Assembly (NCBI GenBank): GCA_965207065.1 | Contig: OZ242260.1 | Coordinates: forward strand, 4,064,001-4,128,000 | Length of the DNA stretch: 64,000 bases | Origin: a bacterium | GTDB lineage: Bacteria > UBA8248 | Direction: 5' to 3' | Shown here: in pieces, positions 1-64,000 of the stretch | How the letters are laid out: the number at the start of each line of letters is the position of its first letter | Numbering within the stretch: the first letter of the stretch is position 1 | Notes under the pieces: model-generated | What the model was told of the DNA's origin: nothing | What the model saw: the letters and a program-made list of their open reading frames with translations, nothing else | Databases searched by the model: none | Program-made: the position numbers and the translations under genes

Positions 1-1
1 C

Positions 2-250
2 AAACGGGCCGGCTCGGTGGAGAACCGCTCGAAGATCCGTGACGTCATGTTCTCGCTCGACCGAGCCACCGTGTTCGGACGCTTCCGGGTGAACCCGCTG
101 GGCCATGCCGACTCCGGGCTGCAGGTCGGCGGCACACGACTCGCTTTGCAGAACCAGGTCAAGAACGGCAAGGTGGTGCCGGAGGTGATCTACCCGAGCA
201 AGATCGCCTCCGCCAAGTTCGTGCACCCGTTCAAGTGGGAAGCCATGTAG
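2..250 (+). CDS. Branched-chain amino acid-type ABC transporter substrate-binding protein, C-terminal part (truncated by window start)
   Basis: Frame is open from base 2 (KRAGSVENRSKIRDVM...TVFGRFRV...VIYP...FVHPFKW), which resembles the LivJ/K-family C-terminus; lies directly upstream of livH/M/G/F-like genes. Confidence 0.75.
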   Translation, partial: KRAGSVENRSKIRDVMFSLDRATVFGRFRVNPLGHADSGLQVGGTRLALQNQVKNGKVVPEVIYPSKIASAKFVHPFKWEAM

Positions 251-283
251 GCGCAGGCGCCCCCCCGGCGGAACCGTTGCATC

Positions 284-319
284 CCGCCGGGAGTCCGTCT
301 CGATTCGGGCTCCCGGCGG
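284..319 (+). repeat. Intercistronic GC-rich hairpin
   Basis: CCGCCGGGAGTCCG-N8-CGGGCTCCCGGCGG inverted repeat between the binding-protein gene and the first permease. Confidence 0.6.
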
Positions 320-371
320 CTGCGCCGAGTCGCCGGCTTCGGCCAACCACCCTTCGTTTGGGATACCCGGC

Positions 372-1247
372 ATGATCGAAACCCTCGGTGCCTTCGGTGA
401 GTTGATCGCGTTCGGGCTCATCCTGGGGACCATGTACGCCCTGGTGGCCATCGGTCTGAGCCTGATCTTCGGCGTCTGCGGAGTCGTCAACGCGGCCCAC
501 GGCGACTTCGTGATGCTCGGCGCCTTCACCACCTTCGGCGCGTGGTCTTTCCTCGGCCTGAATCCGCTGCTAGCGCTGCCCCTCAGCATGGCGGTGCTCT
601 TCGCCGTCGGCTTCGGAATGGGTCATTTCCTGATCAACGTCGTCGCCGTCCGCGGGCTGATGCCGCCGATGATGCTGACCTTCGGGATATCCATGATCCT
701 GTGGAACACGGCGGAGGTGGTCTTCACGCCGACCTTCCGCTCGGTCGACTATCTGGGCGAGCCGGTCACGGTCGGGTTTCTCACCACCAGCAAGATATAT
801 CTCGTCGCCTTTGCGCTGGCGCTGCTCCTGCTCGCCGCTTTCTTCGCCCTCCTCCGGTTCACGGCGTACGGCGAGGCCATCCGCGCCACCGCGCAGAACC
901 GGAATCTGGCGCAGGCCTGCGGCATCGACGTCAAGCAGGTCATGGCGGTGACCTTCGGCCTCGGCACCGCGCTGGCGGGCGCCTGCGGGACCATGGTGGC
1001 GATGGTGTGGACGATATATCCGCAAATGGGGTTGATCTACGTGGCCAAGGCCTTCGCCATCGTCGTCATCGGCGGACTCGGGAGCCTGCCCGGCGCGTTT
1101 CTGGGGGCCTACATCTTCGGGGTCGTCGAGAGCGTCGGCACCCATTACCTGACGACGCGGATGGCGCAGGTGCTGCCATACCTGATCATCGTTCTGATTC
1201 TGGCTGTCCGGCGACGCGGTTTGCTCGGCCACGAGGTGGAGGATTGA
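372..1247 (+). CDS. livH: Branched-chain amino acid ABC transporter permease (LivH-like)
   Basis: YALVAIGLSLIFGV..VVNAAHGDF, G.AIRATAQN, IGGLGS motifs; polytopic hydrophobic protein. Confidence 0.9.
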   Translation: MIETLGAFGELIAFGLILGTMYALVAIGLSLIFGVCGVVNAAHGDFVMLGAFTTFGAWSFLGLNPLLALPLSMAVLFAVGFGMGHFLINVVAVRGLMPPMMLTFGISMILWNTAEVVFTPTFRSVDYLGEPVTVGFLTTSKIYLVAFALALLLLAAFFALLRFTAYGEAIRATAQNRNLAQACGIDVKQVMAVTFGLGTALAGACGTMVAMVWTIYPQMGLIYVAKAFAIVVIGGLGSLPGAFLGAYIFGVVESVGTHYLTTRMAQVLPYLIIVLILAVRRRGLLGHEVED

Positions 1248-1254
1248 TCCAGCC

Positions 1255-2202
1255 ATGACCTGGAGACGCGCGGTTCCCTACGTCGGCGCCACGGGCCTGA
1301 TCGCCTACGCGGTCCTCGCGGGTACTGCGCCGCTCTTTCTGGGCCCGGCGGCGCTCTCCCTGCTGTTCCTGACCCTCTACTACGTCTGCCTCGCCGGCGC
1401 CTGGAACTTCTTTTCCGGCTTTTCCGGCTATATCAATTTCGGCTTCGTCCTGTTCGTCGGGCTCGGCATGTACGCCTCGGTGATCGGCTTCGTCGACTTC
1501 AAGATGGGACTGATCCCGGGCTACCTGACGGGCGGGCTCGTCTCCGCCATCGTCGCGGCGGTGATAGGCTATCCGCTGCTGCGCATACGCGGCGCCTATT
1601 TCGCAATCTCGATGCTGGCCCTGGCCGAGGGAGCCCGGGTGCTCATTTCCACCAAGTACCTGACGCCGCTCACGCGCGGCGGCGCCGGCATGCCCGTCCT
1701 CGCGGGAAACCTGACCCAGAAGTACTACGCCATCTTCCTGCTTGCGGTCTGCATCGTGCTGGCGACCATGTTCTTCGCCCGCTCGTACTTCGGCCTGTCG
1801 CTGATCGCCGTTCGGGAAGACGAGTCCGCGGCGAGCGGTCTCGCGGTCAATACCACCGCTGTGAAGGTCAGCGCGTTCGTCGTCAGCGCCTTCTTCGCCG
1901 GAACGGCGGGCGGCATCCAGGCCACTTTTCTGCACTACATCGAACCGTTCGCGGCATTCGATATCAAGTACACCATGCTGTCCATCGTGATGGCCATGTT
2001 CGGCGGGCTGGGAACCGTCCTCGGCGCGGTGATCGGCGCCGTCACGCTCCAGCTCATCAGCGACTACGTCTGGCTGCACCTCGGCCAGGCCAACATCACC
2101 GTCTTCGGTCTCATTCTGGTCTGCCTGGTCATCTGGATGCCCGACGGCGTCGTGGTCCGCCTCAAGGAGATGGGGATTCTGCCGAAAACGAGGTGGATAT
2201 GA
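1255..2202 (+). CDS. livM: Branched-chain amino acid ABC transporter permease (LivM-like)
   Basis: WNFFSGFSGYINFG, LRIRGAYFAI, AVREDE.AA, GGLGT..GAVIG, MPDG motifs. Confidence 0.9.
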   Translation: MTWRRAVPYVGATGLIAYAVLAGTAPLFLGPAALSLLFLTLYYVCLAGAWNFFSGFSGYINFGFVLFVGLGMYASVIGFVDFKMGLIPGYLTGGLVSAIVAAVIGYPLLRIRGAYFAISMLALAEGARVLISTKYLTPLTRGGAGMPVLAGNLTQKYYAIFLLAVCIVLATMFFARSYFGLSLIAVREDESAASGLAVNTTAVKVSAFVVSAFFAGTAGGIQATFLHYIEPFAAFDIKYTMLSIVMAMFGGLGTVLGAVIGAVTLQLISDYVWLHLGQANITVFGLILVCLVIWMPDGVVVRLKEMGILPKTRWI

Positions 2203-2263
2203 CGATGGAGGCGAAAACCCGTCTCGCCGAGGGACACCGATTGAGCCCGCCCGGGAGAGAAGC

Positions 2264-2971
2264 ATGACCGCCGACAGGCCGATCCTCGAGATCCACGACG
2301 TCCGGAAAAGCTTCGGGGGCGTCCATGCGCTCGCCGGGTGCGGCTTTTCCGTCGGAGAGGGCGAGATCGTCGGTCTGATCGGCCCCAACGGCTCCGGCAA
2401 GACGACCTTGTTCAATACCATCGTGGGATATCTGCCGCTGGACGACGGGCGCATCCTCTATCGCGGAGAGAACGTAACGGGTCTGCCGCCCTACCAGATC
2501 GCCCGGAAGGGCATCGGCCGCACCTTTCAGGTGACGCGCATCTTCCCCAAGATGACTTTATTGGAGAACGTCACCTTGCCGACGGGAAGCGCCGACGCGA
2601 ACGACAGGGCGTATGAACTTCTCGAACTCGTCGGCCTGGCCGACCTGCAGGACGAATACGCGAGCGACCTCTCCTTCGGCCAGCAACGCCTGCTCTCCAT
2701 CATCCAGGTCCTGATGCTCGATCCGTGGTTGATCCTGCTCGACGAGCCGGCCGCCGGCGTCAATCCCGTCATGCAGAAGAAATTGCTGGAGCTGATCCAT
2801 TATCTGAATGAGGAAGGCAGGACCTTCCTGATCATCGAGCACAACATGGACGTGGTCATGAACAACTGTGAACGCGTCGTCGTCCTGAGCATGGGTGAGA
2901 AGATCGCCGAAGGATCGCCGGATGAAGTCCGGCGGGACGAGGCGGTACTCACCGCCTATTTCGGAGCCTGA
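2264..2971 (+). CDS. livG: ABC transporter ATP-binding protein (LivG-like)
   Basis: Walker A GPNGSGKTT, GIGRTFQ, LSFGQQR, LLDEPAAG, C-terminal AYFG. Confidence 0.92.
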   Translation: MTADRPILEIHDVRKSFGGVHALAGCGFSVGEGEIVGLIGPNGSGKTTLFNTIVGYLPLDDGRILYRGENVTGLPPYQIARKGIGRTFQVTRIFPKMTLLENVTLPTGSADANDRAYELLELVGLADLQDEYASDLSFGQQRLLSIIQVLMLDPWLILLDEPAAGVNPVMQKKLLELIHYLNEEGRTFLIIEHNMDVVMNNCERVVVLSMGEKIAEGSPDEVRRDEAVLTAYFGA

Positions 2972-2974
2972 GCC

Positions 2975-3694
2975 ATGGCCGGGGATACATTGCTGAAAGT
3001 GGAGGGAATCGCCTCCGGCTACGGCAAGAAGGAGATCCTGCACGGCGTCTCGCTCGAGGTCGGCCGCGGCGAGACGATCGCCCTCATCGGGCCGAACGGC
3101 GCAGGCAAGTCGACCATGCTGCTGACCATCCTGGGCTACCTGAAGCCGACGGGGGGAAAGGTCGTCCTCGAGGGAGAGGACATCACCGGGATCGAGCCGC
3201 ACCTGATCATCCGGCACGGGGTCGCGTATTGCCCCCAGGGGCGCAACATCTTCCCCCAGATGACGGTGAGCGAGCACCTCCACCTCGGCGCCTGGACGGT
3301 GGCCGACGCCGAGGAGCGGCGCCGCGCGCGCGAAGGGGTATACGGCCTGTTCCCCATCCTGAAGGAAAAGGAGCGCAGCAAGGCCCGAACCCTCAGCGGC
3401 GGCCAGCGGCAAATGCTCAGCTTCGGGATGGCCATGGTCACCAGGCCGACCCTCATCCTGCTCGACGAGCCGACGATCGGGCTGGCGCCCACGGTGATGG
3501 AAACCATCTTCGAGAGCATCGAGCGGATTCACCGCGACGGCGTATCGATCCTGGTCGTGGAGCAGAACTCGGCCAAGGCCCTGGAGAATTCCGACCGGGG
3601 ATACGTGCTGGACATGGGCCGGAATCGCCGGGAGGGAAACTCGGCGGAGCTACTTCTTGATCCGAACATACGCCAAATGTACCTTGGCATGTAG
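2975..3694 (+). CDS. livF: ABC transporter ATP-binding protein (LivF-like)
   Basis: GPNGAGKST, PQGRNIF, LSGGQRQM, LLDEPTIGLAP, VEQN, YLG. Confidence 0.92.
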   Translation: MAGDTLLKVEGIASGYGKKEILHGVSLEVGRGETIALIGPNGAGKSTMLLTILGYLKPTGGKVVLEGEDITGIEPHLIIRHGVAYCPQGRNIFPQMTVSEHLHLGAWTVADAEERRRAREGVYGLFPILKEKERSKARTLSGGQRQMLSFGMAMVTRPTLILLDEPTIGLAPTVMETIFESIERIHRDGVSILVVEQNSAKALENSDRGYVLDMGRNRREGNSAELLLDPNIRQMYLGM

Positions 3695-3774
3695 TCACCG
3701 GGGCCGCCCGGCAAGAGAGGCCGGGGCGCCCTATAAGCCGCGCATCGCGCACACCGAAGAGGGAGGGACGAACG

Positions 3775-5097
3775 ATGAGCATGGTCGAAGACGCACTGGC
3801 ATACGTCGACGAGGAAGCTATCGCGCAGTTGACCATGGAGATGGTCGACATCCCGAGCCCCCAGGGCGGTGAGAAGGCGCTCGCCGAATATCTCGCCGAC
3901 CGCTTCCGGGCGGCGGGTCTGCAGACCTGGATGCAGGAGGTCGAGCCGGATCGATATAACGTCTACGGCCAGCTCGAGGGTACGGGCGACGGCCCGACAC
4001 TGATGTACTGCGGCCATCTGGACACGACCTACGGCGGCGACGAGGAGGGCATCCGCGATCTCGGGCCGGGATATCAGCCGAAATCCTGGCGCGAGGGCGA
4101 GTGGATCTACGGCATGGGCACCTACAACATGAAGAGCGGTCACGCATCGGCCATCCTCGCCGTGGAGGCCATGGCCCGCTCCAGGGCGAAGCTGCGCGGC
4201 AACCTGATGATCGCCGGCGTCGTCGGCGAGACCTGCCACACGCCGGTGGGGCGTTACCAGGGCGCCCGTTACCGGGGCTGCGGGATCGGCGCCCGCTTCA
4301 TGGTCAACAACGGCATCACCGCCGACATGGTGGTCATACCCGAACCGACATCCAACCGGATTTCGGTGGCCACGGGCGGCTACGTGTTTATGGAACTCAT
4401 GACCCGGGGCAACCCGGCCGCCACCTACAGCCGCGGCGGCTCCACGGTGAAGATCAAGCCCGGCGAAGACGCCATCGAGAAGATGCTGAACGCCATACCC
4501 GCCCTCAAGAACTGGGGCGAGGACTACCTGAGCAGGACCCGCTACAAGGGTGAGCAGGCCGGAAACGTCAACATCATCGCGATTGAAGGGGGGCATCCGT
4601 TCCGGGCGAGTAAGCTTCCGTGCTTCTGCCGGCTCTATCTGGAAGTCGGGATCATGCCGGGACAGCTGCACGGCGATATCATCGCCGAAGTCGGTCAGGT
4701 AATCCGGCAGCTGCGGGAGAAGGACCCCGCCATGGAGATCGAGCTGCAGGTTATGCAGACGGCGTACGCGGCCGAAATATCGCCCGAGGAATACGTCGTG
4801 CGCAGCATCTCCGCCTCGCACGACCTCGTCTGGGGCGAGCGCCCCGAGATCACCTGGGACGGCTGGTACGCCGACACCGCACCCCTGACCCGCGCCGGAA
4901 TTCCGGCGATCTGCTACGGCCCCCAGGGCCGCGCCAGCGGCGGCGGCACAGGCTACTACCCGAAGGAGGGAGAGCACGCATCGGTCCATGATCTCACCAA
5001 AGGCGCCCACGTGTTCGTCAACGCCGCCCATGACATCTGCATGAAGGATCGCCTCGAGATACGAAAGCCCGATGTCGCCGGGACAATCGTACGCTGA
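3775..5097 (+). CDS. M20 family (ArgE/DapE-like) metallo-hydrolase with divergent metal site
   Basis: DIPSPQGGE, YCGHLDT, IYGMGTYNMKSG, VIPEPT, AGIPAICYGP; SD GGAGG upstream. Confidence 0.8.
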   Translation: MSMVEDALAYVDEEAIAQLTMEMVDIPSPQGGEKALAEYLADRFRAAGLQTWMQEVEPDRYNVYGQLEGTGDGPTLMYCGHLDTTYGGDEEGIRDLGPGYQPKSWREGEWIYGMGTYNMKSGHASAILAVEAMARSRAKLRGNLMIAGVVGETCHTPVGRYQGARYRGCGIGARFMVNNGITADMVVIPEPTSNRISVATGGYVFMELMTRGNPAATYSRGGSTVKIKPGEDAIEKMLNAIPALKNWGEDYLSRTRYKGEQAGNVNIIAIEGGHPFRASKLPCFCRLYLEVGIMPGQLHGDIIAEVGQVIRQLREKDPAMEIELQVMQTAYAAEISPEEYVVRSISASHDLVWGERPEITWDGWYADTAPLTRAGIPAICYGPQGRASGGGTGYYPKEGEHASVHDLTKGAHVFVNAAHDICMKDRLEIRKPDVAGTIVR

Positions 5098-5246
5098 CGC
5101 GTCGCCGCAATAAGCGGGAGCCGTCCGCCCACAGGGGAGCGGAACACTCCCGGGAAAACCTGCGTACCGGGGTCCTATGCCTTCTTCCTGGGCTTTCGGG
5201 AAAAACGGGACAACATCTCTCCTTCCTGCTATCCCATAGGTAAGGC

Positions 5247-5504
5247 ATGAGGGAAAAAGGAGATCATGAGTTGGTCGAGTCCAAGACTACATCCAAAGGC
5301 CGGACGACGATCCCTAAGTCCGTACGCGAGGCGCTTGGCGTAAAGCCGGGCGACCGTGTCCGCTATCTCGTTCTGGGCGATGAGGTGCGAATTACCCCGG
5401 TTCGGCCCCTCGCCCGGCTCTTCGGCGCGCTCAAACACGACGGCCCGCCGGTGACGCTCGAGGAGATGGAGCGCGCCATCGCCGACGGGGCGCGTGAGGG
5501 GTGA
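5247..5504 (+). CDS. AbrB/MazE/SpoVT-type antitoxin
   Basis: TSKGRTTIPKSVREALGVKPGDRV swapped-hairpin signature and VTLEEMERAI tail; true start may be the TTG slightly downstream. Confidence 0.85.
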   Translation: MREKGDHELVESKTTSKGRTTIPKSVREALGVKPGDRVRYLVLGDEVRITPVRPLARLFGALKHDGPPVTLEEMERAIADGAREG

Positions 5505-5728
5505 TCGCGGCGGTGCTGAAGGAACTCGTCGCCACCGAGGAACTCGAAATCGAGGCGGCGGACGACGTGGCCCGCGCCGCATTCGGTTACCGAAGCGGCG
5601 GCCCCGGTTTTTCCGACCTCATGCTCGCAGCGGCCGCCAACCGGCGCGGCGTATCCCCACTCTATACCTTCGACAGACGAGTGGCGCAGATGGCGGGGGC
5701 GGAATTGTTGGGGGTCAATCCCGGCTGA
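5501..5728 (+). pseudogene. PIN/VapC toxin with internal deletion
   Basis: GTGA overlap with the antitoxin; C-terminal PIN motifs (GFSDLML, LYTFDRR) present, but the N-terminal DTN and conserved E region are missing; only 75 aa. Confidence 0.7.
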
Positions 5729-5732
5729 GAGA

Positions 5733-5849
5733 GTGGAAGACCGCATTCTCCTCGCCACGGCGCGGGCGTTCGGCTACACGCTGGTGAAGCGCGACACCCA
5801 CCCCCTCGAATACGGCGAGGAAGGGCACGCAAGAGTGATGGGGTGTTGA
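5733..5849 (+). pseudogene. C-terminal remnant of a second PIN/VapC toxin
   Basis: Manual translation VEDRILLATARAFGYTLVKRDTHPLEYGEEGHARVMGC* resembles the DRILIATAR...LVTRD...Y...GH tail of VapC proteins. Confidence 0.65.
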
Positions 5850-5932
5850 GAGAGAAGGCCTGAGCGAGCATGATGCACTCGATCCGGCTAAACGCCGTCC
5901 AGATAGACATTTTGAGATACGGAGGAGACAAA

Positions 5933-6697
5933 TTGAAACGGTTTCCAAAAGGGATACACAACCACCTTAATTACTATGTGTATCGCTTAATCGACCCTAG
6001 AGACGGAGCGACATTTTACATTGGAAAAGGTCGAGGAAACCGCGTGTTCGAGCATGTCCAAGAAGCCATTCCATTGAGTGATAACCCAGAAGACGATTCT
6101 CCGGACGACATGATGTCTGCAAAGATCAAGGTGATTCAAGAAATCAAAAAAGCAGGCTTGGAACCGATACATGTTATTCACCGGCATGGGATGACTGAAG
6201 AAGTAGCTTATGAAGTAGAAGCTGCTTTAATTGACGCTACACCAGGATTAAAAAACGAAGTATCCGGACACGGATCGAACGATTATGGGCCAGCACATGT
6301 AGAGCAGATTATAAAGCAATATGTCGCCGAAGAGATAAAATTCAGTCCGAAACATAAGATTATGGTGATTAAGGTTCGGGCTTCAATGGTAGATAGATTT
6401 GGACTTTATGACACAGTTCGGTGTGCTTGGAGAGTGAACAAATCCAAAGCGGAGCAGGCGGATTACGTGCTTGCCGTAACGGATGGTATATGTCAGGGAG
6501 TGTTTGTTCCTGACAAATGGATTGCAATAACGTCAGAAGAATTCCCTCAAAGACCGGATATCCATCAAGAATCCAAGCGGTATGGCTTCCATGGTAAAGA
6601 AGCAAATCGAAAAATAACGAATAGGTACAAAGGGAAGCGATTACCCGAACATCTACGAAAACCGGGTATGGCATCACCAATTCTATACGAATACTAA
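5933..6697 (+). CDS. LEM-3-like GIY-YIG nuclease domain protein
   Basis: YYVYRLIDPR..TFYIGKG.GNRVFEH, AYEVEAALID, LKNEVSGHG; TTG start at 5933 after GGAGG; visibly AT-richer than flanks. Confidence 0.8.
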   Translation: MKRFPKGIHNHLNYYVYRLIDPRDGATFYIGKGRGNRVFEHVQEAIPLSDNPEDDSPDDMMSAKIKVIQEIKKAGLEPIHVIHRHGMTEEVAYEVEAALIDATPGLKNEVSGHGSNDYGPAHVEQIIKQYVAEEIKFSPKHKIMVIKVRASMVDRFGLYDTVRCAWRVNKSKAEQADYVLAVTDGICQGVFVPDKWIAITSEEFPQRPDIHQESKRYGFHGKEANRKITNRYKGKRLPEHLRKPGMASPILYEY

Positions 6698-6884
6698 AAA
6701 ATCAAGGTCTGATATCCGGGTGCAGTCTCGCGTCTCCTCGACGCGGAAGCGACCCGCCGTCACGAACCCCATCTCTCCGGGAGCGATGTAGACGGAAACT
6801 CCACTCTCCCGGTCAAGTGGAAAGGGATTATGTTTGTTAGGAAAATTATATGGGGTTTATAAACTGGTTAAATTCATTATAAAG

Positions 6885-7106
6885 AGGCTGTTGAAAAACC
6901 CCTGCCTGCGTCTCCCACACCTTCTCGTATCTATCAAAACGGGGAAAGAACGCCGTCATTCCGGCGAAAGCCGGAATGACGAACAAAACCGCACCTCCTC
7001 GTAAGGACAAGCGACCTCGGACAGGCACAGGGACCTGTCCCTACGATCCCTCCTGCCCGGCTGGTTTCATTTGTCGAATCACGAAACTAGGTTTTTTCAA
7101 CAACCC
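6885..7106. mobile_element. MITE-like composite repeat (inverted ends enclosing CGTC- and GTAG-type palindromes)
   Basis: AGGCTGTTGAAAAA ... TTTTTCAACAACCC ends; CGTCATTCCGGCGAAAGCCGGAATGACG at 6954-6981; GGACAGGCACAGGGACCTGTCCCTAC at ~7019-7044. Confidence 0.7.
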
Positions 7107-7190
7107 TGAAATGGGGGGATATGCGGGAAGCTTGTTTCGCGAAACTTTACCTGGGTATTGCTCGTTTCTTCAATTCGAGGCGTATTCGTA

Positions 7191-8033
7191 TCAGTTTGAT
7201 TCCCTTTTCTTCGACTCGTAATGTTTCATTGAAAACCATCTATTACCTATTTCATCGAACTCTATGTTTATCTTTGTGACGCGACAAGGAACAGCCGAGA
7301 TTGGCTCCGCATCATCGAGGTTGAAAAGGGCAATGTTGAATCCTTTTTCACCAAATTGACTTCGGTAGGCGATAGCATCATAGCCGGCATTTCGAAAAAG
7401 CTCAGCAAGGATTTGCGTAGGCGCGTAGGATGCTACATCGTCAGCAGGAGTCACCGGGCGTGAAAAAGCGTTGTCAATTTCGATCCAGACCGATTTTTCT
7501 TTCTTTTTGGGACTAGGCTCTTTTTCACCTGCAAGCTCATCAAGCTTCAAATGGAGAATCGACATCTCGCCATGCCCTGCGGATAAATCGAGCGCTTGCA
7601 GATCACGGACAATTTTGAATTGAGCAAGAGAGATTTCCGTGCCAATCCATGGTCTGACTTCAGATATAGCGGTTTGCTTAGTGGATGCGAGATAGAGTAC
7701 GGGAATTCCCGCCGGATTAACTCGCCCTTCCTTGGCGCGGTGTTTACGTGGTTTCATTCGTTTAGCTTTGAAGGCACGCAGCGCTGGCAATTTATTGCCA
7801 TCCTCATCAACATATGAGCCGTATTTTACGCCTTGCTGAGCGCGAAAAAAAACTTTTCCCTTGGGAATAGGTATATTGCGGTCTTTCTCATTTAGAGTCG
7901 CAAGGACCGTTTCAAGGAACGCTTGGACTTCTTTGCCCCAAACAAATCGCTGTCCTCGACGAACGAGTCGCGAGAAATTCCAATAGCTTCTCCAAGAAGC
8001 AAATTCTGGCTTCGTGGGATCATCCAAGTCCAT
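7191..8033 (-). CDS. RES domain protein
   Basis: GRVNPAGIPVLYLA, AISEVRP, YAPTQILAELFR..GYDAIAYRS, NIALF; AT-richer. Confidence 0.85.
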   Translation of the reverse strand: MDLDDPTKPEFASWRSYWNFSRLVRRGQRFVWGKEVQAFLETVLATLNEKDRNIPIPKGKVFFRAQQGVKYGSYVDEDGNKLPALRAFKAKRMKPRKHRAKEGRVNPAGIPVLYLASTKQTAISEVRPWIGTEISLAQFKIVRDLQALDLSAGHGEMSILHLKLDELAGEKEPSPKKKEKSVWIEIDNAFSRPVTPADDVASYAPTQILAELFRNAGYDAIAYRSQFGEKGFNIALFNLDDAEPISAVPCRVTKINIEFDEIGNRWFSMKHYESKKRESN

Positions 8034-8096
8034 GATAAAACTCTATTTAAGTAATTTGGAAAGAATTGAAATGGCCTATGAGGACTTCCGCTCCCC

Positions 8097-8726
8097 CTAC
8101 CTCTTCATCTCCCTTGTCTCGATCTCCTCACCCTCTTCCTTCGCGCCGGGCATGGCGTCCTCGAACTTTTTCTTCACCGCGCCGACGCCCTCCTTGGCCG
8201 AGTCGAGCTTGTCGCCGAGTTTCTCCCTGGCGGCGTTCAGGCCTTCCTCGATATCCTCCTTGTCGAACGCCTGGATGTAGACGCTCACCCCTCGCACATA
8301 CGGGAGGAGTTTGTCCCCGCCGCCCGCAGGCAAAAAGCCGGAGACACGGGCTTCGAAGACCACCAGCCCCAGGGCGATGAAGAACACACCCTTGGCGCAG
8401 CCGATGAGGCCGCCGCCGAGCCGCGACATTAGTCCGGGCGTGGCGATCGATAAAACGCCGAACATGATGCGGAAGAACCAGGCGGCGACTACCCATGTAC
8501 CGAGAAATATCAGCGGCTTGACGAACGGATCGAGCCGGTCGTTCCCGTCCAGGAAGTAGGAGAGGTAGGAGCGCGCGAGGTCGCTGAACTGCATGGTGAG
8601 GAGAATCGCGATTCCGAGCGCGACCACGGAAAACGTTTCGCGGAAAAAACCGCGCACGCAGCCGCGTATGAGAAACGCGCCGACGAACACGGCGATGACG
8701 ACATCGGGAAACGTCAAGGAAATCAT
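8097..8726 (-). CDS. cvpA: CvpA family membrane protein
   Basis: D.......RG..RGF.RE start, SRLGGGLIG..KG, four hydrophobic segments. Confidence 0.85.
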   Translation of the reverse strand: MISLTFPDVVIAVFVGAFLIRGCVRGFFRETFSVVALGIAILLTMQFSDLARSYLSYFLDGNDRLDPFVKPLIFLGTWVVAAWFFRIMFGVLSIATPGLMSRLGGGLIGCAKGVFFIALGLVVFEARVSGFLPAGGGDKLLPYVRGVSVYIQAFDKEDIEEGLNAAREKLGDKLDSAKEGVGAVKKKFEDAMPGAKEEGEEIETREMKR

Positions 8727-8829
8727 GAAACCTTATAATTCTACGGACGGAACCAGGACGGCCTCGTGATAGAGCGGGCATAATCTAGCAAATTACAATG
8801 CGTTTGTCACCAAAGATTTAAGCGCCGGC

Positions 8830-9282
8830 TCATATTTTCTCTTTCCACATCACCAGGGCGTCTTCGCGGTTGTCGGGATAATAGCGAGGACGCATGGCCG
8901 CCGCCGTGAAACCCCATTTCTCATACAGGGCGATGGCGGCGGCGTTGCCCAGGCGCACCTCGAGCGTCGCGCGAACGAGGCCCCCGGATTTTGCGTCCTC
9001 GAGAATCCTTTCGAGCAGGAAATCGGCCACTCCCTTGCGCCTGTGGGCGGGCGCGACGGCGAAATTCGTGATGTGGCACTCATCCACCACCTCCCACCAG
9101 CAGGCGTAGCCCATCACTTCGGCCCGAGCCTCATCGTCCTCCGTCACGACCAGGAGGCGGGAATTGTCGATCTCGGAAATCTCGCGGACGAAACTCTCCC
9201 TGGACCACGGAAGCGGAAAGGAGAGGCGCTCGATGGCGTGCACCTCTTCCACGTCGCCGACTCTCATGGCTCTCGTCTTCAC
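8830..9282 (-). CDS. rimI: Ribosomal protein S18-alanine N-acetyltransferase
   Basis: IERLSFPLPWS, ECHITNFAVAP.HRRKG, TLEVR.GN..AIALY..WGF, R.RYY.DN.EDALVM. Confidence 0.92.
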   Translation of the reverse strand: MKTRAMRVGDVEEVHAIERLSFPLPWSRESFVREISEIDNSRLLVVTEDDEARAEVMGYACWWEVVDECHITNFAVAPAHRRKGVADFLLERILEDAKSGGLVRATLEVRLGNAAAIALYEKWGFTAAAMRPRYYPDNREDALVMWKEKI

Positions 9283-9480
9283 GGCAACTCATCCTCATTT
9301 GCGCCCGAAATTACCGAACGAATCGAAACCCCCGCAAACTCTTTCGCCGGGAGGTTTTCGGGACTATAATGCGCCGAAACGGACATCCGATTCTCACGAC
9401 ATTGGAACATAAACCGGCGCCGCAAAAGAAGCGCCTTTGCGGTCGATACAAAAACCCGAAGAACGATACGGAGGATTATC

Positions 9481-10191
9481 ATGGGCGCAACTCTTACTTA
9501 TCTGGGACACTCCACTTTCGTCGGCCAGTCAGACGGAGGCCAGACCTTCTACATCGACCCCTGGCTCGATGGTAACCCGCGCTGCCCCGAAGACCAGCAA
9601 AGCCCCAGGAAAGCGGACCTGATCGCCCTTACGCACGGCCATTTCGACCACATCGCCGCCGTCATGGACGTTTACGGCCAGGGCGGATGCCCGGTGGCCG
9701 GCCCTTATGAGCTGGTGAACCTCATCGCCCAGAACGAGGGTTTTGCCGAGGAGCACGCGGGCGCGATGGGCAAGGGCGGCACGGTGGATTTCGGCGGTAT
9801 CGGCGTCACCCTCACCCACGCCATGCACAGTTCGAGCTATAACGACCCGGGCGTCTACGCCGGCGAACCCGCCGGCCTCGTCATGACCTTCGAGGACGGG
9901 AAGCGCGTCTACCACGCGGGGGATACCGCCGTATTCGGCGACATGAAGATCATCGGCGAGTTGTACCAGCCGGATCTCTGCCTCCTGCCCATCGGCAGCC
10001 GGTTCACGATGGACCCGCGCGAAGCGGCCCTCGCAGTCGAGCTTCTGGGCGCCAGCCGGGTCGTGCCGATCCACCACTCGACCTTCCCGCCGCTCACGGG
10101 CACGCCCGAGCAGTTCGCCGAAGAGGTTGCGGCGCGCGGGCTATCGCCGGAAATCACCGTGATGGAGCCGGGCGATTCCATCAGCGTGTAA
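9481..10191 (+). CDS. UPF0173-type metal-dependent hydrolase (metallo-beta-lactamase fold)
   Basis: YLGHS, IDPWL.GNP, THGHFDH, HAMHSS, YHAGDT, PIHH.TFP; TATAAT at 9365-9370 upstream. Confidence 0.9.
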   Translation: MGATLTYLGHSTFVGQSDGGQTFYIDPWLDGNPRCPEDQQSPRKADLIALTHGHFDHIAAVMDVYGQGGCPVAGPYELVNLIAQNEGFAEEHAGAMGKGGTVDFGGIGVTLTHAMHSSSYNDPGVYAGEPAGLVMTFEDGKRVYHAGDTAVFGDMKIIGELYQPDLCLLPIGSRFTMDPREAALAVELLGASRVVPIHHSTFPPLTGTPEQFAEEVAARGLSPEITVMEPGDSISV

Positions 10192-10257
10192 GCGCGTATA
10201 CCGGATAAACAAAAAAGATGAGAATTCGTTATTCATTGCCAATGAAAGGAACCACGC

Positions 10258-12027
10258 ATGAGTGAGGCCCCCCAAGTAAACGCGAGAACAGAAGACCGCG
10301 ACGGAATGCGGATCACCTGGCACCAGCCCATCGAGATGGACGACGGCCTCGTGCTCCGCGCCGACGTGTTCCGGCCCATCGAGGAGGGGAATTATCCCGT
10401 CATCCTGACGTACGGCATCTACGCCAAGGGGGTGGCCTACCAGGAGGGCTATCACCACCAGTGGAACAAGATGGTGGCGGATTATCCCGAAATTCTCGAG
10501 ATGTCCACCAACAAGTACCAGAACTGGGAGGTGACGGACCCCGAGTGCTGGATTCCGCACGGCTACGTCTGCGTTCGCGTGGACTCGCGCGGGGCGGGCT
10601 GGTCGCCCGGCTTCATGGCGCCCAACTCGCCTCGTGAGATCGACGACCTCTACGAGTGCATCGAATGGGCGGGCGTGCAGGATTGGAGCAACGGCAAGGT
10701 GGGGATGCTGGGCATCTCCTATTACTCGCGCAACCAGTGGCGCATCGCGGGCCGGAAGCCTCCGCACCTGACCGCCATCATCCCCTGGGAGGGCGGGAAC
10801 GACACCTACCGCGATTCGGGCTATCACGGGGGCATCCTGAGCCAGTTCCAGGAGCAGTGGTCCAAGGTCCAGGTAATGAACGTCCAGTACGGACGCGGCG
10901 AGAACGCGCGGAAACACCCCGTGACGGGAGAATCCGCCGCCGGCCCCATCACGCTCACCGATGAAGAACTCGCCCAGAACCGCGTCAACGCGTTTGAGGA
11001 ACTCAAGAAACATCCCTTCGACGGCCCGTGGCACCGCGATCGCTCAGGCGACCTCTCGAAAGTCACGCTCCCGCTTCTCACCTGCGCCAACTGGGGCGGA
11101 CAGGGCATCCACCCGCGCGGGAATTTCAACGGCTACATCGAAACGCCCTCGGAACAGAAGTGGCTCGAAGCCCACGGGGATTCCCACTGGTCGCTGTTTT
11201 CGAGCGCCTACGGCCTGGACCTCCAGAAGCGCTTTTTCGACTACTTCCTGAAGGGGATCGACAACGGCTGGGACAAGACCCCGCCGGTCGCGCTCAACGT
11301 CCGCCACCCGGGGCCGAAGTTCGTCCACCGTTACGAGAACGAGTGGCCCCTGGCGCGCACGCAGTGGACGAAGTTCTATCTCGATCTGGAGAACAAGGCG
11401 CTCAGCACCGAACCAGCAGCGGGAGAGGCGAGCCTCGAATACGACGGCATGGGGGACGGCGTGACGTTCTGGATGCCGCCGATGGAGGAGGATACCGAGA
11501 TCACGGGCCCGATGGCGTCCAAGCTCTTCGTCTCCTCATCGACCGAGGATGCGGATCTCTTCATCATCGTCCGCGTGTTCGACCCGGACGGCAAGGAACT
11601 CACCTTCATGGGCTCCACCGATCCGCACACGCCGATTGCGAACGGCTGGCTGCGCGTCTCGCACCGCGCCCTGGACCAGGAGAAGAGCACCTTCTACCGG
11701 CCCTATCATCCCCACGACAAGGCGGAAAAGCTCACGCCCGGCGAAGTGTATGAATGCGACGTGGAGATCGTCACCTCGTGCATCGTCGTGCCCGCCGGCT
11801 GGCAGGTGGCGTTCACCGTGCGCGGGAAGGACTATGAGTACACGGGCGAGCTCAGCGAGTTCGGAAAACAGTTCCACTACTCCACGAAGGGCACGGGCGG
11901 CATGACGCACAACGACCCCGACGACAGGCCGGCCGCGGTTTTCGACAACAAGGTGACCCTGCACGCCGGCGGCGGGCGCGAGCCTTACCTCCTCCTGCCC
12001 ATCATCCCGCCGAAAGAGGGGGAATAG
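10258..12027 (+). CDS. CocE/NonD family hydrolase (peptidase S15)
   Basis: LRADVFRP, VDSRGAG.SPG, WSNGKVGMLGISY nucleophile motif, GWLRVSHR, YLLLPIIP. Confidence 0.9.
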   Translation: MSEAPQVNARTEDRDGMRITWHQPIEMDDGLVLRADVFRPIEEGNYPVILTYGIYAKGVAYQEGYHHQWNKMVADYPEILEMSTNKYQNWEVTDPECWIPHGYVCVRVDSRGAGWSPGFMAPNSPREIDDLYECIEWAGVQDWSNGKVGMLGISYYSRNQWRIAGRKPPHLTAIIPWEGGNDTYRDSGYHGGILSQFQEQWSKVQVMNVQYGRGENARKHPVTGESAAGPITLTDEELAQNRVNAFEELKKHPFDGPWHRDRSGDLSKVTLPLLTCANWGGQGIHPRGNFNGYIETPSEQKWLEAHGDSHWSLFSSAYGLDLQKRFFDYFLKGIDNGWDKTPPVALNVRHPGPKFVHRYENEWPLARTQWTKFYLDLENKALSTEPAAGEASLEYDGMGDGVTFWMPPMEEDTEITGPMASKLFVSSSTEDADLFIIVRVFDPDGKELTFMGSTDPHTPIANGWLRVSHRALDQEKSTFYRPYHPHDKAEKLTPGEVYECDVEIVTSCIVVPAGWQVAFTVRGKDYEYTGELSEFGKQFHYSTKGTGGMTHNDPDDRPAAVFDNKVTLHAGGGREPYLLLPIIPPKEGE

Positions 12028-12073
12028 GCGAAACGGAAGTGGACGCAAACCGAAAGACCCAAGAGGATTCGGG

Positions 12074-12277
12074 ATGAAAGACATGTGGGTCGGCTTTATG
12101 GTTGTCATGATGACGACTTTCGTGGGTTTTGGGCTCGTCTGCGACCAAATCGCGGACATCCGCGAGGAGCTTGGAAGAATTGACGGGATGCTCTCGGGGT
12201 ATCGAGAAACGCTTGGAGAGGATGGAGGAACGAGCGGGTCTCACGGCGCGCGACCTCAATCCCCAACCCTCAGGTAG
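12074..12277 (+). CDS. Small hypothetical protein with N-terminal hydrophobic segment
   Basis: SD GAGGA upstream of ATG; hydrophobic N-terminus followed by a short coiled-coil-like stretch. Confidence 0.45.
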   Translation: MKDMWVGFMVVMMTTFVGFGLVCDQIADIREELGRIDGMLSGYRETLGEDGGTSGSHGARPQSPTLR

Positions 12278-12300
12278 AGTGGCGAAATAACGCCTTGTTT

Positions 12301-12755
12301 CGTAGGGGCCGGAGTCGTTGAAAAAGTCCACAGAAGGAGCGCGCTAAATTTCACTCCCCCCTTGAGGGGGAGTCGAAGAGCTGAGGGCGCAAGCCCAAAA
12401 GCGATTCGGTGGGGGGTCAGCCCCGACTGGAGGGGGAGTAACGATGGGGCATATCTTGTTTGTAATATTGCATCTTTTCGCGCTTCTTTCTGGAACGATT
12501 GCACTGTTCATTACAATACCGCTCCATCTGATTTACTCAGTTTTGCGCAAATGAAATTATAACTACCAAACAGCGTGGGCATGTGGCTCCGGACAATAGG
12601 GTAGTTGAAAATACCGTGCAGGAGAAAAGCAGAGGGGTATGTAGGGGCCGCATATCATGCGGCCCGGTCGCGGGAGGCGCGAAAAATCCGGGTCGCATGA
12701 TATGCGACCCCTACACGAGGCGGAATACCGAAAGAGGCCGTAGGGCAGCCCCTAC
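12301..12755. repeat. Composite intergenic repeat cluster
   Basis: GTCGTTGAAAAA end motif; CACTCCCCCCTTGAGGGGGAG (~12352); paired GTAG palindromes GTAGGGGCCGCATATCATGCGGCCC (12641) and GGGTCGCATGATATGCGACCCCTAC (12690-12714); GTAGGGCAGCCCCTAC (12740). Confidence 0.75.
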
Positions 12756-12824
12756 AAGGAAAGCGTAATTGGCAGGCACGACCCCGACTACACGCCGTAA
12801 TTCCCGCCCGGCTTGGCCATCCGC

Positions 12825-13589
12825 CTACCCCGCGGCGCCGCGGCCGCCGTCCACGATGATGTGCTGTCCGGTGAGGTAATCGGAAGCCGAGGAGCACAGG
12901 AAGAGCGCCGCTCCCGTCAAATCCTCAGGCGCGCCCGCGCGTCCGGCAGGCGTTCGCGCGTGGACCTCCGCCATCTTCTCGGGATTGGCGAACAACCCCC
13001 CCGTCATCGGCGTCTTGGTGAGTTGCGGACCCAGGGCGTTCACCTGGATGCCGTGCGGCGCCCATTCGAGCGCCAGCGCGCGCGTCAGGGAGACGACCGC
13101 GCCCTTGGTGGCGACGTAGACGGCCTGGTTCGGCACGGCGCGCTCGGCCACCATGGAGGTCAGGAGAACGATCTTTCCGCCGCCTTGATCGACCATCACT
13201 TTGGCCGCTGTTTGCGCGCACAGAAACGCGCCGCGCACGTTCGAGCTCAGGAGCGCGTCCACGTCCTCGGGCGCGTGGTCGAGGGCAGGCTTCACGATGT
13301 TGATGGCGGCGCTGTTCACCAGGACGTTCAGCCCCCCGTGGCTCGATACCACTTCACCCACGAGAGCAGAAACCGAGCCTGCATCCCCGACGTCGCAGGA
13401 GAGGAACCCCGCGGCCAGGCCATCTGCCCGGAGGGCTTCGAGCGCCTCCTCGCCGCGCTCCTGCGAGCGGCCCGCGATTGTGACATTCGCGCCCGCATCA
13501 GCGAGGGCCTTGGCAATCGCCAGGCCGATGCCCGAGGTGCCGCCCGTAACAATCGCCACACGGCCGTCCATCCTGAATTGTTTTATCAC
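12825..13589 (-). CDS. SDR family NAD(P)-dependent oxidoreductase
   Basis: TGGTSGIG, NSAA, YVATK, VNALGP, YLTGQHIIVDGG. Confidence 0.92.
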   Translation of the reverse strand: MIKQFRMDGRVAIVTGGTSGIGLAIAKALADAGANVTIAGRSQERGEEALEALRADGLAAGFLSCDVGDAGSVSALVGEVVSSHGGLNVLVNSAAINIVKPALDHAPEDVDALLSSNVRGAFLCAQTAAKVMVDQGGGKIVLLTSMVAERAVPNQAVYVATKGAVVSLTRALALEWAPHGIQVNALGPQLTKTPMTGGLFANPEKMAEVHARTPAGRAGAPEDLTGAALFLCSSASDYLTGQHIIVDGGRGAAG

Positions 13590-13614
13590 CGTTTCATCTC
13601 CGATGGACCAGGTA

Positions 13615-14424
13615 TCACAACCGGGCCCTTAGAAATTCAATCGTATTCGTCGACGCCGTCTCGAAGTCGGGCTTCTGGGCGAGCTGGGCCGAGAGATAGC
13701 CCGCATAGCCGACTTCCTTGAGCGCGCCGATAATCTCATCGAAGGGAATGTGGCCGGAACCCGGGTAGGTGCGCATGTTGTCGGCGATGTGGAAGTAATC
13801 GATCCTGTCACCCGCCTCGCGTATCGCGCCTGAGAAAGATGCGTCCTCGATGTTCATGTGGAAGCTGTCGATGAGGAAACCCACCGCCTCGTGGTTCATC
13901 TCGTCCAGAAACTCAAGGCCCTCCCGCGTGGAGCGCACGAAGTTCGTGTTGAAGCGGTGGTGCGGCTCGAAGAGCATTTTGATGCCGCGCTCCCCTGCCC
14001 TGTCCGCACCCGCGCGCAGTCCATCCCACATCCAGCCTTCGGACGCCGCCCTTCGTTCATCTTCCAGGAAATTCCCCCGGAAGCGGCCGATGTTCACCGG
14101 GCAGCCCAACTCGCCCGCGAAATCGATGTGGCCGAAAAGACGCTCCATGGCCTTGGCTCGAACGTCCGCCTCGGGATGGCAGATTTCGATCTCGTCCTGG
14201 TAGGAGATCGGCGCCGTGCCGATGAGGGAGGGTTCCAGGCCCGTTTCCTCGAGCGTGCGACGCAGCTCGTCCTTATCGAAAGCGCCGGTGTCACGCGTCG
14301 CGAGTTCCACGCCGTCGAACCCTAAGTCTTTCAGGAACATGAGATTGTCCCGGAACGCGCCGCGCACCGCCGGCATCAAGGGCGTCGTCACGTCGGGCGT
14401 TGCAACCACATAACCGATTTTCAT
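13615..14424 (-). CDS. Sugar phosphate isomerase/epimerase (xylose-isomerase-like TIM barrel)
   Basis: GFDGVEL, FEPHHRF, DSFHMNIED, HIADN.R.YPGSGH. Confidence 0.85.
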   Translation of the reverse strand: MKIGYVVATPDVTTPLMPAVRGAFRDNLMFLKDLGFDGVELATRDTGAFDKDELRRTLEETGLEPSLIGTAPISYQDEIEICHPEADVRAKAMERLFGHIDFAGELGCPVNIGRFRGNFLEDERRAASEGWMWDGLRAGADRAGERGIKMLFEPHHRFNTNFVRSTREGLEFLDEMNHEAVGFLIDSFHMNIEDASFSGAIREAGDRIDYFHIADNMRTYPGSGHIPFDEIIGALKEVGYAGYLSAQLAQKPDFETASTNTIEFLRARL

Positions 14425-14625
14425 CCTGCTTCACTCCTCTCACACATTCGTTTTATGAAAAATTGCATCGTTGTCCTGCGTTCGTTCACTCCAAATGGGG
14501 ACGGCGGACACTATAGCCGCAAGGGCGGTCGGCTGAAAAGCCAAGCCGCGTTGCCCGAACGTCGGCGATTCTGTAGCTTTCATAACCAGGTATCCGTTAC
14601 TACACAAAACCCGGAAAGGAACGGC

Positions 14626-15573
14626 ATGAGAGAAGACCAGAGGCTGCTTCACGGCGCAATCGACACCCACATCCACGCATCGCCCAGCCTGTTCCCGCGC
14701 GTCTGCAACCACATCGAGTGCGCGCGCGGTGCGGCTTCGGTGGGCATGCGCGGCGTGGTGTTCAAGATTCACCACGGCGATACGTCGGGCCGCATTCCCA
14801 TCGTGCGCGATGTGATGGGCGACGCCATCGAAATCTACGGGGGCATCACGCTCAACAGCCCGGTGGGCGGGTTCAACCCCTTCGCGGTGGACACCGCCAT
14901 CAAGATGGGGGCGAAGATGGTCTGGATGCCCACCATCAGCTCGCTGAACCACCTAGAAAAACTGGGCGCCCCGCATTTTCCGGGCATGAAGCAGACCCGG
15001 GGCGTGAAGCTGAAAGAAGAGGGGCTCACCATCTTTTCCGACAAGAGGCGGACGAAAATACACCCGGAAGTCAGAACGATATGCAAGCTCATCGCTGATG
15101 CGGGTATCTGCCTAAGCACGGGCCATCTGGATGTGGAGGAGGTGCGCGCCCTGATCCCCCTCGCGAAAGAAGAAGGGGTCAAGCACATCATCGTGCAGCA
15201 CCCAGAATACATCGTGGACGCGTCCATAGAGGAGCAGGTCGAGTTCGCAAAGATGGGGGCCTACATCGAGCACCTGGCGATATTCTGCTTCACCCACTGG
15301 GGCGCCTACCCGACCGATGAGAACGCGCCGCCCATCTCCGTCAGGGAGCAGGCCAAGATGGTGAAGGCCGTGGGCCCGGCCAGGACGATTCTCTCCACCG
15401 ACCTCGGCCAGCTCCACAACGCGCCCCCCTGGGAGGGCCTGCGCGTGTTCGTACAGCTCATGCTCGAGAACGGCATCAAGCCCCGCGAGATAGAGACGAT
15501 GCTGCACAAGAACCCCGCCCGCGTACTGGGGCTGCCGCTCAAGGCGCCTAAGCGGGAGGCGGAGGCGGGGTAA
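14626..15573 (+). CDS. Amidohydrolase-fold protein (DUF6282-like)
   Basis: GAIDTHIH..P, KIHH, GGITLN..VGGFNP, WMPT, STGH, STDLGQ, NPARVLG; ATG at 14626 after GAAAGGA. Confidence 0.8.
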   Translation: MREDQRLLHGAIDTHIHASPSLFPRVCNHIECARGAASVGMRGVVFKIHHGDTSGRIPIVRDVMGDAIEIYGGITLNSPVGGFNPFAVDTAIKMGAKMVWMPTISSLNHLEKLGAPHFPGMKQTRGVKLKEEGLTIFSDKRRTKIHPEVRTICKLIADAGICLSTGHLDVEEVRALIPLAKEEGVKHIIVQHPEYIVDASIEEQVEFAKMGAYIEHLAIFCFTHWGAYPTDENAPPISVREQAKMVKAVGPARTILSTDLGQLHNAPPWEGLRVFVQLMLENGIKPREIETMLHKNPARVLGLPLKAPKREAEAG

Positions 15574-15600
15574 GGATCAGGAACGCGGATGGTTTTGGTT

Positions 15601-15870
15601 CGTCATTCCGGCGAAAGCCGGAATGACGGCGGTGGTCGGTTCCGACCGATGAGGGAGGAATCGACTGAGCGAGGCGGGGTTGTTGAAAAGCCTTGGTTTC
15701 GTGATTTCGAGAATGAAACCAACCAGAGGGCCGTAGGGACAGGCCTCCGTGCCTGTCCAATACCCTGTGCCTGTCCTCATGAAGGACAACCACGGAGGGT
15801 TGTCCCTACGGGCTCGGTTCCAATGAATGCGAGATGGTTTCATCCGTAGGGGCGGTTCGCGAACCGCTCT
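15601..15870. repeat. Composite intergenic repeat cluster
   Basis: CGTC palindrome 15601-15628 identical to 6954-6981; GGGGTTGTTGAAAAG at 15676; GTAGGGACAGGCCTCCGTGCCTGTCC 15733-15758; GGACAACCACGGAGGGTTGTCCCTAC 15784-15809; GTAGGGGCGGTTCGCGAACCGC at 15846. Confidence 0.8.
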
Positions 15871-15952
15871 GCTTTACAGGCAACCTGTAGTAAGCCGTTC
15901 TTGTGAACTGCCCAAGGTCGCGACCTCGGACTTTGGTTCTCGATTTCGGTTA

Positions 15953-17248
15953 CTACATCCGATACACCGCGTCCCGAACGAAGCGCGCGAGACTCGCTTT
16001 CGTCTCGTCGCCAAAATTCTCGAACATCTCGATCGTGGCCTGCTTGCTGCCCTCCACGGCGGGCTGATCGAAAGGGTTCACCCCGCGCAGCAGGCCGCCG
16101 TATACCGCCGCCCACTGCCAGAGCGCGATGAGGCCGCATACGTCGCCTACGGCCAGGGAATCGAGCGTGAGCACCATGTGGGGAGTTCCCCTGCGCTCCG
16201 CTTCGGCGGCGACGCCCGCATGCTCCATCTGGAGAAACTCCGTACAGCTCACCCCACCCGCCAGAGCTTCATCCTCCATGAAACTTCCGACGCAAAGCGA
16301 CAGCCCCACCACGTTCTCCCGCCCGCCGAAGTATCGCTGGTTCGTGTGGTGCTGGCTCTCGGGCGCGCCCGCCCAGAGAATCGTCTGCCCGCGCCCGGCC
16401 TTGCAGTAGCTCTCATGGACGAGCTGCACGATGAGCTCGCCCGCGCCCGATAGCGCATGGGCGTAAATCGGCATGAAGACCTCCGTGCAACCCGCGTTCT
16501 CCGCCCGCCACAGTTCGAGCGCTAGATGTTTCGCCATGTTCTCGCTTAAAGGTGCTGCGGCCTTTAGTTTTTCGTGGGCGTCTGCGAAGGCCAAGTCTAT
16601 CTCGCAGGCCAGCGCGGTATTCCCCTCCAGCATCGCGAGGGGCAGGAGCGCGTTGTTCTGCGCGGCGGTGAAGCGCCCGCCCACCTCGTCGGGATGCGGG
16701 AAGGTGTCGAGATTCGCTTGGGCGACCATCTCGGCCAGTTTGCTCGGGCCGGACGAGGTAATCGCCAGGGCCGGGTAGCCGCGCTCCATCAGAAGGGCGG
16801 TCTCCTGGATCACGTTTTCGGTGTTCCCGGACTTGCTCACCGGAACGATGAGCGTGTTATCGGGATTGAACGCGCCGCCTTCGCGCAGCAACTCTCCGAA
16901 CAGACCGCTCATGTCCGTGCCGTCGAGAAGGTGCAGCTTTCTGGGAAACCCCCGCTCGTAGAGCGCCATGTAGAGCGCCCATACGTTTCGTATCGACCCC
17001 CCGTTCCCGACCACGACGACGTGTTCTTTCCCCGCCGCCGCGCTGATCTTGGCCTCCATCCCCGCAACGTCCGCGCGCTCCGTCGCGAACCAGGGCTCCC
17101 CCGGCCCGGCCTGATACCCCGCTATCAGTTCGGCGCAATGCGCGGGGTCGTCCAGAAGCTCTCTCTTCTCGCGCCAGAGGTCGTCCTTCCCCTTATCACC
17201 CAGCGGGGTCTCGAAACTCTTTAGATACAGATGCAGACTCAAACCCAA
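15953..17248 (-). CDS. pgi: Glucose-6-phosphate isomerase (divergent, SIS fold)
   Basis: VVGNGGS, VSKSGNT.E, VGGRFT, QLVHES..K, QH..NQ, GVNPFDQPAVEGSK. Confidence 0.8.
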   Translation of the reverse strand: MGLSLHLYLKSFETPLGDKGKDDLWREKRELLDDPAHCAELIAGYQAGPGEPWFATERADVAGMEAKISAAAGKEHVVVVGNGGSIRNVWALYMALYERGFPRKLHLLDGTDMSGLFGELLREGGAFNPDNTLIVPVSKSGNTENVIQETALLMERGYPALAITSSGPSKLAEMVAQANLDTFPHPDEVGGRFTAAQNNALLPLAMLEGNTALACEIDLAFADAHEKLKAAAPLSENMAKHLALELWRAENAGCTEVFMPIYAHALSGAGELIVQLVHESYCKAGRGQTILWAGAPESQHHTNQRYFGGRENVVGLSLCVGSFMEDEALAGGVSCTEFLQMEHAGVAAEAERRGTPHMVLTLDSLAVGDVCGLIALWQWAAVYGGLLRGVNPFDQPAVEGSKQATIEMFENFGDETKASLARFVRDAVYRM

Positions 17249-17276
17249 GCTCCTCGTTTGTAATAACTCTTCATGA

Positions 17277-18182
17277 TCAAATCGGCCCCGCGTCGAGATG
17301 AGCCTTCATGCTGCGCAAGACGATGGGGATCAGGCCGGCGCGCGGGAGACCCAGACGCTCGAAAACGAAATCGGCCGCCTCCTGGGGTGAAACGTCATCT
17401 CCCTTCTCTGATACGGCCTCGCGCACCAGCACGTCTATCTCTCTCATATACCCTGCCCCACTCTCGATATGGTCGGTAACCGCCTCATCCCGCGAGACCG
17501 CCCGGCTCATGGCGGAGAGCAGGACGTTCACCCCTTGAAGCGCCTTCAACTTCCCGAGGCTCGCCAGCGTGCCCGCCACGCTCTCATAGATCGGTAGCGT
17601 GCCGGGTTCGGGCAGCACGTCGCCTGAGATGAGCACGCCGTCATCGGGGATGAAGAAAGAGAGGCTGCCCGCCGAGTGCCCCGGCGTGTGAACCACCCGG
17701 ACGTCAACGCCGCCCGGCGATATCTCATCCCCTCCTGCGATAAAGCCTGCGAGCTTCACGGGGCCCGACACCGCATCGCGCATCCTTCCCACCGGGCGGA
17801 CGCTGTGCTGGTAGTCCAGGTCCTCGATCATCCGCCTCTCTAATTCTGGTCCAAGGAACTCAGGCCCCGCCCGCTCGGCGATCAGGCCGTTCCCGCCGAT
17901 GTGGTCGAAATGGGAGTGCGTGAGCAGGACGTGCGCAATCTCTTCGGGCTTCCTGCCGATGGATTCGACGTAGGCGAAAATCTCAGGCGCCGTGGAGGCG
18001 ACGCCCGTGTCGATCAGGGTGAGCGTATCGCCCGCGAGGATGTAGGACGTGACGAACCTGGGGATCCGCTCGCCCGCGGGCGTCTTGATCTCGAATTCCA
18101 GCCAGAGGCAATGCACGCGCGGCGTGATCTGCATGGAAGCATCCTTGACGATGGCGGAGAGGCGTATCGGTTCACCCGACAC
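17277..18182 (-). CDS. MBL-fold metallo-hydrolase
   Basis: LIDTG, THSHFDHIGG, HTPGHSAG, LISGD; real start may be the ATG of MQITPRV. Confidence 0.85.
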   Translation of the reverse strand: MSGEPIRLSAIVKDASMQITPRVHCLWLEFEIKTPAGERIPRFVTSYILAGDTLTLIDTGVASTAPEIFAYVESIGRKPEEIAHVLLTHSHFDHIGGNGLIAERAGPEFLGPELERRMIEDLDYQHSVRPVGRMRDAVSGPVKLAGFIAGGDEISPGGVDVRVVHTPGHSAGSLSFFIPDDGVLISGDVLPEPGTLPIYESVAGTLASLGKLKALQGVNVLLSAMSRAVSRDEAVTDHIESGAGYMREIDVLVREAVSEKGDDVSPQEAADFVFERLGLPRAGLIPIVLRSMKAHLDAGPI

Positions 18183-18216
18183 CGGGAATCTACCAAAACC
18201 GCAAGCCGCGCGAAAC

Positions 18217-18662
18217 GGGGCTGTTGAAAAACCCTCCTCGCACGGAATTGGCCAGCACCGTCATTCCGGCGAATGCCGGAATCCAGAGCCGAGGAGAATG
18301 GCGACGCTCCGGTTTTTCATCCCCCACTCACTGGCGGGAATGCAGAAGAAACAAAGGCAAAGTCCCTGGATTCCGGCATGCGCCGGAATGACGATCAAAA
18401 GCGAAGAGCAAAACCACCCTCCCGCATTGGGCGGCGCTTTTGGAGCATCACTCCCTCGGAGGATATTTTCAACAACCCTCTTAACAGGGGGGCAAAGGCC
18501 ATGCCCCACGTCAAGGTGGTGGAAGAAAAGCCCCCCTGACAAGGGGGGTTGCTCTCTTGACAAAGATTTTTTCAACGAACCTCAAGCGGGGGAACCATTT
18601 CATAGACGTATACCGGTAGAGAAATCCATCCCTTGTTTGAAGGAGGGGTTTTTTAACAACCT
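18217..18662. mobile_element. Nested MITE-like composite repeat cluster
   Basis: GGGGCTGTTGAAAAA (18217) ... TTTTCAACAACCC (18478) enclosing an inverted CGTC palindrome pair (18259-18286 and 18366-18393); further right-end motifs at ~18570 and ~18655. Confidence 0.75.
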
Positions 18663-18871
18663 CGCAACACCCTCCTACCCTGCCAGACGAACCCGGGCCC
18701 GCACCGTGAGGCGAGCGCTATTCCGCCCCTCTTTTCCTGAAATCACGAAATCCTCATCTTTTCCTCGTCCCTATCTTGCTGTATAACGCCGCATTGCGGC
18801 GCGTTGGCCTGAAAAAGCCCTTTTAAACAAACGCCCCGCCGCGCGAAAAACATTCGCCTCTGGAGAAGACG

Positions 18872-19294
18872 ATGAATACGACAGCCTTGAGCCTCACCCT
18901 GCTCGCCGTCCTGTGCTTCGGCGTCTGGGGATTCTTCATGAAGCTGGGCCAGGAGCGCCTGGGCGCGATGCCGCACCTCATGGGAATGGGCGTCACCACC
19001 GCCGTCGTCGTCGTCATCGCCGTTATAAGCAGGCAGTTCCCGCTCCCGCCGATGCGCCTGGACGTCATGTGGTTGCCCGTGGTCGCCACGGTGGCCACCC
19101 TGCTGGCCATGCTCTTCCTGGTGCTGGCCTTGGCGAAGGCCGAGGGCCAGACGGCGGGCGTGGTGGCGCTTTCGGCGCTGTATCCGGGCGTCACGGCGAT
19201 TCTGGCGGCGCTCTTTCTGGGCGAGGGCTTCACGCCCGCCAAGGTGGGTGGACTCGTCTGCGCCGCCCTGGCCGCATTCCTGTTCACCCGCTAG
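18872..19294 (+). CDS. EamA/DMT family transporter (single domain)
   Basis: FGVWGFFMK, VVALSALYP.VTAILA..FLGE, five hydrophobic segments. Confidence 0.85.
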   Translation: MNTTALSLTLLAVLCFGVWGFFMKLGQERLGAMPHLMGMGVTTAVVVVIAVISRQFPLPPMRLDVMWLPVVATVATLLAMLFLVLALAKAEGQTAGVVALSALYPGVTAILAALFLGEGFTPAKVGGLVCAALAAFLFTR

Positions 19295-19311
19295 GTGGAT
19301 ATCCTTAAACC

Positions 19312-21459
19312 ATGACGACCAAACGCGGACTTCGCATCGGCATCGACACGGGCGGCACGTTCACCGACGTGGTCGGCGTGCGCTCCGACACCGGCGAGGT
19401 CTTCACCACCAAGACGCCGACGACGCCCGCCGACTTCAGCGAGGGCCTCATTCAGGGCATCCGGAAAATACTGTCGGAGACCAAGGTCCGCCCCGCCATG
19501 GTGAACGGCGTGTTCCACGGCACGACGGTGGCGACGAACGCCATCCTGGAGCGCCGCTTCGAGGATCTGGGGTTCATCGTCACGAGCGGGTTCCGCCATC
19601 TGCTGGAAATCGGCGGAGCGAACGGCTCGGCGAAGGCCAATTACGCCGCCTCACTGCTCGTAAAGCCCCGCGACGCGCTGGTGCCCCCCGAGCGGGTCCG
19701 AGAGGCGAAGGAGAGAATCACCGCATCAGGTGAGGTCTTGGAATCTCTCGGTGAGCAGGACACCCTCAGGCTCGCCAGGTGGTTCAAGGGGCAGAAGATC
19801 GGCTCCGTGGGCGTCTGCCTGCTCCACGCCTACGCGAACCCGGCGCACGAGGAATTGATTCTCGAAGCCTTCGAGCGCGAATACCCCGAATGTTTCGTGA
19901 GCATATCGAGCGAGGTGATCCCCGAACCGGGCGAATACGAGCGCGCCATCACCACGCTGCTCGATGCGTGCATCAAGCCGCGCATCAAGGCCTATATCGA
20001 GAGCGCTTCCAAAAAAATCGAAGATACCCTGGGCGGCGCGCCCTTCATGATCATGAAGAGCAACGGGGGGGTCTCCACCGCGCGCGAAATCGCCAAGCGG
20101 CCCATCGGCACCGTGCTCTCGGGGCCTGCCGCGGGCGCGCTCTCCGCCGCATTTCTGGGGAAACTCTCGGGGCATGAGCAGCTCATCACACTGGATGGGG
20201 GCGGCACCTCGACGGACATCGCCGTCATCGAGGGCGGAGAAGCCAAGCGCGCCACCCGGCACCAGCTCGATGAGTTTTACCTGAGGATGCCGATGATCGA
20301 CGTCGTCACCATCGGCACCGGGGGCGGGTCGGTCGCGTGGCGAAGCCCCGAGGGGAGGCTGCGCGTCGGCCCCCGGAGCGCGGGCGCGGACCCCGGCCCC
20401 ATCTGCTACGGCAAGGGCGGCGAGGAGCCCACCCTCACCGACGCGAACCTACTCCTCGCCCGAAGCCCGCTCCATCTCGCGGGCGGCGAGGTGAAGCTCA
20501 ACAAGGCCCTCGCCATGAAGGCCATGCGCGGTCTGGCGCGCGAATTCGACATGAGCCCCCACGAGATGGCCTCGGGCGTGGTCGAAATCGCCGCCTGGAA
20601 CCAGACCCACGCCGTGCGCCGCGCGACGGTGCAGCGGGGGATTTCTCCCAAAAACTTCGCCCTGATGGCTTTCGGCGGGTCCGGCCCCCTGACGGCGGGC
20701 CTGGTGGCCGAGCTGCTCGAGATCGACACCGTCATCGTGCCGCCCTTCGCGGGCATGACGAGCGCCTTCGGGCTGGAAGTCGTCGACCTCGTGAACGACC
20801 ACGCGGCGGCCCACTATCAATCCGAAGAAAACGTCAAGCCCGAAGCCCTGGGCGACGCCTATGAAAAACTGGAAGCCCAGGCTGCGGCGGGCCTCGAAAA
20901 CGAGGGGGTCCCCCCCCACCGACGGATGATGCGGCGCACTGCAGAGATGCGCTACCAGGGAGAGGCCACCGAGATCGAAGTCGACGTGCCCGGCGGTTAC
21001 CTCACGCCGCCGGTGCTGGCGGAAGCCTTTGAGCGCTTCCACACCCTCTACCAGCACCGCTACACCTACAACCACAAGGGCAGCCGGCCGGTCGAGATCG
21101 TGCACCTGCGCGTCACGGGAGTCGGCATGACGGAGCCGCCCAACCTGCCCCTCATCCCCGCGGGCGACGACAGCCCCGAAGAAGCCTACAAGGGCGCGCG
21201 CCTCGTCTGGTTCAAGGAACTGGGCGGGTTCCACGACACGCCGGTTTACTACCGGGAGCGGCTGCTCGAGGGCAACTACATTCCGGGACCGGCCATCGTG
21301 GAGAGCTTCGGCAGCACGACGGCCATCTTCCCCAGGCAGGAAGCCCGGGTGGACAGGTACGGCAACCTGGTGATGCGCTTCCGATCGGAAGTCTTCGAGC
21401 GCGACGAGCGCGCCGGCAGGCCGACGGGCGATCACGGCGTGGGAGCGGCCTGGGGATGA
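19312..21459 (+). CDS. Hydantoinase/oxoprolinase subunit A
   Basis: IGIDTGGTFTD, HGTTVATNAILE, SGPAAG, DGGGTSTD, GPRSAGADPGP.CYG.GG..PT.TDA. Confidence 0.92.
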   Translation: MTTKRGLRIGIDTGGTFTDVVGVRSDTGEVFTTKTPTTPADFSEGLIQGIRKILSETKVRPAMVNGVFHGTTVATNAILERRFEDLGFIVTSGFRHLLEIGGANGSAKANYAASLLVKPRDALVPPERVREAKERITASGEVLESLGEQDTLRLARWFKGQKIGSVGVCLLHAYANPAHEELILEAFEREYPECFVSISSEVIPEPGEYERAITTLLDACIKPRIKAYIESASKKIEDTLGGAPFMIMKSNGGVSTAREIAKRPIGTVLSGPAAGALSAAFLGKLSGHEQLITLDGGGTSTDIAVIEGGEAKRATRHQLDEFYLRMPMIDVVTIGTGGGSVAWRSPEGRLRVGPRSAGADPGPICYGKGGEEPTLTDANLLLARSPLHLAGGEVKLNKALAMKAMRGLAREFDMSPHEMASGVVEIAAWNQTHAVRRATVQRGISPKNFALMAFGGSGPLTAGLVAELLEIDTVIVPPFAGMTSAFGLEVVDLVNDHAAAHYQSEENVKPEALGDAYEKLEAQAAAGLENEGVPPHRRMMRRTAEMRYQGEATEIEVDVPGGYLTPPVLAEAFERFHTLYQHRYTYNHKGSRPVEIVHLRVTGVGMTEPPNLPLIPAGDDSPEEAYKGARLVWFKELGGFHDTPVYYRERLLEGNYIPGPAIVESFGSTTAIFPRQEARVDRYGNLVMRFRSEVFERDERAGRPTGDHGVGAAWG

Positions 21460-23168
21460 ATGCAAACCCGATTGTGAGCGAAATTCTCGCAGGCGCGCTT
21501 CGCGCCATCGAAGAGGAAGTCGAGGACCTCCTTGCGCGCATCTGGCGAAGCCCCTCGCTGCGCGACGCGGGCGATTTCTCGGTCTGCCTCTTCGACCGCT
21601 TCGGACGCGCGCTCACCGGGCGGGTGCTCGCCACCGGCCCCGCGCCCGTCATGAGCGCGTTCCCCGAAATGGCCGAGGGCGACGTTTTCCTCCACAACGA
21701 CCCTTACATGCCTCCTGCGGGCCTGGGCGAGGCAGCCGAGCTCTGCCTGACCCGCCCCCTGTTCGCGGACGGCGCGCTCATCGCCTTCTTACAAGTCAGG
21801 GGCCGCCACGACGACCTGGGCGGCGCGCTCCCCGGCGGGGCGAGCGTCGGCTCGCGCGAGAGCTATCACGAAGGGGTCCTCATCCCGCCGGTGCGGATAG
21901 CGCGCGGCGATGAGACGATCGAGGACATCAAGACGCTGCTCCTGCGGAACAGCCGCCAGGCCCATCACCTGGGCGATGACATCGACGCCCAACTCGGCGC
22001 GCTCCGCGTCGGCGCGGCGCGTCTCAAGGATCTGACGAGGCGATACGGCGCGGAGAACCTGACGGCCTGTTTCGCCGATCTGCTGAGAGAGTGCGAACTC
22101 GCGTTCCGCGGCCAGCTCATCCCGCAACTCCCCGAGAAGAGCTGGACGGCGCGCACCGCCGTCGAAACGGACGGCTTGAACGGTCCCCACGAACTCGCGC
22201 TCACCCTCACGCGGCGAAAGGACACCCTGCATATCGAACTGGACGCGGCGCCCCAGGCGCGCGGCCCCATCAACTGTCCCCTGGAGGGAGAAGGCGCGCA
22301 GTTCCTGACCCGCCTCGTAGCTCCCATGCTGCTCCACCTGCAGGACGAGGCGGGCGAGACGCCCCTGAACGACGGTGCCTTGCGGGGGTTTCAGGTGCAC
22401 TTGCCCGAACCCGGCACCATACTCACCCCCCGTTTCCCGGCCCCGACGGGCTTGAGAGCGCTGACTCTCGGCAAGCTGCTCTCGGCGTTCGGCAAGGCGC
22501 TCTTCGAGGCGTCTGGCGGACGCACGCCCACCGGCTTCGACAACCTGCGGACGCTCAGTTTCTGGGGGCACGACGAAAAAGGCGGTTTCCACCTGCTCAG
22601 GGAAGCGCTGGGCGCAGGCGCGGGCGCGGGCATGAAAGGGGACGGGGCGTCCGCCGTTCCTCCGCTGGGTGCTACCGGCGGCATGCCCGTCGAGGTGATG
22701 GAGGCGCGCTATCCGGTGCGGGTCGAGGCGATGGGGCTGGCGCAGGATTCTGGCGGCGCGGGCGCGCGGCGCGGCGGCCTGGGCGTTTTCAGAGACTACC
22801 GGATGCTCATCGACGGCGTATCGGCGAGCGCGGCGGGAAGCGCCGAAGCCGGCCCCGCGGGCGGCCCTGGCGCATCGGCCGGAAAGCCTTATGAGATGCG
22901 CCATCGCTCGGGGAAAAAGAGCGCGCAGGCCCCTGCGGTCGGTGCGTCCACGGCGTTCTCCAAAGACGATTCGATTCGCGTCTCCACCCCCGGCGGCGGC
23001 GGATGGGGCGACCCGATGGAGCGCGACCCCGAGGACGTGCGGGCCGACGTTCTGCGCGGCTTCGTCTCACCCAGGGCGGCGGAGTCTGCCTACGGCGTGG
23101 TTCTGGGAGGCGCGCCGGGATTCAAGATCGACGAGGAAACCACCAGAAAACGCAGGCAAGGAGAATAA
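21456..23168 (+). CDS. Hydantoinase/oxoprolinase subunit B (divergent)
   Basis: SP.LRD..DFS, NDPY, EG..IPP, PVEVME..YP, DSGGAG..RGG.G, TPGGGGWGDP.ERD; ATGA-type overlap with subunit A. Confidence 0.85.
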   Translation: MNANPIVSEILAGALRAIEEEVEDLLARIWRSPSLRDAGDFSVCLFDRFGRALTGRVLATGPAPVMSAFPEMAEGDVFLHNDPYMPPAGLGEAAELCLTRPLFADGALIAFLQVRGRHDDLGGALPGGASVGSRESYHEGVLIPPVRIARGDETIEDIKTLLLRNSRQAHHLGDDIDAQLGALRVGAARLKDLTRRYGAENLTACFADLLRECELAFRGQLIPQLPEKSWTARTAVETDGLNGPHELALTLTRRKDTLHIELDAAPQARGPINCPLEGEGAQFLTRLVAPMLLHLQDEAGETPLNDGALRGFQVHLPEPGTILTPRFPAPTGLRALTLGKLLSAFGKALFEASGGRTPTGFDNLRTLSFWGHDEKGGFHLLREALGAGAGAGMKGDGASAVPPLGATGGMPVEVMEARYPVRVEAMGLAQDSGGAGARRGGLGVFRDYRMLIDGVSASAAGSAEAGPAGGPGASAGKPYEMRHRSGKKSAQAPAVGASTAFSKDDSIRVSTPGGGGWGDPMERDPEDVRADVLRGFVSPRAAESAYGVVLGGAPGFKIDEETTRKRRQGE

Positions 23169-23296
23169 TTACGCACTTTCTTCCTCAACCTGGTGGAATC
23201 AGGGCGCAAAGGGCGGTAAAAACCACGGGGCGCACTTGGAGCCGCCCATCGTATCGGGTAGAATCCGCCCGCGCAGGAATCAATGAACACCCGTAA

Positions 23297-24358
<1,062 letters not shown>

Positions 24359-24372
24359 GGGGCTTCAAATAA

Positions 24373-25596
24373 ATGGCGACGATCACGAGCAACATCGAAA
24401 ACGGCGACCCGAAACTAGGCGTCGAGGACGTCGACGTCGCGGGCAAGCGGGTCTTCCTGCGCGTCGATTTCAACGTGCCGCTCGACGATCAGGGGCACAT
24501 CACCGACGACGCCCGCATCCGGGCGGCCCTGCCCACCATCAACTATCTGCTGGATGAGGGCGCGCGGGTCGTCATCGGCTCCCACATCGGCCGACCGAAG
24601 GGAAAGGTCGACCCGAGAAATTCCTTCGCCCCGGTCGCAAAGCGCCTGGCCAGGCTTCTCGAGAAGGAATGTCCCCTGGCTCCCACCCCCACGGGCGCGG
24701 AGACCCGGAGCATGGCGGAGGAGATGAGGCCCGGCCAGGTGCTCCTGCTGGAGAATCTCCGGTTTCACCCGGGCGAGGAGAAAAACGACGATAAATTCGC
24801 CCGCGAACTCGCCTCATTGGCCGATATCTACATCGGCGATGCGTTCGGCAACGCTCACCGCAACCACGCCTCGATGTCGGCGATCACGAAATTCCTGAAC
24901 CCCGCCGTCGCCGGTTTCCTGATGATCAAGGAGGTCAGCTACTTAAGCGGCGCGGTGAACAACCCGATGCGCCCGGTGGTGGCGATCGTCGGGGGCGCGA
25001 AGGCGAGCGCCAAAATCGGCATCGTCGAGCGCATCCTCCCCAAGATGGACAAGATCGTCATCGGGGGCGGCATGGCGGGCACCTTCCACCGCGCGCTGGG
25101 CTACGAGATGGGAAACAGCCTGGTCGAGGAACACATGGTGGACACGGCGCGCTCAATCATCGACAAGGCGAAGGAGCTGGAGGTGAAGTTCTACCTCCCC
25201 TGCGACTACGTGATCGCGGACAAGTTCGAGGCCTCGGCGGAAACCAAGGTGGTGCCCGCGCAGGAAGTGCCGGAGGAGTGGTACGCGCTCGACATCGGAC
25301 CGGCGAGCACCACCCTGTTCGGCGAGGTGCTCCAGGATGCGAAAACCATCATCTGGAACGGGCCGATGGGCGTGTTCGAGGTGGACGCCTTCTCGCGCGG
25401 CACCTACGCCATGGTGAACCACGTGGCGAATTCCTACGCGCTGACGATAGTGGGCGGCGGCGATACGGACGTGGCCGTTCACGCGGCGGGAGAATCGCGC
25501 CGCATCTCATACATCAGCACGGGAGGCGGCGCCTTCCTGGAACTGCTCGAGGGAAAAGAACTCCCCGGCCTCGCCTGTCTCACGGACAAAAACTAA
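24373..25596 (+). CDS. pgk: Phosphoglycerate kinase
   Basis: RVDFNVP, SHIGRP, LLENLRF, DAFGNAHR.HAS, WNGPMGVFE, GGGDT, ISTGGGA. Confidence 0.97.
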   Translation: MATITSNIENGDPKLGVEDVDVAGKRVFLRVDFNVPLDDQGHITDDARIRAALPTINYLLDEGARVVIGSHIGRPKGKVDPRNSFAPVAKRLARLLEKECPLAPTPTGAETRSMAEEMRPGQVLLLENLRFHPGEEKNDDKFARELASLADIYIGDAFGNAHRNHASMSAITKFLNPAVAGFLMIKEVSYLSGAVNNPMRPVVAIVGGAKASAKIGIVERILPKMDKIVIGGGMAGTFHRALGYEMGNSLVEEHMVDTARSIIDKAKELEVKFYLPCDYVIADKFEASAETKVVPAQEVPEEWYALDIGPASTTLFGEVLQDAKTIIWNGPMGVFEVDAFSRGTYAMVNHVANSYALTIVGGGDTDVAVHAAGESRRISYISTGGGAFLELLEGKELPGLACLTDKN

Positions 25597-25621
25597 ATAA
25601 CCAATTAAAGAGGACCTCACG

Positions 25622-26404
25622 ATGCGGCGCGCCCTCGTGGCCGGCAACTGGAAGATGAACAAGACGATTGAAGAGGCGAGAACGCTCGCGCGCGAAGTGG
25701 CCGAGGGCGTCGCAGGGGATGGACTCTCTCAAGCGGACGTCCTGCTGGGTCCTCCTTATCTCGCCCTTGTAGCGGTCGTGGAGGCGGTCTCGGGGAGCGC
25801 TGTCGGCGTCGCCGGACAGAATTGCGCCCACCAGGCCGACGGCGCATACACCGGCGAGGTGAGCGTCTCGATGCTCCGGGATGCGGGCGCGACCCACGTT
25901 ATCCTCGGGCACAGCGAAAGGCGCGAGTTGATGGGAGAAGGTGACGGCCTCGTTGCCCGCAAGTCGAAGGCGGCCAGCGCGGGCGGCCTCACCCCCATCA
26001 TCTGCCTCGGGGAACCATTTACGACGAGGCGGGCCGGGACGACGCTCACGCGCATCGCCCACCAGGTCGAGCACTCGATCCAGGGCGCGTTCGGCTCCCC
26101 TCCTCCGGGGGGGTTCATTGTCGCGTATGAACCCGTGTGGGCCATCGGCACGGGCCTCACGGCCACGCCCGAACAGGCCCAGGAGACGCACGCCTTCATC
26201 CGCGAGCGTCTGGAAGGAATTTTCGGCTTGGAATGCGCGCAGGAAACGCGTATCTTATACGGTGGCAGCGTGAAACCGGATAATGCCGCGGATTTGTTCG
26301 CACAGCCCGACATCGACGGCGGCCTCATCGGCGGGGCGAGCCTGAACAGCGCAGACTTTTTGGAAATCATCCGCGCCGCGCAGATGGATTCCGCATCGAC
26401 ATGA
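25622..26404 (+). CDS. tpiA: Triosephosphate isomerase
   Basis: AGNWKMN, GAYTGE, GHSERR, AYEPVWAIGTG, LYGGSV, DGGLIGGASL. Confidence 0.97.
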   Translation: MRRALVAGNWKMNKTIEEARTLAREVAEGVAGDGLSQADVLLGPPYLALVAVVEAVSGSAVGVAGQNCAHQADGAYTGEVSVSMLRDAGATHVILGHSERRELMGEGDGLVARKSKAASAGGLTPIICLGEPFTTRRAGTTLTRIAHQVEHSIQGAFGSPPPGGFIVAYEPVWAIGTGLTATPEQAQETHAFIRERLEGIFGLECAQETRILYGGSVKPDNAADLFAQPDIDGGLIGGASLNSADFLEIIRAAQMDSAST

Positions 26405-26417
26405 GAAGAGTGAGAAA

Positions 26418-26735
26418 ATGACGATAGTCTTGACAGTATTGCATGTGGCCGTTGCGCTTTGCCTGATCCTCTCCGTGCTTCTCCAGGCGGGCAAGGGCGG
26501 CGGAATGGGCGCCGCCTTCGGCGGTTCGAGCGACACGATGTTCGGCACGCGGGGGCCGGTGAACTTTCTGAGCAAAGTCACGACCGGCGCCGCCGTCCTG
26601 TTCATGGTGACATCGCTTATGCTCACCTATATCGGCTCGCAGGGCGCCAACCAGGGCGGCTCGATAGTACCCGCAGCACCCGTGCAGTCCGCGCCCGCAC
26701 AAACTCCGAGCCCCGCCGCCCCGGAAAAGAAATAA
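26418..26735 (+). CDS. secG: Preprotein translocase subunit SecG
   Basis: VLLQAGKGGGMGAAFGG.S...FG, FLSKVT; canonical position after tpiA. Confidence 0.95.
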   Translation: MTIVLTVLHVAVALCLILSVLLQAGKGGGMGAAFGGSSDTMFGTRGPVNFLSKVTTGAAVLFMVTSLMLTYIGSQGANQGGSIVPAAPVQSAPAQTPSPAAPEKK

Positions 26736-26780
26736 GCGGGCGAGACTGGCGCCACCGTTCGCGCGCGCTGAGGGTCGACG

Positions 26781-28859
26781 ATGCTGATCAAACGCATCCT
26801 GCTGCTGCTACCCATTCTCATCGCGGCCGCGTTGTTCCAGTCATATTTCTGGGTTCCGACGTTCTCCGACCAGACCAAAGGCGGCAGCGACGAGCGCCTC
26901 CGCCAGTTCATCACCGGCTCCATCGGTGACGCGCAAATCCTGAACCCTATCCTTCACGCGGACACGGCGAGCGGGGCCATCGTCGATCAGATATTCGAAG
27001 GCCTCATCGACAGGGACCGCGACCTCTCCTACCGGGGTCGGCTGGCCGCCTCGTGGAAAATCTACGAGGAGGCGTTCTTCGTGCCCCATCCCGAGGGGCC
27101 GGGCGCCAGGGCTCTCGTAGAGCGCATCGAGCGGACGCGCGGCGCGGGCGAGGCCGCGTGGCTGAAAAACATCGAAAAGATCGAAGCCTTCGCTCCCGCC
27201 GAACAGAAAACAGCCATCCGCACCCCGCCGGCCAAGGGCGAGAAAAGGCCCGGGAAAAAAGATATCGTCATCGCCTATCCCGAGCGGGTGAAGGTGACGC
27301 TCAAGAGCGTGGATCAGGACCTCTTCAAGCATCTGGAGAAGCTGCTGGGCGAGAAATGGGTCGCCAAAGACCCCGCTTCTCTCATAAAAACCAAGCTGCC
27401 CAAGCCCCTGCTTCCCTTCGCCGCGCAGCGCGTAAAGCTCACCGAGCACAACCCGATCATCATCTTCAAGCTCAGGCAAGGCGTGCGCTTCCACGACGGC
27501 CACGAGTTCGACTCCGGCGACGTGCGCTTCACCTATAATGCGATCATCAATCCCAAGAATCTTTCCCCAAGGGTGCCCGATTACGAACCCGTGAAGCGCG
27601 TGGAAACGCCCGGCAGGTTCACAGTCAAGATCACATACAAGCGGCTCTACTCCCCCGCTTTCGGCTCCTGGGGCATGGGGATGCTGCCCGAACATCTGCT
27701 GAACGCCAAGAAGATCGCCGAAGAAGCGAAGCAAAAGGGGAAGGACCCCAAGACGTTCAGCTTGCGCGACAGCGCGTTCAACCGAAAACCCGTCGGCACG
27801 GGCCCGTTCAAGTTCAAGGAATGGCGCTCGGACGAACTCATCCGCCTGGCCAGAAACGACGACTACTGGGAGGGGCCGCCCGAGTATCACGAATACGTCT
27901 ACAGAATCCTGCCGGACCCCCTCACGCAGGAGATCACCTTCTACGCGGGCACGGTGGACCGCTACGGGGCGGGCGCGCACCAGGTCGAGCGGCTCAAGAA
28001 GGACCCCAGGTTCCAGGTGTTCTCGGGCCTGGGATTCGGGTTCGCCTACATCGGCTACAACATGCGGCGCTGGCCGTTTCAGGACGCGCGCGTGCGCAGG
28101 GCGCTGGGCATGGCGGTGGACACCAGGCAGATTCACCGCTACGTGATGAACGGCGAGGCCGAGGACATCACGGGCCCGTTCGTGAAGCAAAGCCCGCACT
28201 ACAACCGCAGCGTCAAACCCCTGGCCTACGACCCCAAAGGGGCGGAGCGGCTGCTGCACGAGGCGGGGTTCCGGAAAAAAGACGGGGTCCTGATGAAAGA
28301 CGGCAAGCCCCTGGCCTTCACCCTGATGACGAACCACGGCAACGAGATCAGGCGCGCCGTCGGCACCGTCGTCCAGGACGCCTGGAAGAAGATCGGCGTG
28401 AAAATCACCTTCTCGCAAGTCGAATGGGCCGTGTTCATCCGAAAATACATCAACCAGCTCAATTTCGACGCGGTCGTCCTCGGCTGGAGCATGGGTCTCG
28501 ACCCGGACCTCTACCAGATCTGGCACTCGAGCCAGACGAACAAGGGCCAGCTCAACTTCGTGGGCTACAAGAACCCCAAGGCGGACGACCTCATCATCAA
28601 GATCCGCCAGGAATACGACCTGGCGAAACAGGTCAGCTACGCGCACGCGCTCCACCGCATCATCGCGGCGGATCAGCCCTATACGTTCCTGTACGTGAGC
28701 AAGTGGACGGCGCTGCTCGACCGGAAAATCGCCATCGCCAGGCGTCTGAAGGGCGGCGCATTACGGCCGGAAAAAATTCGCCCCACCATCACGGGAAACT
28801 TTTCGTTCGACTTCAACGAGTGGCTGAAATTCCCCCGCATCCCCCAGTTCGAGAACTAA
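26781..28859 (+). CDS. Peptide/nickel ABC transporter substrate-binding protein (family 5) with insertion
   Basis: LNPIL, IFEGL, LRQGVRFHDG, PVGTGPF, VRRAL, NFVGYKNP. Confidence 0.9.
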   Translation: MLIKRILLLLPILIAAALFQSYFWVPTFSDQTKGGSDERLRQFITGSIGDAQILNPILHADTASGAIVDQIFEGLIDRDRDLSYRGRLAASWKIYEEAFFVPHPEGPGARALVERIERTRGAGEAAWLKNIEKIEAFAPAEQKTAIRTPPAKGEKRPGKKDIVIAYPERVKVTLKSVDQDLFKHLEKLLGEKWVAKDPASLIKTKLPKPLLPFAAQRVKLTEHNPIIIFKLRQGVRFHDGHEFDSGDVRFTYNAIINPKNLSPRVPDYEPVKRVETPGRFTVKITYKRLYSPAFGSWGMGMLPEHLLNAKKIAEEAKQKGKDPKTFSLRDSAFNRKPVGTGPFKFKEWRSDELIRLARNDDYWEGPPEYHEYVYRILPDPLTQEITFYAGTVDRYGAGAHQVERLKKDPRFQVFSGLGFGFAYIGYNMRRWPFQDARVRRALGMAVDTRQIHRYVMNGEAEDITGPFVKQSPHYNRSVKPLAYDPKGAERLLHEAGFRKKDGVLMKDGKPLAFTLMTNHGNEIRRAVGTVVQDAWKKIGVKITFSQVEWAVFIRKYINQLNFDAVVLGWSMGLDPDLYQIWHSSQTNKGQLNFVGYKNPKADDLIIKIRQEYDLAKQVSYAHALHRIIAADQPYTFLYVSKWTALLDRKIAIARRLKGGALRPEKIRPTITGNFSFDFNEWLKFPRIPQFEN

Positions 28860-28860
28860 C

Positions 28861-29856
28861 ATGGGCGCCTATATCATCCGCACTTCGCTGTTCAAGCTGG
28901 TGACGCTGTTCATCATCTCGATCGTGAGTTTTCTCATCATCCATCTCGCGCCCGGCGAGCCGAGCCAGATCGACCCCCTGAACCCGCGCTTCACACAGGA
29001 AGACCTCGCGCGCTACCGCGCGGCCTTCGACCTCGACAAGCCGCTTCCGGTCCAATACTGGCTCTTCTACAAGAAATTCTTCACCGGTGAACTCGCCAGT
29101 TTGAAGGACAACCAGCCGGTATTCGGAAAAATATGGCGGCGCTTCCTGATCAGCCTTCCCCTGTTCATCGTGGGAACCATCATCACCTGGTGCCTCTCGT
29201 TTCCGCTGGGAATCGCGGGCGCTTTGCGGCGCTACAGCGTATTCGACCGCTCCACCACCTTCATGAGCTATCTCATGATCTCGATGCCGAGCTTCTTTCT
29301 GGCCTACATATTGATCATCGCCGTCGTTCAGGGGTTCACGCTGCCCTTCACCGATTACCACGTGCCGGGTCTGGAAGTCTCCGTCCTGGGCATCGAGACC
29401 TTCGGCCGGGGCGACGTCTCCCCCCTGTTCCGGATCAACGACCGCATCTGGCATCTGGTGCTGCCGAGTCTCGTGGGCGCCATCGGCGGCATCGCCGTGC
29501 TTTCACGATACGTGCGCGGGCAGATGATAGAGGTGGTGGATTCCGACTTCATCCGCACGGCCCACTCGAAGGGCCTGGATGAGAACACCGTGAACTACGT
29601 CCACGCCTTGCGAAACGCAGGACTCCCCTTCGTCACCATGTTCGGCCTCATCCTGCCGGGGCTGATCGGCGGCTCGGTCATCATCGAGAACATCTTCGCA
29701 TGGCCCGGCATGGGTCGGCTGGGCTTCGAAGCCGTGCTGGCAAGGGATTATCCGGTGATATTAAGTCTTAACTTCATCTCCGCCATCCTGGTCGTCATCG
29801 GCACCTTTATCTCCGATATACTGCTCGTCATCGTCGACCCGAGGATTCGCCTGTGA
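28861..29856 (+). CDS. Peptide ABC transporter permease (OppB/DppB-like)
   Basis: LAPGEP, LDKPLPVQY, FIRTAHSKGL, HALRNA, IENIFAWPGMG, DPRIRL. Confidence 0.92.
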   Translation: MGAYIIRTSLFKLVTLFIISIVSFLIIHLAPGEPSQIDPLNPRFTQEDLARYRAAFDLDKPLPVQYWLFYKKFFTGELASLKDNQPVFGKIWRRFLISLPLFIVGTIITWCLSFPLGIAGALRRYSVFDRSTTFMSYLMISMPSFFLAYILIIAVVQGFTLPFTDYHVPGLEVSVLGIETFGRGDVSPLFRINDRIWHLVLPSLVGAIGGIAVLSRYVRGQMIEVVDSDFIRTAHSKGLDENTVNYVHALRNAGLPFVTMFGLILPGLIGGSVIIENIFAWPGMGRLGFEAVLARDYPVILSLNFISAILVVIGTFISDILLVIVDPRIRL

Positions 29857-31355
29857 ACGAAACCCTCGAAATGCGCGAGATGGTCGAGGAGATGGGGGAG
29901 GAACTCACTCCCGGCCAGCGCGTATGGCGTCACCTGCGGCAAAACAGGATGGCGATGGCGGGCGGCGTGGTGCTGGTGTTCTTCTTTGCCCTGGCGGCGA
30001 TTGGCTTCGTCAATTCCGCTCTCATGAGCGAGCCGATGTTCGACGCGAACGTCGTGCGCCTGCCGGACAAGCTCATGGCCCCCTTCTCCGCTCCGACGAC
30101 AAGCCAGATACCCAAAGAAAACCTCCCGCGCCTCGGGATATACGTGTTCGGCACCGACGATCTGGGCCGCGACGTGTTCTCCAGAATGCTCGAGGGCACC
30201 TTCATCTCGATGTCGGTCGGCTTCGTGGCCATCGGCATCGCCACGTTCCTGGGAGTCGCGATTGGCGGGATCGCAGGCTTTTACGGAGAGATCAAGCCAA
30301 GCGGCGCGCCCCTGTTCGGCTTCATCGGGGCGGGCCTCACCGGCTACGCCGTGTGGAACGAGTTGGGATTTCTGGCTTTGCTCTTCTGTGCGCTAGGAGG
30401 AGGCGCCGGGCTATCCGTGCGCCGCGACGGGCGCTCCCTGTTCCTCGAGGGCATGATATTCGGCGCGCTGCTGGGCCTGGCGCTCGGCCCGTTCGATCCG
30501 TTCGGGTTCACCGGCTTCACCTCGGATTCCGGCCTTCAGGTGCGCGCGCCCTATTGGCGCGAGGGATTCCTGGGCGCGGCCTGTCTCGTAACGCTCGCCG
30601 CCTTCGGAGGGGCGCAAGGCGCGAACGCGGAGGAAAGCGCGGCGGACGGCGTCTCCATAAGCGCGGTGACGGGCGGTGGCGCCGTCTATTTCGTCCTCCT
30701 GCTCTTTGGCCTCTATCTCGCCTATCCGGGCCATACGGCGCATCTCTGGACGAGCGTCGGGGGCGCGGCGGTTTTCGTATACCTCTACCAGAGATTCGAG
30801 GTCACCGAGCTGCTTCAAAGATTCCGCCTGCCCAAGGTGGACATCATCTACACCACTATCGTGGACGTGCAGCTTTCGTTCCCCTCGTTTTTCGTGCTCT
30901 TGACCATCCTCGCCCTCGTGACGCCCAACATCTGGATCATCATGGTGGTCATCGGCGTCCTGGGCTGGGTGGGGCCCGCGCGTTTCGTGCGCGCGGAGAT
31001 CCTCTCGCTGCGGGAACAGCCCTTCGTGGAGTCCGCGCGCTCCTCGGGCGGCTCGGACAGGCTCATCATCTTCCGCTATCTCATCCCCAATTCCCTGGCG
31101 CCCGTCCTGGTATCGGCCACCATCGGCATCGCGGGCGCGATCCTGACAGAAGCGAGCCTGAGCTTTCTCGGCTTCGGCGTTCCGCCGCCCCAGGCGAGCT
31201 GGGGGAACATCTTCTCGGACGGCAAGAAATACATCTTCGACGCCCCCTGGCTCACCTTCATCCCGGGTTTTGCGATACTCGTCGTCATGCTCGCCTTCAA
31301 CCTCTTCGGCGAGGGCCTGCGCGACGCCATGAACCCGAGGGCGAACAGCAAATAG
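29853..31355 (+). CDS. Peptide ABC transporter permease (OppC/DppC-like) with large membrane insertion
   Basis: FGTDDLGRDVFSR, RAEILSLRE..FVESAR, EASLSFLGFG, FNLFGEGLRDAMNPR; 500 aa. Confidence 0.9.
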   Translation: MNETLEMREMVEEMGEELTPGQRVWRHLRQNRMAMAGGVVLVFFFALAAIGFVNSALMSEPMFDANVVRLPDKLMAPFSAPTTSQIPKENLPRLGIYVFGTDDLGRDVFSRMLEGTFISMSVGFVAIGIATFLGVAIGGIAGFYGEIKPSGAPLFGFIGAGLTGYAVWNELGFLALLFCALGGGAGLSVRRDGRSLFLEGMIFGALLGLALGPFDPFGFTGFTSDSGLQVRAPYWREGFLGAACLVTLAAFGGAQGANAEESAADGVSISAVTGGGAVYFVLLLFGLYLAYPGHTAHLWTSVGGAAVFVYLYQRFEVTELLQRFRLPKVDIIYTTIVDVQLSFPSFFVLLTILALVTPNIWIIMVVIGVLGWVGPARFVRAEILSLREQPFVESARSSGGSDRLIIFRYLIPNSLAPVLVSATIGIAGAILTEASLSFLGFGVPPPQASWGNIFSDGKKYIFDAPWLTFIPGFAILVVMLAFNLFGEGLRDAMNPRANSK

Positions 31356-31388
31356 CGGCTTGGCGGGGATGGACCGGCTCGGGAGGCG

Positions 31389-31418
31389 TTGACAGCCAAG
31401 CGCGCGCGACGCTATATA
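31389..31418 (+). promoter_or_regulatory. Sigma70-like promoter for the tRNA
   Basis: TTGACA (31389) with an 18-nt spacer to TATATA (31413), ~45 nt upstream of the tRNA. Confidence 0.55.
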
Positions 31419-31462
31419 GCCTCTTGCCCCGAGCGTTGGTTCGAGAAGACGCCCGGGCGCTT

Positions 31463-31549
31463 GCCCAAGTGGTGGAATTGGTAGACACGCTAGCTTGAGG
31501 GGCTAGTGGGGGCAACCCCGTGTCGGTTCGAGTCCGGCCTTGGGCACCA
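31463..31549 (+). tRNA. tRNA-Leu (anticodon GAG)
   Basis: GCCCAAG/CTTGGGC acceptor stem plus ACCA; D-arm TGGTGGAATTGGTAGACA; anticodon arm CTAGC-TTGAGGG-GCTAG; long variable arm; GGTTCGAGTCC T-loop. Confidence 0.97.
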
Positions 31550-31836
31550 CCTACCTTACTGCAATCCCTTGCAAATCAACACTATCTCCCGCAAGCCCCT
31601 TGAAATACAGGGGGTATTAACGACCTGATCCTTTCTCAATTATCGCGGATGAGGTTTGTCCGACGCATCCGAGCGGGCGAGGCGACTTTTTGTTTTCACT
31701 GAAAATTTTTGTTATCGTTCGAACTCAATAATTTTGGACACTACGGTCACTACCCAGACGAATGCACAGACTCGCGCTCCGACTATAGCGTGAGATCGAT
31801 CATGGCGGTTCGTAAGATTTCCCCGTCACCCAGGAG

Positions 31837-32634
31837 ATGGAGATGAAAAGAACCTTCGTCGTCTCGGCCATCGCGGCCTCAGCGGCCTTCGCGACACCCA
31901 CAGACGCGCACAACGCCAACTGCCTGGACTATCTCACGGCCGAGGTCGCGTTCGAGGAGGAGGTCGCTATACACCGGCAAGCCAAAGAGGCAGCCAACAA
32001 CGCGATGAGGAGACCCGAACGGGTTTACCAGAACGCGAAGCGCGCCTCAGAGCAGACCCTCCAGCGAGCCAAATCGATCGCTCACCGGCGAATGAGGCGC
32101 GCAGAAAAGGATGCCGACAGCGTCGCCCGCAAGGCCATATCCGGTGCCAGAAACGCCTTCTCCGCTGCGAGAAGAAAGGCCCACCGCAAAACCAGGGACA
32201 TCGAAAACGGAAGGAAAGCGAGAAGAGCCTTCCGAAAAGCCCGCCGAGAGGCCGAAACCGTTCGGAATCAAGCCATCAAGGAAGCCAAGGCCGCCCGGAG
32301 CAAGGCTTTCCATGCCGCCAAGGCCGCTTACAGAGAAGACGTCAAAACCGCCGAGGCCGCTCGGGACATTACGATCAAAAACGCCAGAATCGCCCGGGAC
32401 AGAACCGCCTATTCCGCAAGGCTCTCCCATCAGCGGGCTACCAAGGCTTACCGCGCCGCCTATGAAAAAGCCCGTGGAACATTGGGCGACGCCTATATCA
32501 GGGCGTATGCGAACCCCTACGGCTTTCGCCGGAAGGTATCGGGATACACCAGGGAAGTCGTCCTGAAGGCGGCGTTCCACGAACGCGTTAATCAGTGCCC
32601 GGAAATGCTCAAGAAACAACCCGAACCGCGATGA
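31837..32634 (+). CDS. Secreted Ala/Arg/Lys-rich helical-repeat protein, unknown function
   Basis: SD AGGAG; signal-peptide-like N-terminus (MKRTFVVSAIAASAAFATPTDA); 11-residue periodic helical body. Confidence 0.7.
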   Translation: MEMKRTFVVSAIAASAAFATPTDAHNANCLDYLTAEVAFEEEVAIHRQAKEAANNAMRRPERVYQNAKRASEQTLQRAKSIAHRRMRRAEKDADSVARKAISGARNAFSAARRKAHRKTRDIENGRKARRAFRKARREAETVRNQAIKEAKAARSKAFHAAKAAYREDVKTAEAARDITIKNARIARDRTAYSARLSHQRATKAYRAAYEKARGTLGDAYIRAYANPYGFRRKVSGYTREVVLKAAFHERVNQCPEMLKKQPEPR

Positions 32635-32819
32635 CACGCTTCGGCGCGCCATGAATGATCCGGGCAGACCCTCCCGGCTCCTCCCCCAACCGGCCTGAAT
32701 CCCCGCCAAAAATAATCCGCGCTTTTCCTGTGGCGAAATCCTCGCCCTGAGACCTATATTGGGAATACAGGTGAGCGACATCTCTATATCGCAAGCCAGA
32801 GCCGCCGAAGGAGATCGGC

Positions 32820-33023
32820 ATGAGCGAATACATCTGGATTTGCCCGAAATGCCTGCACCAGTTTCATGGGCACGTGTTCGATGAGGGCACCTACGGGAAC
32901 GGCCCCATCTGCAACACCTGCTGTGTGGAACTGGAATTCCTGCCCGCAGTGGATGTGGCGGACAAATCCGCGATCCAGGAACGGAACCGCGAGACGGAGG
33001 CCCCTATCCCTCACTCCGCTTGA
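32820..33023 (+). CDS. Small zinc-ribbon-like protein
   Basis: AAGGAG SD; CPKC...CNTCC cysteine pairs. Confidence 0.6.
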   Translation: MSEYIWICPKCLHQFHGHVFDEGTYGNGPICNTCCVELEFLPAVDVADKSAIQERNRETEAPIPHSA

Positions 33024-33275
33024 GGTAGGAGCGCGTGATGCCTGCAGCGTTTTTCGCCGAAACAATGAAGTGAAACCCCGCATCCTGCCTGAAAACCGGA
33101 AAGTCCGTCATTCAGAGAGTTTTTTGTAGAGCGGCGCGTATCTCGCATGGCTCGCCTGATAGACCGCCATGACGTGGGGGCGCGGCCTGCTCCCGCTGCA
33201 CTTCTCGATCAGGTCGGCCAGCGCCTCATCAACCAGGGACTGAAGCTGCCGTCCCTCGCTGCGCGCAAGGTCGCG
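32873..33275 (+). repeat. ~400-bp direct repeat, copy 1
   Basis: CGTGTTCGATGAGGGCACC...GCGCGCAAGGTCGCG aligns by eye with 34867-35268, with scattered substitutions. Confidence 0.92.
33108..33275 (-). pseudogene. 5'-truncated copy of the 35101-35331 antitoxin-like gene
   Basis: RDLARSEGRQLQSLVDEAL...YAPLYKKLSE* with no matching N-terminus. Confidence 0.75.
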
Positions 33276-33544
33276 GCGGGCTTGATGAATCCGGCGCGGC
33301 TTCGATGAGTGGCGGGGAAAGGGAACCGACTACGCGGCGGGGAGAAAATTTTTTTTCCGCTCCCCTTCATCGGGGGAAATCGGCAAAACAGGGCTTCATG
33401 CTCCATGCCGAAAGTGGAAAGGGATTTTTTTATGCGCGCCGTCAATTTCATTACATGGCCGGGCGGGCATGATATGATCTCGCCCGGATGATAACGTCGC
33501 ATGGTTCGACCACTGATAAAGGAGGGAGACGGATAAGCGAGGCG

Positions 33545-33838
33545 ATGAAGTGGACACTCAAAATCACGAAATATGAAGATTATCACCTTAACAACTTAGG
33601 TGTCGACGAACTGAAATATCTCAACGCCAAGGAATGTTTTGCTGAAACGGAAGCGAGAAGAATAGCCTATGAAACCATCGAGAAGCTCATTGATGAATAC
33701 CCGAATCATGATGATAGATGGCTTGAAGGGTTTGAGATCACAATTACTTCCCCATCTGGGCAGGAACAGATCATCACCGCGAATGAGATACCAGAAGCTA
33801 GGCGTGAAAACCTGCGAAGAAAACGGGAAAATGCCTAA
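33545..33838 (+). CDS. Hypothetical protein
   Basis: AT-richer ORF; likely ATG at 33545; no recognisable motif. Confidence 0.5.
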   Translation: MKWTLKITKYEDYHLNNLGVDELKYLNAKECFAETEARRIAYETIEKLIDEYPNHDDRWLEGFEITITSPSGQEQIITANEIPEARRENLRRKRENA

Positions 33839-33973
33839 GAACCGGGGGGGAGGGCCTGCCTTTTCCGCGCACGGCGGCGCATGGGCCGCTGATGGCACCG
33901 CCGCCGCTTACCGATAGGGCACACTTCGGAGGGGTGAGTGACGAACTACGCAGACAAATTGGAGGTACAAAAA

Positions 33974-34750
33974 ATGTCGCAATATCTAATAGTTGATGTG
34001 GATAGTTGGCTAACCCATACAGGAAACGAGAAACCGTATCTGGATGTTGCAATTCCTTCTGTCTTGGAGTCTGTCTTCTGCGCGCTGGTAGGTGCTTTCG
34101 GTAAGTTACCTGACGAACGAATTGAAGTCTCTTGGTGGAAAGATTTACCCAGAGTCCTTTTAGATTCCGGTCCTTATCAAATCCGTATTAATGCTCAAAA
34201 TAGGAATTGGTGCCAATACGTCTATGAGTTCTCGCACAAACTGTGCCATGTAATGACGAACTACAATCGCAACAAAGTACATCGCCATTGTTGGTTTGAG
34301 GAAAGTCTTTGCGAAATGGCGTCGTTATTTGTTTTGCATGAGCTGTCAGAATCTTGGAAAACCAACCCACCTGAGAATGTAAAGGGCGCAGCAGAATTTG
34401 CACCAAACCACGCAATATATTGTGAGAGTGCTGTACTGCAATACATGACCCCAGAAGAATACAACAATATTTCAAGTATACATTTACCAGAATGGTTCGC
34501 ATTAAAACTTAAGGATATGGAAGCCGATTCTTATCTTCGCGACCGCAATGTGGTTGTAGCCCTTGCCCTCTTGGAGCATTTCCAGAGTGCTCCTTCTCTT
34601 TGGGCGGACTGTGGATATCTAAATTATTGGAATGTTCATGAAAACGAAACTTTTGAAGACTATTTGAATTCATGGGAAAAGTGTTTGAAATGCAATGACT
34701 CTGATTCGGTTCGAGTACCTGCCCTCGTTAGAAAAATGTTTTACGGGTAG
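33974..34750 (+). CDS. Hypothetical zincin-like protein (HKxxH in place of HExxH)
   Basis: YEFSHKLCH...WFEESLCE; ATG at 33974 after GGAGG; AT-richer. Confidence 0.65.
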   Translation: MSQYLIVDVDSWLTHTGNEKPYLDVAIPSVLESVFCALVGAFGKLPDERIEVSWWKDLPRVLLDSGPYQIRINAQNRNWCQYVYEFSHKLCHVMTNYNRNKVHRHCWFEESLCEMASLFVLHELSESWKTNPPENVKGAAEFAPNHAIYCESAVLQYMTPEEYNNISSIHLPEWFALKLKDMEADSYLRDRNVVVALALLEHFQSAPSLWADCGYLNYWNVHENETFEDYLNSWEKCLKCNDSDSVRVPALVRKMFYG

Positions 34751-34756
34751 CAAGTC

Positions 34757-35017
34757 GTGAAGATAAACCAGTTGATCGCAAGTCTTGAATCCGCGCCCGT
34801 GGGCGACGGCGATCTACTTGGCAAGCCGTTCAAGGCTCTCCCGTATCAGCGCCGCTTCGTTCGCTCCGTGTTCGATGAGGGCACCTACGGGAACGGCCCC
34901 ATTTGCAACACCTGCTGTGTGGAACTGGAATTCCTGCCCGCAGTGGATGTGGCGGACAAATCCGCGTTCCAGGAACGGAACCGCGAGACGGAGGCCCCTA
35001 TCCCTCATTCCGCTTGA
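34757..35017 (+). pseudogene. Chimeric ORF: phage terminase-large-subunit-like N-terminus fused to a duplicated zinc-ribbon C-terminus
   Basis: LESAPVGDGDLLGKPFKALPYQRRFVRSVF joins exactly at the repeat boundary (34867) to FDEGTYGNGPICNTCC. Confidence 0.55.
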
Positions 35018-35268
35018 GGTAGGGACGCGTGATACCTGCGGCATTCCCCGCCGAAACAAAGAAGTGAAACCCCGCATCCTGTCTAAAATCAGACAGTCCA
35101 TCATTCAGCAAGTTTCGTGTAGAGCGGCGCGTATCTCTCATGGCTCGCCTCATAGACCGCCATGACGTGGGGGCGCGGCCTGCTCCCGCTGCGCTTCTCG
35201 ATCAGGTCGGCCAGCGCCTCATCAACCAGGGACTGAAGCTGCCGTCCCTCGCTGCGCGCAAGGTCGCG
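34867..35268 (+). repeat. ~400-bp direct repeat, copy 2
   Basis: Matches 32873-33275 (offset ~1993-1994). Confidence 0.92.
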
Positions 35269-35331
35269 CATGGCGGCCAGAATCTCAGGATTCACCCGGG
35301 TAGTGAATTTCTCTCGACGGCGGGTCACCAT
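35101..35331 (-). CDS. Small RHH-like DNA-binding/antitoxin-like protein (76 aa)
   Basis: MVTRRREKFTTRVNPEILAAMRDLARSEGRQLQSLVDEALADLIE shows a beta-helix-helix pattern. Confidence 0.65.
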   Translation of the reverse strand: MVTRRREKFTTRVNPEILAAMRDLARSEGRQLQSLVDEALADLIEKRSGSRPRPHVMAVYEASHERYAPLYTKLAE

Positions 35332-35389
35332 AAAACCCCCAATCTTGGGCCCCTCACTCCTCATAATGCCGCACGAGCGCCTCAGACGC

Positions 35390-35971
35390 TCAGGGCCGGG
35401 CTCTCTTGATGCGCCACTGCTTGAACTTCTTCCCGGTAGAGGCGCATGGCGCGAGTTCGAGACCGCGCGACATGAACGGCCCGGCCGACCTGCTGGCGGC
35501 GCCTGCGACGAGGCAAAGCGTCGGATCCGCGCCGGGGCGGAACTCCATCGCCGCGCCGTCGTAATCGAAGTCCTGGCCTGAGGCGTCTTTTGCGCAATCC
35601 AGCAGGCCAAGCGTTACCCCGGCGGCGGCCGGCGCCAGCAGCGCGGCGCATTTCCCGGCAAAAGTGGCCGAAGCGATGCGACGCGCCGCCTCATCGTAGC
35701 GGAACTGCACGTCGCCGCCGCGCGGCTTGCACGAGTGCGCATGCAACCTATCGCTGAACCCGCGTCCACGGGTGTCGATGCACCAGCCAAGCCCATCCTG
35801 CTCGTCCAGGTTGTCCGCCAGGTAGATGACCGGCGCGGGAGTCTTGAGGTCGGGCGGGGCCGCATGCGCCGCTGCCGGGAGACCCAAAAGCAGGAGAAGC
35901 GCCACGCACGCGAGCGTCTTGACTCCCGAGGTGGCGCTGAGATAACCGCCCACAGCTGCGATTTTTTTCAT
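35390..35971 (-). CDS. Secreted ricin-B/beta-trefoil lectin-like protein
   Basis: Signal-like N-terminus; repeated C-x-D...C...Q-x-F/W units (WCID, DVQF, GQDF, KQW). Confidence 0.7.
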   Translation of the reverse strand: MKKIAAVGGYLSATSGVKTLACVALLLLLGLPAAAHAAPPDLKTPAPVIYLADNLDEQDGLGWCIDTRGRGFSDRLHAHSCKPRGGDVQFRYDEAARRIASATFAGKCAALLAPAAAGVTLGLLDCAKDASGQDFDYDGAAMEFRPGADPTLCLVAGAASRSAGPFMSRGLELAPCASTGKKFKQWRIKRARP

Positions 35972-36065
35972 TTTGGAATTCCTCCCTGTCTTCCTGCATT
36001 CCAGGGCCCGCCGCTTCGACCATGCCGAAGTGAGGGAAATGGCACTACCTGACGGGCCTGGCCCC

Positions 36066-36593
36066 TCACCCCTCCTTGGGACGCGGGGCGTGATACCTGC
36101 GGTATTCCTCGCCGAAGCAGAGGGTGGAGAAATCGCGCATCCTGTCGATGAATATCAATCCATCGAGATGGTCGTATTCATGCTGGCACACGCGCGAGGC
36201 GAAGCCTTCCAGCTCCTCGGAATAGGCGCGTCCCTCCGCGTCCAGGGCTTCCAGGCGCACGCGGTCGTTGCGCGGCACGCGGCCATGGATGTCCGGGATG
36301 CTGAGACATCCCTCCCAGTCCTCCCAACCCTCCGCGCCTAAGGCCGTGAGCTTCGGGTTCACGGCCACGCGCAGCGTCGCTTCGTCATCCGGGTCCGTCT
36401 GCATGACGAACAGCCGCAACCCCTCGTGCACCTGCGGGGCGGCGAGGCCCACGCCCGCATATTCTTGCATCGTCTCGATCAAATCGTCGATAAAGCCCGC
36501 AAGTTCGGGACTCCCGAGTCCCTCGGGCGCAATCTCGCGCGCCTTTTCGCGGAGCACGGGGTGGCCCATGCGGGCGACCTTCAGTATGGACAT
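36066..36593 (-). CDS. def: Peptide deformylase
   Basis: GVGLAAPQ, EGCLS, QHEYDHLDG. Confidence 0.97.
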   Translation of the reverse strand: MSILKVARMGHPVLREKAREIAPEGLGSPELAGFIDDLIETMQEYAGVGLAAPQVHEGLRLFVMQTDPDDEATLRVAVNPKLTALGAEGWEDWEGCLSIPDIHGRVPRNDRVRLEALDAEGRAYSEELEGFASRVCQHEYDHLDGLIFIDRMRDFSTLCFGEEYRRYHAPRPKEG

Positions 36594-36602
36594 TCCCCTC
36601 TC

Positions 36603-37319
36603 CTATTCACCCGGGGACGAGGCCGGCGGCAGGGCGGCGAACCAGGCGGCCAGACCGCCCGGGTCCACGGTCTCTTCCAGCGAGTCCACTACGCGGTCGG
36701 CCTCAGTGAGCTTGTCGGCGGGATAGCTCGTCGTCACCGCGAGGGTCCGCATGCCGGCGGCATTGCCCGAGCGCACACCCGCGACGGAATCCTCCACCAC
36801 GAGGCAAGAAATCGGCCGAATCGGCTCGCTCAGATTCTCGCTCATTTGTGCAAGCGCAGTCAGGAAACTCTCCGGATCCGGCTTTCCCCGGCTCACCATC
36901 TCCGCCGTCACGATAATCGGAAAGCAGTCGATCAGACCCACCCGCTCGAGCACGGGCCGCACCTCGTGGCCCAGGGCGCCGCTCGCAATCGCCAGGGGCC
37001 AGTGGCCGGCGGAGGCGCGAATCATCTCCGCCGCGCCGGGCAGAATCTGCGGCGCCAGCGCGATTTCCTGATAGCGCGCTTCTTTCAGTTCCAGAAGCTG
37101 CTCGAAGCGATCGGCCTCGACGGCCACGCCGCGGTCGCTGAGCACGTGGCTGAACAGCAGCCTGTCGTCGAAGGCGAGGTAGCGCTCGGCGTATTCCTCT
37201 TCCGTCAGGTCCAGGTCCAGTTCTTCCGAGAGCACCGCCTGGAACGCCGCCAGGTGGAGCGGCTCGCTGTCCGCGATGGTGCCGTCGAAATCAAAAATAA
37301 TCGCTTTTAATTCCGGCAT
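36603..37319 (-). CDS. HAD family phosphatase
   Basis: FDFDGT, ASG, GKPDP, VEDS..G. Confidence 0.9.
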   Translation of the reverse strand: MPELKAIIFDFDGTIADSEPLHLAAFQAVLSEELDLDLTEEEYAERYLAFDDRLLFSHVLSDRGVAVEADRFEQLLELKEARYQEIALAPQILPGAAEMIRASAGHWPLAIASGALGHEVRPVLERVGLIDCFPIIVTAEMVSRGKPDPESFLTALAQMSENLSEPIRPISCLVVEDSVAGVRSGNAAGMRTLAVTTSYPADKLTEADRVVDSLEETVDPGGLAAWFAALPPASSPGE

Positions 37320-37404
37320 TCTCTCTCCGTTTCCATTGCGGCCACGCCCCGATGGAAGCCTCCGCCTCGCCGCCGCACGCTATCCGCCATCTTTTTGTGT
37401 GGCA

Positions 37405-38169
37405 TTACAGCCACCCTCCTCCGTCTTCGAATATGCTCTCGCCCGTGATGTAGGCCGATGCGTCGGACGCCAGAAAAACCGCAAGGCCCACGATGTCCGC
37501 AGGCTCGCCCACGCGGCCGAGTATCGTCCTCTCGTTCAAGCCCTTCTCGACTTCTGGGTCTGCGAGCGCGGGCGCCAGCATCGGCGTGCGGTGCACCCCC
37601 GGGCAGATACAGTTCACGCGAACGCCTTGCCCGCCCCACTCGGCGGCGAGCGCTTTCGTGAGTCCCACCACGCCGTATTTGCTCGCGTTATACGCCGCGC
37701 GCGCAGGCCTGTGGCCCCGCTCGCCCAGAAACGTGCCGATGTTCACGATGCTGCCCGCACCGCGATCGAGCATCCCGCGCCCGGCTGCCTGCGCGCACAG
37801 AAAAGCGCCCGTGAGGTTCACGTCAACCACGAAGCGGAAATCCTCAGGCGAGACATCCGCGCTCGGGTCGGCGTTGATAACGCCCGCTCCATTTATCAGG
37901 ACGTTGACGCCGCCCAAGGCCTCTTCCGTCTGCTCCACGGCGCGCGTTACGTCTTCAGCATTCGTGACGTCCGCTCCGATGGCGAGCGCGCGGCGTCCCA
38001 ATTCCTCGATTCGGCGCGCCGTTTCGGCCACCAGGTTCTCCCGCCTGCCGAGAGCGGCCACGTCCGCGCCCGCCTCGGCCAGACCCAGCGCCATCGCTGC
38101 GCCCAGGCCCGTGCCCGCGCCCGTCACCAGGGCCGCCTTGCCGTCCAAACGAAATTTATCAAGTATCAA
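37405..38169 (-). CDS. SDR family oxidoreductase
   Basis: TGAGTGLG, NGAG, YNASK, VNCICPG, YITGE. Confidence 0.92.
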   Translation of the reverse strand: MILDKFRLDGKAALVTGAGTGLGAAMALGLAEAGADVAALGRRENLVAETARRIEELGRRALAIGADVTNAEDVTRAVEQTEEALGGVNVLINGAGVINADPSADVSPEDFRFVVDVNLTGAFLCAQAAGRGMLDRGAGSIVNIGTFLGERGHRPARAAYNASKYGVVGLTKALAAEWGGQGVRVNCICPGVHRTPMLAPALADPEVEKGLNERTILGRVGEPADIVGLAVFLASDASAYITGESIFEDGGGWL

Positions 38170-38318
38170 GGCAGAATCCTTTGAAGATGGTTCATTTATC
38201 GGCGATTCGCGCTGCTTCCCTAAAAGCGCCCCAAGCTAGGGGATGGCGCATGGGGGTGTCAATACGGGGGGCGATGTTTCGACCCGAGGCGAGAGCACGG
38301 TGGGACGTATTTCGTCGT

Positions 38319-38755
38319 GGGTTTGTTGAAGAAGTCCATGTATCCCCTTGGTCGGCGACGTGATGATCCCGTAGGGACAGGCCTCCGTGCCTGTCCTGAT
38401 TACACCCATCCTGCAAAAGGACAACCACGGAGGGCAGGACAACCCCGAGGAGGGGTTGTCCCTACAAGCGCCAACGCCTCTTTCTTCACCCTGAGTAGCC
38501 GCCGAAGATAAAACGCGACTGAGAAGGGGTTGTTGAAAAAGTCCCCCATTTTAGGGGGGTAGAGGGGACGTCCCTCTCGACAGGAAAAGCAACCCCCCCT
38601 ACCCCCCCTTGTCAGGGGGGTATAAAAAGGCGATGCATTCCCGCCGGGCAGTGGGGGCTTTGCTTTTTCTTGCCCCCCTGACAAGGGGGGGTAGGGGGGG
38701 TTGATCCTGCTGGATCATACCGACCACTCCCAAGGCCGGCTTTTTCAACAACCCC
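38319..38755. mobile_element. Composite repeat cluster / MITE-like element
   Basis: GTAG palindrome 38371-38396 identical to 15733-15758; GGGGTTGTTGAAAAA (38526) ... TTTTTCAACAACCCC (38755) enclosing an inverted CCCCCCTACCCCCCCTTGTCAGGGGGG pair. Confidence 0.8.
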
Positions 38756-38832
38756 GTTGTTGAGGGCATACATACAGATTAAACTGCTCCGGATGCGACT
38801 GCGTCCTTCACCGCCCCAAGGTGGGCCGCTCA

Positions 38833-39516
38833 ATGTCCGACACAACAAGCCATACCCCGAAAGATGAACAGCATGAAACCTGCCCCCTCTGCGGAGCGAA
38901 CGAGGCCGGGCATTATCTTCACGCCGATGCGCGCGATTATTCGCACTGCCCGGTCTGCCGCCTCATTTTCGTGCCGCCCGGGTTCTGGCCCGCGCCCGAA
39001 GCGGAGAAAGCGAGATACTTACAGCACCAGAATTACGGCTCCGATGAAGGCTACATCGCCTTTCTCAGGCAGTTGAGCGAGCCCCTGGTGAGGTTGCTGC
39101 CCCAAGGCGCTCGGGGGCTTGATTTCGGCGCGGGACCGGCGTCGGACGGACACCCCGTTCTGTGCGAGTTGTTCCAGGCGCAAGGAATCAAATGCCTGCC
39201 CTACGACCCCTACTTCTTCCCGGAAACCCCCGACGGCCCTTTTGATTTCATCGCCGCGAGCGAGACGTTCGAGCATTTAAGACACCCGAGAGAAGAAATC
39301 AGGCGGATTTATGAAAACCTGAAACCGGGCGGTCTCCTGGGCGTCATGACGGCGTTCTGGGAGGAGGCGATGTTCGCCAACAACTGGCACTACAGGCGCG
39401 ACTTCACCCATCTTTGCTTCTACCGGATAGAGAGTTTCGCGTGGATCCAGGAGAATTTCGGCTTCGCATGCCGCTGGACGGATGAGCGCCGCGTCATCAT
39501 CCTGGAGAAGATTTAA
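38833..39516 (+). CDS. Class I SAM-dependent methyltransferase with N-terminal zinc-binding CxxC pair
   Basis: CPLC, CPVC, LDFGAGP, YDPYF, ETFEHL, WHYRRD.TH..FY. Confidence 0.85.
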   Translation: MSDTTSHTPKDEQHETCPLCGANEAGHYLHADARDYSHCPVCRLIFVPPGFWPAPEAEKARYLQHQNYGSDEGYIAFLRQLSEPLVRLLPQGARGLDFGAGPASDGHPVLCELFQAQGIKCLPYDPYFFPETPDGPFDFIAASETFEHLRHPREEIRRIYENLKPGGLLGVMTAFWEEAMFANNWHYRRDFTHLCFYRIESFAWIQENFGFACRWTDERRVIILEKI

Positions 39517-39563
39517 TAGGGCTCGGCTCGCATTGTTCTCTTTTAATGTGAGGAGATCCGAAT

Positions 39564-39949
39564 GGGGTTGTTGAAAAGTCCTGATAAATCAGGAATGGAT
39601 TTCTCAACCGGCATTCGCCTACCAAATGAATTTCCAAATTGAGGGTCGTCGGCGACTGATTAAGGAGGAAGAATCACTCCCCCCTTGAGGGGTCGGGCAT
39701 CCCGAAGGGAATGCCCGATGAAAAACTCCCCTTTTAGGGGGTAGAGGAGACACCCCTCTCGACAGGAAAGTCAACCCCCCCTACCCCCCCTTGTCAGGGG
39801 GGTATAAAAAGGCGATGCGCCCCGCCGGGCAGAGGGGGTTTTGCTTTTTCTTGCCCCCCTGACAAGGGGGGGTAGGGGGGGTTGACTTTATGGGGTTTCC
39901 CTTTCAAGGGGGTTGCCTTTACCCACTCAAGGGCTTTTTCAACAGCCCC
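39564..39949. mobile_element. MITE-like composite repeat
   Basis: GGGGTTGTTGAAAA ... TTTTTCAACAGCCCC ends; internal block near-identical to ~38545-38705; CACTCCCCCCTTGAGGG at ~39675. Confidence 0.8.
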
Positions 39950-40060
39950 ACTCACGCCCCCTGTTTTCAAGATTGCTTGTTCGCGCCCATACGCTGTGGC
40001 ATTCTTGCGCGTGGGTAAAAAACCTCTTGATTCATGTGGGGAAACGCTCTCTTGCGCACG

Positions 40061-41785
40061 ATGAAAACGGACATCCTCATCCTGGGTTCGGGCGGGGCGG
40101 GCCTGCTCGCCGCGCTCGCCGCGCACACCCGAAACGCAGCCCTCGACGTCACCGTGGCGGTCAAGGGGCTTTTTGGGAAAAGCGGCTGCACGCGCATGGT
40201 GCAGGGCGGCTACAACGTCGCTTTGGCCGAGACCGACTCGGTGGAAAACCACTTTCTCGACACCCTGAAGGGCGGGGCGTGGATTAACGATCAGGAACTC
40301 GCCTGGACGCTCGTGAGCCGCGCGCCCGGCTGCGTGGAGCGGCTCGAAACCGTGTGCGGGTGCTTTTTCGACCGAAACGATGACGGCACGATCCACCAGA
40401 AAGCCTTCGCGGGCCAGAGCTTCGACAGAACGGTCCACAAGGGCGACCTGACGGGCATCGAACTCACCAACCGCGTCTCCGAACAACTCGTAAGGCGCGG
40501 GGTGGACGTTCTGGAGGAAACCAGGGCAGTGGCCCTCCTGCCTGCCAGACGCGAACCCGAGCGCGTCGCGGGCGCGCTGTTGCTTGACATCCAGAGCGGG
40601 GAGTTCATCGCCGTGAACGCGAAGTGCACGCTCCTCGCCACGGGCGGCGGCCCCACGCTCTACAAGATCTCCGCCTGCGCGCAGGAACTCGCCACCGACG
40701 GCATGGCAATCGCCTGGGAGGCGGGGGCATCTTTTTGCGACATGGAGATGGTGCAGTTCCACCCGACGGGCATCCTGACGGGAGACGGCTTACAAATTAC
40801 CGGTACGCTCCTGGAGGAAGGCCTGCGCGGCGCGGGCGGACACTTGAAAAACGCGGCGGGCGAGCGCTACATGGAGCGCTACGACGCCGAGCGCATGGAG
40901 CGCGCCACGCGCGACGTGGTCTCCCGCGCGGGCTACACCGAGATCATCGAGGGCCGGGGTACGGAGCGCGGCGGCGTGTTCATCGACGTGAGCCATCTGG
41001 GCAAATCCTTCGTGCGCAAGAACTTCAAGGGGATGGTCGAGCGCTGCGCCGACCTGGGCTACGACCTCGTAGGCGGCCCCGTGGAAGTCACGCCCACCGC
41101 GCACTACATGATGGGCGGCGTGAAGATAGACACCGCCTGCCGCACGAATTTAGCGGGGCTTTACGCCGCCGGCGAGGACGCGGGCGGCACGCACGGCGCG
41201 AACCGCCTAGGCGGAAACGGGGTGGCGAACGCCACGGTGTTCGGGGAAATCGCGGGCGAGGCGATGGCCGAAGAAGCGGCGGACTCTCCCCTCCTCCCCT
41301 ATGACGCGGAAGCGCTCGCAAGTGCCGAGGAGAAAACGCTGGACACGCTGGGCGAGGGCGAATCCCCCTACCCGGTCCGGACGGAATTGAAAGATACGAT
41401 GTGGAGCAAGGTGGGTCTCAGAAGAAACGGCGCGGACATCCAGAACGGGGTCCGTATCCTTCACGATTTGAAGAGACGCGCGGCAGACGCCCGCGCCGAT
41501 GGCGCGCGCGCCTACAACCTCGCCTGGCAGCACACGCTCGACGTGAGGAACCAGATCTGCGTCGCGGAACTCATCGCGTATTCGGCGCTCGAGCGCGACG
41601 AGAGCCGGGGCAGCCACTACCGGGATGACTGCCCCCATACGGGGGATGAGGACCTCTACAACGTCTATATCAAGCGGGAGGGTGACTCGGCGGTCATCGA
41701 GCGCAAACCCGTCGCGTTTCCCCGCCTGTATCCGCAGGCCGAACCGGCCGGGCAACTGGAGCCCGACCCCAATTTCATCGATTGA
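40061..41785 (+). CDS. Succinate dehydrogenase/fumarate reductase-family flavoprotein (non-covalent-FAD type)
   Basis: GSGGAG, KSGCTRMVQGG, QFHPTG, EGLRG, TRDVVSR, HYMMGG, HGANRLGGN, ESRGSHYR; start at 40034, 40052 or 40061 uncertain. Confidence 0.88.
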   Translation: MKTDILILGSGGAGLLAALAAHTRNAALDVTVAVKGLFGKSGCTRMVQGGYNVALAETDSVENHFLDTLKGGAWINDQELAWTLVSRAPGCVERLETVCGCFFDRNDDGTIHQKAFAGQSFDRTVHKGDLTGIELTNRVSEQLVRRGVDVLEETRAVALLPARREPERVAGALLLDIQSGEFIAVNAKCTLLATGGGPTLYKISACAQELATDGMAIAWEAGASFCDMEMVQFHPTGILTGDGLQITGTLLEEGLRGAGGHLKNAAGERYMERYDAERMERATRDVVSRAGYTEIIEGRGTERGGVFIDVSHLGKSFVRKNFKGMVERCADLGYDLVGGPVEVTPTAHYMMGGVKIDTACRTNLAGLYAAGEDAGGTHGANRLGGNGVANATVFGEIAGEAMAEEAADSPLLPYDAEALASAEEKTLDTLGEGESPYPVRTELKDTMWSKVGLRRNGADIQNGVRILHDLKRRAADARADGARAYNLAWQHTLDVRNQICVAELIAYSALERDESRGSHYRDDCPHTGDEDLYNVYIKREGDSAVIERKPVAFPRLYPQAEPAGQLEPDPNFID

Positions 41786-41810
41786 CACAGAAGCGGAGCG
41801 AAGAGAAAAG

Positions 41811-42161
41811 ATGACGAGCGTGAAAGACCCCGTGCCCAACAAGCCACCCGTATGGAAGATCAGCGCATGGCGCTCGATGTATCCGGGCATGTGGTCCTGG
41901 GTGCTGCAGAGGCTCTCCGCCCTTGCGCTCATCGTCCTGTTCCCGATCCACGTGATGAACCCCTACATCGACTCGGTGCGAATCACCATGCTGCTCCTCG
42001 TCGTCTGGCACTCCATGCACGGCATAAAAGTGATCCTGACCGATTTCGGCTTTCCGGATCGCCACCAGCGAAAACTCCTGTGGGTGCTGTGCGTCGTAGG
42101 CGTGGCCGCGTTTTTCTGGCTGGCCTTCATGCACAAGGAATACTGGAGGTTCATGTCGTGA
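41811..42161 (+). CDS. Sdh/Frd small membrane anchor (cytochrome b-type)
   Basis: WVLQRLSA...IH, WHSMHGIK.ILTD; about three hydrophobic segments. Confidence 0.8.
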   Translation: MTSVKDPVPNKPPVWKISAWRSMYPGMWSWVLQRLSALALIVLFPIHVMNPYIDSVRITMLLLVVWHSMHGIKVILTDFGFPDRHQRKLLWVLCVVGVAAFFWLAFMHKEYWRFMS

Positions 42162-43009
42162 ACGAAGACGCCCGATTGAGCGAAGGAACGCAGGAAAAAC
42201 CGGCGCAGGAAGAACCGACTCCACAGAAAGAGGCGCAAGCGCAGGAAGCGCCAAATCGCCCGAGCGTGCGCGTCAGAATCCGCCGCGGCGGCGCGTCGGG
42301 AGATCCGGACGAGCGCTTCGACGAGTTCCAAGTCGAGACCGGCCCGCGCATGACGGTCCTGGACGCGCTCGTCGCCGTCCAGAGCGCGCAGGAGCCCGCG
42401 CTTTCGTTCCGCTATTCCTGCCGGGTGGGCATGTGCGGCACCTGCGCCCTGAAAGTCAACGGACGCCCCGCCTGGGCGTGCCGGACGCGCCTCGAAGGAC
42501 TTGGCGATGAAATCACGCTCGAGCCGCTCTCCAATTTCCCGGTTCTGAGCGATCTGGCGGTCGACATGTCGCCGTTCTTCGAAAAGATGAAACGCGCGCG
42601 CGGCTGGCTCGAACCCACAAGCCTGGCGGAGAAGGCTCCCGCGCTGATCGCGCCGAATTCGCGCGAGCGCAAGCGCATCGAACCGCACATCGAGTGCATC
42701 ACGTGCGGAATCTGCTATGCTTCTTGCTCTATTGTAGGGCATGATAGCGATTACCTGGGGCCTGCGGCGCTGAACCGCGCCTACACGCTCGTGAACGACA
42801 GCAGAGACGCCCTGGGGCTTGAGAGGTTATTGGAGGTTTGCACCGAGGACGGCGCCTGGCGCTGCCACTCGCAATACAACTGCACGGAGAGCTGCCCCAA
42901 GGGCATCAGCCCCACGGGCGCCATCAAGGGACTCAAGCGCCGCGCCGTTGCAGGCGGCGTCAAACGATTCGCCGCTTCCATCTTCCGGGGCCGCGCGCCC
43001 GGCGCTTGA
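42158..43009 (+). CDS. Sdh/Frd iron-sulfur subunit
   Basis: SCRVGMCGTC, LEPL, CITCGICYASC, YLGPAAL, CHSQYNCTESCP; GTG start overlapping the anchor stop. Confidence 0.9.
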   Translation: MNEDARLSEGTQEKPAQEEPTPQKEAQAQEAPNRPSVRVRIRRGGASGDPDERFDEFQVETGPRMTVLDALVAVQSAQEPALSFRYSCRVGMCGTCALKVNGRPAWACRTRLEGLGDEITLEPLSNFPVLSDLAVDMSPFFEKMKRARGWLEPTSLAEKAPALIAPNSRERKRIEPHIECITCGICYASCSIVGHDSDYLGPAALNRAYTLVNDSRDALGLERLLEVCTEDGAWRCHSQYNCTESCPKGISPTGAIKGLKRRAVAGGVKRFAASIFRGRAPGA

Positions 43010-43028
43010 ACGCGGGGAGGACAACGAC

Positions 43029-43979
43029 ATGCCGACTGTGGATACACAAGCCATCAGCAGCGAACTCATTAGAGAAGTGGCTTTCGAGCTCAACCGCCGC
43101 GCCGCCATCGGAATCCCCAAGGACGTGGGCGATACCATCGCCGACATGGCCGAGCGCGAAACCCAGAAACTCTCGAAGTTCGTACTGCTCGAGATCGTCA
43201 ACAACTACAAGGTGGCCGTGGACGAGCAGCGCCCCATGTGCGCCGATACGGGCCTCCCGCGCTTCTATGCGAAAATCGGGAACGACGCCGCTATCGAGGG
43301 CGGCTTCGTGGCGCTCGAACGCTCGGTCCGCCAGGGGACGGCTGACGCCACCGAGCGCGTGCCCCTGCGTCCGAACCGCGTGCACCCCATCACCCGGCAT
43401 GACTACAACAACAACGTGGGGATACACGCCCCCACGGTGGACTACTCATGGGAGCCGGACGTCGACTGGATTGAACTCACGAGCTTCCACAAGGGGGGCC
43501 TCTTCGGCGGGGACTACCGGATGCTCTTCCCCACCGACGGCATCGACGGCATCAAGCGCTTCTTTCTCGACGTGATCAGCGAGTTCTTCAAGCGCGGCCT
43601 CTCATGCCAGCCCGCCATCGTGGGCATCGGCATCGGCGGCACCAAGGACACCTGCGTGCGCCTCGCCAAGGAGGCGGCCTGTTTGCGCGTGGTGGGAGAC
43701 AGGAACCCGGATCCCGAAATCGGGAAACTCGAAGAAGAGCTGAACGAACTCGGCCGGAGGACCAGCCTCGGCCCCATGGGCTTCAAGGGCGAGGGCGCGG
43801 TGATGGACACCCACATCGAGGTGGCCTACACCCACACCGGCGGGATGCCCATATCGATCCACCACCAGTGCTTCGCGCTCAGGCGCGCCACCGCGCGAAT
43901 CCACACCGACGGCCAGGTGGAATACCGCGAAAACCCCGACTGGTTCACCGACTACTACCGCCGCGACAGCATCGCGTAA
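43029..43979 (+). CDS. Class I fumarate hydratase/L-tartrate dehydratase-family alpha subunit (divergent)
   Basis: PMCADTG, PLRPN.VHP, CQP.IVGIGIGG, GPMGFKG, H..G.P, QC...R. Confidence 0.85.
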   Translation: MPTVDTQAISSELIREVAFELNRRAAIGIPKDVGDTIADMAERETQKLSKFVLLEIVNNYKVAVDEQRPMCADTGLPRFYAKIGNDAAIEGGFVALERSVRQGTADATERVPLRPNRVHPITRHDYNNNVGIHAPTVDYSWEPDVDWIELTSFHKGGLFGGDYRMLFPTDGIDGIKRFFLDVISEFFKRGLSCQPAIVGIGIGGTKDTCVRLAKEAACLRVVGDRNPDPEIGKLEEELNELGRRTSLGPMGFKGEGAVMDTHIEVAYTHTGGMPISIHHQCFALRRATARIHTDGQVEYRENPDWFTDYYRRDSIA

Positions 43980-44001
43980 GCGGCCCGGGAGATAATTGAA
44001 C

Positions 44002-44685
44002 ATGAGCGGCACCGCAGACCTGGAAATGAAGGAGCACCACCTCACGACGCCGGCCACGCCGGAAGACCTGGCGAAACTCGAACTCGGCGACGTCGTCTAT
44101 TTCGACGGCGTGGTATTCACGGGCAGAATCGGCCTCTACAAGAAACTTTTTGACGAAAAAGCGCCGCCGCCGGTGGACATCGCCTCGCTCACGAACGTGA
44201 CGTTCCACTGCTCGCCCGCCGTGGGACGAAACGAAGCGGGCGATTGGGAGGTGGCCGCCGTCACGGCCACGGCGAGCTTCCGCTTCGAGAAACACCTGCC
44301 CCTCCTGATGGACGAGCACGAGATACGCTGCGTTATCGGCAAGGGGGGCATGGCGCAGGAATTCTATGAGAAACACTTCAAGCGCCTCGGCGCGGTGTTC
44401 CTGAACACGGTGGGCTACGGCATCGGCGCGCAGTACGGGCGCGGCATCACGGGGGTCAAGGACGTCTACTGGCTCGATGAACTCGGCATCGCCCAGGCGA
44501 TGTGGGTGTTCGAGGTAAAAAATTTCGGGCCCTTCCTCGTGGAATGCGACGCCCGCGGGAACAGCCTCTACCAGATGGCGCTCGCCGAGACGAACGTGGA
44601 GCTGGGCAAGCTCTACGAGGGACTGCCGCTTCCCACGCTCAAGCGCATGGGCGAGGTGCACAACCCCGAAGACGAGGTTTTCTAG
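44002..44685 (+). CDS. Class I fumarate hydratase/L-tartrate dehydratase-family beta subunit
   Basis: L.LGDVV..DG.VFTGR, FHCSP, TASFRF, IGKGGM, FGP.LV..D..GNSLY. Confidence 0.85.
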   Translation: MSGTADLEMKEHHLTTPATPEDLAKLELGDVVYFDGVVFTGRIGLYKKLFDEKAPPPVDIASLTNVTFHCSPAVGRNEAGDWEVAAVTATASFRFEKHLPLLMDEHEIRCVIGKGGMAQEFYEKHFKRLGAVFLNTVGYGIGAQYGRGITGVKDVYWLDELGIAQAMWVFEVKNFGPFLVECDARGNSLYQMALAETNVELGKLYEGLPLPTLKRMGEVHNPEDEVF

Positions 44686-44725
44686 CAAAACCCCCGGAAA
44701 TTCGAACCGAATCACCGACGAAAGG

Positions 44726-45739
44726 ATGAAAATGTCGAAAGGAATCGCCTGGGTCACCACCAGTTGGCTGAGCGGCTTGGAAGACCCGATGCGCCACTTC
44801 AAGCGGCTCGAAACCGAGGCGGGCCTCGAAGTCAGAATCGAGTCGAACGGCGTCGACAGGACCGAAGAGGAGCTGGTCGCCTCGCTTCCCGGCGTGGTCG
44901 TCACCTTCCCGAGCAACGACCCCTACAACGAGCGCACCCTGGCGGCGGGGACGCACCTCAAGCACATCGCCAGAACGGGGGTGGGCTTCAACTCCGTCGA
45001 CCTGGAAGCCGCCACGCGCCACGGGGTGGTCGTCACCAACGCGCCGGGCCAGAACTCGGATTCCGTGGCCGAACACGCGATCGGCCTCATGCTGTGCATC
45101 GCGCGGAACATCGCTCTCTCCGACAAGAAAATGCGGGCGGGCGAGTGGGCGGACCTGCGGGTTCCCATTTCGCCGCTCCGGGACAAGACGCTGGGCATCA
45201 TCGGTCTCGGCAACATCGGCAAGCACGTGGCGAGGCGCGCCGTGGCCTTCGGCATGGAGGTCATCGCGAACGACATCGTGCGCGATGAACGCTTCGCCGC
45301 CGAGGTGGGCGTATTCTATGAGCCTCGCGAGGAGGTGACGCGCCGGGCCGATTTCATCACCTGCCACGTGCCCCTGAACGATGGGACGCGCGGCATGGTG
45401 GACGAGAAATTCCTCTCCTCGATGAAGCCGGGCGCCTACCTCGTCAACACCTCGCGCGGCCCGGTGGTGGACCTCGACGCCGCCGCCACGGCTTTGGAGC
45501 GCGGCATCATCCAGGGCGCGGCGCTGGACGTTTTCCCGAATGAACCGGCGGATCACCGCCACCGCATCTTCTCGCTCGACAACGTCATCCTCACCCCGCA
45601 CATCGCGGGCCTGGGCGAGGACGCGTGTGAGCAGTCGCTCGAGTTCGCCGTCACCGCAGCGATCGACGTCATCGCCGGGAGGCATCCGGCGGGCCTGCTG
45701 AACCCCGAGGTGCTGGAAAAAACGGGCATCAAGGACTAA
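44726..45739 (+). CDS. D-isomer-specific 2-hydroxyacid dehydrogenase (SerA-like catalytic domains)
   Basis: GVGFNSVD, SVAEH, GLGNIG, NTSRG, LDVF..EP, TPHIAG. Confidence 0.9.
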   Translation: MKMSKGIAWVTTSWLSGLEDPMRHFKRLETEAGLEVRIESNGVDRTEEELVASLPGVVVTFPSNDPYNERTLAAGTHLKHIARTGVGFNSVDLEAATRHGVVVTNAPGQNSDSVAEHAIGLMLCIARNIALSDKKMRAGEWADLRVPISPLRDKTLGIIGLGNIGKHVARRAVAFGMEVIANDIVRDERFAAEVGVFYEPREEVTRRADFITCHVPLNDGTRGMVDEKFLSSMKPGAYLVNTSRGPVVDLDAAATALERGIIQGAALDVFPNEPADHRHRIFSLDNVILTPHIAGLGEDACEQSLEFAVTAAIDVIAGRHPAGLLNPEVLEKTGIKD

Positions 45740-45811
45740 AGTAATCGTCGCCTTATCTCCGAATCGCCGCTTCTGGATTATTAAGTTCGCCGCCGACACG
45801 AGGAAGAATCC

Positions 45812-47212
45812 ATGCGGAAAATCAATAAGCAGTATGCGCTGCTGATCTGCGCCTGCCTCCTCCTTCTCTTCGCCGGAGGCGCCATCGTTGCCGACGCCAA
45901 GACGGAGACCGCCCCCCTGCGCGTTCCCTGGAACGTGACCGAGCACAAGATGAAGAACGGCATGCGCGCCCTGCTCCTGCCCGATAACAGCGCGCCCATG
46001 GTGGTCATGAAGGTCTGGTACGCCGTCGGCAGCCGCGACGAGCAACCCGGCCTCACGGGCATCGCGCACTATCTCGAACACATGATGTTCCGCGGCACGA
46101 AGAAATACGGCCCCAAGGTATTCGACAAGATCATCAAGAAAAACGGCGGCTCCCACAACGCGTTCACGGGCTTCGACTACACCGCGTACTACGAGCGCAT
46201 CGCCTCGGACAGGCTGGAGCTCATTATCGAGCTCGAAGCGGACCGCATGGTGAACCTGCAGATTGAGAAGGCGGCCTTCGACGCGGAGAAAGACGTGGTG
46301 CATGAGGAGAGGCGCACCCGTTACGACAGGCCGGTGGGTAAGTTCTGGGAGCAGCTTCGCGCCGTCGCCTACACGAACCACCCCTACAAGAACCCGATCA
46401 TCGGCTGGCCCGAGGATATAGACGCCATCACCATCAAGGACATGGAGGCCTTCTACAAGCGCTACTACAGCCCCGAGAACGCCGTCGCCGTCCTGGTGGG
46501 CGACTTCAAGGTCAAAGAGGCCATCGCGCTGCTCGAAAAACACTTCGGGAAAATCCCCAAATCCCCGACCTTCCGGAAAAGGCCCGCACTCGCCGAGTTC
46601 CCCCAGAAATCGGAACGCAGGGTGTACGTGCGCGCCGATGCGCAGCTTCCCTATATGGCTATCGGCTATCACGCCCCCAACTGGAAGAGCGAAGACGCGC
46701 CCGCCCTCGTGATGCTGGAAGCCATCCTGGGCGGTGGAGAAACCTCGCGCTTGCACCAGAGGCTGGTGCGCAAGGACACGCTCGCGCTGGGCGCGGGATC
46801 GAATTACACCTACACCTCGGTGGACCCGATGATCTTCTACCTCTACGCGCGGGTGGCGCCCGGCAAGAAGGCCGCCGATGCGGAGAAGGCGCTTCTCGAG
46901 GAGGTGGAAAAACTCATCGAAAAAGGCGTGGGCGAAGAGGAGTTCCGCCGCGCGCTCAGGAGTATCGAGGCGAAAATGGTTTTCGCCATGGACTCGCATT
47001 ACTACCGCGCGAGGCTCCTCGGCACAGCGGCGATATCGGGCGACTGGCGCCTCCTCGAAGGCTACCTGCCCGCCCTCAGGAAGGTGACGCCCGCCGACGT
47101 GGCGCGCGTCGCCAGGAAATACCTGAACCACACAAACAAGACCACCGCCGAACTCATACCGACAAAGAAAAAACGCAGCGCGAAAGCCGCCAATAGCCGG
47201 GGAGGACGCTAG
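45812..47212 (+). CDS. M16 family zinc peptidase (active subunit)
   Basis: Signal peptide; GSRDE..G.TG.AHYLEHMMF (HxxEH), NAFT..DYT.Y. Confidence 0.92.
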   Translation: MRKINKQYALLICACLLLLFAGGAIVADAKTETAPLRVPWNVTEHKMKNGMRALLLPDNSAPMVVMKVWYAVGSRDEQPGLTGIAHYLEHMMFRGTKKYGPKVFDKIIKKNGGSHNAFTGFDYTAYYERIASDRLELIIELEADRMVNLQIEKAAFDAEKDVVHEERRTRYDRPVGKFWEQLRAVAYTNHPYKNPIIGWPEDIDAITIKDMEAFYKRYYSPENAVAVLVGDFKVKEAIALLEKHFGKIPKSPTFRKRPALAEFPQKSERRVYVRADAQLPYMAIGYHAPNWKSEDAPALVMLEAILGGGETSRLHQRLVRKDTLALGAGSNYTYTSVDPMIFYLYARVAPGKKAADAEKALLEEVEKLIEKGVGEEEFRRALRSIEAKMVFAMDSHYYRARLLGTAAISGDWRLLEGYLPALRKVTPADVARVARKYLNHTNKTTAELIPTKKKRSAKAANSRGGR

Positions 47213-47213
47213 C

Positions 47214-48545
47214 ATGAGGCTCCGACGCATTCTCTGGACACTGGCCGCCGCAATCTTCGTGCTGCCCGCTCTCGCAGGTGCGGACGTCATCACTTATGAG
47301 CGCGAGGAATTGCCCGGCGGCGGCGTATTGCTCGTCAAGCAAAGCAGGCAACTGCCCATGGTGCGCATCGCCGTCTCGATTCCGGCGGGCGCGCGCCATG
47401 AGGCGCCCGAGCGCGCGGGACTCGCGAACCTGACCTCCGCCATGATCACGCGGGGGACGAAAACGAGAAGCGCTTCCGACATCGAGAAGACGAACGACTC
47501 CCTGGGCGGCGGAGTGGGCATGGAGGTCGGCCGCGCGCGCGCAGAAGCCTCCATGCGCGTGCTCACGCGCGATCTGGAAGAGGGCCTCTCCCTGCTTGGC
47601 GACGTGCTCAGAAACCCCGTCTTCCCGGCGGAGGAGATCGGCAAGACGAAAAAGCGCATCGTGGGCGGCATGCGCAGGCAGCGAGAGCGTCCCGGCCACC
47701 TGGCGAACAAGGCGCTCCGGAAGAGTCTTTTCGGCGAAACGCCCTACGGCCGCCTGGTCGAGGGAACGGAAAAATCCATCAAAAATCTGGGGCGGGAGGA
47801 CCTCGTCCGCTTCCACAGGAAATGGTACGGCATGAAGGGGTCGATTTTCGTCTTCGTGGGCGATGTTTCGCTCAAGCGCGCGCGAGAACTCGTTCTGGCC
47901 CGCTTCAAAGGCTGGCAAGCAGAGGGAGGGAAAATTCCCGAGCCGGCGCCGCCCGGGACCCCCAAGAAGATGCAGGTGGTCAAGATCGACCGCCCACTCT
48001 CCCAGTCCACGGTAATTCTGGGCAACCGCTCGCTCAAGCGCACGCATCCTGATTTCTACGCCGCGCGCGTGATGAACTACATCCTGGGCGGGGGCGGGTT
48101 TTCCAGCAGGATCATGGCCAACCTGAGAGAAGAAAAGGGCCTCGTCTACAGCGTCTACAGCTATTTCGCCGCAGGGCGTCACGCGGGCCACTGGCGGCTC
48201 ATCCTCCAGACGAAAAACAAGACCGCGAACGAGGCCATCAAGGAATCGATCGCGGAGGTGAAGCGCATCAAGGAAAAAGGGGTGAGCGACAAGGAGCTTC
48301 AAGACGCCAAGGATTTCATTACCGGGAACTTCGCCACGCGCTTCGGCTCATCGAGCCGCATCGCAAACTACATTCTCGCGGTGGAGATTCTGGGCTTCTC
48401 CCCCGGATATGCGGATGAATACCTGAAAAAAATCCGCGCCGTCACAAAGGCGCAAATCCTCGCGGCGGCGAGAAAACACATCAAGCTCGACGCGTCCACC
48501 CTCGCGGTGGTAGGGAACCTGGGCGAGGCGAAACTGGCTTATTGA
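47214..48545 (+). CDS. M16 family peptidase, non-catalytic partner subunit
   Basis: GLANLT..M..RGT with no HxxEH; LGGGGFSSR...LREEKGL.YSV. Confidence 0.9.
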   Translation: MRLRRILWTLAAAIFVLPALAGADVITYEREELPGGGVLLVKQSRQLPMVRIAVSIPAGARHEAPERAGLANLTSAMITRGTKTRSASDIEKTNDSLGGGVGMEVGRARAEASMRVLTRDLEEGLSLLGDVLRNPVFPAEEIGKTKKRIVGGMRRQRERPGHLANKALRKSLFGETPYGRLVEGTEKSIKNLGREDLVRFHRKWYGMKGSIFVFVGDVSLKRARELVLARFKGWQAEGGKIPEPAPPGTPKKMQVVKIDRPLSQSTVILGNRSLKRTHPDFYAARVMNYILGGGGFSSRIMANLREEKGLVYSVYSYFAAGRHAGHWRLILQTKNKTANEAIKESIAEVKRIKEKGVSDKELQDAKDFITGNFATRFGSSSRIANYILAVEILGFSPGYADEYLKKIRAVTKAQILAAARKHIKLDASTLAVVGNLGEAKLAY

Positions 48546-48580
48546 GGCTTGCCCGATAAATTTGGGGGAATCAACAGAAT

Positions 48581-48976
48581 ATGAAGCGCGAAACGGTGAC
48601 ACCGGAGTCGCTGGCCGCACCCGCCGGGCATTTCTCGCACGGGGTCATCACCGATGGCGGACGCACGCTCTACGTGGCGGGCCAGACGCCCCTCAATGAG
48701 GACGGCAACCTCGTCTGCCCGGGCAACCCGGAGGGGCAGGCGCGCCAGTGCTACCGTAACATTCAGAAGGTGGTCGAAGCGGCCGGCGGACGCATGGCGG
48801 ATACGGCGAAAATTCAGGTCTTCGTGACGAGTCTCGACTACAGGGCCGCCGTCGGCAAGGTTCGGGCCGAGTTCTTTCCCGACAACCCGCCCGTGAGCAC
48901 GTTTCTGGTGATATCGAGCCTGGCCGAGCCCGATTTTCTGGTCGAAGTCGAGGCGATCGTCCCCCTGCCCGATTAA
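48581..48976 (+). CDS. RidA/YjgF family protein
   Basis: FSHGV, LYVAGQ, R.EFF...PP.ST, LVEVEA. Confidence 0.9.
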   Translation: MKRETVTPESLAAPAGHFSHGVITDGGRTLYVAGQTPLNEDGNLVCPGNPEGQARQCYRNIQKVVEAAGGRMADTAKIQVFVTSLDYRAAVGKVRAEFFPDNPPVSTFLVISSLAEPDFLVEVEAIVPLPD

Positions 48977-48988
48977 GAGAGCGAAGCG

Positions 48989-49381
48989 GTGAGCGGAAAA
49001 ACCACCCTGCGCTGGGCGCTCGCGCTGGCATATATGGCGGGGATTCACCTCTGGACAGCGACGGGCGTGCGCAATCCCTCATCCACCCTGCCGTTCGGGG
49101 TGGACAAAATCGTGCACCTCTGCGAGTTTGGGCTTCTCGCCTGGCTGCTCTGGCGGCCATGGCGGGAGACTTGTCCCCGGTGGGCCGAGGGGAAGACCGC
49201 CGTCTTCGTCGTGCTCCTCACGGCGCTGAACGGCCTGGGCGATGAGTTGCACCAGGTTTTTCTCCCCCACCGGAACGCGACGTGGGGAGACCTGGCGGCG
49301 GACATAGCGGGGGGCGGGGCCGCCGTCATGTGGTGTCTGCACCGAGAAAAGGCCAGGCCCCGCGCGACGACGCAGGGATAG
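48989..49381 (+). CDS. VanZ family membrane protein
   Basis: DKIVH..EFG.L, DELHQ.F.P.R, D..AD..G. Confidence 0.85.
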   Translation: MSGKTTLRWALALAYMAGIHLWTATGVRNPSSTLPFGVDKIVHLCEFGLLAWLLWRPWRETCPRWAEGKTAVFVVLLTALNGLGDELHQVFLPHRNATWGDLAADIAGGGAAVMWCLHREKARPRATTQG

Positions 49382-49392
49382 GAGAATTCACG

Positions 49393-49842
49393 TTGTCCAG
49401 CATCCGGGACGCACTCACCGAAGACATGAAGGCCGCCATGCGCGCCAAAGAAAAGCTCAGGCTCTCCACCATCCGCATGGTGCGCGCCGAGATTTTGAAC
49501 AAGGACAAGGAAGACGGTGAAGAAACTTCACAAAAAGATATTCTCAAACTACTCCAAAGTATGGTAAAGAAACGAGAGGAAGCCGCAGAGCAGTACGCAG
49601 CCGCCGACCGCGAGGATATGGCCCGGCAGGAACGCGATGAGATTCAGATCATCCAGGGTTATCTCCCCGCACAGATGGCTGATGCGGAAATCGAAGCCGC
49701 CGCCCAGGCGGCCATCGAGGAAACAGGGGCCTCTTCGATGAAAGACATGGGCAAGGTAATGGGAATTCTCACACGTGAACTGGCCGGGCGCGCCGCAGGC
49801 GCCCGGATTTCCCAGGCGGTCCGGAAACTCCTGGGCACTTAG
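49393..49842 (+). CDS. GatB/YqeY domain protein
   Basis: DMKAAMRAKE..RL..IR, K.REE....Y, YLP.Q, MKDMGKVMG; TTG start after AGGAGA. Confidence 0.9.
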   Translation: MSSIRDALTEDMKAAMRAKEKLRLSTIRMVRAEILNKDKEDGEETSQKDILKLLQSMVKKREEAAEQYAAADREDMARQERDEIQIIQGYLPAQMADAEIEAAAQAAIEETGASSMKDMGKVMGILTRELAGRAAGARISQAVRKLLGT

Positions 49843-49860
49843 GTAAGAAGGAGGTCTCCA

Positions 49861-50256
49861 ATGAAGAAGCCGGCCTATCGCTTAGAAGACGTCGCCACAG
49901 CGTACCAATGCGAATCCGAGCAGGAGGAGATCATCGCCGCTCTGGCCGAGCGTGACTACCGCGTATTCGAGGTCGAGCAGCCCGTCGGAGCCTTCGTGCC
50001 CTACCACACGCACGATGAAGAAGAAGCCGTGATCGTCATCGAGGGCCAGATGCAGTTCAACGTGGAGGAAGAACTCGTCCTCGTCCAGCCAGGCGATGTA
50101 ATCACCATCCGCGAGGAGGCGATCCACAGCGCCGCCCAAGTGGGAGAGGAGAAGGCGAAGCTCCTGCTCGCCTTCCCGAACGACGGGAGCGATCCGCCGG
50201 TCATCGACCTCGACTGGGAGGGCGACGAGGAGGACGACAACCTCGGCTACGCCTGA
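49861..50256 (+). CDS. Cupin domain protein
   Basis: YHTHDEEE...IEG, PGD.I.I....IHSA. Confidence 0.85.
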   Translation: MKKPAYRLEDVATAYQCESEQEEIIAALAERDYRVFEVEQPVGAFVPYHTHDEEEAVIVIEGQMQFNVEEELVLVQPGDVITIREEAIHSAAQVGEEKAKLLLAFPNDGSDPPVIDLDWEGDEEDDNLGYA

Positions 50257-50701
50257 TTCGAACTACTTCGCCTACGGGGCGAACCTGCACATCGCGCAAA
50301 TGAAGTCCCTGTGTCCGAAGAGCGCGCCCGTATGCACCGCGCGTCTCGCGGACTACCGCCTCACCATCGCCCTGCCCGCGTCATCGCCCGGAAACCAGCC
50401 CGGCTGGGCGACCGTAACGCCCCAAGAAGGCGCCGAGACGCAAGGTGCGCTGTTCCGTCTTCACGCGGACGATCTTCCCGCGCTGGATCATTTCGAGGAC
50501 TACCCCGCGCTCTACGACCGCATTGAGGTGGAGATCGTTACAGACGAAGGCCCGCTCCGGGCTATGCTCTACATCATGCGGCACCCTATCAGGGCGGCGC
50601 GCCCGGCGGCGCACTACGTCGAGACGCTCCGGCAGGGATACCGGGATTTCGACCTGCCGATGGAGGTGCTGGAGGGTGTTCTGGGGGAGGCCTTTTCCTG
50701 A
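50249..50701 (+). CDS. Gamma-glutamylcyclotransferase (GGCT/AIG2-like), start codon non-canonical or lost
   Basis: YFAYGANL motif (50264-50287) lies upstream of the first ATG (50300); LD.FE.YP..Y.R, P...Y...L..GY. Confidence 0.8.
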   Translation, partial: TPDSNYFAYGANLHIAQMKSLCPKSAPVCTARLADYRLTIALPASSPGNQPGWATVTPQEGAETQGALFRLHADDLPALDHFEDYPALYDRIEVEIVTDEGPLRAMLYIMRHPIRAARPAAHYVETLRQGYRDFDLPMEVLEGVLGEAFS

Positions 50702-50702
50702 T

Positions 50703-51063
50703 GGGGATGTTGAAAGAGCCCTTTTCTGTTGAGAGTGACCCCTCGATGGTATTGAAGTTCACTCCCCCCTTGAGGGTCGGTCTTTCCTTCTCGGGAAGAC
50801 CGACGGTGAGGTAAGGGGGGTTTTACCCCCGAAACCGAACCGGTGGGGGGTATAACTCGGAATGGCGATAAAACGCATTTTACCCCCCACCGAATCGGCC
50901 TTCGCATAAAACGCTCGACCTCTTCGTCGGCTTTCCCCTCGGGAAGCCGACCCTCAAGGGGGGAGTGATTGTTTGGCGCTCTGCAACGGGGAAGTGATGC
51001 CTCCCCTCTCCCCGGTCGGTTACATTAGCCGAATAACAAAATCGGGACTTATTCAACAACTCC
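50703..51063. mobile_element. MITE-like composite repeat
   Basis: GGGGATGTTGAAAG ... TTATTCAACAACTCC ends; inverted pair CACTCCCCCCTTGAGGG (50760) and CCCTCAAGGGGGGAGTG (~50951); core is an inverted relative of ~56905-57075. Confidence 0.75.
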
Positions 51064-51090
51064 TTGAGATGCTCATCTGTAGGCCCAACG

Positions 51091-51552
51091 TCAGTCGGCG
51101 GTCCTCTCCAACAGCCGTTGCAAGGCGAGCATCGCCGTCTCGCTCTGCTTCATCGTCAGTTCGCTTTGCTTGAGAAGCGCGTCCGTTCGCTTCGAGGTGT
51201 CTTCCTGCAACTTGATCAGCGCGTCCGTTCGCTTCATGGACTCTTCGTGCTGCCTGGCGAAGGCGTCCGCCATGATATCAGTCCGTCTCATGGACTCTTC
51301 CTGCAGCCTTGTCAGCGCATCCGTTCGCTTCATGGACTCTTCGTGCTGTTTGCTGAAGCCGTCCGCCATGACGTCGATCTGCTTCATCATGGCGTCGATC
51401 TGCCTGTCCGTCTGGATGGCGCGCCTCTCGGAGGCGTCGCTCATTCGCTTGATGCCGTAAAAGAACAGACCCGATTGCAGCATGCCCACGAACAGGGCCA
51501 CGCCGGCCTGAACCCATCCCACGAGCAATGTCGCCTGCTGAAACTCGGTCAT
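51091..51552 (-). CDS. Membrane-anchored coiled-coil protein with internal tandem repeats
   Basis: MTEFQQA, hydrophobic segment, repeated QHEESMKRTDAL units, ends LQRLLERT. Confidence 0.75.
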   Translation of the reverse strand: MTEFQQATLLVGWVQAGVALFVGMLQSGLFFYGIKRMSDASERRAIQTDRQIDAMMKQIDVMADGFSKQHEESMKRTDALTRLQEESMRRTDIMADAFARQHEESMKRTDALIKLQEDTSKRTDALLKQSELTMKQSETAMLALQRLLERTAD

Positions 51553-51699
51553 TTCCTTCTCCCACGCCTGAGAATAAATCAATACGCGAGACGCCATCAA
51601 CTCGTCTCACCTCGGGTGGGTCCTCAGTTGTCGGTTCAATTGTAAAGGAGTATAGCAAAAACGAAATAAATACGTAAGCGCCGGGGTTAGGCCGTTTCC

Positions 51700-52185
51700 C
51701 TAGAAGTCGCCCTTTTCCTGCAGGTAGGGAATGAGGCCGCCCGCCTCGATCATCGACCACAGGCCGTCGGGGAATGGCGCGAAGGTAATCGTCTCATCGC
51801 CGGCGCGGGCCTCGCCCGCCATGGGGTCGACTTCTATCTCATCGCCCGCCTGGATGGCGTCGGTGTCGCACGCGATGACGGGAAGGCCTGAGTTGATGGC
51901 GTTCCGGTAGAACATGTGCCCGAAACTCCTGGCGAGCACGCAGCTTACGCCGAGTTCGCGGAGCACGACGGCGGCATCCTGACGGCTGCTGACGAGGCCG
52001 AAGTTCTCCCCCGCCACCAGCACGTCGCCGGACTGCACCTTCTCCGAGAATTCAGGGTCGATTTCCTTGAAGGCGTCGCGCTTTAGTTCCTCCAGCGTAG
52101 TGCCCGGCGAGCGGTATTTTACGGACAGATGCACGTCGGTGCTGATGTCGTCCCCGAAGCGGTGGACGCGTCCCCTCATCGCCAA
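51700..52185 (-). CDS. LeuD/HacB-type isomerase small subunit
   Basis: FGDDISTD, VAGENFG..SSR, ARSF..MFYRNAINSGLP, AGGLI. Confidence 0.88.
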   Translation of the reverse strand: MAMRGRVHRFGDDISTDVHLSVKYRSPGTTLEELKRDAFKEIDPEFSEKVQSGDVLVAGENFGLVSSRQDAAVVLRELGVSCVLARSFGHMFYRNAINSGLPVIACDTDAIQAGDEIEVDPMAGEARAGDETITFAPFPDGLWSMIEAGGLIPYLQEKGDF

Positions 52186-52224
52186 AATTTCATTCTCCTC
52201 GTTATGTGTCCATACTCGTTTCGC

Positions 52225-53481
52225 CTAAAGAAATTCCCTGGGGTCGGTGATGCGGCCGGTCACCGCGCTCGCCGCCACCGTGGCCGGGGAGCCCAGATAT
52301 ATCTCGGCCTCCTTGCTGCCGAGCCTGCCGGGGAAATTGCGGTTCGCGGAAGATATGGCGCGCTCCCCGTCGGCCAGACAGCCGTTCCCCGTCATCGAGG
52401 CGCACGGCCCGCAGGCGGCGGTGAGCACGGCGGCCCCCGCTTCGGCCAATGCCCCGATGGCCCCGCTCGCTGCGGCGGCCTCGTAAATCTTCTTGCTCGT
52501 GGGCGCGACGTAGAAGCGAACGCCGGGCGCTATCTTCCTGCCGCGCACGATGCTAGCCGCGATTTCGATGTCCTCGAGCCGCCCGTTCGTGCACGTGCCC
52601 ACGAACGCCTGCTGGACGGGGAGGCCCGCGTAGTCCTCTACCGGGTGCGCGTTCCCCGTGGCGGGCGGAGCGGCCACGACGGGCGTGAGTCCGGAAATAT
52701 CGAGATGGATTCGCCGGGCGTATACGGCGTCCTCATCCGGGGCCACCGCCCCATCCACAGGCGCGCCGTGCGCACGCGCCCAGTCGAGCGCCTTCTCGTC
52801 CACCTCCATGACGCCCGTCTTCGCCCCCATGTCGACCGACATGTTCGCAACCGTGAAGCGCGCGTCCATCGAGAGGTCCGCGAGCGCCGCGCCGCCGTAT
52901 TCCACCGCCATGTAGTTCGCGCCGTTCTCGCCCATCTCGCGCGCGAGCGTCAGTTCCATGTCTTTCGAGAACACGCCATGCGCGAGCGCGCCGGTGAACT
53001 CCACGCGAACGCTCTCGGGCGTCTTGAACCACAGCTTCCCGGTGGCGTAGGCGGAGGCGATCTCCACGCTCTCCACGGCCACGCCCATCGCGCCCAGCGC
53101 CCCGTAGGTGCAGACGTGGCTGTCGCCGCCCACGGTGAGCGCGCCGGGACCCACGCGGCCCTCTTCGGTCACCACGGTGTGGCAGACGCCCGCGCCCGGT
53201 TCGAACACCTCGACGCCGTGCTCTTCGCCGAAAATTCTCAGCTTCCTGTGGTGGTTCGCCCAGAGCACGTCCTGCGCGGGCACGAAATGATCGATGATGA
53301 AATCGGTCTTCTTCGGGTCCATCCGGAACGCGAAGCCCGCCTCGCGGAAGATGTCGACCGCCTTCGGCCCCTTGGCGTCACCCGCCATGACGTAGTCGAG
53401 TTCGGCGATTACCAGGTCGCCCGCCCTGGCCTCGCTTCCTGAGTGCTCGGAGAGGATCTTCTCCGCCATCGTCTGCCCCAC
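52225..53481 (-). CDS. LeuC/HacA-type [4Fe-4S] isomerase large subunit
   Basis: MGQTMAEKIL, DH..P, GVCH, GDSH.CTYGA, GTCTNGR.ED, CGPC, NRNFPGR; GTG start after AAGGAG. Confidence 0.9.
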   Translation of the reverse strand: MGQTMAEKILSEHSGSEARAGDLVIAELDYVMAGDAKGPKAVDIFREAGFAFRMDPKKTDFIIDHFVPAQDVLWANHHRKLRIFGEEHGVEVFEPGAGVCHTVVTEEGRVGPGALTVGGDSHVCTYGALGAMGVAVESVEIASAYATGKLWFKTPESVRVEFTGALAHGVFSKDMELTLAREMGENGANYMAVEYGGAALADLSMDARFTVANMSVDMGAKTGVMEVDEKALDWARAHGAPVDGAVAPDEDAVYARRIHLDISGLTPVVAAPPATGNAHPVEDYAGLPVQQAFVGTCTNGRLEDIEIAASIVRGRKIAPGVRFYVAPTSKKIYEAAAASGAIGALAEAGAAVLTAACGPCASMTGNGCLADGERAISSANRNFPGRLGSKEAEIYLGSPATVAASAVTGRITDPREFL

Positions 53482-53517
53482 GGTGTTCTCCTTGCTGAAT
53501 TCCGTAACGCGAATCAC

Positions 53518-53712
53518 TTAAAAAGCTTTGGGAAGACCCGCCTGCTTGAGCACCGCGTTGGCCGTATGGCGGGACTTGATTTCATTATCCACCGGAAAAC
53601 GCTTCGAAGTTACGGGGCTGTACCAGATTTCATGATCGCCCCTGCCCTGCCGCTCGTAGCGGCAACCTTCCTCGCGCAGAAGTTTTTTCAATTCCCTGGT
53701 GTAATTTCCCAC
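53518..53712 (-). CDS. hicA: HicA family toxin
   Basis: L...GC..ERQGRGDHEIW.SP, HTANAVLKQAGL. Confidence 0.9.
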   Translation of the reverse strand: MGNYTRELKKLLREEGCRYERQGRGDHEIWYSPVTSKRFPVDNEIKSRHTANAVLKQAGLPKAF

Positions 53713-53715
53713 GGA

Positions 53716-53958
53716 TCAGGCGAATTGGACTTCCCGTTCGAACGCGCCAAAATGCGTTTTCGCCTGTCGCGGCGAGACGCCCTCCAAAAGGTGGTCATTC
53801 AATTCCAGGAGTTCCGGAATGAGCGTTTTCAGTTTCTCCTCGAGTTCCTCGGGCGTGGGCGCTTCGGCGACGAGTCCGGGTACGTCTTCGCTCTCGGCCA
53901 CCCAGACCCGAGCCTCCGAATCCCATTCAGCGAAAACTTGAATGATGTCCCGCGCCAT
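53716..53958 (-). CDS. HicB-like antitoxin (DUF1902-like)
   Basis: WD.EARVWVA.SEDVPGLV.EA.T.EEL......IPELLELN. Confidence 0.85.
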   Translation of the reverse strand: MARDIIQVFAEWDSEARVWVAESEDVPGLVAEAPTPEELEEKLKTLIPELLELNDHLLEGVSPRQAKTHFGAFEREVQFA

Positions 53959-54167
53959 TGTCCGTCTCCATCTGCGCCTCCGCCAAACGGCGGGAGGTAT
54001 TCTCATGTTATCCCTTCAGAATCTCGTGTCAATTCCCTGGGAGCCTCTCTCGATATTCTGTCTGTGAGGCGTCCGGCTCACGCCCCGGAATCACTTTGAC
54101 TTATCCTCCGCTATTGGAGAAACTGGCCGGACTGGCTGCTCCACGAGGACAGACAGGAGAGAACCGA

Positions 54168-54521
54168 ATGACGGAATACGAAGCCGCAAGCCTCGCCTTG
54201 CAAAAATCTGCTCTTGCGCTCCAACAAGCTTCCCTCGCTGCGCAGCAAGCCTCCGTGTGGGTCGCCGCCTTCGTCGGGGCCGCGCAATGCAGCCTCATCG
54301 GGATTGGCCTCTACATCATGCGGCAGGCCTCGAAGCAGCGCGACGCCCAGCACCAAGAGAACATGGCGCAGCACCGTGAGACCATGGCGTCGCTGCAGGC
54401 TCAGCGAGAGGCGCAAAGCGAACAGCATCAGGAAACCATGAAGGCGTTGGAAGGCCAACACAAGGCGCTGGAAAACCAGAGCGAAGCGCTCCGGGAACTC
54501 ATCCGGCGTACGTCGGCGTAG
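54168..54521 (+). CDS. Membrane-anchored coiled-coil protein (relative of 51091-51552)
   Basis: MTEYEAA, hydrophobic segment with VG..Q..L, repeated QH.E.M, ends LRELIRRT; SD AGGAGA. Confidence 0.75.
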   Translation: MTEYEAASLALQKSALALQQASLAAQQASVWVAAFVGAAQCSLIGIGLYIMRQASKQRDAQHQENMAQHRETMASLQAQREAQSEQHQETMKALEGQHKALENQSEALRELIRRTSA

Positions 54522-54550
54522 TCTGTGCAAGGGGATGGTTAAGGGGGGCG

Positions 54551-54685
54551 TCACCGCCTCCGCCGTCTCGGTTTTTTCTTCACCCTCACCTCAAGCGGCG
54601 CGCGCATTTTCTCGTACAGTGTGAATAGGTGCTCCACGCGTTTGCGTTTGGTGGCGAAGCCGGTGCGGCGGTATAAACGGATCAT
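54551..54685 (-). pseudogene. C-terminal remnant of an MmeI/YeeA-like type IIL restriction-modification protein
   Basis: Manual translation (M)IRLYRRTGFATKRKRVEHLFTLYEKMRAPL... resembles the VDRLY...F....RVE.LF.LY tail of that family. Confidence 0.6.
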
Positions 54686-54754
54686 ATATCGATAAGCAAC
54701 CTTCGCCGCGCGGATGCGCATCTTGTTCCAAGAATGACATACGACCTTCGAAAA

Positions 54755-55693
54755 TTACTGATCGAAATATTCCTCGTCGATCTGTTTGATCTTGTAATAA
54801 TCCTGTTGACGATCCTGATCCCGTGCGCGTACGCCGATATCGTAACGGACCATGAGGCGAGCTAGTTCTTCCCCATCAATCAAGACAATGCGCTTCGGGC
54901 TGCGCGCCACATAGTCCCTTGCGGAATTCGTGAAACTTGATGTGGTGACAAACACGCCCTTAGTAGTGCCTGCCGCGTCTATCGACCCGGCAAAGTTGCG
55001 CAGGTCACCCTCACCGACAGTATTACCGTCGGCATACTTCTTCGCCTGAACATAGACCTCGTCGAGACCGAGCGCATCTTCCTTGATCGTGCCATCTATC
55101 CCGCCATCTCCCGAACGTCCGGTCACTATTCCCTTCGCAGCGTCTCCACCGCCATAGCCCATGGCAATTAACAAATCGACAACCACCCGTTCAAGAAAAG
55201 AAGGCTGAGTATTACGGACTCGATCCAATACGTCGGCTTCCAGTTCGTTGCGCAGGTGCCTGGCTGCCTTCTCCAAAGCTTCTTCGGGTGTGTCGGTCGA
55301 ATCATCCGGCATAGAGTATTTGGTATCGTCATTCGAAGATGGCGTATTCCTTCCGGTTTGCCATGCGACATAAGTTGGATATTGGCGAAGATAGTTCATG
55401 TCGATACGGGCTGGTGCATCCACCAACAGTTTTTTGCCTTCTGAGGTCAGCCGCCAAACGCCGCGACTAACCCGTTCCGTCAAACCAGCGTGTCCAAGAT
55501 AAATGACCGCCCAACTTACCCGGTTCGTGAAAATCGGCTGGCGACCACTGGGAAGCATCTCCCGAACATCTTCTGGCGTCAGCCCTCCGGCGGCGGCGAT
55601 ACGTTCGCGTATTGCGGACATGGGCGTTTCCGCTCCGCTGGCAAGCGCTTTAATCGCCGGAAGCATGAGTGACTGAAAATCAGGGATGGACAT
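54755..55693 (-). CDS. mrr: Mrr-type (type IV) restriction endonuclease
   Basis: MSIPDFQSLMLP, NRVSWA..YL, TPEE, E.LVVDLL.AMGYGG, DGGIDG.I.ED.LGLD.VYVQAKK, KGVFVTTS, LIDG.EL. Confidence 0.93.
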   Translation of the reverse strand: MSIPDFQSLMLPAIKALASGAETPMSAIRERIAAAGGLTPEDVREMLPSGRQPIFTNRVSWAVIYLGHAGLTERVSRGVWRLTSEGKKLLVDAPARIDMNYLRQYPTYVAWQTGRNTPSSNDDTKYSMPDDSTDTPEEALEKAARHLRNELEADVLDRVRNTQPSFLERVVVDLLIAMGYGGGDAAKGIVTGRSGDGGIDGTIKEDALGLDEVYVQAKKYADGNTVGEGDLRNFAGSIDAAGTTKGVFVTTSSFTNSARDYVARSPKRIVLIDGEELARLMVRYDIGVRARDQDRQQDYYKIKQIDEEYFDQ

Positions 55694-55969
55694 CGGTCTT
55701 CTCTCCTCTAAGCTAACGTTTACCGAGGCTTTACTCACTCTATGCTCCAGTGGCTCGTTTTGGTCTCAATATAGCAAAGCTCCCAGGACTATTGCGGGTT
55801 CAGCCAGAACTCCGGTGTCGTTCCAGGAAAGGCGCACGTATGGCCTCAGGCGATGCCGCGCCGGGCGGCGCTATGGGATGTATGGCGATGCGGTGCTTTC
55901 TTCCGGGTCCTCATGGAACAGGAATATCGCATATTTCGGGGCGCGGTTCCTAGCGGGGTGGTGAACAGA

Positions 55970-56232
55970 GCGGGCGGCTCGCGAGCCGCCCCTACAAAAT
56001 CCGCAAACCTTCGCCCCTTCACTCGGCAAATACTCGCTCCTCGGGGTTGTTGAAAAGACCCCTTTTCATGGGGTAGAGGGGACGTCCCTCTCGATTGGTA
56101 AAAAGCAACCCCCCCCTACCCCCCCTTATTAGGGGGGTAAAAAAAAGCCCCCTGCCAAGGGGGGTACTGCCCACGTCGAGGGTGTTTTCAACGGGCCCAC
56201 CTCTCTCGCGTTTGACCCTCAAGGGGGGAGTG
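55970..56232. mobile_element. Composite repeat / MITE-like element
   Basis: GGGCGGCTCGCGAGCCGCCCCTAC; GGGGTTGTTGAAAAG (56043) ... TTTTCAACGGGCCC (56198) enclosing CCCCCCTACCCCCCTT..AGGGGGG; CCCTCAAGGGGGGAGTG. Confidence 0.75.
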
Positions 56233-56263
56233 AAATTCCTTTCTCCTCAGTCGGCTTTGTCCC

Positions 56264-56812
56264 TCACCCGGCGGGTCGGTGGCGCGCCAGGGCGCGGGAG
56301 AGGATGTCGCGCGCAGGCGCTGAGCCGTCGAGCGGGCGCAGCTTCCGGCTCTTGATCTTCCAGCCCTCCGGCGTGCGCACGAGCTCCCAGTGGTTGGCGA
56401 GGACGCGGTGGATGCGGTAGCCGGTGGAGACGCCGTGGTTGGGCAGTTCGCGCTCCTCACCCCCGGCGTCCGGGTGGATGAGCTGCAGGTAGGAGGTGAC
56501 GAAGGCCGTGTCGCCGCCAAGTTCGACGTGCGGCAGCCCGGCGAAGTGGGCGAGGCCGCCCTGGATCGCCTCTTGATGCGCGGGCCTCAAGGTGATGGCG
56601 GCGATGGCCTCGTTTCCGAGCGTGCAGTCGAGGCTCTCGCCGCGGTCGAAGACGCCGTCCTCGGTGAAGACGGCGCGGGTGTAAAAATCCGCGCCCGTGT
56701 CCGCGCTCGGCGGATGCGAAGCTATCAAGTTATAGATTTCGAGCCTGTCCTCGATATCGCGAAGCCGCGCCTCTAGCGACTTAGGCTCCGATGCGCGTTC
56801 AGTATCAGCCAT
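56264..56812 (-). CDS. SnoaL-like/NTF2 family protein
   Basis: RL..IEDRLEIYNLIA, FTEDG.FD, H......V.L.GD.A...SY, LVRT.EGWKI..R. Confidence 0.85.
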   Translation of the reverse strand: MADTERASEPKSLEARLRDIEDRLEIYNLIASHPPSADTGADFYTRAVFTEDGVFDRGESLDCTLGNEAIAAITLRPAHQEAIQGGLAHFAGLPHVELGGDTAFVTSYLQLIHPDAGGEERELPNHGVSTGYRIHRVLANHWELVRTPEGWKIKSRKLRPLDGSAPARDILSRALARHRPAG

Positions 56813-56904
56813 ATCGTTTCCTCCCCGGCGATTTGATGTGGGATGAGTATATCGCAAAATTGGGGGCGTGGTTTCTCCATGGCCGGATTTCATCCTGTGG
56901 GGAT

Positions 56905-57315
56905 TCACTCCCCCCTTGAGCGGTCGGGCATCCCGAGGGGAAAGCCAGACGATGAAGCCGAACGGTATTTGCGAAGGCTGAATCGGTGGGGGGTAAAATG
57001 CGTTTTATTGTCATTCCGAATTATACCCCCCACCAGTTCACTTTCGGGTTTACGCCCTCAGCTCACTGACTCCCCCTCTAGGGTCTGTTAAAAACCCCTC
57101 CTCTCTCGCAATTGACCAGCGCCGGAATGACGATCAAAAGCGAACAGCAAAACCACCCTCCCGCATTGGGCGGCACTCTTTGGCGCATCATTTCCCCCTA
57201 GAGGACTTTTTCATCGGGCATTCCCCTCGGGATGCCCGACCGCTCAAGGGGGGAGTGTACCTTGCGCTTTCATTGGAAGAGTCAATCCTCGTTCACCAGG
57301 AGTTTTTCAACAGCC
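56905..57315. mobile_element. Composite repeat cluster / MITE-like element
   Basis: CACTCCCCCCTTGAG units; GGGTCTGTTAAAAA (57081) ... TTTTTCAACAGCC (57315); 57081-57200 is a deleted relative of 18217-18460. Confidence 0.75.
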
Positions 57316-57590
57316 TCGAAGAGGAAGAGTTTGCGATAGCCCGGAAACGAGGAACATATCGGTTCGCAATTCCGCGCAGTTGCGCATATCGCGCGTGAAG
57401 CAATTTTCGCTACACTGGCGCGCAAGGTTCGCCGTCCGTGGCGGTTCGACAACTTGCGGGCGGGGGCGTTTCGGGAGAGCATCGAGAGCGGATCAGGGGG
57501 GTGGACGATGAGGCGAAGCGGTGGTGAATTCCAGACTTCGAACAGGGTTTCCCGAACGAGGTCCGCAGGCGCGGAGACGCCAACCGGAAT

Positions 57591-57652
57591 TTCCGTAAAT
57601 TTCGATAAATATAGATAAATTCACGGGATTTTTCGATAAATTGCCGTAAATT
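57591..57652. repeat. Degenerate 10-bp tandem array (TTCGATAAAT-like)
   Basis: TTCCGTAAAT TTCGATAAAT ATAGATAAAT ... TTCGATAAAT TGCCGTAAAT. Confidence 0.75.
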
Positions 57653-57830
57653 GAATTCCTGGGATATGACGCCCGGGGGCCGCGACGCAGGGGAATTCTG
57701 CCATGGCCCGCGCCTTCCGCGATAACGGAAAATGCGGGGAGTTGCGGGGGTGGATGCGCTTACAGTGAAATATACGCGCAGGCGTCATAACCGGCTGATA
57801 ATTAACGGGTAACCTAAAAAGGAGAGCATT

Positions 57831-58193
57831 TTGGACTGGATAGGAGTGGGACTTTTGGCGCTGGGCGCCATCGTGGGCACGCTCAACGCGGCCACTGGCG
57901 TGGGCTGGGGCATCATCATGATGCCCGTGCTGTTCCTCATCCCCGGGCTCACGCCCCAGCAGGCGGTGGCGGTCTCGATTCTCGCCTATCTGTTCAACTC
58001 GCTGGTCGCCTCGTTCGAGAACGTGCGAAGCGGCCTAATTGTCTGGAATTACGCGGTTTATCTCAGCATCGGGGCTATCGTCGGCGGCGTCCTGGGCGCG
58101 CATCTTCTCCAGACATTCTCGGCGCTGACGCTCAAGAGAATCGTGGGCGTCGTTGTGATCGGCGCGGGCGCGAGCCTGCTCATCAACCGCTGA
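57831..58193 (+). CDS. Half-size TauE/SafE (sulfite exporter-like) membrane protein
   Basis: G...G.G.G....P.L, AVA.S, G...GG.LGA; four hydrophobic segments; TTG start after AAGGAG. Confidence 0.8.
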   Translation: MDWIGVGLLALGAIVGTLNAATGVGWGIIMMPVLFLIPGLTPQQAVAVSILAYLFNSLVASFENVRSGLIVWNYAVYLSIGAIVGGVLGAHLLQTFSALTLKRIVGVVVIGAGASLLINR

Positions 58194-58197
58194 AAAG

Positions 58198-58226
58198 AAA
58201 ACCCCCCGTTTATGACGAGGGGTTTC
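58198..58226 (-). terminator. Intrinsic terminator between convergent units
   Basis: AAACCCCCCGT-TTATG-ACGAGGGGTTT hairpin with a T-run on the minus strand (and a short one on plus). Confidence 0.6.
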
Positions 58227-58329
58227 AAGCTGCTTGCGCTTCATAGGCTCCCGACTATACTGGCAGGGCATATAAAGTACACGAAATCAGCGATTTAACG
58301 TAATCTGTTTCATGCGATACATCGGCCGG

Positions 58330-58470
58330 CTATCCCAGCAGCTTCCTCTTCATCCAGCCCAAAGCCCGCGCCACGGCGGAGAACAGCCCGCCCACTCACG
58401 TGGGGCAGGCCGTTTGTTCCGGCGGCGTTTGGCCCTTATCGTGAATCTTCTCCTGCGTGGGGTTCGGCAT
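58330..58470 (-). CDS. Putative 46-aa selenopeptide with CxxU motif (UGA at codon 25)
   Basis: MPNPTQEKIHDKGQTPPEQTACPT-TGA-VGGLFSAVARALGWMKRKLLG-TAG; ATG 3 nt after the DUF971 stop, GGAGGAG SD; candidate SECIS hairpin after the TGA. Confidence 0.6.
58365..58381 (-). promoter_or_regulatory. Candidate bacterial SECIS element
   Basis: After the TGA: CTC-CGC[CGTG]GCG-C-GGG stem; apical loop about 20 nt from the UGA with G at loop position 2 (folded by eye). Confidence 0.4.
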
Positions 58471-58473
58471 GAT

Positions 58474-58827
58474 TCAGCCCTCTCCTCCCTGCGAGCTTTC
58501 GGCGCGTCCGGGGGCGATATCGTAAAGATAATCAAACGAATAGATGCCCGCGCCGCAGCCGCCCCGCCAGATGAAATTGATGGCGTAGCGCCCCACCATC
58601 TCCACGTTCTCGAGCTCTGTCGGCCCACTCGGCCCCGAGAGGACGGCGAGGGGGTTTTTCTCGCGCTCCTTGCGCTCCTCCTTGCAGTTCGCACACGGAC
58701 AAAGGGCCGCGAGGTAATCGAAGCCGTAGGCGCTCTTCTCCCCGCTCGCCCACTCGACGCGAAACTCGCGGGCGGGCTTGTCCACCGTGAGATCGACGGG
58801 ATGGGCCTTGTCGACAGGTGTGTTCAT
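58474..58827 (-). CDS. DUF971 / GBBH-like N-terminal domain protein
   Basis: W..G....Y...YL...CPCANC, VGRYAI...W..G...GIYSFDYL. Confidence 0.88.
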   Translation of the reverse strand: MNTPVDKAHPVDLTVDKPAREFRVEWASGEKSAYGFDYLAALCPCANCKEERKEREKNPLAVLSGPSGPTELENVEMVGRYAINFIWRGGCGAGIYSFDYLYDIAPGRAESSQGGEG

Positions 58828-58861
58828 AAGTCGTTGATCCCCTGAAGGTTATTGCGCCGCA

Positions 58862-59521
58862 CTATCTCGCCTTCATCCCGTATTTCTCATACTTCTTCGC
58901 CGAGGAGGTGCCGAGCTTGGCGGATTGGGGCGTCTTGAGCTCCAGCAGCCAGGGCCGCTCGGCCGAGGTGGCCCGCACGGCGTCCAATAGCCCCTGCTCG
59001 TCACCCTCGTTTTCCCAATCGCCTTCTTCGAGCTTCACGAAAACGGGTTTGCCCTCCCCGAAATCGAGCGTGGGAACGCCGAAGATGCCCTGCTCGGCCG
59101 CGTCCTCATGCTCTTGCGCAATGAGGGGGATGGTGGCGCCGTTTTTCATATCCTCCTCCCAGCGGTCGACGTCCAGGCCCACTTCCACGGCGATATCGCG
59201 CAGAACCAGCTCGCTGGTGATGTCCTTGCCGTCACGGTGCCTCGCCCGGTGGAGCGCCACGTGGTACTTGTCGAACTGCGTCTCGCCCTGTAAAGCCGCG
59301 CATTTAGCCGCCTGATGCGGGGGCAGATCCCTGCTCGGGAAGGTCTTGTCCTCCCAGGCCTTCCAGTCCTCTCCGCGCGAGGGGCCGAAATTCGCCTGCT
59401 CGAGCACGAAGGCCTTATAGTCCACATTCAAATCGCTTCTTTTCTCCTGAAGACGAACGAGCCACTCCATGGCCCTGTAGGCGTAGGGTCAGACGTAGCA
59501 GTTCCACATGGTGACTTTCAT
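58862..59521 (-). CDS. DsbA/FrnE-like thioredoxin-fold selenoprotein (UGA at codon 11)
   Basis: AAGGAG SD, then MKVTMWNCYV-TGA-PYAYRA in frame with the 202-aa ORF (cis-Pro loop GIFGVPT); the TGA sits at the active-site Cys position. Confidence 0.85.
59459..59475 (-). promoter_or_regulatory. Candidate bacterial SECIS element
   Basis: GGGCCA[TGGAG]TGGCTC hairpin; apical loop 19 nt after the UGA with G at loop position 2. Confidence 0.55.
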
Positions 59522-59567
59522 GATTTTCTCCTTAACAAACCGGGACATAAAGAAACATTGCGCGCCA

Positions 59568-59596
59568 ATCATACACCACAAGAACGCCGATGAAAA
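59568..59596 (-). promoter_or_regulatory. Possible sigma70 promoter of the selenoprotein cluster
   Basis: TTTTCA-17 nt-TATGAT on the minus strand, ~47 nt before the ATG. Confidence 0.4.
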
Positions 59597-59632
59597 AGCA
59601 GGACAAAGTCTTTTGAAAATAGCCGTATTCCG

Positions 59633-60232
59633 CTATTTTTCAGGCGTGAGCGCCTTGTTCAGCAGGTCTTGCGCACCCGCATTCAAGGAAAGCTCCCTGG
59701 CGGCCTCCTGCCCGCGCGCGGACATTTTCGCCCAAGTTTTCCGCAAGATGCCGATGATTTTCTCCTCATCATGCAGGCGGGAGAAATCCCAGAAATAGCT
59801 TTCCAGAAACACCAGACAGGCGACATCCTCGAGTGTCTGGGTTTCCGTGTCTGACTTCAAGCCCTTTTTTTTCAACAGCATCCGCACACGGGCAGTCGTT
59901 TGCTCATCGTAGCCCACCTTCTCGAGTATCTCGGCCGCTTTCTCCCCATGATAGTCGTAAAGGCGGATCCGCCATTGATGATATCCCTTCCGACCCAGTG
60001 GATATTCCGAACGTGGAATCTCCCATCTGCGTATGTGCTGGCTTCGCACAGCCAGGCGCAGGGCTTCAGAGGCTTGCGGCTCTATGGTATCTAGCCAGTT
60101 CGTCATTCTCATCGAATACAAAAGCTCTTTGGGGTATTCTTCGCCCTCGAAACTCTCGTTATTCGGATCTTCAGAATTCGCCTCATCGATGAGGCGCAAA
60201 GCATCTTCAAAACGCGTGGGTTGTCCATTCAT
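59633..60232 (-). CDS. DUF4202 family protein
   Basis: ID.AN.EDPN, ELLY..RM..WL, L.LA.R.QH..RWEIPR..YP.G..GY..WR, LEDVACLVFL, KTW.KMS. Confidence 0.85.
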   Translation of the reverse strand: MNGQPTRFEDALRLIDEANSEDPNNESFEGEEYPKELLYSMRMTNWLDTIEPQASEALRLAVRSQHIRRWEIPRSEYPLGRKGYHQWRIRLYDYHGEKAAEILEKVGYDEQTTARVRMLLKKKGLKSDTETQTLEDVACLVFLESYFWDFSRLHDEEKIIGILRKTWAKMSARGQEAARELSLNAGAQDLLNKALTPEK

Positions 60233-60312
60233 GATTCGCACCTTCTAAGTAGCGATAGGCACCAACTGATTCGTTCCAGACAAAACAACTCAAGAATAAA
60301 CACTTCTCTGGG

Positions 60313-60341
60313 TTGACAAAAGTGGGAAAGTGAAATATTTT
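60313..60341 (+). promoter_or_regulatory. Sigma70-like promoter
   Basis: TTGACA-17 nt-TATTTT upstream of the cobA-like gene. Confidence 0.6.
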
Positions 60342-60349
60342 CCGCAAAA

Positions 60350-60368
60350 GTTAAGTAATTCACTTAAC
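60350..60368. promoter_or_regulatory. Palindromic operator-like site
   Basis: GTTAAGT-N5-ACTTAAC just downstream of the -10 box. Confidence 0.55.
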
Positions 60369-60405
60369 AATAAAAAGAAATTTGGACTTTATACGGGAAA
60401 TTCTC

Positions 60406-61215
60406 ATGTATCAAGGTAAAGTACAGATAGTCGGAGCAGGCCCCGGAGATCCGGACCTGCTCACACTCAAGGCGGCGAAAGCCCTGTCAAACGCAGACGT
60501 GGTGGTTTGCGATCGTCTCGTGAACCCTGAGGTTCTTGAACTTTGCCCGGAAAACTGTCAACTCATCAATGCGGGAAAATCAAGTGGTCGACACACCATG
60601 AGCCAAGATGACATTAACGAAGCTCTGATCCATTTCGCAAATCTCGGTTATCAAGTGGTGCGCCTGAAAGGCGGGGACCCCTTCGTATTCGGCCGTGGCG
60701 GCGAGGAAGCGCAAGCACTGGGCGAAGCCGGTATTCATTTTGAAATCATACCAGGCATCAGTTCCGCCCTGGCCGTGCCCGCCTATGCCGGAATACCCAT
60801 TACACACCGAAATCTCGCCTCGTCGTTCACGGTCGTAACAGCCCATGAAGATCCCGGCAAACCGGAAACGCAGGTGGATTACGCGCATCTGGCGAAGAAC
60901 AGGGGAACGCTCGTTTTCCTCATGGGCGCACGCTCCATCGGACGCATCTCCGCCGCTCTGATAGAAAACGGCATGTCAAAAGACACGCCCGCCGCCATCA
61001 TTGAAAATGGAACCACAAACAGGCAATTGGCATATCGTTGCTCTCTGGGAGAAGCATCGAGCCTTGCGCAACGCGAAGAAATATCCCCACCCGCTGTTTT
61101 TCTCGTCGGCCCAGTCGCCGGTCTTGAAGACCTTGTTTGGTTCGAGGCCGATGAGAGCCAAGAAATCTCCTGGCGCTGTTCCCCGGAAGAATCCCTGAGC
61201 AAAGCCATTTCGTAA
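60406..61215 (+). CDS. cobA: Uroporphyrinogen-III C-methyltransferase (SUMT)
   Basis: VGAGPGDPDLLT, D.LV, Q..IN, VRLKGGDPFVFGRGGEE, PGISS, GIPITHR. Confidence 0.93.
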   Translation: MYQGKVQIVGAGPGDPDLLTLKAAKALSNADVVVCDRLVNPEVLELCPENCQLINAGKSSGRHTMSQDDINEALIHFANLGYQVVRLKGGDPFVFGRGGEEAQALGEAGIHFEIIPGISSALAVPAYAGIPITHRNLASSFTVVTAHEDPGKPETQVDYAHLAKNRGTLVFLMGARSIGRISAALIENGMSKDTPAAIIENGTTNRQLAYRCSLGEASSLAQREEISPPAVFLVGPVAGLEDLVWFEADESQEISWRCSPEESLSKAIS

Positions 61216-61282
61216 AGCCGGGCTTCAGCCCGGCCCTAGATTCATCATCCAATATGTATGTAGCTGTTCACGTAAGGAGCAA

Positions 61283-63088
61283 GTGATGCACGAAGAATCA
61301 CGAAAATCCCTATCTCGGGAACCACTGGGCGTCATTCCGGTGATCCCCGAAGAATTCGATGATTTTGAAACACAAGCCACCAGATTTCGAAACGGTCAAC
61401 TCGATAACGGCGAGTTCCTGCCTTATCGGCTCAGGCGTGGCGTATATGGCCAGCGTCAGGCGGATGTCCAGATGGTGCGCGTGAAAATACCTTTCGGCGG
61501 CCTGAGCGCTTCTCAACTCGAAGCCCTGGGCCGCGTATCTCGCGATTACACGCCGTTGGGAAAAGGCCACGTGACGACACGGGAAAACGTGCAGTTTCAT
61601 TTCGTCCCCCTTGACCAAGCTGCTGACGTCTTGAGGCTTCTGGGCGAAGTGGGCCTTACCACACGGGAAGCATGTGGAAATTGCGTGAGAAACGTTACTG
61701 GCTGTCCCTATGCGGGTGTTTGTAAGGATCAGGTTTTTGACACTACGCCCTACGCAGGCGCGTTTGCGCGTTACTTCGTCCGCAAGGACTTCACACAGGA
61801 CCTGCCGCGCAAGTTCAAGGTGGCTTTCTCGAGTTGTGGTTCGGACTGCGTGGTCGGCGGGATCCATGACATCGGTTTCATACCGGTCATCAAAGAGATG
61901 GAAGGAACTCCCGTGCATGGCTTCAAGATGCTCGTTGGAGGTGGACTCGCCACTTTCGCACGTACCGCCGAGGTGCTTTACGAGTTCGTTCCGGTGTCCG
62001 ATTTCCTGAGAGTGAGTGAAGCCCTTATTCGGGTTTTCGATCAAGCTGCTGAACTCAGAAAATCCCGTTTCAAGGCGCGCATCAAGTTCCTGGTGAGCAA
62101 GATAGGGATAGACGGGCTGCGTGAACGCGTCGAGGAAGAACTCAAAAAGGACTGGGCGAAAGATCCCGTCAGTCCCGAACCCTATCTCTGGAAAGATGAT
62201 GAAGAAAGCGACGCACCACCCGTCTTGAATACTCTGAACGGAGCAGGGGCCAGTCCGAATGGCGACGCCGCGGATTTTCACGCCTGGAGAAAAACGAACG
62301 TTACCGCGCAAAGGCAAGAAGGCTATTTCGCCGTCGAGGTCAAACTGCCATTGGGAAATATTCTTACGGATCAGTTCTTCGCTCTGGCCGACCTCACCCG
62401 ACGCTACTCGAGAGGACGCGCCAGAACGAGTTTCGAGCAAAACCTCGTGCTCAGATGGGTGCGTGAAGGGGAACTTTACCCCCTCTGGAAAGAACTTCAG
62501 AGAATCGGGCTCGCCGAAAAAGGCGCCCGAGAAATATCCGACGTGGTTTCCTGCCCGGGAACGGATTCATGCAAACTCGGTATTACTTCCTCCATGGGCC
62601 TGGCCAGCGCCATTCGTGAATCTCTTCATGAAATCGATCAGGACCCGCTAACACGAGAGATGCACATCAAGATGAGCGGTTGCCCGAATTCTTGCGGACA
62701 GCACCACATCGCCAACATCGGCTTTCACGGGGGAACGCTCAGGGTGAACGGCGCAATGCTGCCCGCATATGAAATTTTCCTCGGCGGCCAATACGACAAC
62801 ACCGATGGAGAAATCCGCATCGGCAAACGCATCCAGATTCGGATTCCTGCAAAACGCGTTCCCGCTGCGCTCAAGATAATGTTGTCCCACTACCAGGAGA
62901 ACAGGTACGAGAATGAGCGGTTCAACGAGTTTTTGGGCCGCGTAGGCAGCGCGTCTTTCATTGATTTGCTGCAAGAATTTCACCTTGCCGGTCAGTTCAA
63001 CGACGAACCCGATTCCGATTTGTTCATCGACTGGAGTCAGGACAGGCAATACGTATTGGAGAGAGGAGAAGGCGAATGTCTAGCCTAG
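61283..63088 (+). CDS. Siroheme-dependent nitrite/sulfite reductase (ferredoxin-type, NirA/CysI family)
   Basis: GVYGQRQ, TTRENVQ, CGNCVRN, LPRKFK, SCPGTDSCKLG and SGCPNSCGQH cluster/siroheme ligands. Confidence 0.92.
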   Translation: MMHEESRKSLSREPLGVIPVIPEEFDDFETQATRFRNGQLDNGEFLPYRLRRGVYGQRQADVQMVRVKIPFGGLSASQLEALGRVSRDYTPLGKGHVTTRENVQFHFVPLDQAADVLRLLGEVGLTTREACGNCVRNVTGCPYAGVCKDQVFDTTPYAGAFARYFVRKDFTQDLPRKFKVAFSSCGSDCVVGGIHDIGFIPVIKEMEGTPVHGFKMLVGGGLATFARTAEVLYEFVPVSDFLRVSEALIRVFDQAAELRKSRFKARIKFLVSKIGIDGLRERVEEELKKDWAKDPVSPEPYLWKDDEESDAPPVLNTLNGAGASPNGDAADFHAWRKTNVTAQRQEGYFAVEVKLPLGNILTDQFFALADLTRRYSRGRARTSFEQNLVLRWVREGELYPLWKELQRIGLAEKGAREISDVVSCPGTDSCKLGITSSMGLASAIRESLHEIDQDPLTREMHIKMSGCPNSCGQHHIANIGFHGGTLRVNGAMLPAYEIFLGGQYDNTDGEIRIGKRIQIRIPAKRVPAALKIMLSHYQENRYENERFNEFLGRVGSASFIDLLQEFHLAGQFNDEPDSDLFIDWSQDRQYVLERGEGECLA

Positions 63089-63528
63089 AAAAACAATTGG
63101 AATTTCTGGACGAGACGCCTGAGGACCAGGTGAAAACGGCGGTCTTGCTCGTCGGTCACGGCAGCCGCGCCCGAAACGCCAACGATGCGCTTTTCCGCGT
63201 AGTGGACCATTTCCAAAAAGCGTGGCCTCATCGCATATTAAGGGCCGCTTTCCTTGAGATCAGCCCTCCCTCCATTCCCGAAGGAATCGACTTGTGCGTG
63301 GGAGAAGGGGCCGAGAGAATCATCGTTATCCCTTACTTCCTTTTCAGGGGCAATCACGTGAAAGTGGACTTGCCCATCTTCATCAAAGAAGGCCGGAAGA
63401 AATTCCCGGATATCGACATCATTTTGGGCCCGCATCTCGGCTTCCATCCCAAGATGATCGAGATTGTAGATGAACGAATCCAACAAGTGCTCGATACGCT
63501 AAAATTCGAGGAGAAAGCGCTCCCATGA
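63076..63528 (+). CDS. Sirohydrochlorin chelatase (CbiX/SirB family)
   Basis: LLVGHGSR, AFLE...P, PYFL..G.HV..D.P, LG.HP. Confidence 0.9.
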   Translation: MSSLEKQLEFLDETPEDQVKTAVLLVGHGSRARNANDALFRVVDHFQKAWPHRILRAAFLEISPPSIPEGIDLCVGEGAERIIVIPYFLFRGNHVKVDLPIFIKEGRKKFPDIDIILGPHLGFHPKMIEIVDERIQQVLDTLKFEEKALP

Positions 63529-64000
63529 CCGATCGAAACGGATCCGTCCGTCCCATCGCCATTTACTATGAACACCCCGAGTGGTTCAAAAAGCTTTTCG
63601 ATGAACTAGACAGGCGGAATATTGCATATCAAAAAATCGAAGCTCACAACCATCGCTTCGACCCGACCGAAACCGAATCACCTTATTCGCTGATTGTAAA
63701 CCGAATGAGTCCGTCCGCATGGGCGCGCGGGCACACCCATGCGATTCCCTACACACTCGAGTATTGCGCGCACCTCAAGGCGATTGGCGCCAACGTGATC
63801 AACGGCTACGAGGCCTACCTCCATGAATTCTCAAAAGTGCGCCAAACCCGCCTGCTCAAAAGCCTGGGCGTCAACCACCCGAGATCAGGGGTGATCAACC
63901 ACCCCTCCCAGGCTCCGGCGGCGGCTGAGGGATTCAGTTTTCCCGTCATCACGAAGGCGAATATCGGCGGAAGCGGAGCCGGTATACAAAAGTACGATAC
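63525..64000 (+). CDS. RimK-like ATP-grasp protein, N-terminal part (truncated by window end)
   Basis: Manual translation MTDRNG...IYYEHPEWF...NRMSPSA..RG...VING...SK...FP..TKANIGGSGAGI; ATGA overlap with the chelatase. Confidence 0.8.
   Translation, partial: MTDRNGSVRPIAIYYEHPEWFKKLFDELDRRNIAYQKIEAHNHRFDPTETESPYSLIVNRMSPSAWARGHTHAIPYTLEYCAHLKAIGANVINGYEAYLHEFSKVRQTRLLKSLGVNHPRSGVINHPSQAPAAAEGFSFPVITKANIGGSGAGIQKYD

What the first reader, a model, noticed from the sequence alone, without database searches (positions are those of the whole stretch)
58330..59521. Hidden two-selenoprotein operon: Sec-DsbA-like, DUF971 and a CxxU micro-peptide
Seen: three tightly spaced minus-strand frames (gaps of 34 and 3 nt), with a candidate promoter upstream and a terminator downstream. 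The first and third each carry an in-frame TGA exactly three codons after a Cys (CYV-TGA, CPT-TGA), and each TGA is followed by a hairpin whose apical loop lies 19-20 nt away. The ORF track truncates the first and misses the third. Established: bacterial Sec insertion uses UGA plus an adjacent downstream SECIS, CxxU/UxxC are typical selenoprotein redox motifs, and DUF971 carries a CPC..C metal site. Inference: a selenium-dependent redox or metal(-cluster) handling module, sitting between a half-size TauE exporter and siroheme/sulfite-reductase genes. I do not recognise this arrangement as described.
Basis: partly seen in the sequence, partly recalled or inferred. Interest (0 to 1): 0.9.

Follow-up and report, generated by a model that had tools for sequence, protein, structure and literature searches.

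The report
Two-selenoprotein operon with hidden micro-peptide
Three tightly packed genes in an uncultured marine (Nitrospinota-labelled) bacterium very probably encode two selenium-containing proteins, a DsbA-like redox enzyme and a previously unlisted 46-residue peptide, that standard gene finders truncate or miss.

Summary
On the minus strand lie ORF1 (59521..58862, DsbA-like, TGA at codon 11), ORF2 (58827..58474, DUF971) and ORF3 (58470..58330, 46 aa, TGA at codon 25), with gaps of 34 and 3 nt.

The genome has tRNA-Sec, selA, selB and a Sec-type selD.

**ORF1** is a genuine selenoprotein with high probability.
- All 46 homologous loci in species-representative genomes carry TGA there.
- The 10-14 codons before the TGA are conserved.
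- A 7-bp hairpin with a GGA loop, 20 nt after the UGA, is kept in 34 of 34 distinct sequences.
- Sec aligns with the single conserved Cys of Deinococcus DR2335 and with the first Cys of CPWC.
- It is a new subtype (CxxU-P-x-A) of the known DsbA-like selenoproteins.

**ORF3** is probably a new small selenoprotein family.
- It was found in 34 of 51 genomes of the phylum, always with TGA, always after ORF1-ORF2.
- The start position, conserved residues after the TGA and a GU-loop hairpin with lineage-specific stems are all kept.
- No Cys homologue exists, and the window's own hairpin is weak.

Function is inferred only: a cytoplasmic selenol/thiol relay around a Cys4 DUF971 metal site. This is a new variant of a known kind, of moderate interest.

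The parts
59568..59596 (-). sigma-70-like promoter candidate (TTTTCA-17-TATGAT) in the 111-nt gap between the DUF4202 gene and ORF1
   Evidence: 9 of 12 matches; 2 sites found in the region against 1.1 expected, so weak
58862..59521 (-). ORF1: 219-codon cytoplasmic DsbA-like selenoprotein, motif C8-Y-V-U11-P-Y-A14; AAGGAG ribosome-binding site 7 nt upstream
   Evidence: Pfam PF01323 E 1.5e-17; AF2 model pLDDT 85.2; 7dk9_A Z 22.4
59489..59491 (-). Sec codon (TGA) of ORF1, codon 11
   Evidence: TGA in 46 of 46 homologous loci and in 33 of 33 full-length matches
59459..59475 (-). SECIS hairpin of ORF1: 7 bp, apical loop GGA, 20 nt after the UGA
   Evidence: kept in 34 of 34 distinct sequences; 98.3% of cells paired
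58474..58827 (-). ORF2: 117-aa DUF971/GBBH-like_N protein with C43-P-C45-A-N-C48 and C91 (Cys4 site), ordinary TGA stop
   Evidence: PF06155 E 1.6e-17; 3luu E 1.1e-12; C91 aligns with the His of 3luu
58330..58470 (-). ORF3: 46-codon peptide with a polar N-terminal half, C22-P-T-U25, then a predicted helix ending in KRKLLG; the start lies 3 nt after the ORF2 stop, with GGAG-type ribosome-binding site inside the ORF2 end
58396..58398 (-). Sec codon (TGA) of ORF3, codon 25
   Evidence: every one of the 33 matches at E <= 1.2e-6 in 51 phylum genomes carries 1 TGA; 2 of 2 true metagenome copies carry TGA
58365..58380 (-). candidate SECIS hairpin of ORF3: 5 bp, loop CGUGGC with G25-U26, 20 nt after the UGA
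   Evidence: weak here (-6.5 kcal/mol), but a hairpin at the same place with different stems occurs in 24 of 25 distinct relatives
58190..58226 (-). intrinsic-terminator-like hairpin plus U-run, about 105 nt after the ORF3 stop, shared with the convergent TauE gene
   Evidence: -18.3 kcal/mol; 3 of 200 shuffles as good
59633..60241 (-). upstream same-strand neighbour, DUF4202 protein; conserved next to ORF1 in the genus only
   Evidence: (PF13875 E 2.4e-76)
57831..58193 (+). convergent neighbour, half-size TauE/SafE-family permease (profile positions 1-110 of 237)
   Evidence: genus-level synteny

Best explanation
This is a three-gene operon, conserved in one bacterial phylum (MAGs labelled Nitrospinota, Nitrospinaceae or Tectomicrobia). 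In it, two UGA codons are read as selenocysteine by the organism's SelA/SelB/SelC/SelD system, through small hairpins inside the coding sequence about 20 nt after each UGA.

ORF1 is a cytoplasmic DsbA-fold protein. Its nucleophile, at the N-cap of helix alpha-1, is Sec. The usual resolving Cys three residues later is Ala, and a conserved Cys sits three residues earlier.

ORF2 is a DUF971 protein with a Cys4 metal site.

ORF3 starts 3 nt after the ORF2 stop. It is a 46-residue peptide with CPTU at the start of a single amphipathic helix.

Shown: the gene structures, the conserved TGAs, the conserved reading frames, the Sec machinery and the fold.

Inferred: the three products form a cytoplasmic selenol/thiol redox relay. 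The Sec of ORF1 would attack an oxidised or thiolated substrate and be resolved by C8 or by the ORF3 CxxU. This relay would serve a metal or Fe-S site of the DUF971 protein, or of its clients.
For: **Sec machinery in the genome**
- tRNA-Sec scores 75.9 bits against a cut-off of 47, and ARAGORN calls tRNA-SeC with anticodon tca.
- selA scores 579 bits and selB 386 bits; they lie next to each other.
- selD scores 334.5 bits and has its own in-frame TGA.

**ORF1**
- 33 of 41 related genomes hold a full-length homologue at 49-100% identity. Each has an in-frame TGA, and all 33 show C-Y-[VI]-U-P-[YF]-A-Y-R-A.
- A scan of species-representative genomes gave 46 loci, and 46 of 46 have TGA.
- ATG starts lie 10-14 codons before the TGA. 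C8, Y9, U11, P12, A14, Y15, R16 and A17 are invariant in 22 sequences.
- 37 database homologues reach 92% query coverage at most. None of the 12 fetched includes the Sec site; 9 of them begin at the Met after the TGA.
- U11 aligns with the Cys of DFLCPYAW in 7dk9 (E 4.9e-14). In a weak alignment stretch (domain E 0.02) it also aligns with the first Cys of CPWC in FrnE.
- U11 aligns with the U of a DFLUPWC paralogue in the same genome (BLASTP E 8e-20).
- In the AF2 model, strand 2-7 is followed by helix 12-27. The best structural match is 7dk9_A at Z 22.4, rmsd 2.4 over 193 residues.
- The hairpin meets the published bSECIS criteria read: 3-nt GGA loop, 7 bp, spacing 20, -9.3 kcal/mol.
- The hairpin is kept in 34 of 34 distinct sequences. 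Its closing pair is UG in 14, UA in 11, CG in 9 and CA in none.
- selD of this genome also has a GGA loop.

**ORF3**
- It is present in 26 of 36 loci examined and in 34 of 51 phylum genomes at E <= 0.01. All 33 matches at E <= 1.2e-6 carry 1 TGA.
- Every ORF3 locus whose surroundings I read lies after ORF1-ORF2.
- In 19 of 26 loci the start lies 3 nt after the in-frame stop just before it (the ORF2 stop in the window), as ATG (5), TTG (9) or GTG (5), with a GGAG-type ribosome-binding site.
- U25, V33, W39 and R42 are invariant in 24 sequences of 24-87% identity.
- No conserved start codon follows the TGA (sequences).
- A hairpin with G-U or G-G in the loop, 20-26 nt after the UGA, occurs in 24 of 25 distinct sequences. 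Its stems differ between lineages: UCCGC/GCGGG, CCGCGCC/GGCGUGG, CGCGC/GCGCG, CCUUUC/GGAAGG, UUUCUG/CAGAAA.
- Shuffles as good as the observed hairpin number 2-91 of 500 in 8 lineages.
- dN/dS is lowest in the ORF3 frame both before the TGA (0.66 against 0.90 and 1.15) and after it (0.55 against 0.83 and 1.59).

**ORF2**
- PF06155. Its profile matches the DUF971 structure 3luu, and C91 stands where 3luu has His.
Against: No selenium incorporation, transcript or peptide was observed.

**ORF1**
- The hairpin shows no double-sided compensatory change.
- Its stem lies in codons for the conserved residues RA(M/T)EWL, so protein constraint alone could keep it (0 pairs with both sides changed; 6 of 500 shuffles as high).

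**ORF3**
- No Cys-containing homologue was found in 1.84 billion representatives or in 51 phylum genomes.
- The window's own hairpin is -6.5 kcal/mol, above the -7.5 criterion and not better than shuffles.
- Selection on the peptide is weak (dN/dS 0.55-0.66, against 0.07 for ORF1).
- One species has W instead of the Cys of CxxU (L042).
- 2 of 22 genomes of the genus lack ORF3.
- The AF2 model of ORF3 has low confidence (pLDDT 64.7).

**Function**
- Function rests on family names, cofitness of distant DUF971 relatives and gene order only.
- The nearest solved relative, DR2335, has no reported function (passage of PMC8945050).
Confidence: 0.65

Rival explanations
1. ORF1 is a real selenoprotein, but ORF3 is not. 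Its TGA is a stop, giving a 24-residue peptide or no product at all. The conserved stretch after it would be an RNA element at the operon's 3' end.
For: There is no Cys homologue anywhere. The window's hairpin is no better than chance. dN/dS after the TGA is 0.55, with high nucleotide conservation within the genus. 12.5% of all TGAs in the window pass simple hairpin criteria.
Against: W39 and R42, downstream of the hairpin, are invariant across lineages that share only 24-30% identity. Arg 42 uses AGG in some lineages and CGA in others (sequences). Length differences after the TGA keep the frame. The frame stays open for 21-31 codons in all 26 loci. The part after the TGA is better conserved than the part before it. 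CxxU is a typical redox motif.
Confidence: 0.15
2. Both are selenoproteins, but the module handles selenium or a soft metal (delivery, storage or detoxification of Se, Hg, Cu or As) rather than protein thiol redox or Fe-S maintenance.
For: Sec/Cys pairs and a Cys4 site are good ligands for soft metals. Table 1 of PMC13188914 lists several CxxU or C/SxxU metal-handling selenoproteins, such as MerT-like and CopZ-like ones. The genus-level neighbours are a sulfite reductase cluster and a TauE-family anion permease.
Against: No metal-transport or mer/cop/ars family matched any of the three proteins. The neighbours are conserved only within the genus. The ORF1 fold is that of cytoplasmic thiol oxidoreductases and isomerases.
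Confidence: 0.15
3. The TGAs are assembly errors, pseudogene lesions, or are read as another residue under a changed genetic code.
For: One public gene call (P0041, JGI/IMG) reads a relative's ORF3 with W at this position.
Against: TGA stands at the same codon in 46 of 46 ORF1 loci and in all 33 strong ORF3 matches, from independent assemblies. The DNA behind P0041 has TGA, not TGG. TGA ends ORF2 and the TauE gene in this window. The genome carries a complete Sec system.
Confidence: 0.02

Closest known systems
DsbA-like selenoproteins: form 1 (UxxC, COG2761/PF01323; Sargasso Sea 2005, PMC1088965) and form 2 (DxxUP), as listed in Table 1 of PMC13188914
   Same: PF01323 fold. Sec sits at the position of the first Cys of CPxC and is followed by Pro. 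There is an in-ORF hairpin after the UGA. The same genome holds a classical form-1 paralogue (DFLUPWC) and an EYHUPWAY paralogue.
   Different: ORF1 has Ala, not Cys, three residues after Sec, and Cys, not Asp, three residues before it. It is a single-domain 219-aa protein. No NCBIfam model reaches its cut-off. I could not compare it with the form-2 representative, which I did not have.
DR2335 of Deinococcus radiodurans (PDB 7dk9), a cytoplasmic DsbA-like protein with a single conserved Cys
   Same: It is the best sequence match (E 4.9e-14) and the best structural match (Z 22.4, rmsd 2.4, 193 residues, 26% identity). Its single Cys aligns with Sec 11. The following P-Y-A is shared.
   Different: It has Cys instead of Sec, and Asp instead of Cys at position -3. 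No function has been reported for it (passage of PMC8945050).
DUF971 / GBBH-like_N proteins (PF06155; PDB 3luu, 2l6n), called 'FeS cluster maintenance protein' from cofitness (bioRxiv 10.1101/072470)
   Same: ORF2 matches the family over its whole length and keeps CPCAxC.
   Different: The fourth ligand position is Cys 91 where 3luu has His. No selenoprotein neighbourhood of DUF971 turned up in the 14 papers that hold the word (listing only).
Small CxxU redox selenoproteins (SelW-like, CC/Se motif family NF041239 and others in Table 1 of PMC13188914)
   Same: ORF3 has a CxxU motif at the start of a helix and an in-ORF hairpin about 20 nt after the UGA.
   Different: There was no match to any Pfam or NCBIfam model at E <= 1. 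ORF3 has no thioredoxin-like fold: it is predicted as a single helix after a disordered half (low confidence). There is no Cys counterpart.
Multi-selenoprotein operons (grdA-grdB, prdB-prdC, SAO and Tso operons; section 'Selenoprotein operon' of PMC13188914)
   Same: Two selenoprotein genes lie in one transcription unit.
   Different: The gene families are different. None of the listed operons holds DsbA-like, DUF971 or a micro-peptide.

Membership tests
Bacterial selenoprotein gene (ORF1) | Sec-decoding machinery (tRNA-Sec, SelA, SelB, SelD) in the genome | tested here: met
   all four are above their curated cut-offs
Bacterial selenoprotein gene (ORF1) | In-frame UGA conserved in orthologues, with conserved coding sequence on both sides | tested here: met
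   46 of 46 loci have TGA; invariant residues on both sides
Bacterial selenoprotein gene (ORF1) | bSECIS model: 3-9 nt loop with G in its first two positions, 4-16 bp stem, 16-37 nt from the UGA, MFE <= -7.5 (PMC13188914, Fig. 2 legend) | tested here: met
   GGA loop, 7 bp, spacing 20, -9.3 kcal/mol; -7.9 for the 17-nt hairpin alone
Bacterial selenoprotein gene (ORF1) | Cys at the aligned position in homologues | tested here: met
   7dk9 and FrnE alignments. These are distant homologues only; no close Cys form exists.
Bacterial selenoprotein gene (ORF1 and ORF3) | Selenium shown in the product | not testable with these tools
   needs 75Se labelling or mass spectrometry
Bacterial selenoprotein gene (ORF3) | In-frame UGA conserved, with conservation continuing after it in the same frame | tested here: met
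   U25, V33, W39 and R42 are invariant; all 33 strong matches carry 1 TGA
Bacterial selenoprotein gene (ORF3) | bSECIS model criteria | tested here: inconclusive
   The window fails the energy criterion at -6.5 kcal/mol. Loop, stem and spacing fit. 11 of the 25 distinct sequences reach -7.5 or lower (the 4 of the L036 type, L042, L043, L044, L045, L057, L083), and the hairpin position is kept in 24 of 25.
Bacterial selenoprotein gene (ORF3) | Cys-containing homologues | tested here: not met
   None in 51 phylum genomes or in 1.84 billion representatives. The single 46-aa hit is a TGA-as-W gene call.
DsbA-like selenoprotein form 1 (UxxC) | PF01323 domain with Sec at the first position of the CxxC motif | tested here: met
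DsbA-like selenoprotein form 1 (UxxC) | Cys three residues after Sec | tested here: not met
   Ala 14 is invariant in 22 sequences
DsbA-like selenoprotein form 2 (DxxUP) | Sec followed by Pro, with Asp three residues before | tested here: not met
   U-P is present, but position -3 is an invariant Cys.
DUF971 / GBBH-like_N (PF06155), ORF2 | Match to the family profile above the gathering score | tested here: met
   64.4 bits against 22.8
DUF971 / GBBH-like_N (PF06155), ORF2 | CxCxxC plus a distal His as metal ligands (the ligand roles are recalled from the GBBH structures, not from a call) | tested here: inconclusive
   CPCANC is kept; the position of the 3luu His is Cys 91; metal binding was not tested

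The most novel reading that the evidence does not exclude
ORF3 founds a family of 46-71-residue selenopeptides that has no cysteine counterpart anywhere. Its start lies 3 nt after the stop of a Cys4 DUF971 gene. It would serve as the dedicated redox partner of a Sec-DsbA whose resolving residue has been displaced. Electrons, or a bound metal or sulfur species, would then pass between two selenols (Se-Se or Se-S exchange) in a pathway that cannot run on sulfur alone.
Probability: 0.25. Interest if true: 0.75.

Novelty: new variant of a known kind. Interest (0 to 1): 0.55.

Why it matters
The ORF1 family is truncated in every public protein record I saw (37 of 37 hits), and ORF3 is absent from them apart from one mis-read call. 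So this phylum, already listed among the most selenoprotein-rich bacteria (BSepDB paper), has still more selenoproteins than homology-based catalogues can find.

ORF3 would add a family that the usual Sec/Cys-pair search cannot detect by design.

The pairing of a selenoenzyme and a selenopeptide with DUF971, a widespread protein of unknown biochemistry linked to Fe-S maintenance, gives a concrete handle for testing what DUF971 does.

Tried and rejected
- **Second ORF3-like hit in the genome.** A hit at G000:C1:1492798-1492881 (E 7.1e-4, no stop) looked like a Cys paralogue. It lies out of frame inside a 273-aa ORF and is a chance match.
- **Marginal hit in G028** (E 0.0085). It shows no ORF3-like sequence, so I dropped it.
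- **P0041** (46 aa, W at the Sec position) is not a Trp variant. The matching metagenome contig has TGA. 71 of the 73 stretches found by the DNA pattern were chance matches.
- **Other hits** are long repetitive proteins that match only the polar N-terminal half.
- **Rfam** gave nothing near a gathering score in 57800-60000.
- **NCBIfam** gave no family above its cut-off.
- **ORF2's TGA as a third Sec codon:** rejected. It has no hairpin, and the stop is TAA in five relatives.
- **Separate initiation after the ORF3 TGA:** rejected. The next codon is GTG only in some relatives.
- **Complex prediction** of DUF971 with the ORF3-type peptide P0041 gave no verdict (score 0.02).
- **Literature.** PMC12013261 (Haft and Tolstoy 2025) is not held, so I could not check whether it describes this neighbourhood. 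Supplements (for example the BSepDB family table) were not seen.
Full report
**What is in the sequence**

Three frames lie on the minus strand of 58330-59521, exactly as described.
- ORF1 runs from ATG 59521 to TAG 58862 (219 codons) and has TGA as codon 11, in the motif MKVTMWNCYVU-PYAYRAMEWL.
- After 34 nt comes ORF2 (58827..58474, 117 aa), which ends in TGA.
- After 3 nt comes ORF3 (ATG 58470 to TAG 58330, 46 codons). TGA is codon 25, in ...EQTACPTU-VGGLFSAVARALGWMKRKLLG.

Under table 11 the ORF list shows only a 202-aa remnant of ORF1 and no ORF3.

Pfam places ORF1 in DSBA (PF01323, E 1.5e-17) and ORF2 in GBBH-like_N/DUF971 (PF06155, E 1.6e-17). ORF3 matches nothing at E <= 1 in Pfam or NCBIfam.

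A promoter-like site (9 of 12 matches) lies at 59596..59568, but the scan found only 2 sites against 1.1 expected. A strong hairpin followed by a U-run lies about 105 nt after ORF3 (-18.3 kcal/mol, 3 of 200 shuffles as good).

**Can this organism insert selenocysteine?**

Yes. The genome is one 4.48-Mb contig, with the window at 4064001-4128000.
- tRNA-Sec scores 75.9 bits against a cut-off of 47, and ARAGORN calls tRNA-SeC with anticodon tca.
- selA scores 579 bits and selB 386 bits, side by side.
- selD scores 334.5 bits and itself carries an in-frame TGA.

Record titles of close relatives call them Nitrospinota, Nitrospinaceae or Candidatus Tectomicrobia MAGs. One relative used here (L082, 73% identical ORF1) comes from a MAG named FO_M_Nitrospinota_01. 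The BSepDB paper lists that MAG among the ten bacteria richest in selenoprotein genes, with 54, under the GTDB phylum UBA8248 (passage of PMC13326102). Earlier notes of this scan on the same genome (e1-356722, e1-356723) also found a genuine AhpD-like selenoprotein.

**ORF1**

A search of 41 related genomes found full-length homologues in 33, the window's genome included, at 49-100% identity. Every one has an in-frame TGA. Of the remaining eight:
- one has only a C-terminal piece at a contig end;
- one, from another lineage, has 30-32% identical paralogues that also carry a TGA;
- six gave no match.

All 33 read C-Y-[VI]-U-P-[YF]-A-Y-R-A.

A pattern scan of one genome per species (185,579 species) with the ORF1 alignment returned 46 confirmed loci, all from MAGs with the labels above. 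46 of 46 have TGA at this codon. One of the two patterns scanned would have matched a Cys form, and none turned up.

Each homologue has an ATG 10-14 codons before the TGA. In 22 aligned sequences C8, Y9, U11, P12, A14, Y15, R16 and A17, and also C74, are invariant.

Public protein records miss this. The 37 database homologues reach at most 92% query coverage. None of the 12 I fetched includes the Sec site, and 9 of them begin at the Met after the TGA.

**Where the Sec sits**

- phmmer against the PDB aligns U11 with the Cys of DFLCPYAW in 7dk9 (E 4.9e-14). A weak stretch (domain E 0.02) also aligns it with the first Cys of CPWC in FrnE.
- BLASTP against a paralogue in the same genome (MENAPVRFTVYSDFLUPWC..., itself with a TGA) aligns U with U, C8 with Asp and A14 with Cys (E 8e-20, 24% identity).
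- A third paralogue reads EYHUPWAY.

So this genome has three DsbA-like selenoproteins. ORF1 is the one in which the Cys three residues after Sec is lost and a Cys stands three residues before it.

An AlphaFold2 model from the 22-sequence alignment (pLDDT 85.2, pTM 0.81) has strand 2-7, then residues 8-11, then helix 12-27. This puts U11 at the helix N-cap, like the nucleophile of CxxC enzymes.

VIA-align against 48,161 PDB representatives ranks 7dk9_A first, the DsbA-like protein DR2335 of Deinococcus radiodurans (Z 22.4, rmsd 2.4 over 193 residues, 26% identity). Next come cytoplasmic DsbA-fold proteins: a Mycobacterium leprae hypothetical protein, YjbH, HCCA isomerase, kappa GST and DsbM (Z 13-16). 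A review describes DR_2335 as a predicted cytoplasmic DsbA-like protein with one conserved Cys and no experimental data (passage of PMC8945050).

ORF1 has no signal peptide: the first strand starts at residue 2.

**The ORF1 hairpin**

GGGCCAU-GGA-GUGGCUC begins 13 nt after the UGA, and its loop begins 20 nt after it. [quoted passage not shown] 2 legend of PMC13188914, read) at -9.3 kcal/mol. 4 of 500 shuffles are as good.

In 34 distinct sequences all seven pairs are kept (98.3% of cells). The closing pair is U-G in 14, U-A in 11, C-G in 9 and never C-A. The Ala codon inside the stem is GCC in all 34.

There is no double-sided compensatory change, and the stem encodes the conserved RA(M/T)EWL. 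The structure is therefore compatible with a SECIS, but covariation alone does not prove it (6 of 500 shuffles as high).

Within the same genome, selD has a GGA loop 17 nt after its UGA. The EYHUPWAY paralogue has a 7-bp stem with a GGC loop at spacing 20.

**ORF3**

The peptide recurs directly after ORF1-ORF2 in 26 of the 36 loci I oriented. This covers 20 of 22 genomes of the genus and members of other genera and one other family.

A profile of 24 sequences found it in 34 of 51 genomes held for the phylum at E <= 0.01.
- The 33 matches at E <= 1.2e-6 each contain exactly one TGA.
- The 34th (E 0.0085) and a second hit in the window's genome are chance matches.

In 19 of 26 loci the start lies 3 nt after the in-frame stop just before it, which in the window is the ORF2 stop. 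It is ATG in 5, TTG in 9 and GTG in 5, behind a GGAG-type ribosome-binding site.

The N-terminal half is variable, polar and of constant length in the genus. C22, P23 and T24 are nearly invariant, though one species has WPTU. U25, V33, W39 and R42 are invariant although overall identity falls to 24%.

No start codon is conserved after the TGA: the next codon is GTG, GCC, GTC, ATC, CTG, CCC, GCT, CCG or GGC.

dN/dS is lowest in the ORF3 frame before the TGA (0.66 against 0.90 and 1.15) and after it (0.55 against 0.83 and 1.59). Selection is far weaker than on ORF1 (0.07).

**The ORF3 hairpin**

In the window it is UCCGC-CGUGGC-GCGGG, with the loop 20 nt after the UGA and -6.5 kcal/mol. It misses the -7.5 criterion, and 75 of 500 shuffles are as good.

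Across relatives the picture is stronger. 24 of 25 distinct sequences have a hairpin of 5-9 bp, 20-26 nt after the UGA, with G-U or G-G in the loop (CGUGGC, CGUG, GGUC, GUCG, GGUCUG, CGUGU, GUU). The stems are built from different sequences in different lineages. Shuffles as good number 75, 12, 2, 38, 40, 25, 91 and 36 of 500 in eight lineages. The lineages are related, so these figures are not independent.

The classical UPWC paralogue of this genome has only a 3-bp hairpin, with G25-U26 in its loop at the same distance (my reading of the sequence printed; the script's own criteria found none there). Weak hairpins therefore occur in accepted family members here too.

**Is there a Cys counterpart of ORF3?**

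No. hmmsearch of the profile over 1.84 billion representatives gave one true hit, a 46-aa JGI/IMG protein with W at the Sec position. A DNA pattern scan of metagenome contigs found the matching contig, and it has TGA. The only other true copy among the 73 stretches also has TGA. The classical Sec/Cys test is thus not met for ORF3, and the case rests on conservation across the TGA.

An AlphaFold2 model (pLDDT 64.7; 86 for residues 31-40) predicts a disordered first half and one helix over residues 23-45, which puts CPTU at its first turn.

**ORF2 and the neighbourhood**

In 16 sequences C43, P44, C45, A46, C48 and C91 are invariant. A profile search of the PDB matches the DUF971 structure 3luu (E 1.1e-12). 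It aligns CPCANC with CPCAEC, and C91 with the His of 'GH' in 3luu. ORF2 therefore has four Cys where that relative has three Cys and a His.

DUF971 proteins of Shewanella and Pseudomonas are cofit with Mrp, BolA and YggX and matter for cobalt and paraquat resistance (passages of bioRxiv 10.1101/072470 and PMC12041740).

Gene order in the genus is CobA (divergent), DUF4202, ORF1, ORF2, ORF3, then a convergent half-size TauE permease.
- Only ORF1-ORF2, with or without ORF3, is kept in the other genera of the family and in one further family of the order.
- In the remaining family of the order and in the sister family of the class, ORF1 stands without DUF971.
- In the window, sulfite reductase and CbiX follow CobA.

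**How it most likely works**

Shown:
- two UGA-containing genes with conserved frames, in a Sec-competent genome;
- ORF1 is a cytoplasmic DsbA-fold protein with Sec at the nucleophile position.

Inferred:
- ORF1 works by a single-selenol mechanism. Sec 11 attacks a disulfide, a mixed disulfide or another electrophilic sulfur or selenium species.
- The adduct is resolved by C8, C74 or the CxxU of ORF3.
- The DUF971 protein, made from the same message directly before ORF3, is the client or the metal/Fe-S-bearing partner.

I put the gene-structure reading at about 0.9 for ORF1 and 0.8 for ORF3, and the functional reading at about 0.35.

**Comparison with what is known**

DsbA-like selenoproteins were reported in 2005 (nine UxxC sequences, COG2761; PMC1088965). 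In the 2026 catalogue of 119 families they are split into form 1 (UxxC) and form 2 (DxxUP) (Table 1 of PMC13188914). ORF1 fits neither motif.

The table lists no DUF971 entry and no peptide like ORF3. The operon section of the same review lists no such gene set.

BSepDB was built by searching with representatives of known families (passage). It could hold ORF1 but not ORF3; I could not see its tables.

Literature searches:
- 'DUF971' gave 14 papers (listing only), none on selenium by title.
- 'selenoprotein' + 'sponge' + 'Nitrospinota' gave 0 papers.
- 'Nitrospina' + 'selenocysteine' gave 5 papers.

None showed this operon. PMC12013261 was not held.

**Verdict**

The finding is real and well observed. 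ORF1 is a new subtype of a known selenoprotein family that public records truncate throughout. ORF3 is a probable new small selenoprotein family confined to this phylum. The operon as a unit is not in the literature I could search. Function remains inference.

Noticed in passing
G000:C1:3457689-3458345 (+) and G000:C1:4172449-4172985 (-), outside the window: There are two more DsbA-like selenoprotein paralogues in the same genome. One has the classical DFLUPWC motif and the other EYHUPWAY. The genome search reported the first as 'no stops' only because its match began after the TGA.
   Followed up: partly
L047, L050, L051, L052, L053 (sister family of the class), about 200-300 nt after the ORF1 homologue: Where DUF971 and ORF3 are missing, a small hydrophobic peptide (M-D-x-D-F-L-F ... 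F-S-I-F-R-R-S) follows the Sec-DsbA gene. It ends at TGA or another stop, with no conservation after the stop.
   Followed up: no
L058 and L059 (genomes G007, G001): In two species of the genus, ORF3 and the TauE gene are replaced by an unrelated gene that begins MRLSWNEMRARAAAFARRWEG...
   Followed up: no
L057 / L078 (genome G020): This locus has a duplication downstream of the operon: a second DUF971 fragment and a second half-size TauE gene.
   Followed up: no
window 56906-56957 and 57206-57257: A 52-nt inverted repeat, 90% complementary, flanks 248 nt in an ORF-poor stretch between the SnoaL-like gene and the TauE gene.
   Followed up: no
window 57590-57652: A short A+T-rich array of TTTCGATAAAT-like units lies just upstream of the TauE gene.
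   Followed up: no
G000:C1:543537-544499 (-), outside the window: selD of this genome is itself a selenoprotein (KAGGU-GSKL), with a GGA-loop hairpin 17 nt after its UGA.
   Followed up: partly
L141 (metagenome contig) and protein P0041: A public JGI/IMG gene call translates a relative's ORF3 in full but reads the TGA as W. This is the only trace of the peptide in the protein collections searched.
   Followed up: yes
L054 (genome G026): In another family of the order, a full-length TauE-like permease lies directly downstream of the Sec-DsbA gene on the same strand. The TauE association therefore recurs in a different arrangement.
   Followed up: no

Follow-up and report, generated by a model that had tools for sequence, protein, structure and literature searches.

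A short gene with an invariant in-frame UGA behind DsbA-like selenoprotein and DUF971 genes probably encodes a new selenoprotein family in UBA8248 bacteria

The window, the 64,000-nucleotide stretch of DNA that was analyzed as a whole (positions 4,064,001 to 4,128,000 of contig OZ242260.1, assembly GCA_965207065.1), harbors a cassette of three genes on its minus strand. The first gene (58862..59521) codes for a DsbA-like selenoprotein (PF01323, 2e-17), with a C-Y-V-U motif whose TGA lies at 59491-59489. The second (58474..58827; 117 codons plus TGA) is a DUF971, or GBBH-like_N, gene (Pfam PF06155, E value of 1.6e-17). The third is a small open reading frame (ORF) of 46 codons plus TAG (58330..58470), with orthologues in 33 genomes. 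A DUF4202 gene is also found upstream of the small ORF, beyond DUF971 and alongside the DsbA-like gene. Approximately 105 nt past the small ORF, an intrinsic-terminator-like hairpin with a 12-bp stem, followed by the U-tract UUUUCUUUU, can form on the same strand (58190..58226). Folding predicted an energy of -17.9 to -20.2 kcal/mol for it (z of -2.9), and it was absent from the output of a consensus promoter and terminator scan. This hairpin is likely the end of the operon. A gene coding for a half-size (120 aa) TauE/SafE-family membrane protein (57831-58193, plus strand) converges on the operon, and a TauE-like ORF is convergent in a g9 locus too.

The DsbA-like gene is the first of a conserved cassette. 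The motif MWNCYVUP was found upstream of DUF971 in 12 of the 13 loci inspected, the contig of the 13th beginning at DUF971; the MWNCYVUP-DUF971 loci include three that lack the small ORF. The neighboring DsbA-like motif, C-Y-V-U-P, is of the CxxU type, unlike the UxxC (form 1) and DxxUP (form 2) types given for DsbA-like selenoproteins in the available part of Table 1 of a 2026 review (PMC13188914). Alignment of the DUF971 proteins revealed four invariant Cys residues, C43, C45, C48, and C91, and their structural relatives are uncharacterized structures only (3luu and 2l6n).

The small ORF runs from an ATG (58470-58468) through 24 sense codons, including the ATG, to an in-frame TGA at codon 25 (58396..58398), then through 21 additional codons (58333..58395) to a TAG (58332-58330), all on the minus strand. 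With the TGA read as U, its product is MPNPTQEKIHDKGQTPPEQTACPT-U-VGGLFSAVARALGWMKRKLLG, 46 residues in total, and the TGA is the proposed Sec codon of a C-P-T-U motif. The first-pass annotation of this DNA had described such a 46-aa frame with CPTU, 21 codons past the TGA, and a TAG at its end, and all of these can be read from the minus strand. It had also pointed to a GGAGGAG Shine-Dalgarno (SD)-like sequence inside the end of DUF971, which is indeed present at 58482..58488, within the last codons of that gene and 11 nt 5′ of the ATG. The DUF971 stop is the TGA at 58476-58474, and the small ORF starts 3 nt later in the same frame in the window. Since the start of the small ORF lies 3 nt past the DUF971 stop or overlaps it, its translation is probably coupled to that of DUF971. 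The GC contents at codon positions 1, 2, and 3 after the TGA are 0.62, 0.52, and 0.90 in the window copy, compared with 0.66, 0.46, and 0.73 for 1,490 long ORFs of the same genome, so that the GC-rich third positions that had been noticed past the TGA are borne out.

The genome, a single contig of 4.48 Mb, has the machinery for Sec insertion. We identified a tRNA-Sec gene (75.9 bits), selB (386 bits), and selD (334 bits), the latter with one in-frame TGA itself. One copy of a SelW-like gene with a TGA was found, as well as nine matches of the CMD/AhpD type with one in-frame TGA each in the 4.5 Mb; the AhpD/CMD-type Sec genes are a strongly expanded selenoprotein family in this genome. TGA terminates 700 of 1,490 long ORFs and is the commonest stop of the genome, indicating that the genetic code is standard and that TGA has not been reassigned. 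According to the available part of the BSepDB paper, UBA8248, labeled Nitrospinota, has 48 to 54 selenoproteins, among the largest bacterial selenoproteomes (PMC13326102).

Apart from the genome of the window, 18 genomes of its genus were found by a six-frame peptide search to have a 47-codon frame containing a single TGA, and a 19th had weak support. A profile search brought in two more genera, and for genomes that gave no search match the DNA 3′ of DUF971 was read, which raised the family to 33 members. The phylum comprises one class with 51 genomes; DUF971 has an orthologue in 49 of them, and 33 have the small ORF behind it. The small ORF is present in 21 of 23 g1 genomes, in all 5 genomes of g2, in all 4 of g9, and in the single genomes of g3, g6, and f2/g10. 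It is found in 0 of 2 genomes of g8, 0 of 4 of g5, and 0 of 7 of family f4. The contig of g7 stops 104 nt past DUF971, too early for the small ORF to be scored, and g4 and g11, with one genome each, have no DUF971 match to read behind. That the ORF recurs with its in-frame TGA in 33 genomes argues that it is beyond chance. The family is confined to this one small phylum of uncultured, Nitrospinota-labeled bacteria.

The motif around the TGA is CPTU in 30 members, and CSTU, CHFU, and WPTU in one member each. The first-pass annotation had proposed to look for CxxC or CxxU variants behind DUF971 homologues. CxxU was present in 32 of the 33 members, the 33rd being the WPTU one, and no CxxC variant was found. 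The WPTU form belongs to a g1 member (L041 in genome G009, positions 1444-1599), in which TGG replaces TGC and two extra codons are found past the Sec codon. This member retains Sec without the partner Cys.

The Sec-DsbA and DUF971 genes persist without the small ORF in two g1 genomes and one g8 genome, indicating that the small ORF is dispensable. In the two g1 loci without it (L110 in genome G007 and L112 in G001), an unrelated gene starting with MRLSWNEMRARAAAF comes next after DUF971, suggesting that a rearrangement at the end of the operon removed the small ORF there.

The internal codon is TGA in all 33 members. By contrast, the stop codons of the same loci turn over, those of the small ORF itself being TAG in 16 cases, TGA in 11, and TAA in 5, with one lost to a contig end, and those of DUF971 being TGA in 21, TAA in 7, and TAG in 5. 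Constancy of this kind is not what one would expect if the UGA were an ordinary stop, the gene coding for a 24-residue peptide and the following 63 conserved nt being a noncoding 3′ RNA element such as a stabilizing or regulatory hairpin. That TGA is the commonest stop of the genome would fit with such an arrangement, as would the conserved hairpin in the region described below.

We then compared the sequences on both sides of the TGA. Column conservation over 20 g1 loci was 0.70 to 0.79 in the N-terminal part and 0.84 to 0.92 past the TGA, and it dropped to 0.50 to 0.55 beyond the stop, so that conservation ends exactly at the in-frame stop codon. The most conserved block straddles the TGA, which is directly preceded by an invariant P-T pair. 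When the post-TGA segments were compared between lineages with BLOSUM62, the mean score was 37.5 in frame versus 25.8 and 23.9 in the other two frames, and the in-frame reading scored best in 52 of 73 lineage pairs. Frame +1 contains stops in 28 of the 33 members, whereas frame +2 is open in all 33. A W-[MVI]-[KR]-R-K pattern is kept through multi-base exchanges between K and R and among L, I, and V. Within g1, the pN/pS ratio past the TGA was 0.56 in frame, compared with 0.78 and 1.55 in the shifted frames; the variable sites in the 21 codons were distributed 7, 8, and 10 over codon positions 1, 2, and 3, a modest bias that would also suit a noncoding element. The latter two analyses were conducted on 16 g1 sequences of equal length, leaving out four longer or divergent ones. 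The constant internal TGA among variable stops, the end of conservation at the in-frame stop, the in-frame advantage between lineages, the multi-base exchanges that preserve the peptide pattern, and the conserved block across the TGA all speak against an ordinary stop, which we regard as quite unlikely. The first-pass annotation had named frameshifts or loss of conservation after the TGA in relatives as observations that would contradict a Sec-containing product. The relatives have no frameshift, and the post-TGA frame is conserved up to a variable stop in the family with its 33 invariant TGA codons. An alternative-frame ORF starting at the GTG at 58399 was considered and rejected, as its start is not conserved (ACC TGA GTC variants occur) and frame +1 is interrupted in the 28 members mentioned above.

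We also considered that the small ORF might be a C-terminal extension of DUF971 produced by stop read-through, which would imply two recoded UGAs. The two genes are in the same frame in the window and in 23 of the 33 loci, and the DUF971 stop is TGA in 21 of them. Nevertheless, the frames differ in the other 10 loci and the DUF971 stop is TAA or TAG in 12, arguing that the small ORF is not a read-through tail of DUF971. In addition, the small ORF retains its own start codon and SD-like site. An extension of DUF971 is therefore hardly credible.

The start codons, which were chosen heuristically, are ATG in 12 members, GTG in 12, and TTG in 9. Among the 20 g1 loci (6 ATG, 9 TTG, and 5 GTG), the aligned start position is shared by 19, that of L041 being located two codons upstream. 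A purine-rich, SD-like stretch precedes the start in the relatives, other genera included, and the N-terminal part varies codon-wise and free of frameshifts. These features are difficult to reconcile with the region being merely a conserved, untranslated 3′ tail of the DsbA-DUF971 transcript, with its ORF-like features as by-products, and the invariant TGA, the end of conservation at the in-frame stop, and the better conservation of the in-frame reading argue in the same direction. The contigs assembled from four RNA-library runs cover parts of 58636-59522, and hence parts of the DsbA-like and DUF971 genes only, with none over the small ORF, which would be compatible with an untranslated tail but does not discriminate between the readings. 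On balance we find an untranslated tail highly improbable.

A translated small ORF whose UGA specifies Sec would need a selenocysteine insertion sequence (SECIS). A hairpin that may serve as such is found downstream of the UGA (58365..58380, minus strand), with a UCCGC/GCGGG stem closing a CGUGGC loop; counted from the U of UGA, the stem starts at +18 nt and the loop at +23 nt. Within the loop is the GU of the codon for the invariant Val33 (58374-58372). A Val codon (GUN) is located in the apical loop in all 33 members, with the loop starting between +23 and +29, and the hairpin has at least 5 contiguous pairs in 32 of them. Besides Trp39, Val33 is the only invariant residue past the Sec, and the constraint on it seems to come from the RNA and not from the peptide. 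The stem varies by lineage, with CCGC/GCGG, UCCGC/GCGGG, UCCGCGC/GCGUGGG, CGCGC/GCGCG, CCUCGCG/UGCGGGG, CCUUCUG/CAGAAGG, CCUUCU/GGAAGG, CUUCGCGC/GCGCGGGGG, and UCCUUCUG/CAGAAGGG as variants, as well as CUCCUUUC/GGAAGGGG and its extended form CUCCUUUC(G)/(U)GGAAGGGG. The pairing register moves by 1 to 2 nt between lineages, which precludes a column-by-column count of covariations.

To assess the pairing, we used synonymous recodings that keep the peptide and draw on the codon usage of the genome. The stem score anchored on the loop exceeded the mean of the recodings in 32 of the 33 members, with p values of 0.05 or less in 9 of the 33, all outside g1; p ranged from 0.06 to 0.48 in g1 and was 0.14 for the window copy. 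A consistent excess was seen only with this loop-anchored statistic. No excess stability was found for the g1 copies when fold energies were compared with dinucleotide shuffles or with synonymous recodings of the whole region, and the latter gave a z of 0.45 for the window copy. The window hairpin is weak, with 5 bp and -6.5 kcal/mol, and z values of -0.01 to 0.86 against dinucleotide shuffles. No Rfam family was detected in the region, either at the gathering score or at E values up to 10. We also noted that, on the minus strand of the window, the UGA itself lies in the GUGA loop of a 10- to 12-bp hairpin formed by codons 21 to 29 (58386-58410), a lineage-specific structure. Only a handful of g1 genomes have this UGA-enclosing hairpin in strong form; it is absent elsewhere, and it was rejected as the conserved element.

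The proposed SECIS resembles those of other Sec genes in this genome. In five of the nine AhpD/CMD-type Sec genes, a near-identical GGUC tetraloop is present at +24 to +27 on a short GC stem, and the neighboring Sec-DsbA gene has a hairpin loop at +23. GGUC is found at the loop in 10 of the 33 small-ORF copies, either entirely within the loop or with the first G contributing to the closing pair. In design, the SECIS-like hairpin matches those of the Sec genes that belong to known families in this genome.

We looked for homologues of the small ORF in protein and nucleotide collections. The window peptide had no Pfam match at E values up to 0.01. In NCBIfam, three of four members searched had no match at E values up to 1, and the fourth had two matches far below the cutoff. 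Searching 5.8 billion clustered proteins with a profile gave a single match, P0002, a 46-aa protein from a public metagenome gene call with W at the Sec position. Its DNA has a TGA at that position (L091, 2501-2638), indicating that the W is an artifact of the code used by the gene caller. When 1.84 billion representatives were scanned in full with HMMER, P0002 came up again, along with repeat proteins sharing the word CPTC. P0003, P0005, P0007, and P0008 are long repeat proteins that have only this ...CPTC... word in common with the small ORF, and P0004 and P0006, which match over several stretches in the same manner, were set aside with them. When 185,579 species genomes and JGI metagenomes were scanned with g1-type patterns, one of them in Cys form, the same group alone was found. 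A match in an Acidobacteriaceae sequence (L089) spans residues 29 to 44 only.

Altogether, no Cys-form homologue was found in the 5.8 billion clustered proteins, the 1.84 billion representatives, or the scans of genomes and metagenomes with the Cys pattern, and TGC, TGT, or TGG occupies the Sec position in none of the 33 members. Those codons would be expected among the relatives if Cys or Trp served at this position, as it would if near-cognate decoding by tRNA-Trp or tRNA-Cys, or low-level suppression of the UGA, yielded a 46-aa product without selenium. The weakness of the window hairpin and the W of the public gene call P0002 are compatible with such a reading. However, the W reflects the caller's choice of code for a TGA, the position and loop of the hairpin are those of the Sec genes of known families in the genome, and the genome has the Sec machinery. 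A selenium-free product is therefore very unlikely.

The usual criterion in selenoprotein searches is the existence of Cys homologues that align with Sec, as described in the available part of PMC1088965, and the small ORF has none. The available part of Table 1 in PMC13188914, which lists prokaryotic selenoprotein families, contains nothing that resembles it. Our literature search retrieved no paper that joins selenoproteins with DUF971 or CPTU with selenocysteine. On Nitrospinota selenoproteins, it retrieved the BSepDB paper alone, whose supplements, beyond the available part, might list the small ORF. Judging from these searches, the small ORF very probably represents a new, previously undescribed family without Cys-form relatives.

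We consider it likely, from the comparison of the sequences, that the ORF at 58470-58330 is a real gene, that its UGA at codon 25 is decoded as Sec by way of SelB and a SECIS, and that it occupies the third place in an operon with Sec-DsbA and DUF971. The proposal of a new small selenoprotein family made in the first-pass annotation is well supported by the TGA in 33 of 33 members, the in-frame conservation, the hairpin, the Sec machinery, and the lack of resemblance to a known family, from which we infer Sec insertion.

The product was modeled with AlphaFold2 using 20 relatives. The model consists of a disordered head and a single helix comprising residues 23 to 45, with mean pLDDT values of 84 for residues 31 to 40, 78 for residues 41 to 46, and 64 overall. 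This helix would place the C-x-x-U motif at its N-cap, as is the case for CxxC in thiol oxidoreductases. There is no thioredoxin fold around the motif in the predicted model. The amphipathic basic tail described in the first-pass annotation was also recovered, since the 21 post-TGA codons, VGGLFSAVARALGWMKRKLLG, are predicted to form a cationic amphipathic helix, with a net charge of +4 and a hydrophobic moment of 0.41 to 0.46 in the window copy. The longest uncharged run in the window tail is 9 residues. For 12 representatives, the helix has an uncharged run of 7 to 10 residues, a net charge of +4 to +7, and a hydrophobic moment of 0.4 to 0.7; none of them has the uncharged span of approximately 18 or more residues that a transmembrane segment or tail anchor needs. 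A transmembrane anchor would have to be longer and less charged than this tail, and a location at the membrane surface therefore suits it better than a membrane-spanning one. As modeled, the tail is an in-plane amphipathic helix and not a membrane span. The product is 46 aa long in the window and 46 to 71 aa long in complete relatives, with heuristic starts.

The first-pass annotation had tentatively suggested a membrane-tethered carrier for redox equivalents or metal, or a partner of the Sec-DsbA protein. The gene order, the coupling, and the motifs suggest that the product is probably a membrane-surface redox partner of the Sec-DsbA and DUF971 proteins. The operon would be arranged in the order Sec-DsbA-like (CYVU), DUF971, small ORF, and the SECIS would be a short, GC-rich hairpin 18 to 33 nt past the UGA, inside the coding sequence, with the GU of the Val codon in its loop. 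The product would have a variable, disordered, polar N-terminal part, followed by a C-x-x-U motif that caps a cationic amphipathic helix, and this helix may rest on the surface of the cytoplasmic membrane or on a partner protein. A selenenylsulfide between Cys22 and Sec25 might be cycled by the neighboring Sec-DsbA-like oxidoreductase, with the four-Cys DUF971 protein as a third partner. The WPTU variant and the three genomes in which DsbA and DUF971 persist after loss of the ORF indicate that the peptide is accessory rather than core, and Trp in place of Cys in one member is a poor fit with an obligatory Cys-Sec redox pair. More speculatively, the product could be a micro-protein with an obligate requirement for selenium at the end of a two-selenoprotein relay from Sec-DsbA to the peptide, with the four-Cys DUF971 as an adaptor, acting on a substrate at the membrane such as lipid peroxides, quinones, or a metal(loid), and with helix and SECIS encoded by the same nucleotides so closely that its Val is kept for the RNA loop. 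We put this forward tentatively, as a possibility rather than as the expected outcome.

Standard selenoprotein discovery needs Sec/Cys pairs and an ORF of callable length, and a 46-codon gene without a Cys form escapes both. The small ORF is represented by a single public gene call among more than 5.8 billion clustered proteins, and this call reads the TGA as Trp. The finding would add a family to UBA8248, a lineage described in the available part of PMC13326102 as having a very large selenoproteome. A CxxU motif at a helix cap could be a compact, chemically synthesizable model for why Cys cannot replace Sec, and the Val codon (GUN) represents a case of one codon under both peptide and SECIS-loop constraint.

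Several known systems can be compared with the small ORF. In the fdhF SECIS of Escherichia coli, the apical loop is GGUC, with essential G and U, and the minimal upper stem is spaced by approximately 11 nt. The hairpin of the small ORF is similar in that it comes right after the UGA and has GGUC or GU in the apical loop; its stem is shorter, however, and the window loop is CGUG(GC) rather than GGUC. Eukaryotic SELENOK and SELENOS are also small, largely disordered, membrane-associated proteins with a single Sec. Those proteins have an N-terminal transmembrane helix, a Sec near the C terminus, and a SECIS in the 3′ untranslated region, whereas in the small ORF the Sec would precede a C-terminal amphipathic helix and the SECIS would lie in the coding region, and there is no homology.

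Among bacterial families, the AhpD-like/CMD selenoproteins (PF02627) share with the small ORF a CxxU motif in which Sec is the second residue of the pair. The SECIS design of these genes, of which the genome has nine, also matches that of the small ORF, with a short GC stem and a 4-nt GU loop approximately 24 nt past the UGA. In contrast, AhpD/CMD proteins are approximately 150 to 240 aa long, adopt a defined fold, and are abundant in Cys form, whereas the small ORF product is 46 aa long, dissimilar in sequence, and without a Cys form. SelW-like/Rdx proteins (PF10262), which are thought to be redox active, have the CxxU motif and the small size class in common with it. They adopt a thioredoxin-like fold of approximately 75 to 95 aa, whereas the small ORF product matches no Pfam or NCBIfam family and is predicted to form a single helix. 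Lastly, the DsbA-like selenoproteins (PF01323) are the family of the neighboring gene. The small ORF itself codes for no DsbA, and the neighboring DsbA-like protein is its likeliest redox partner.
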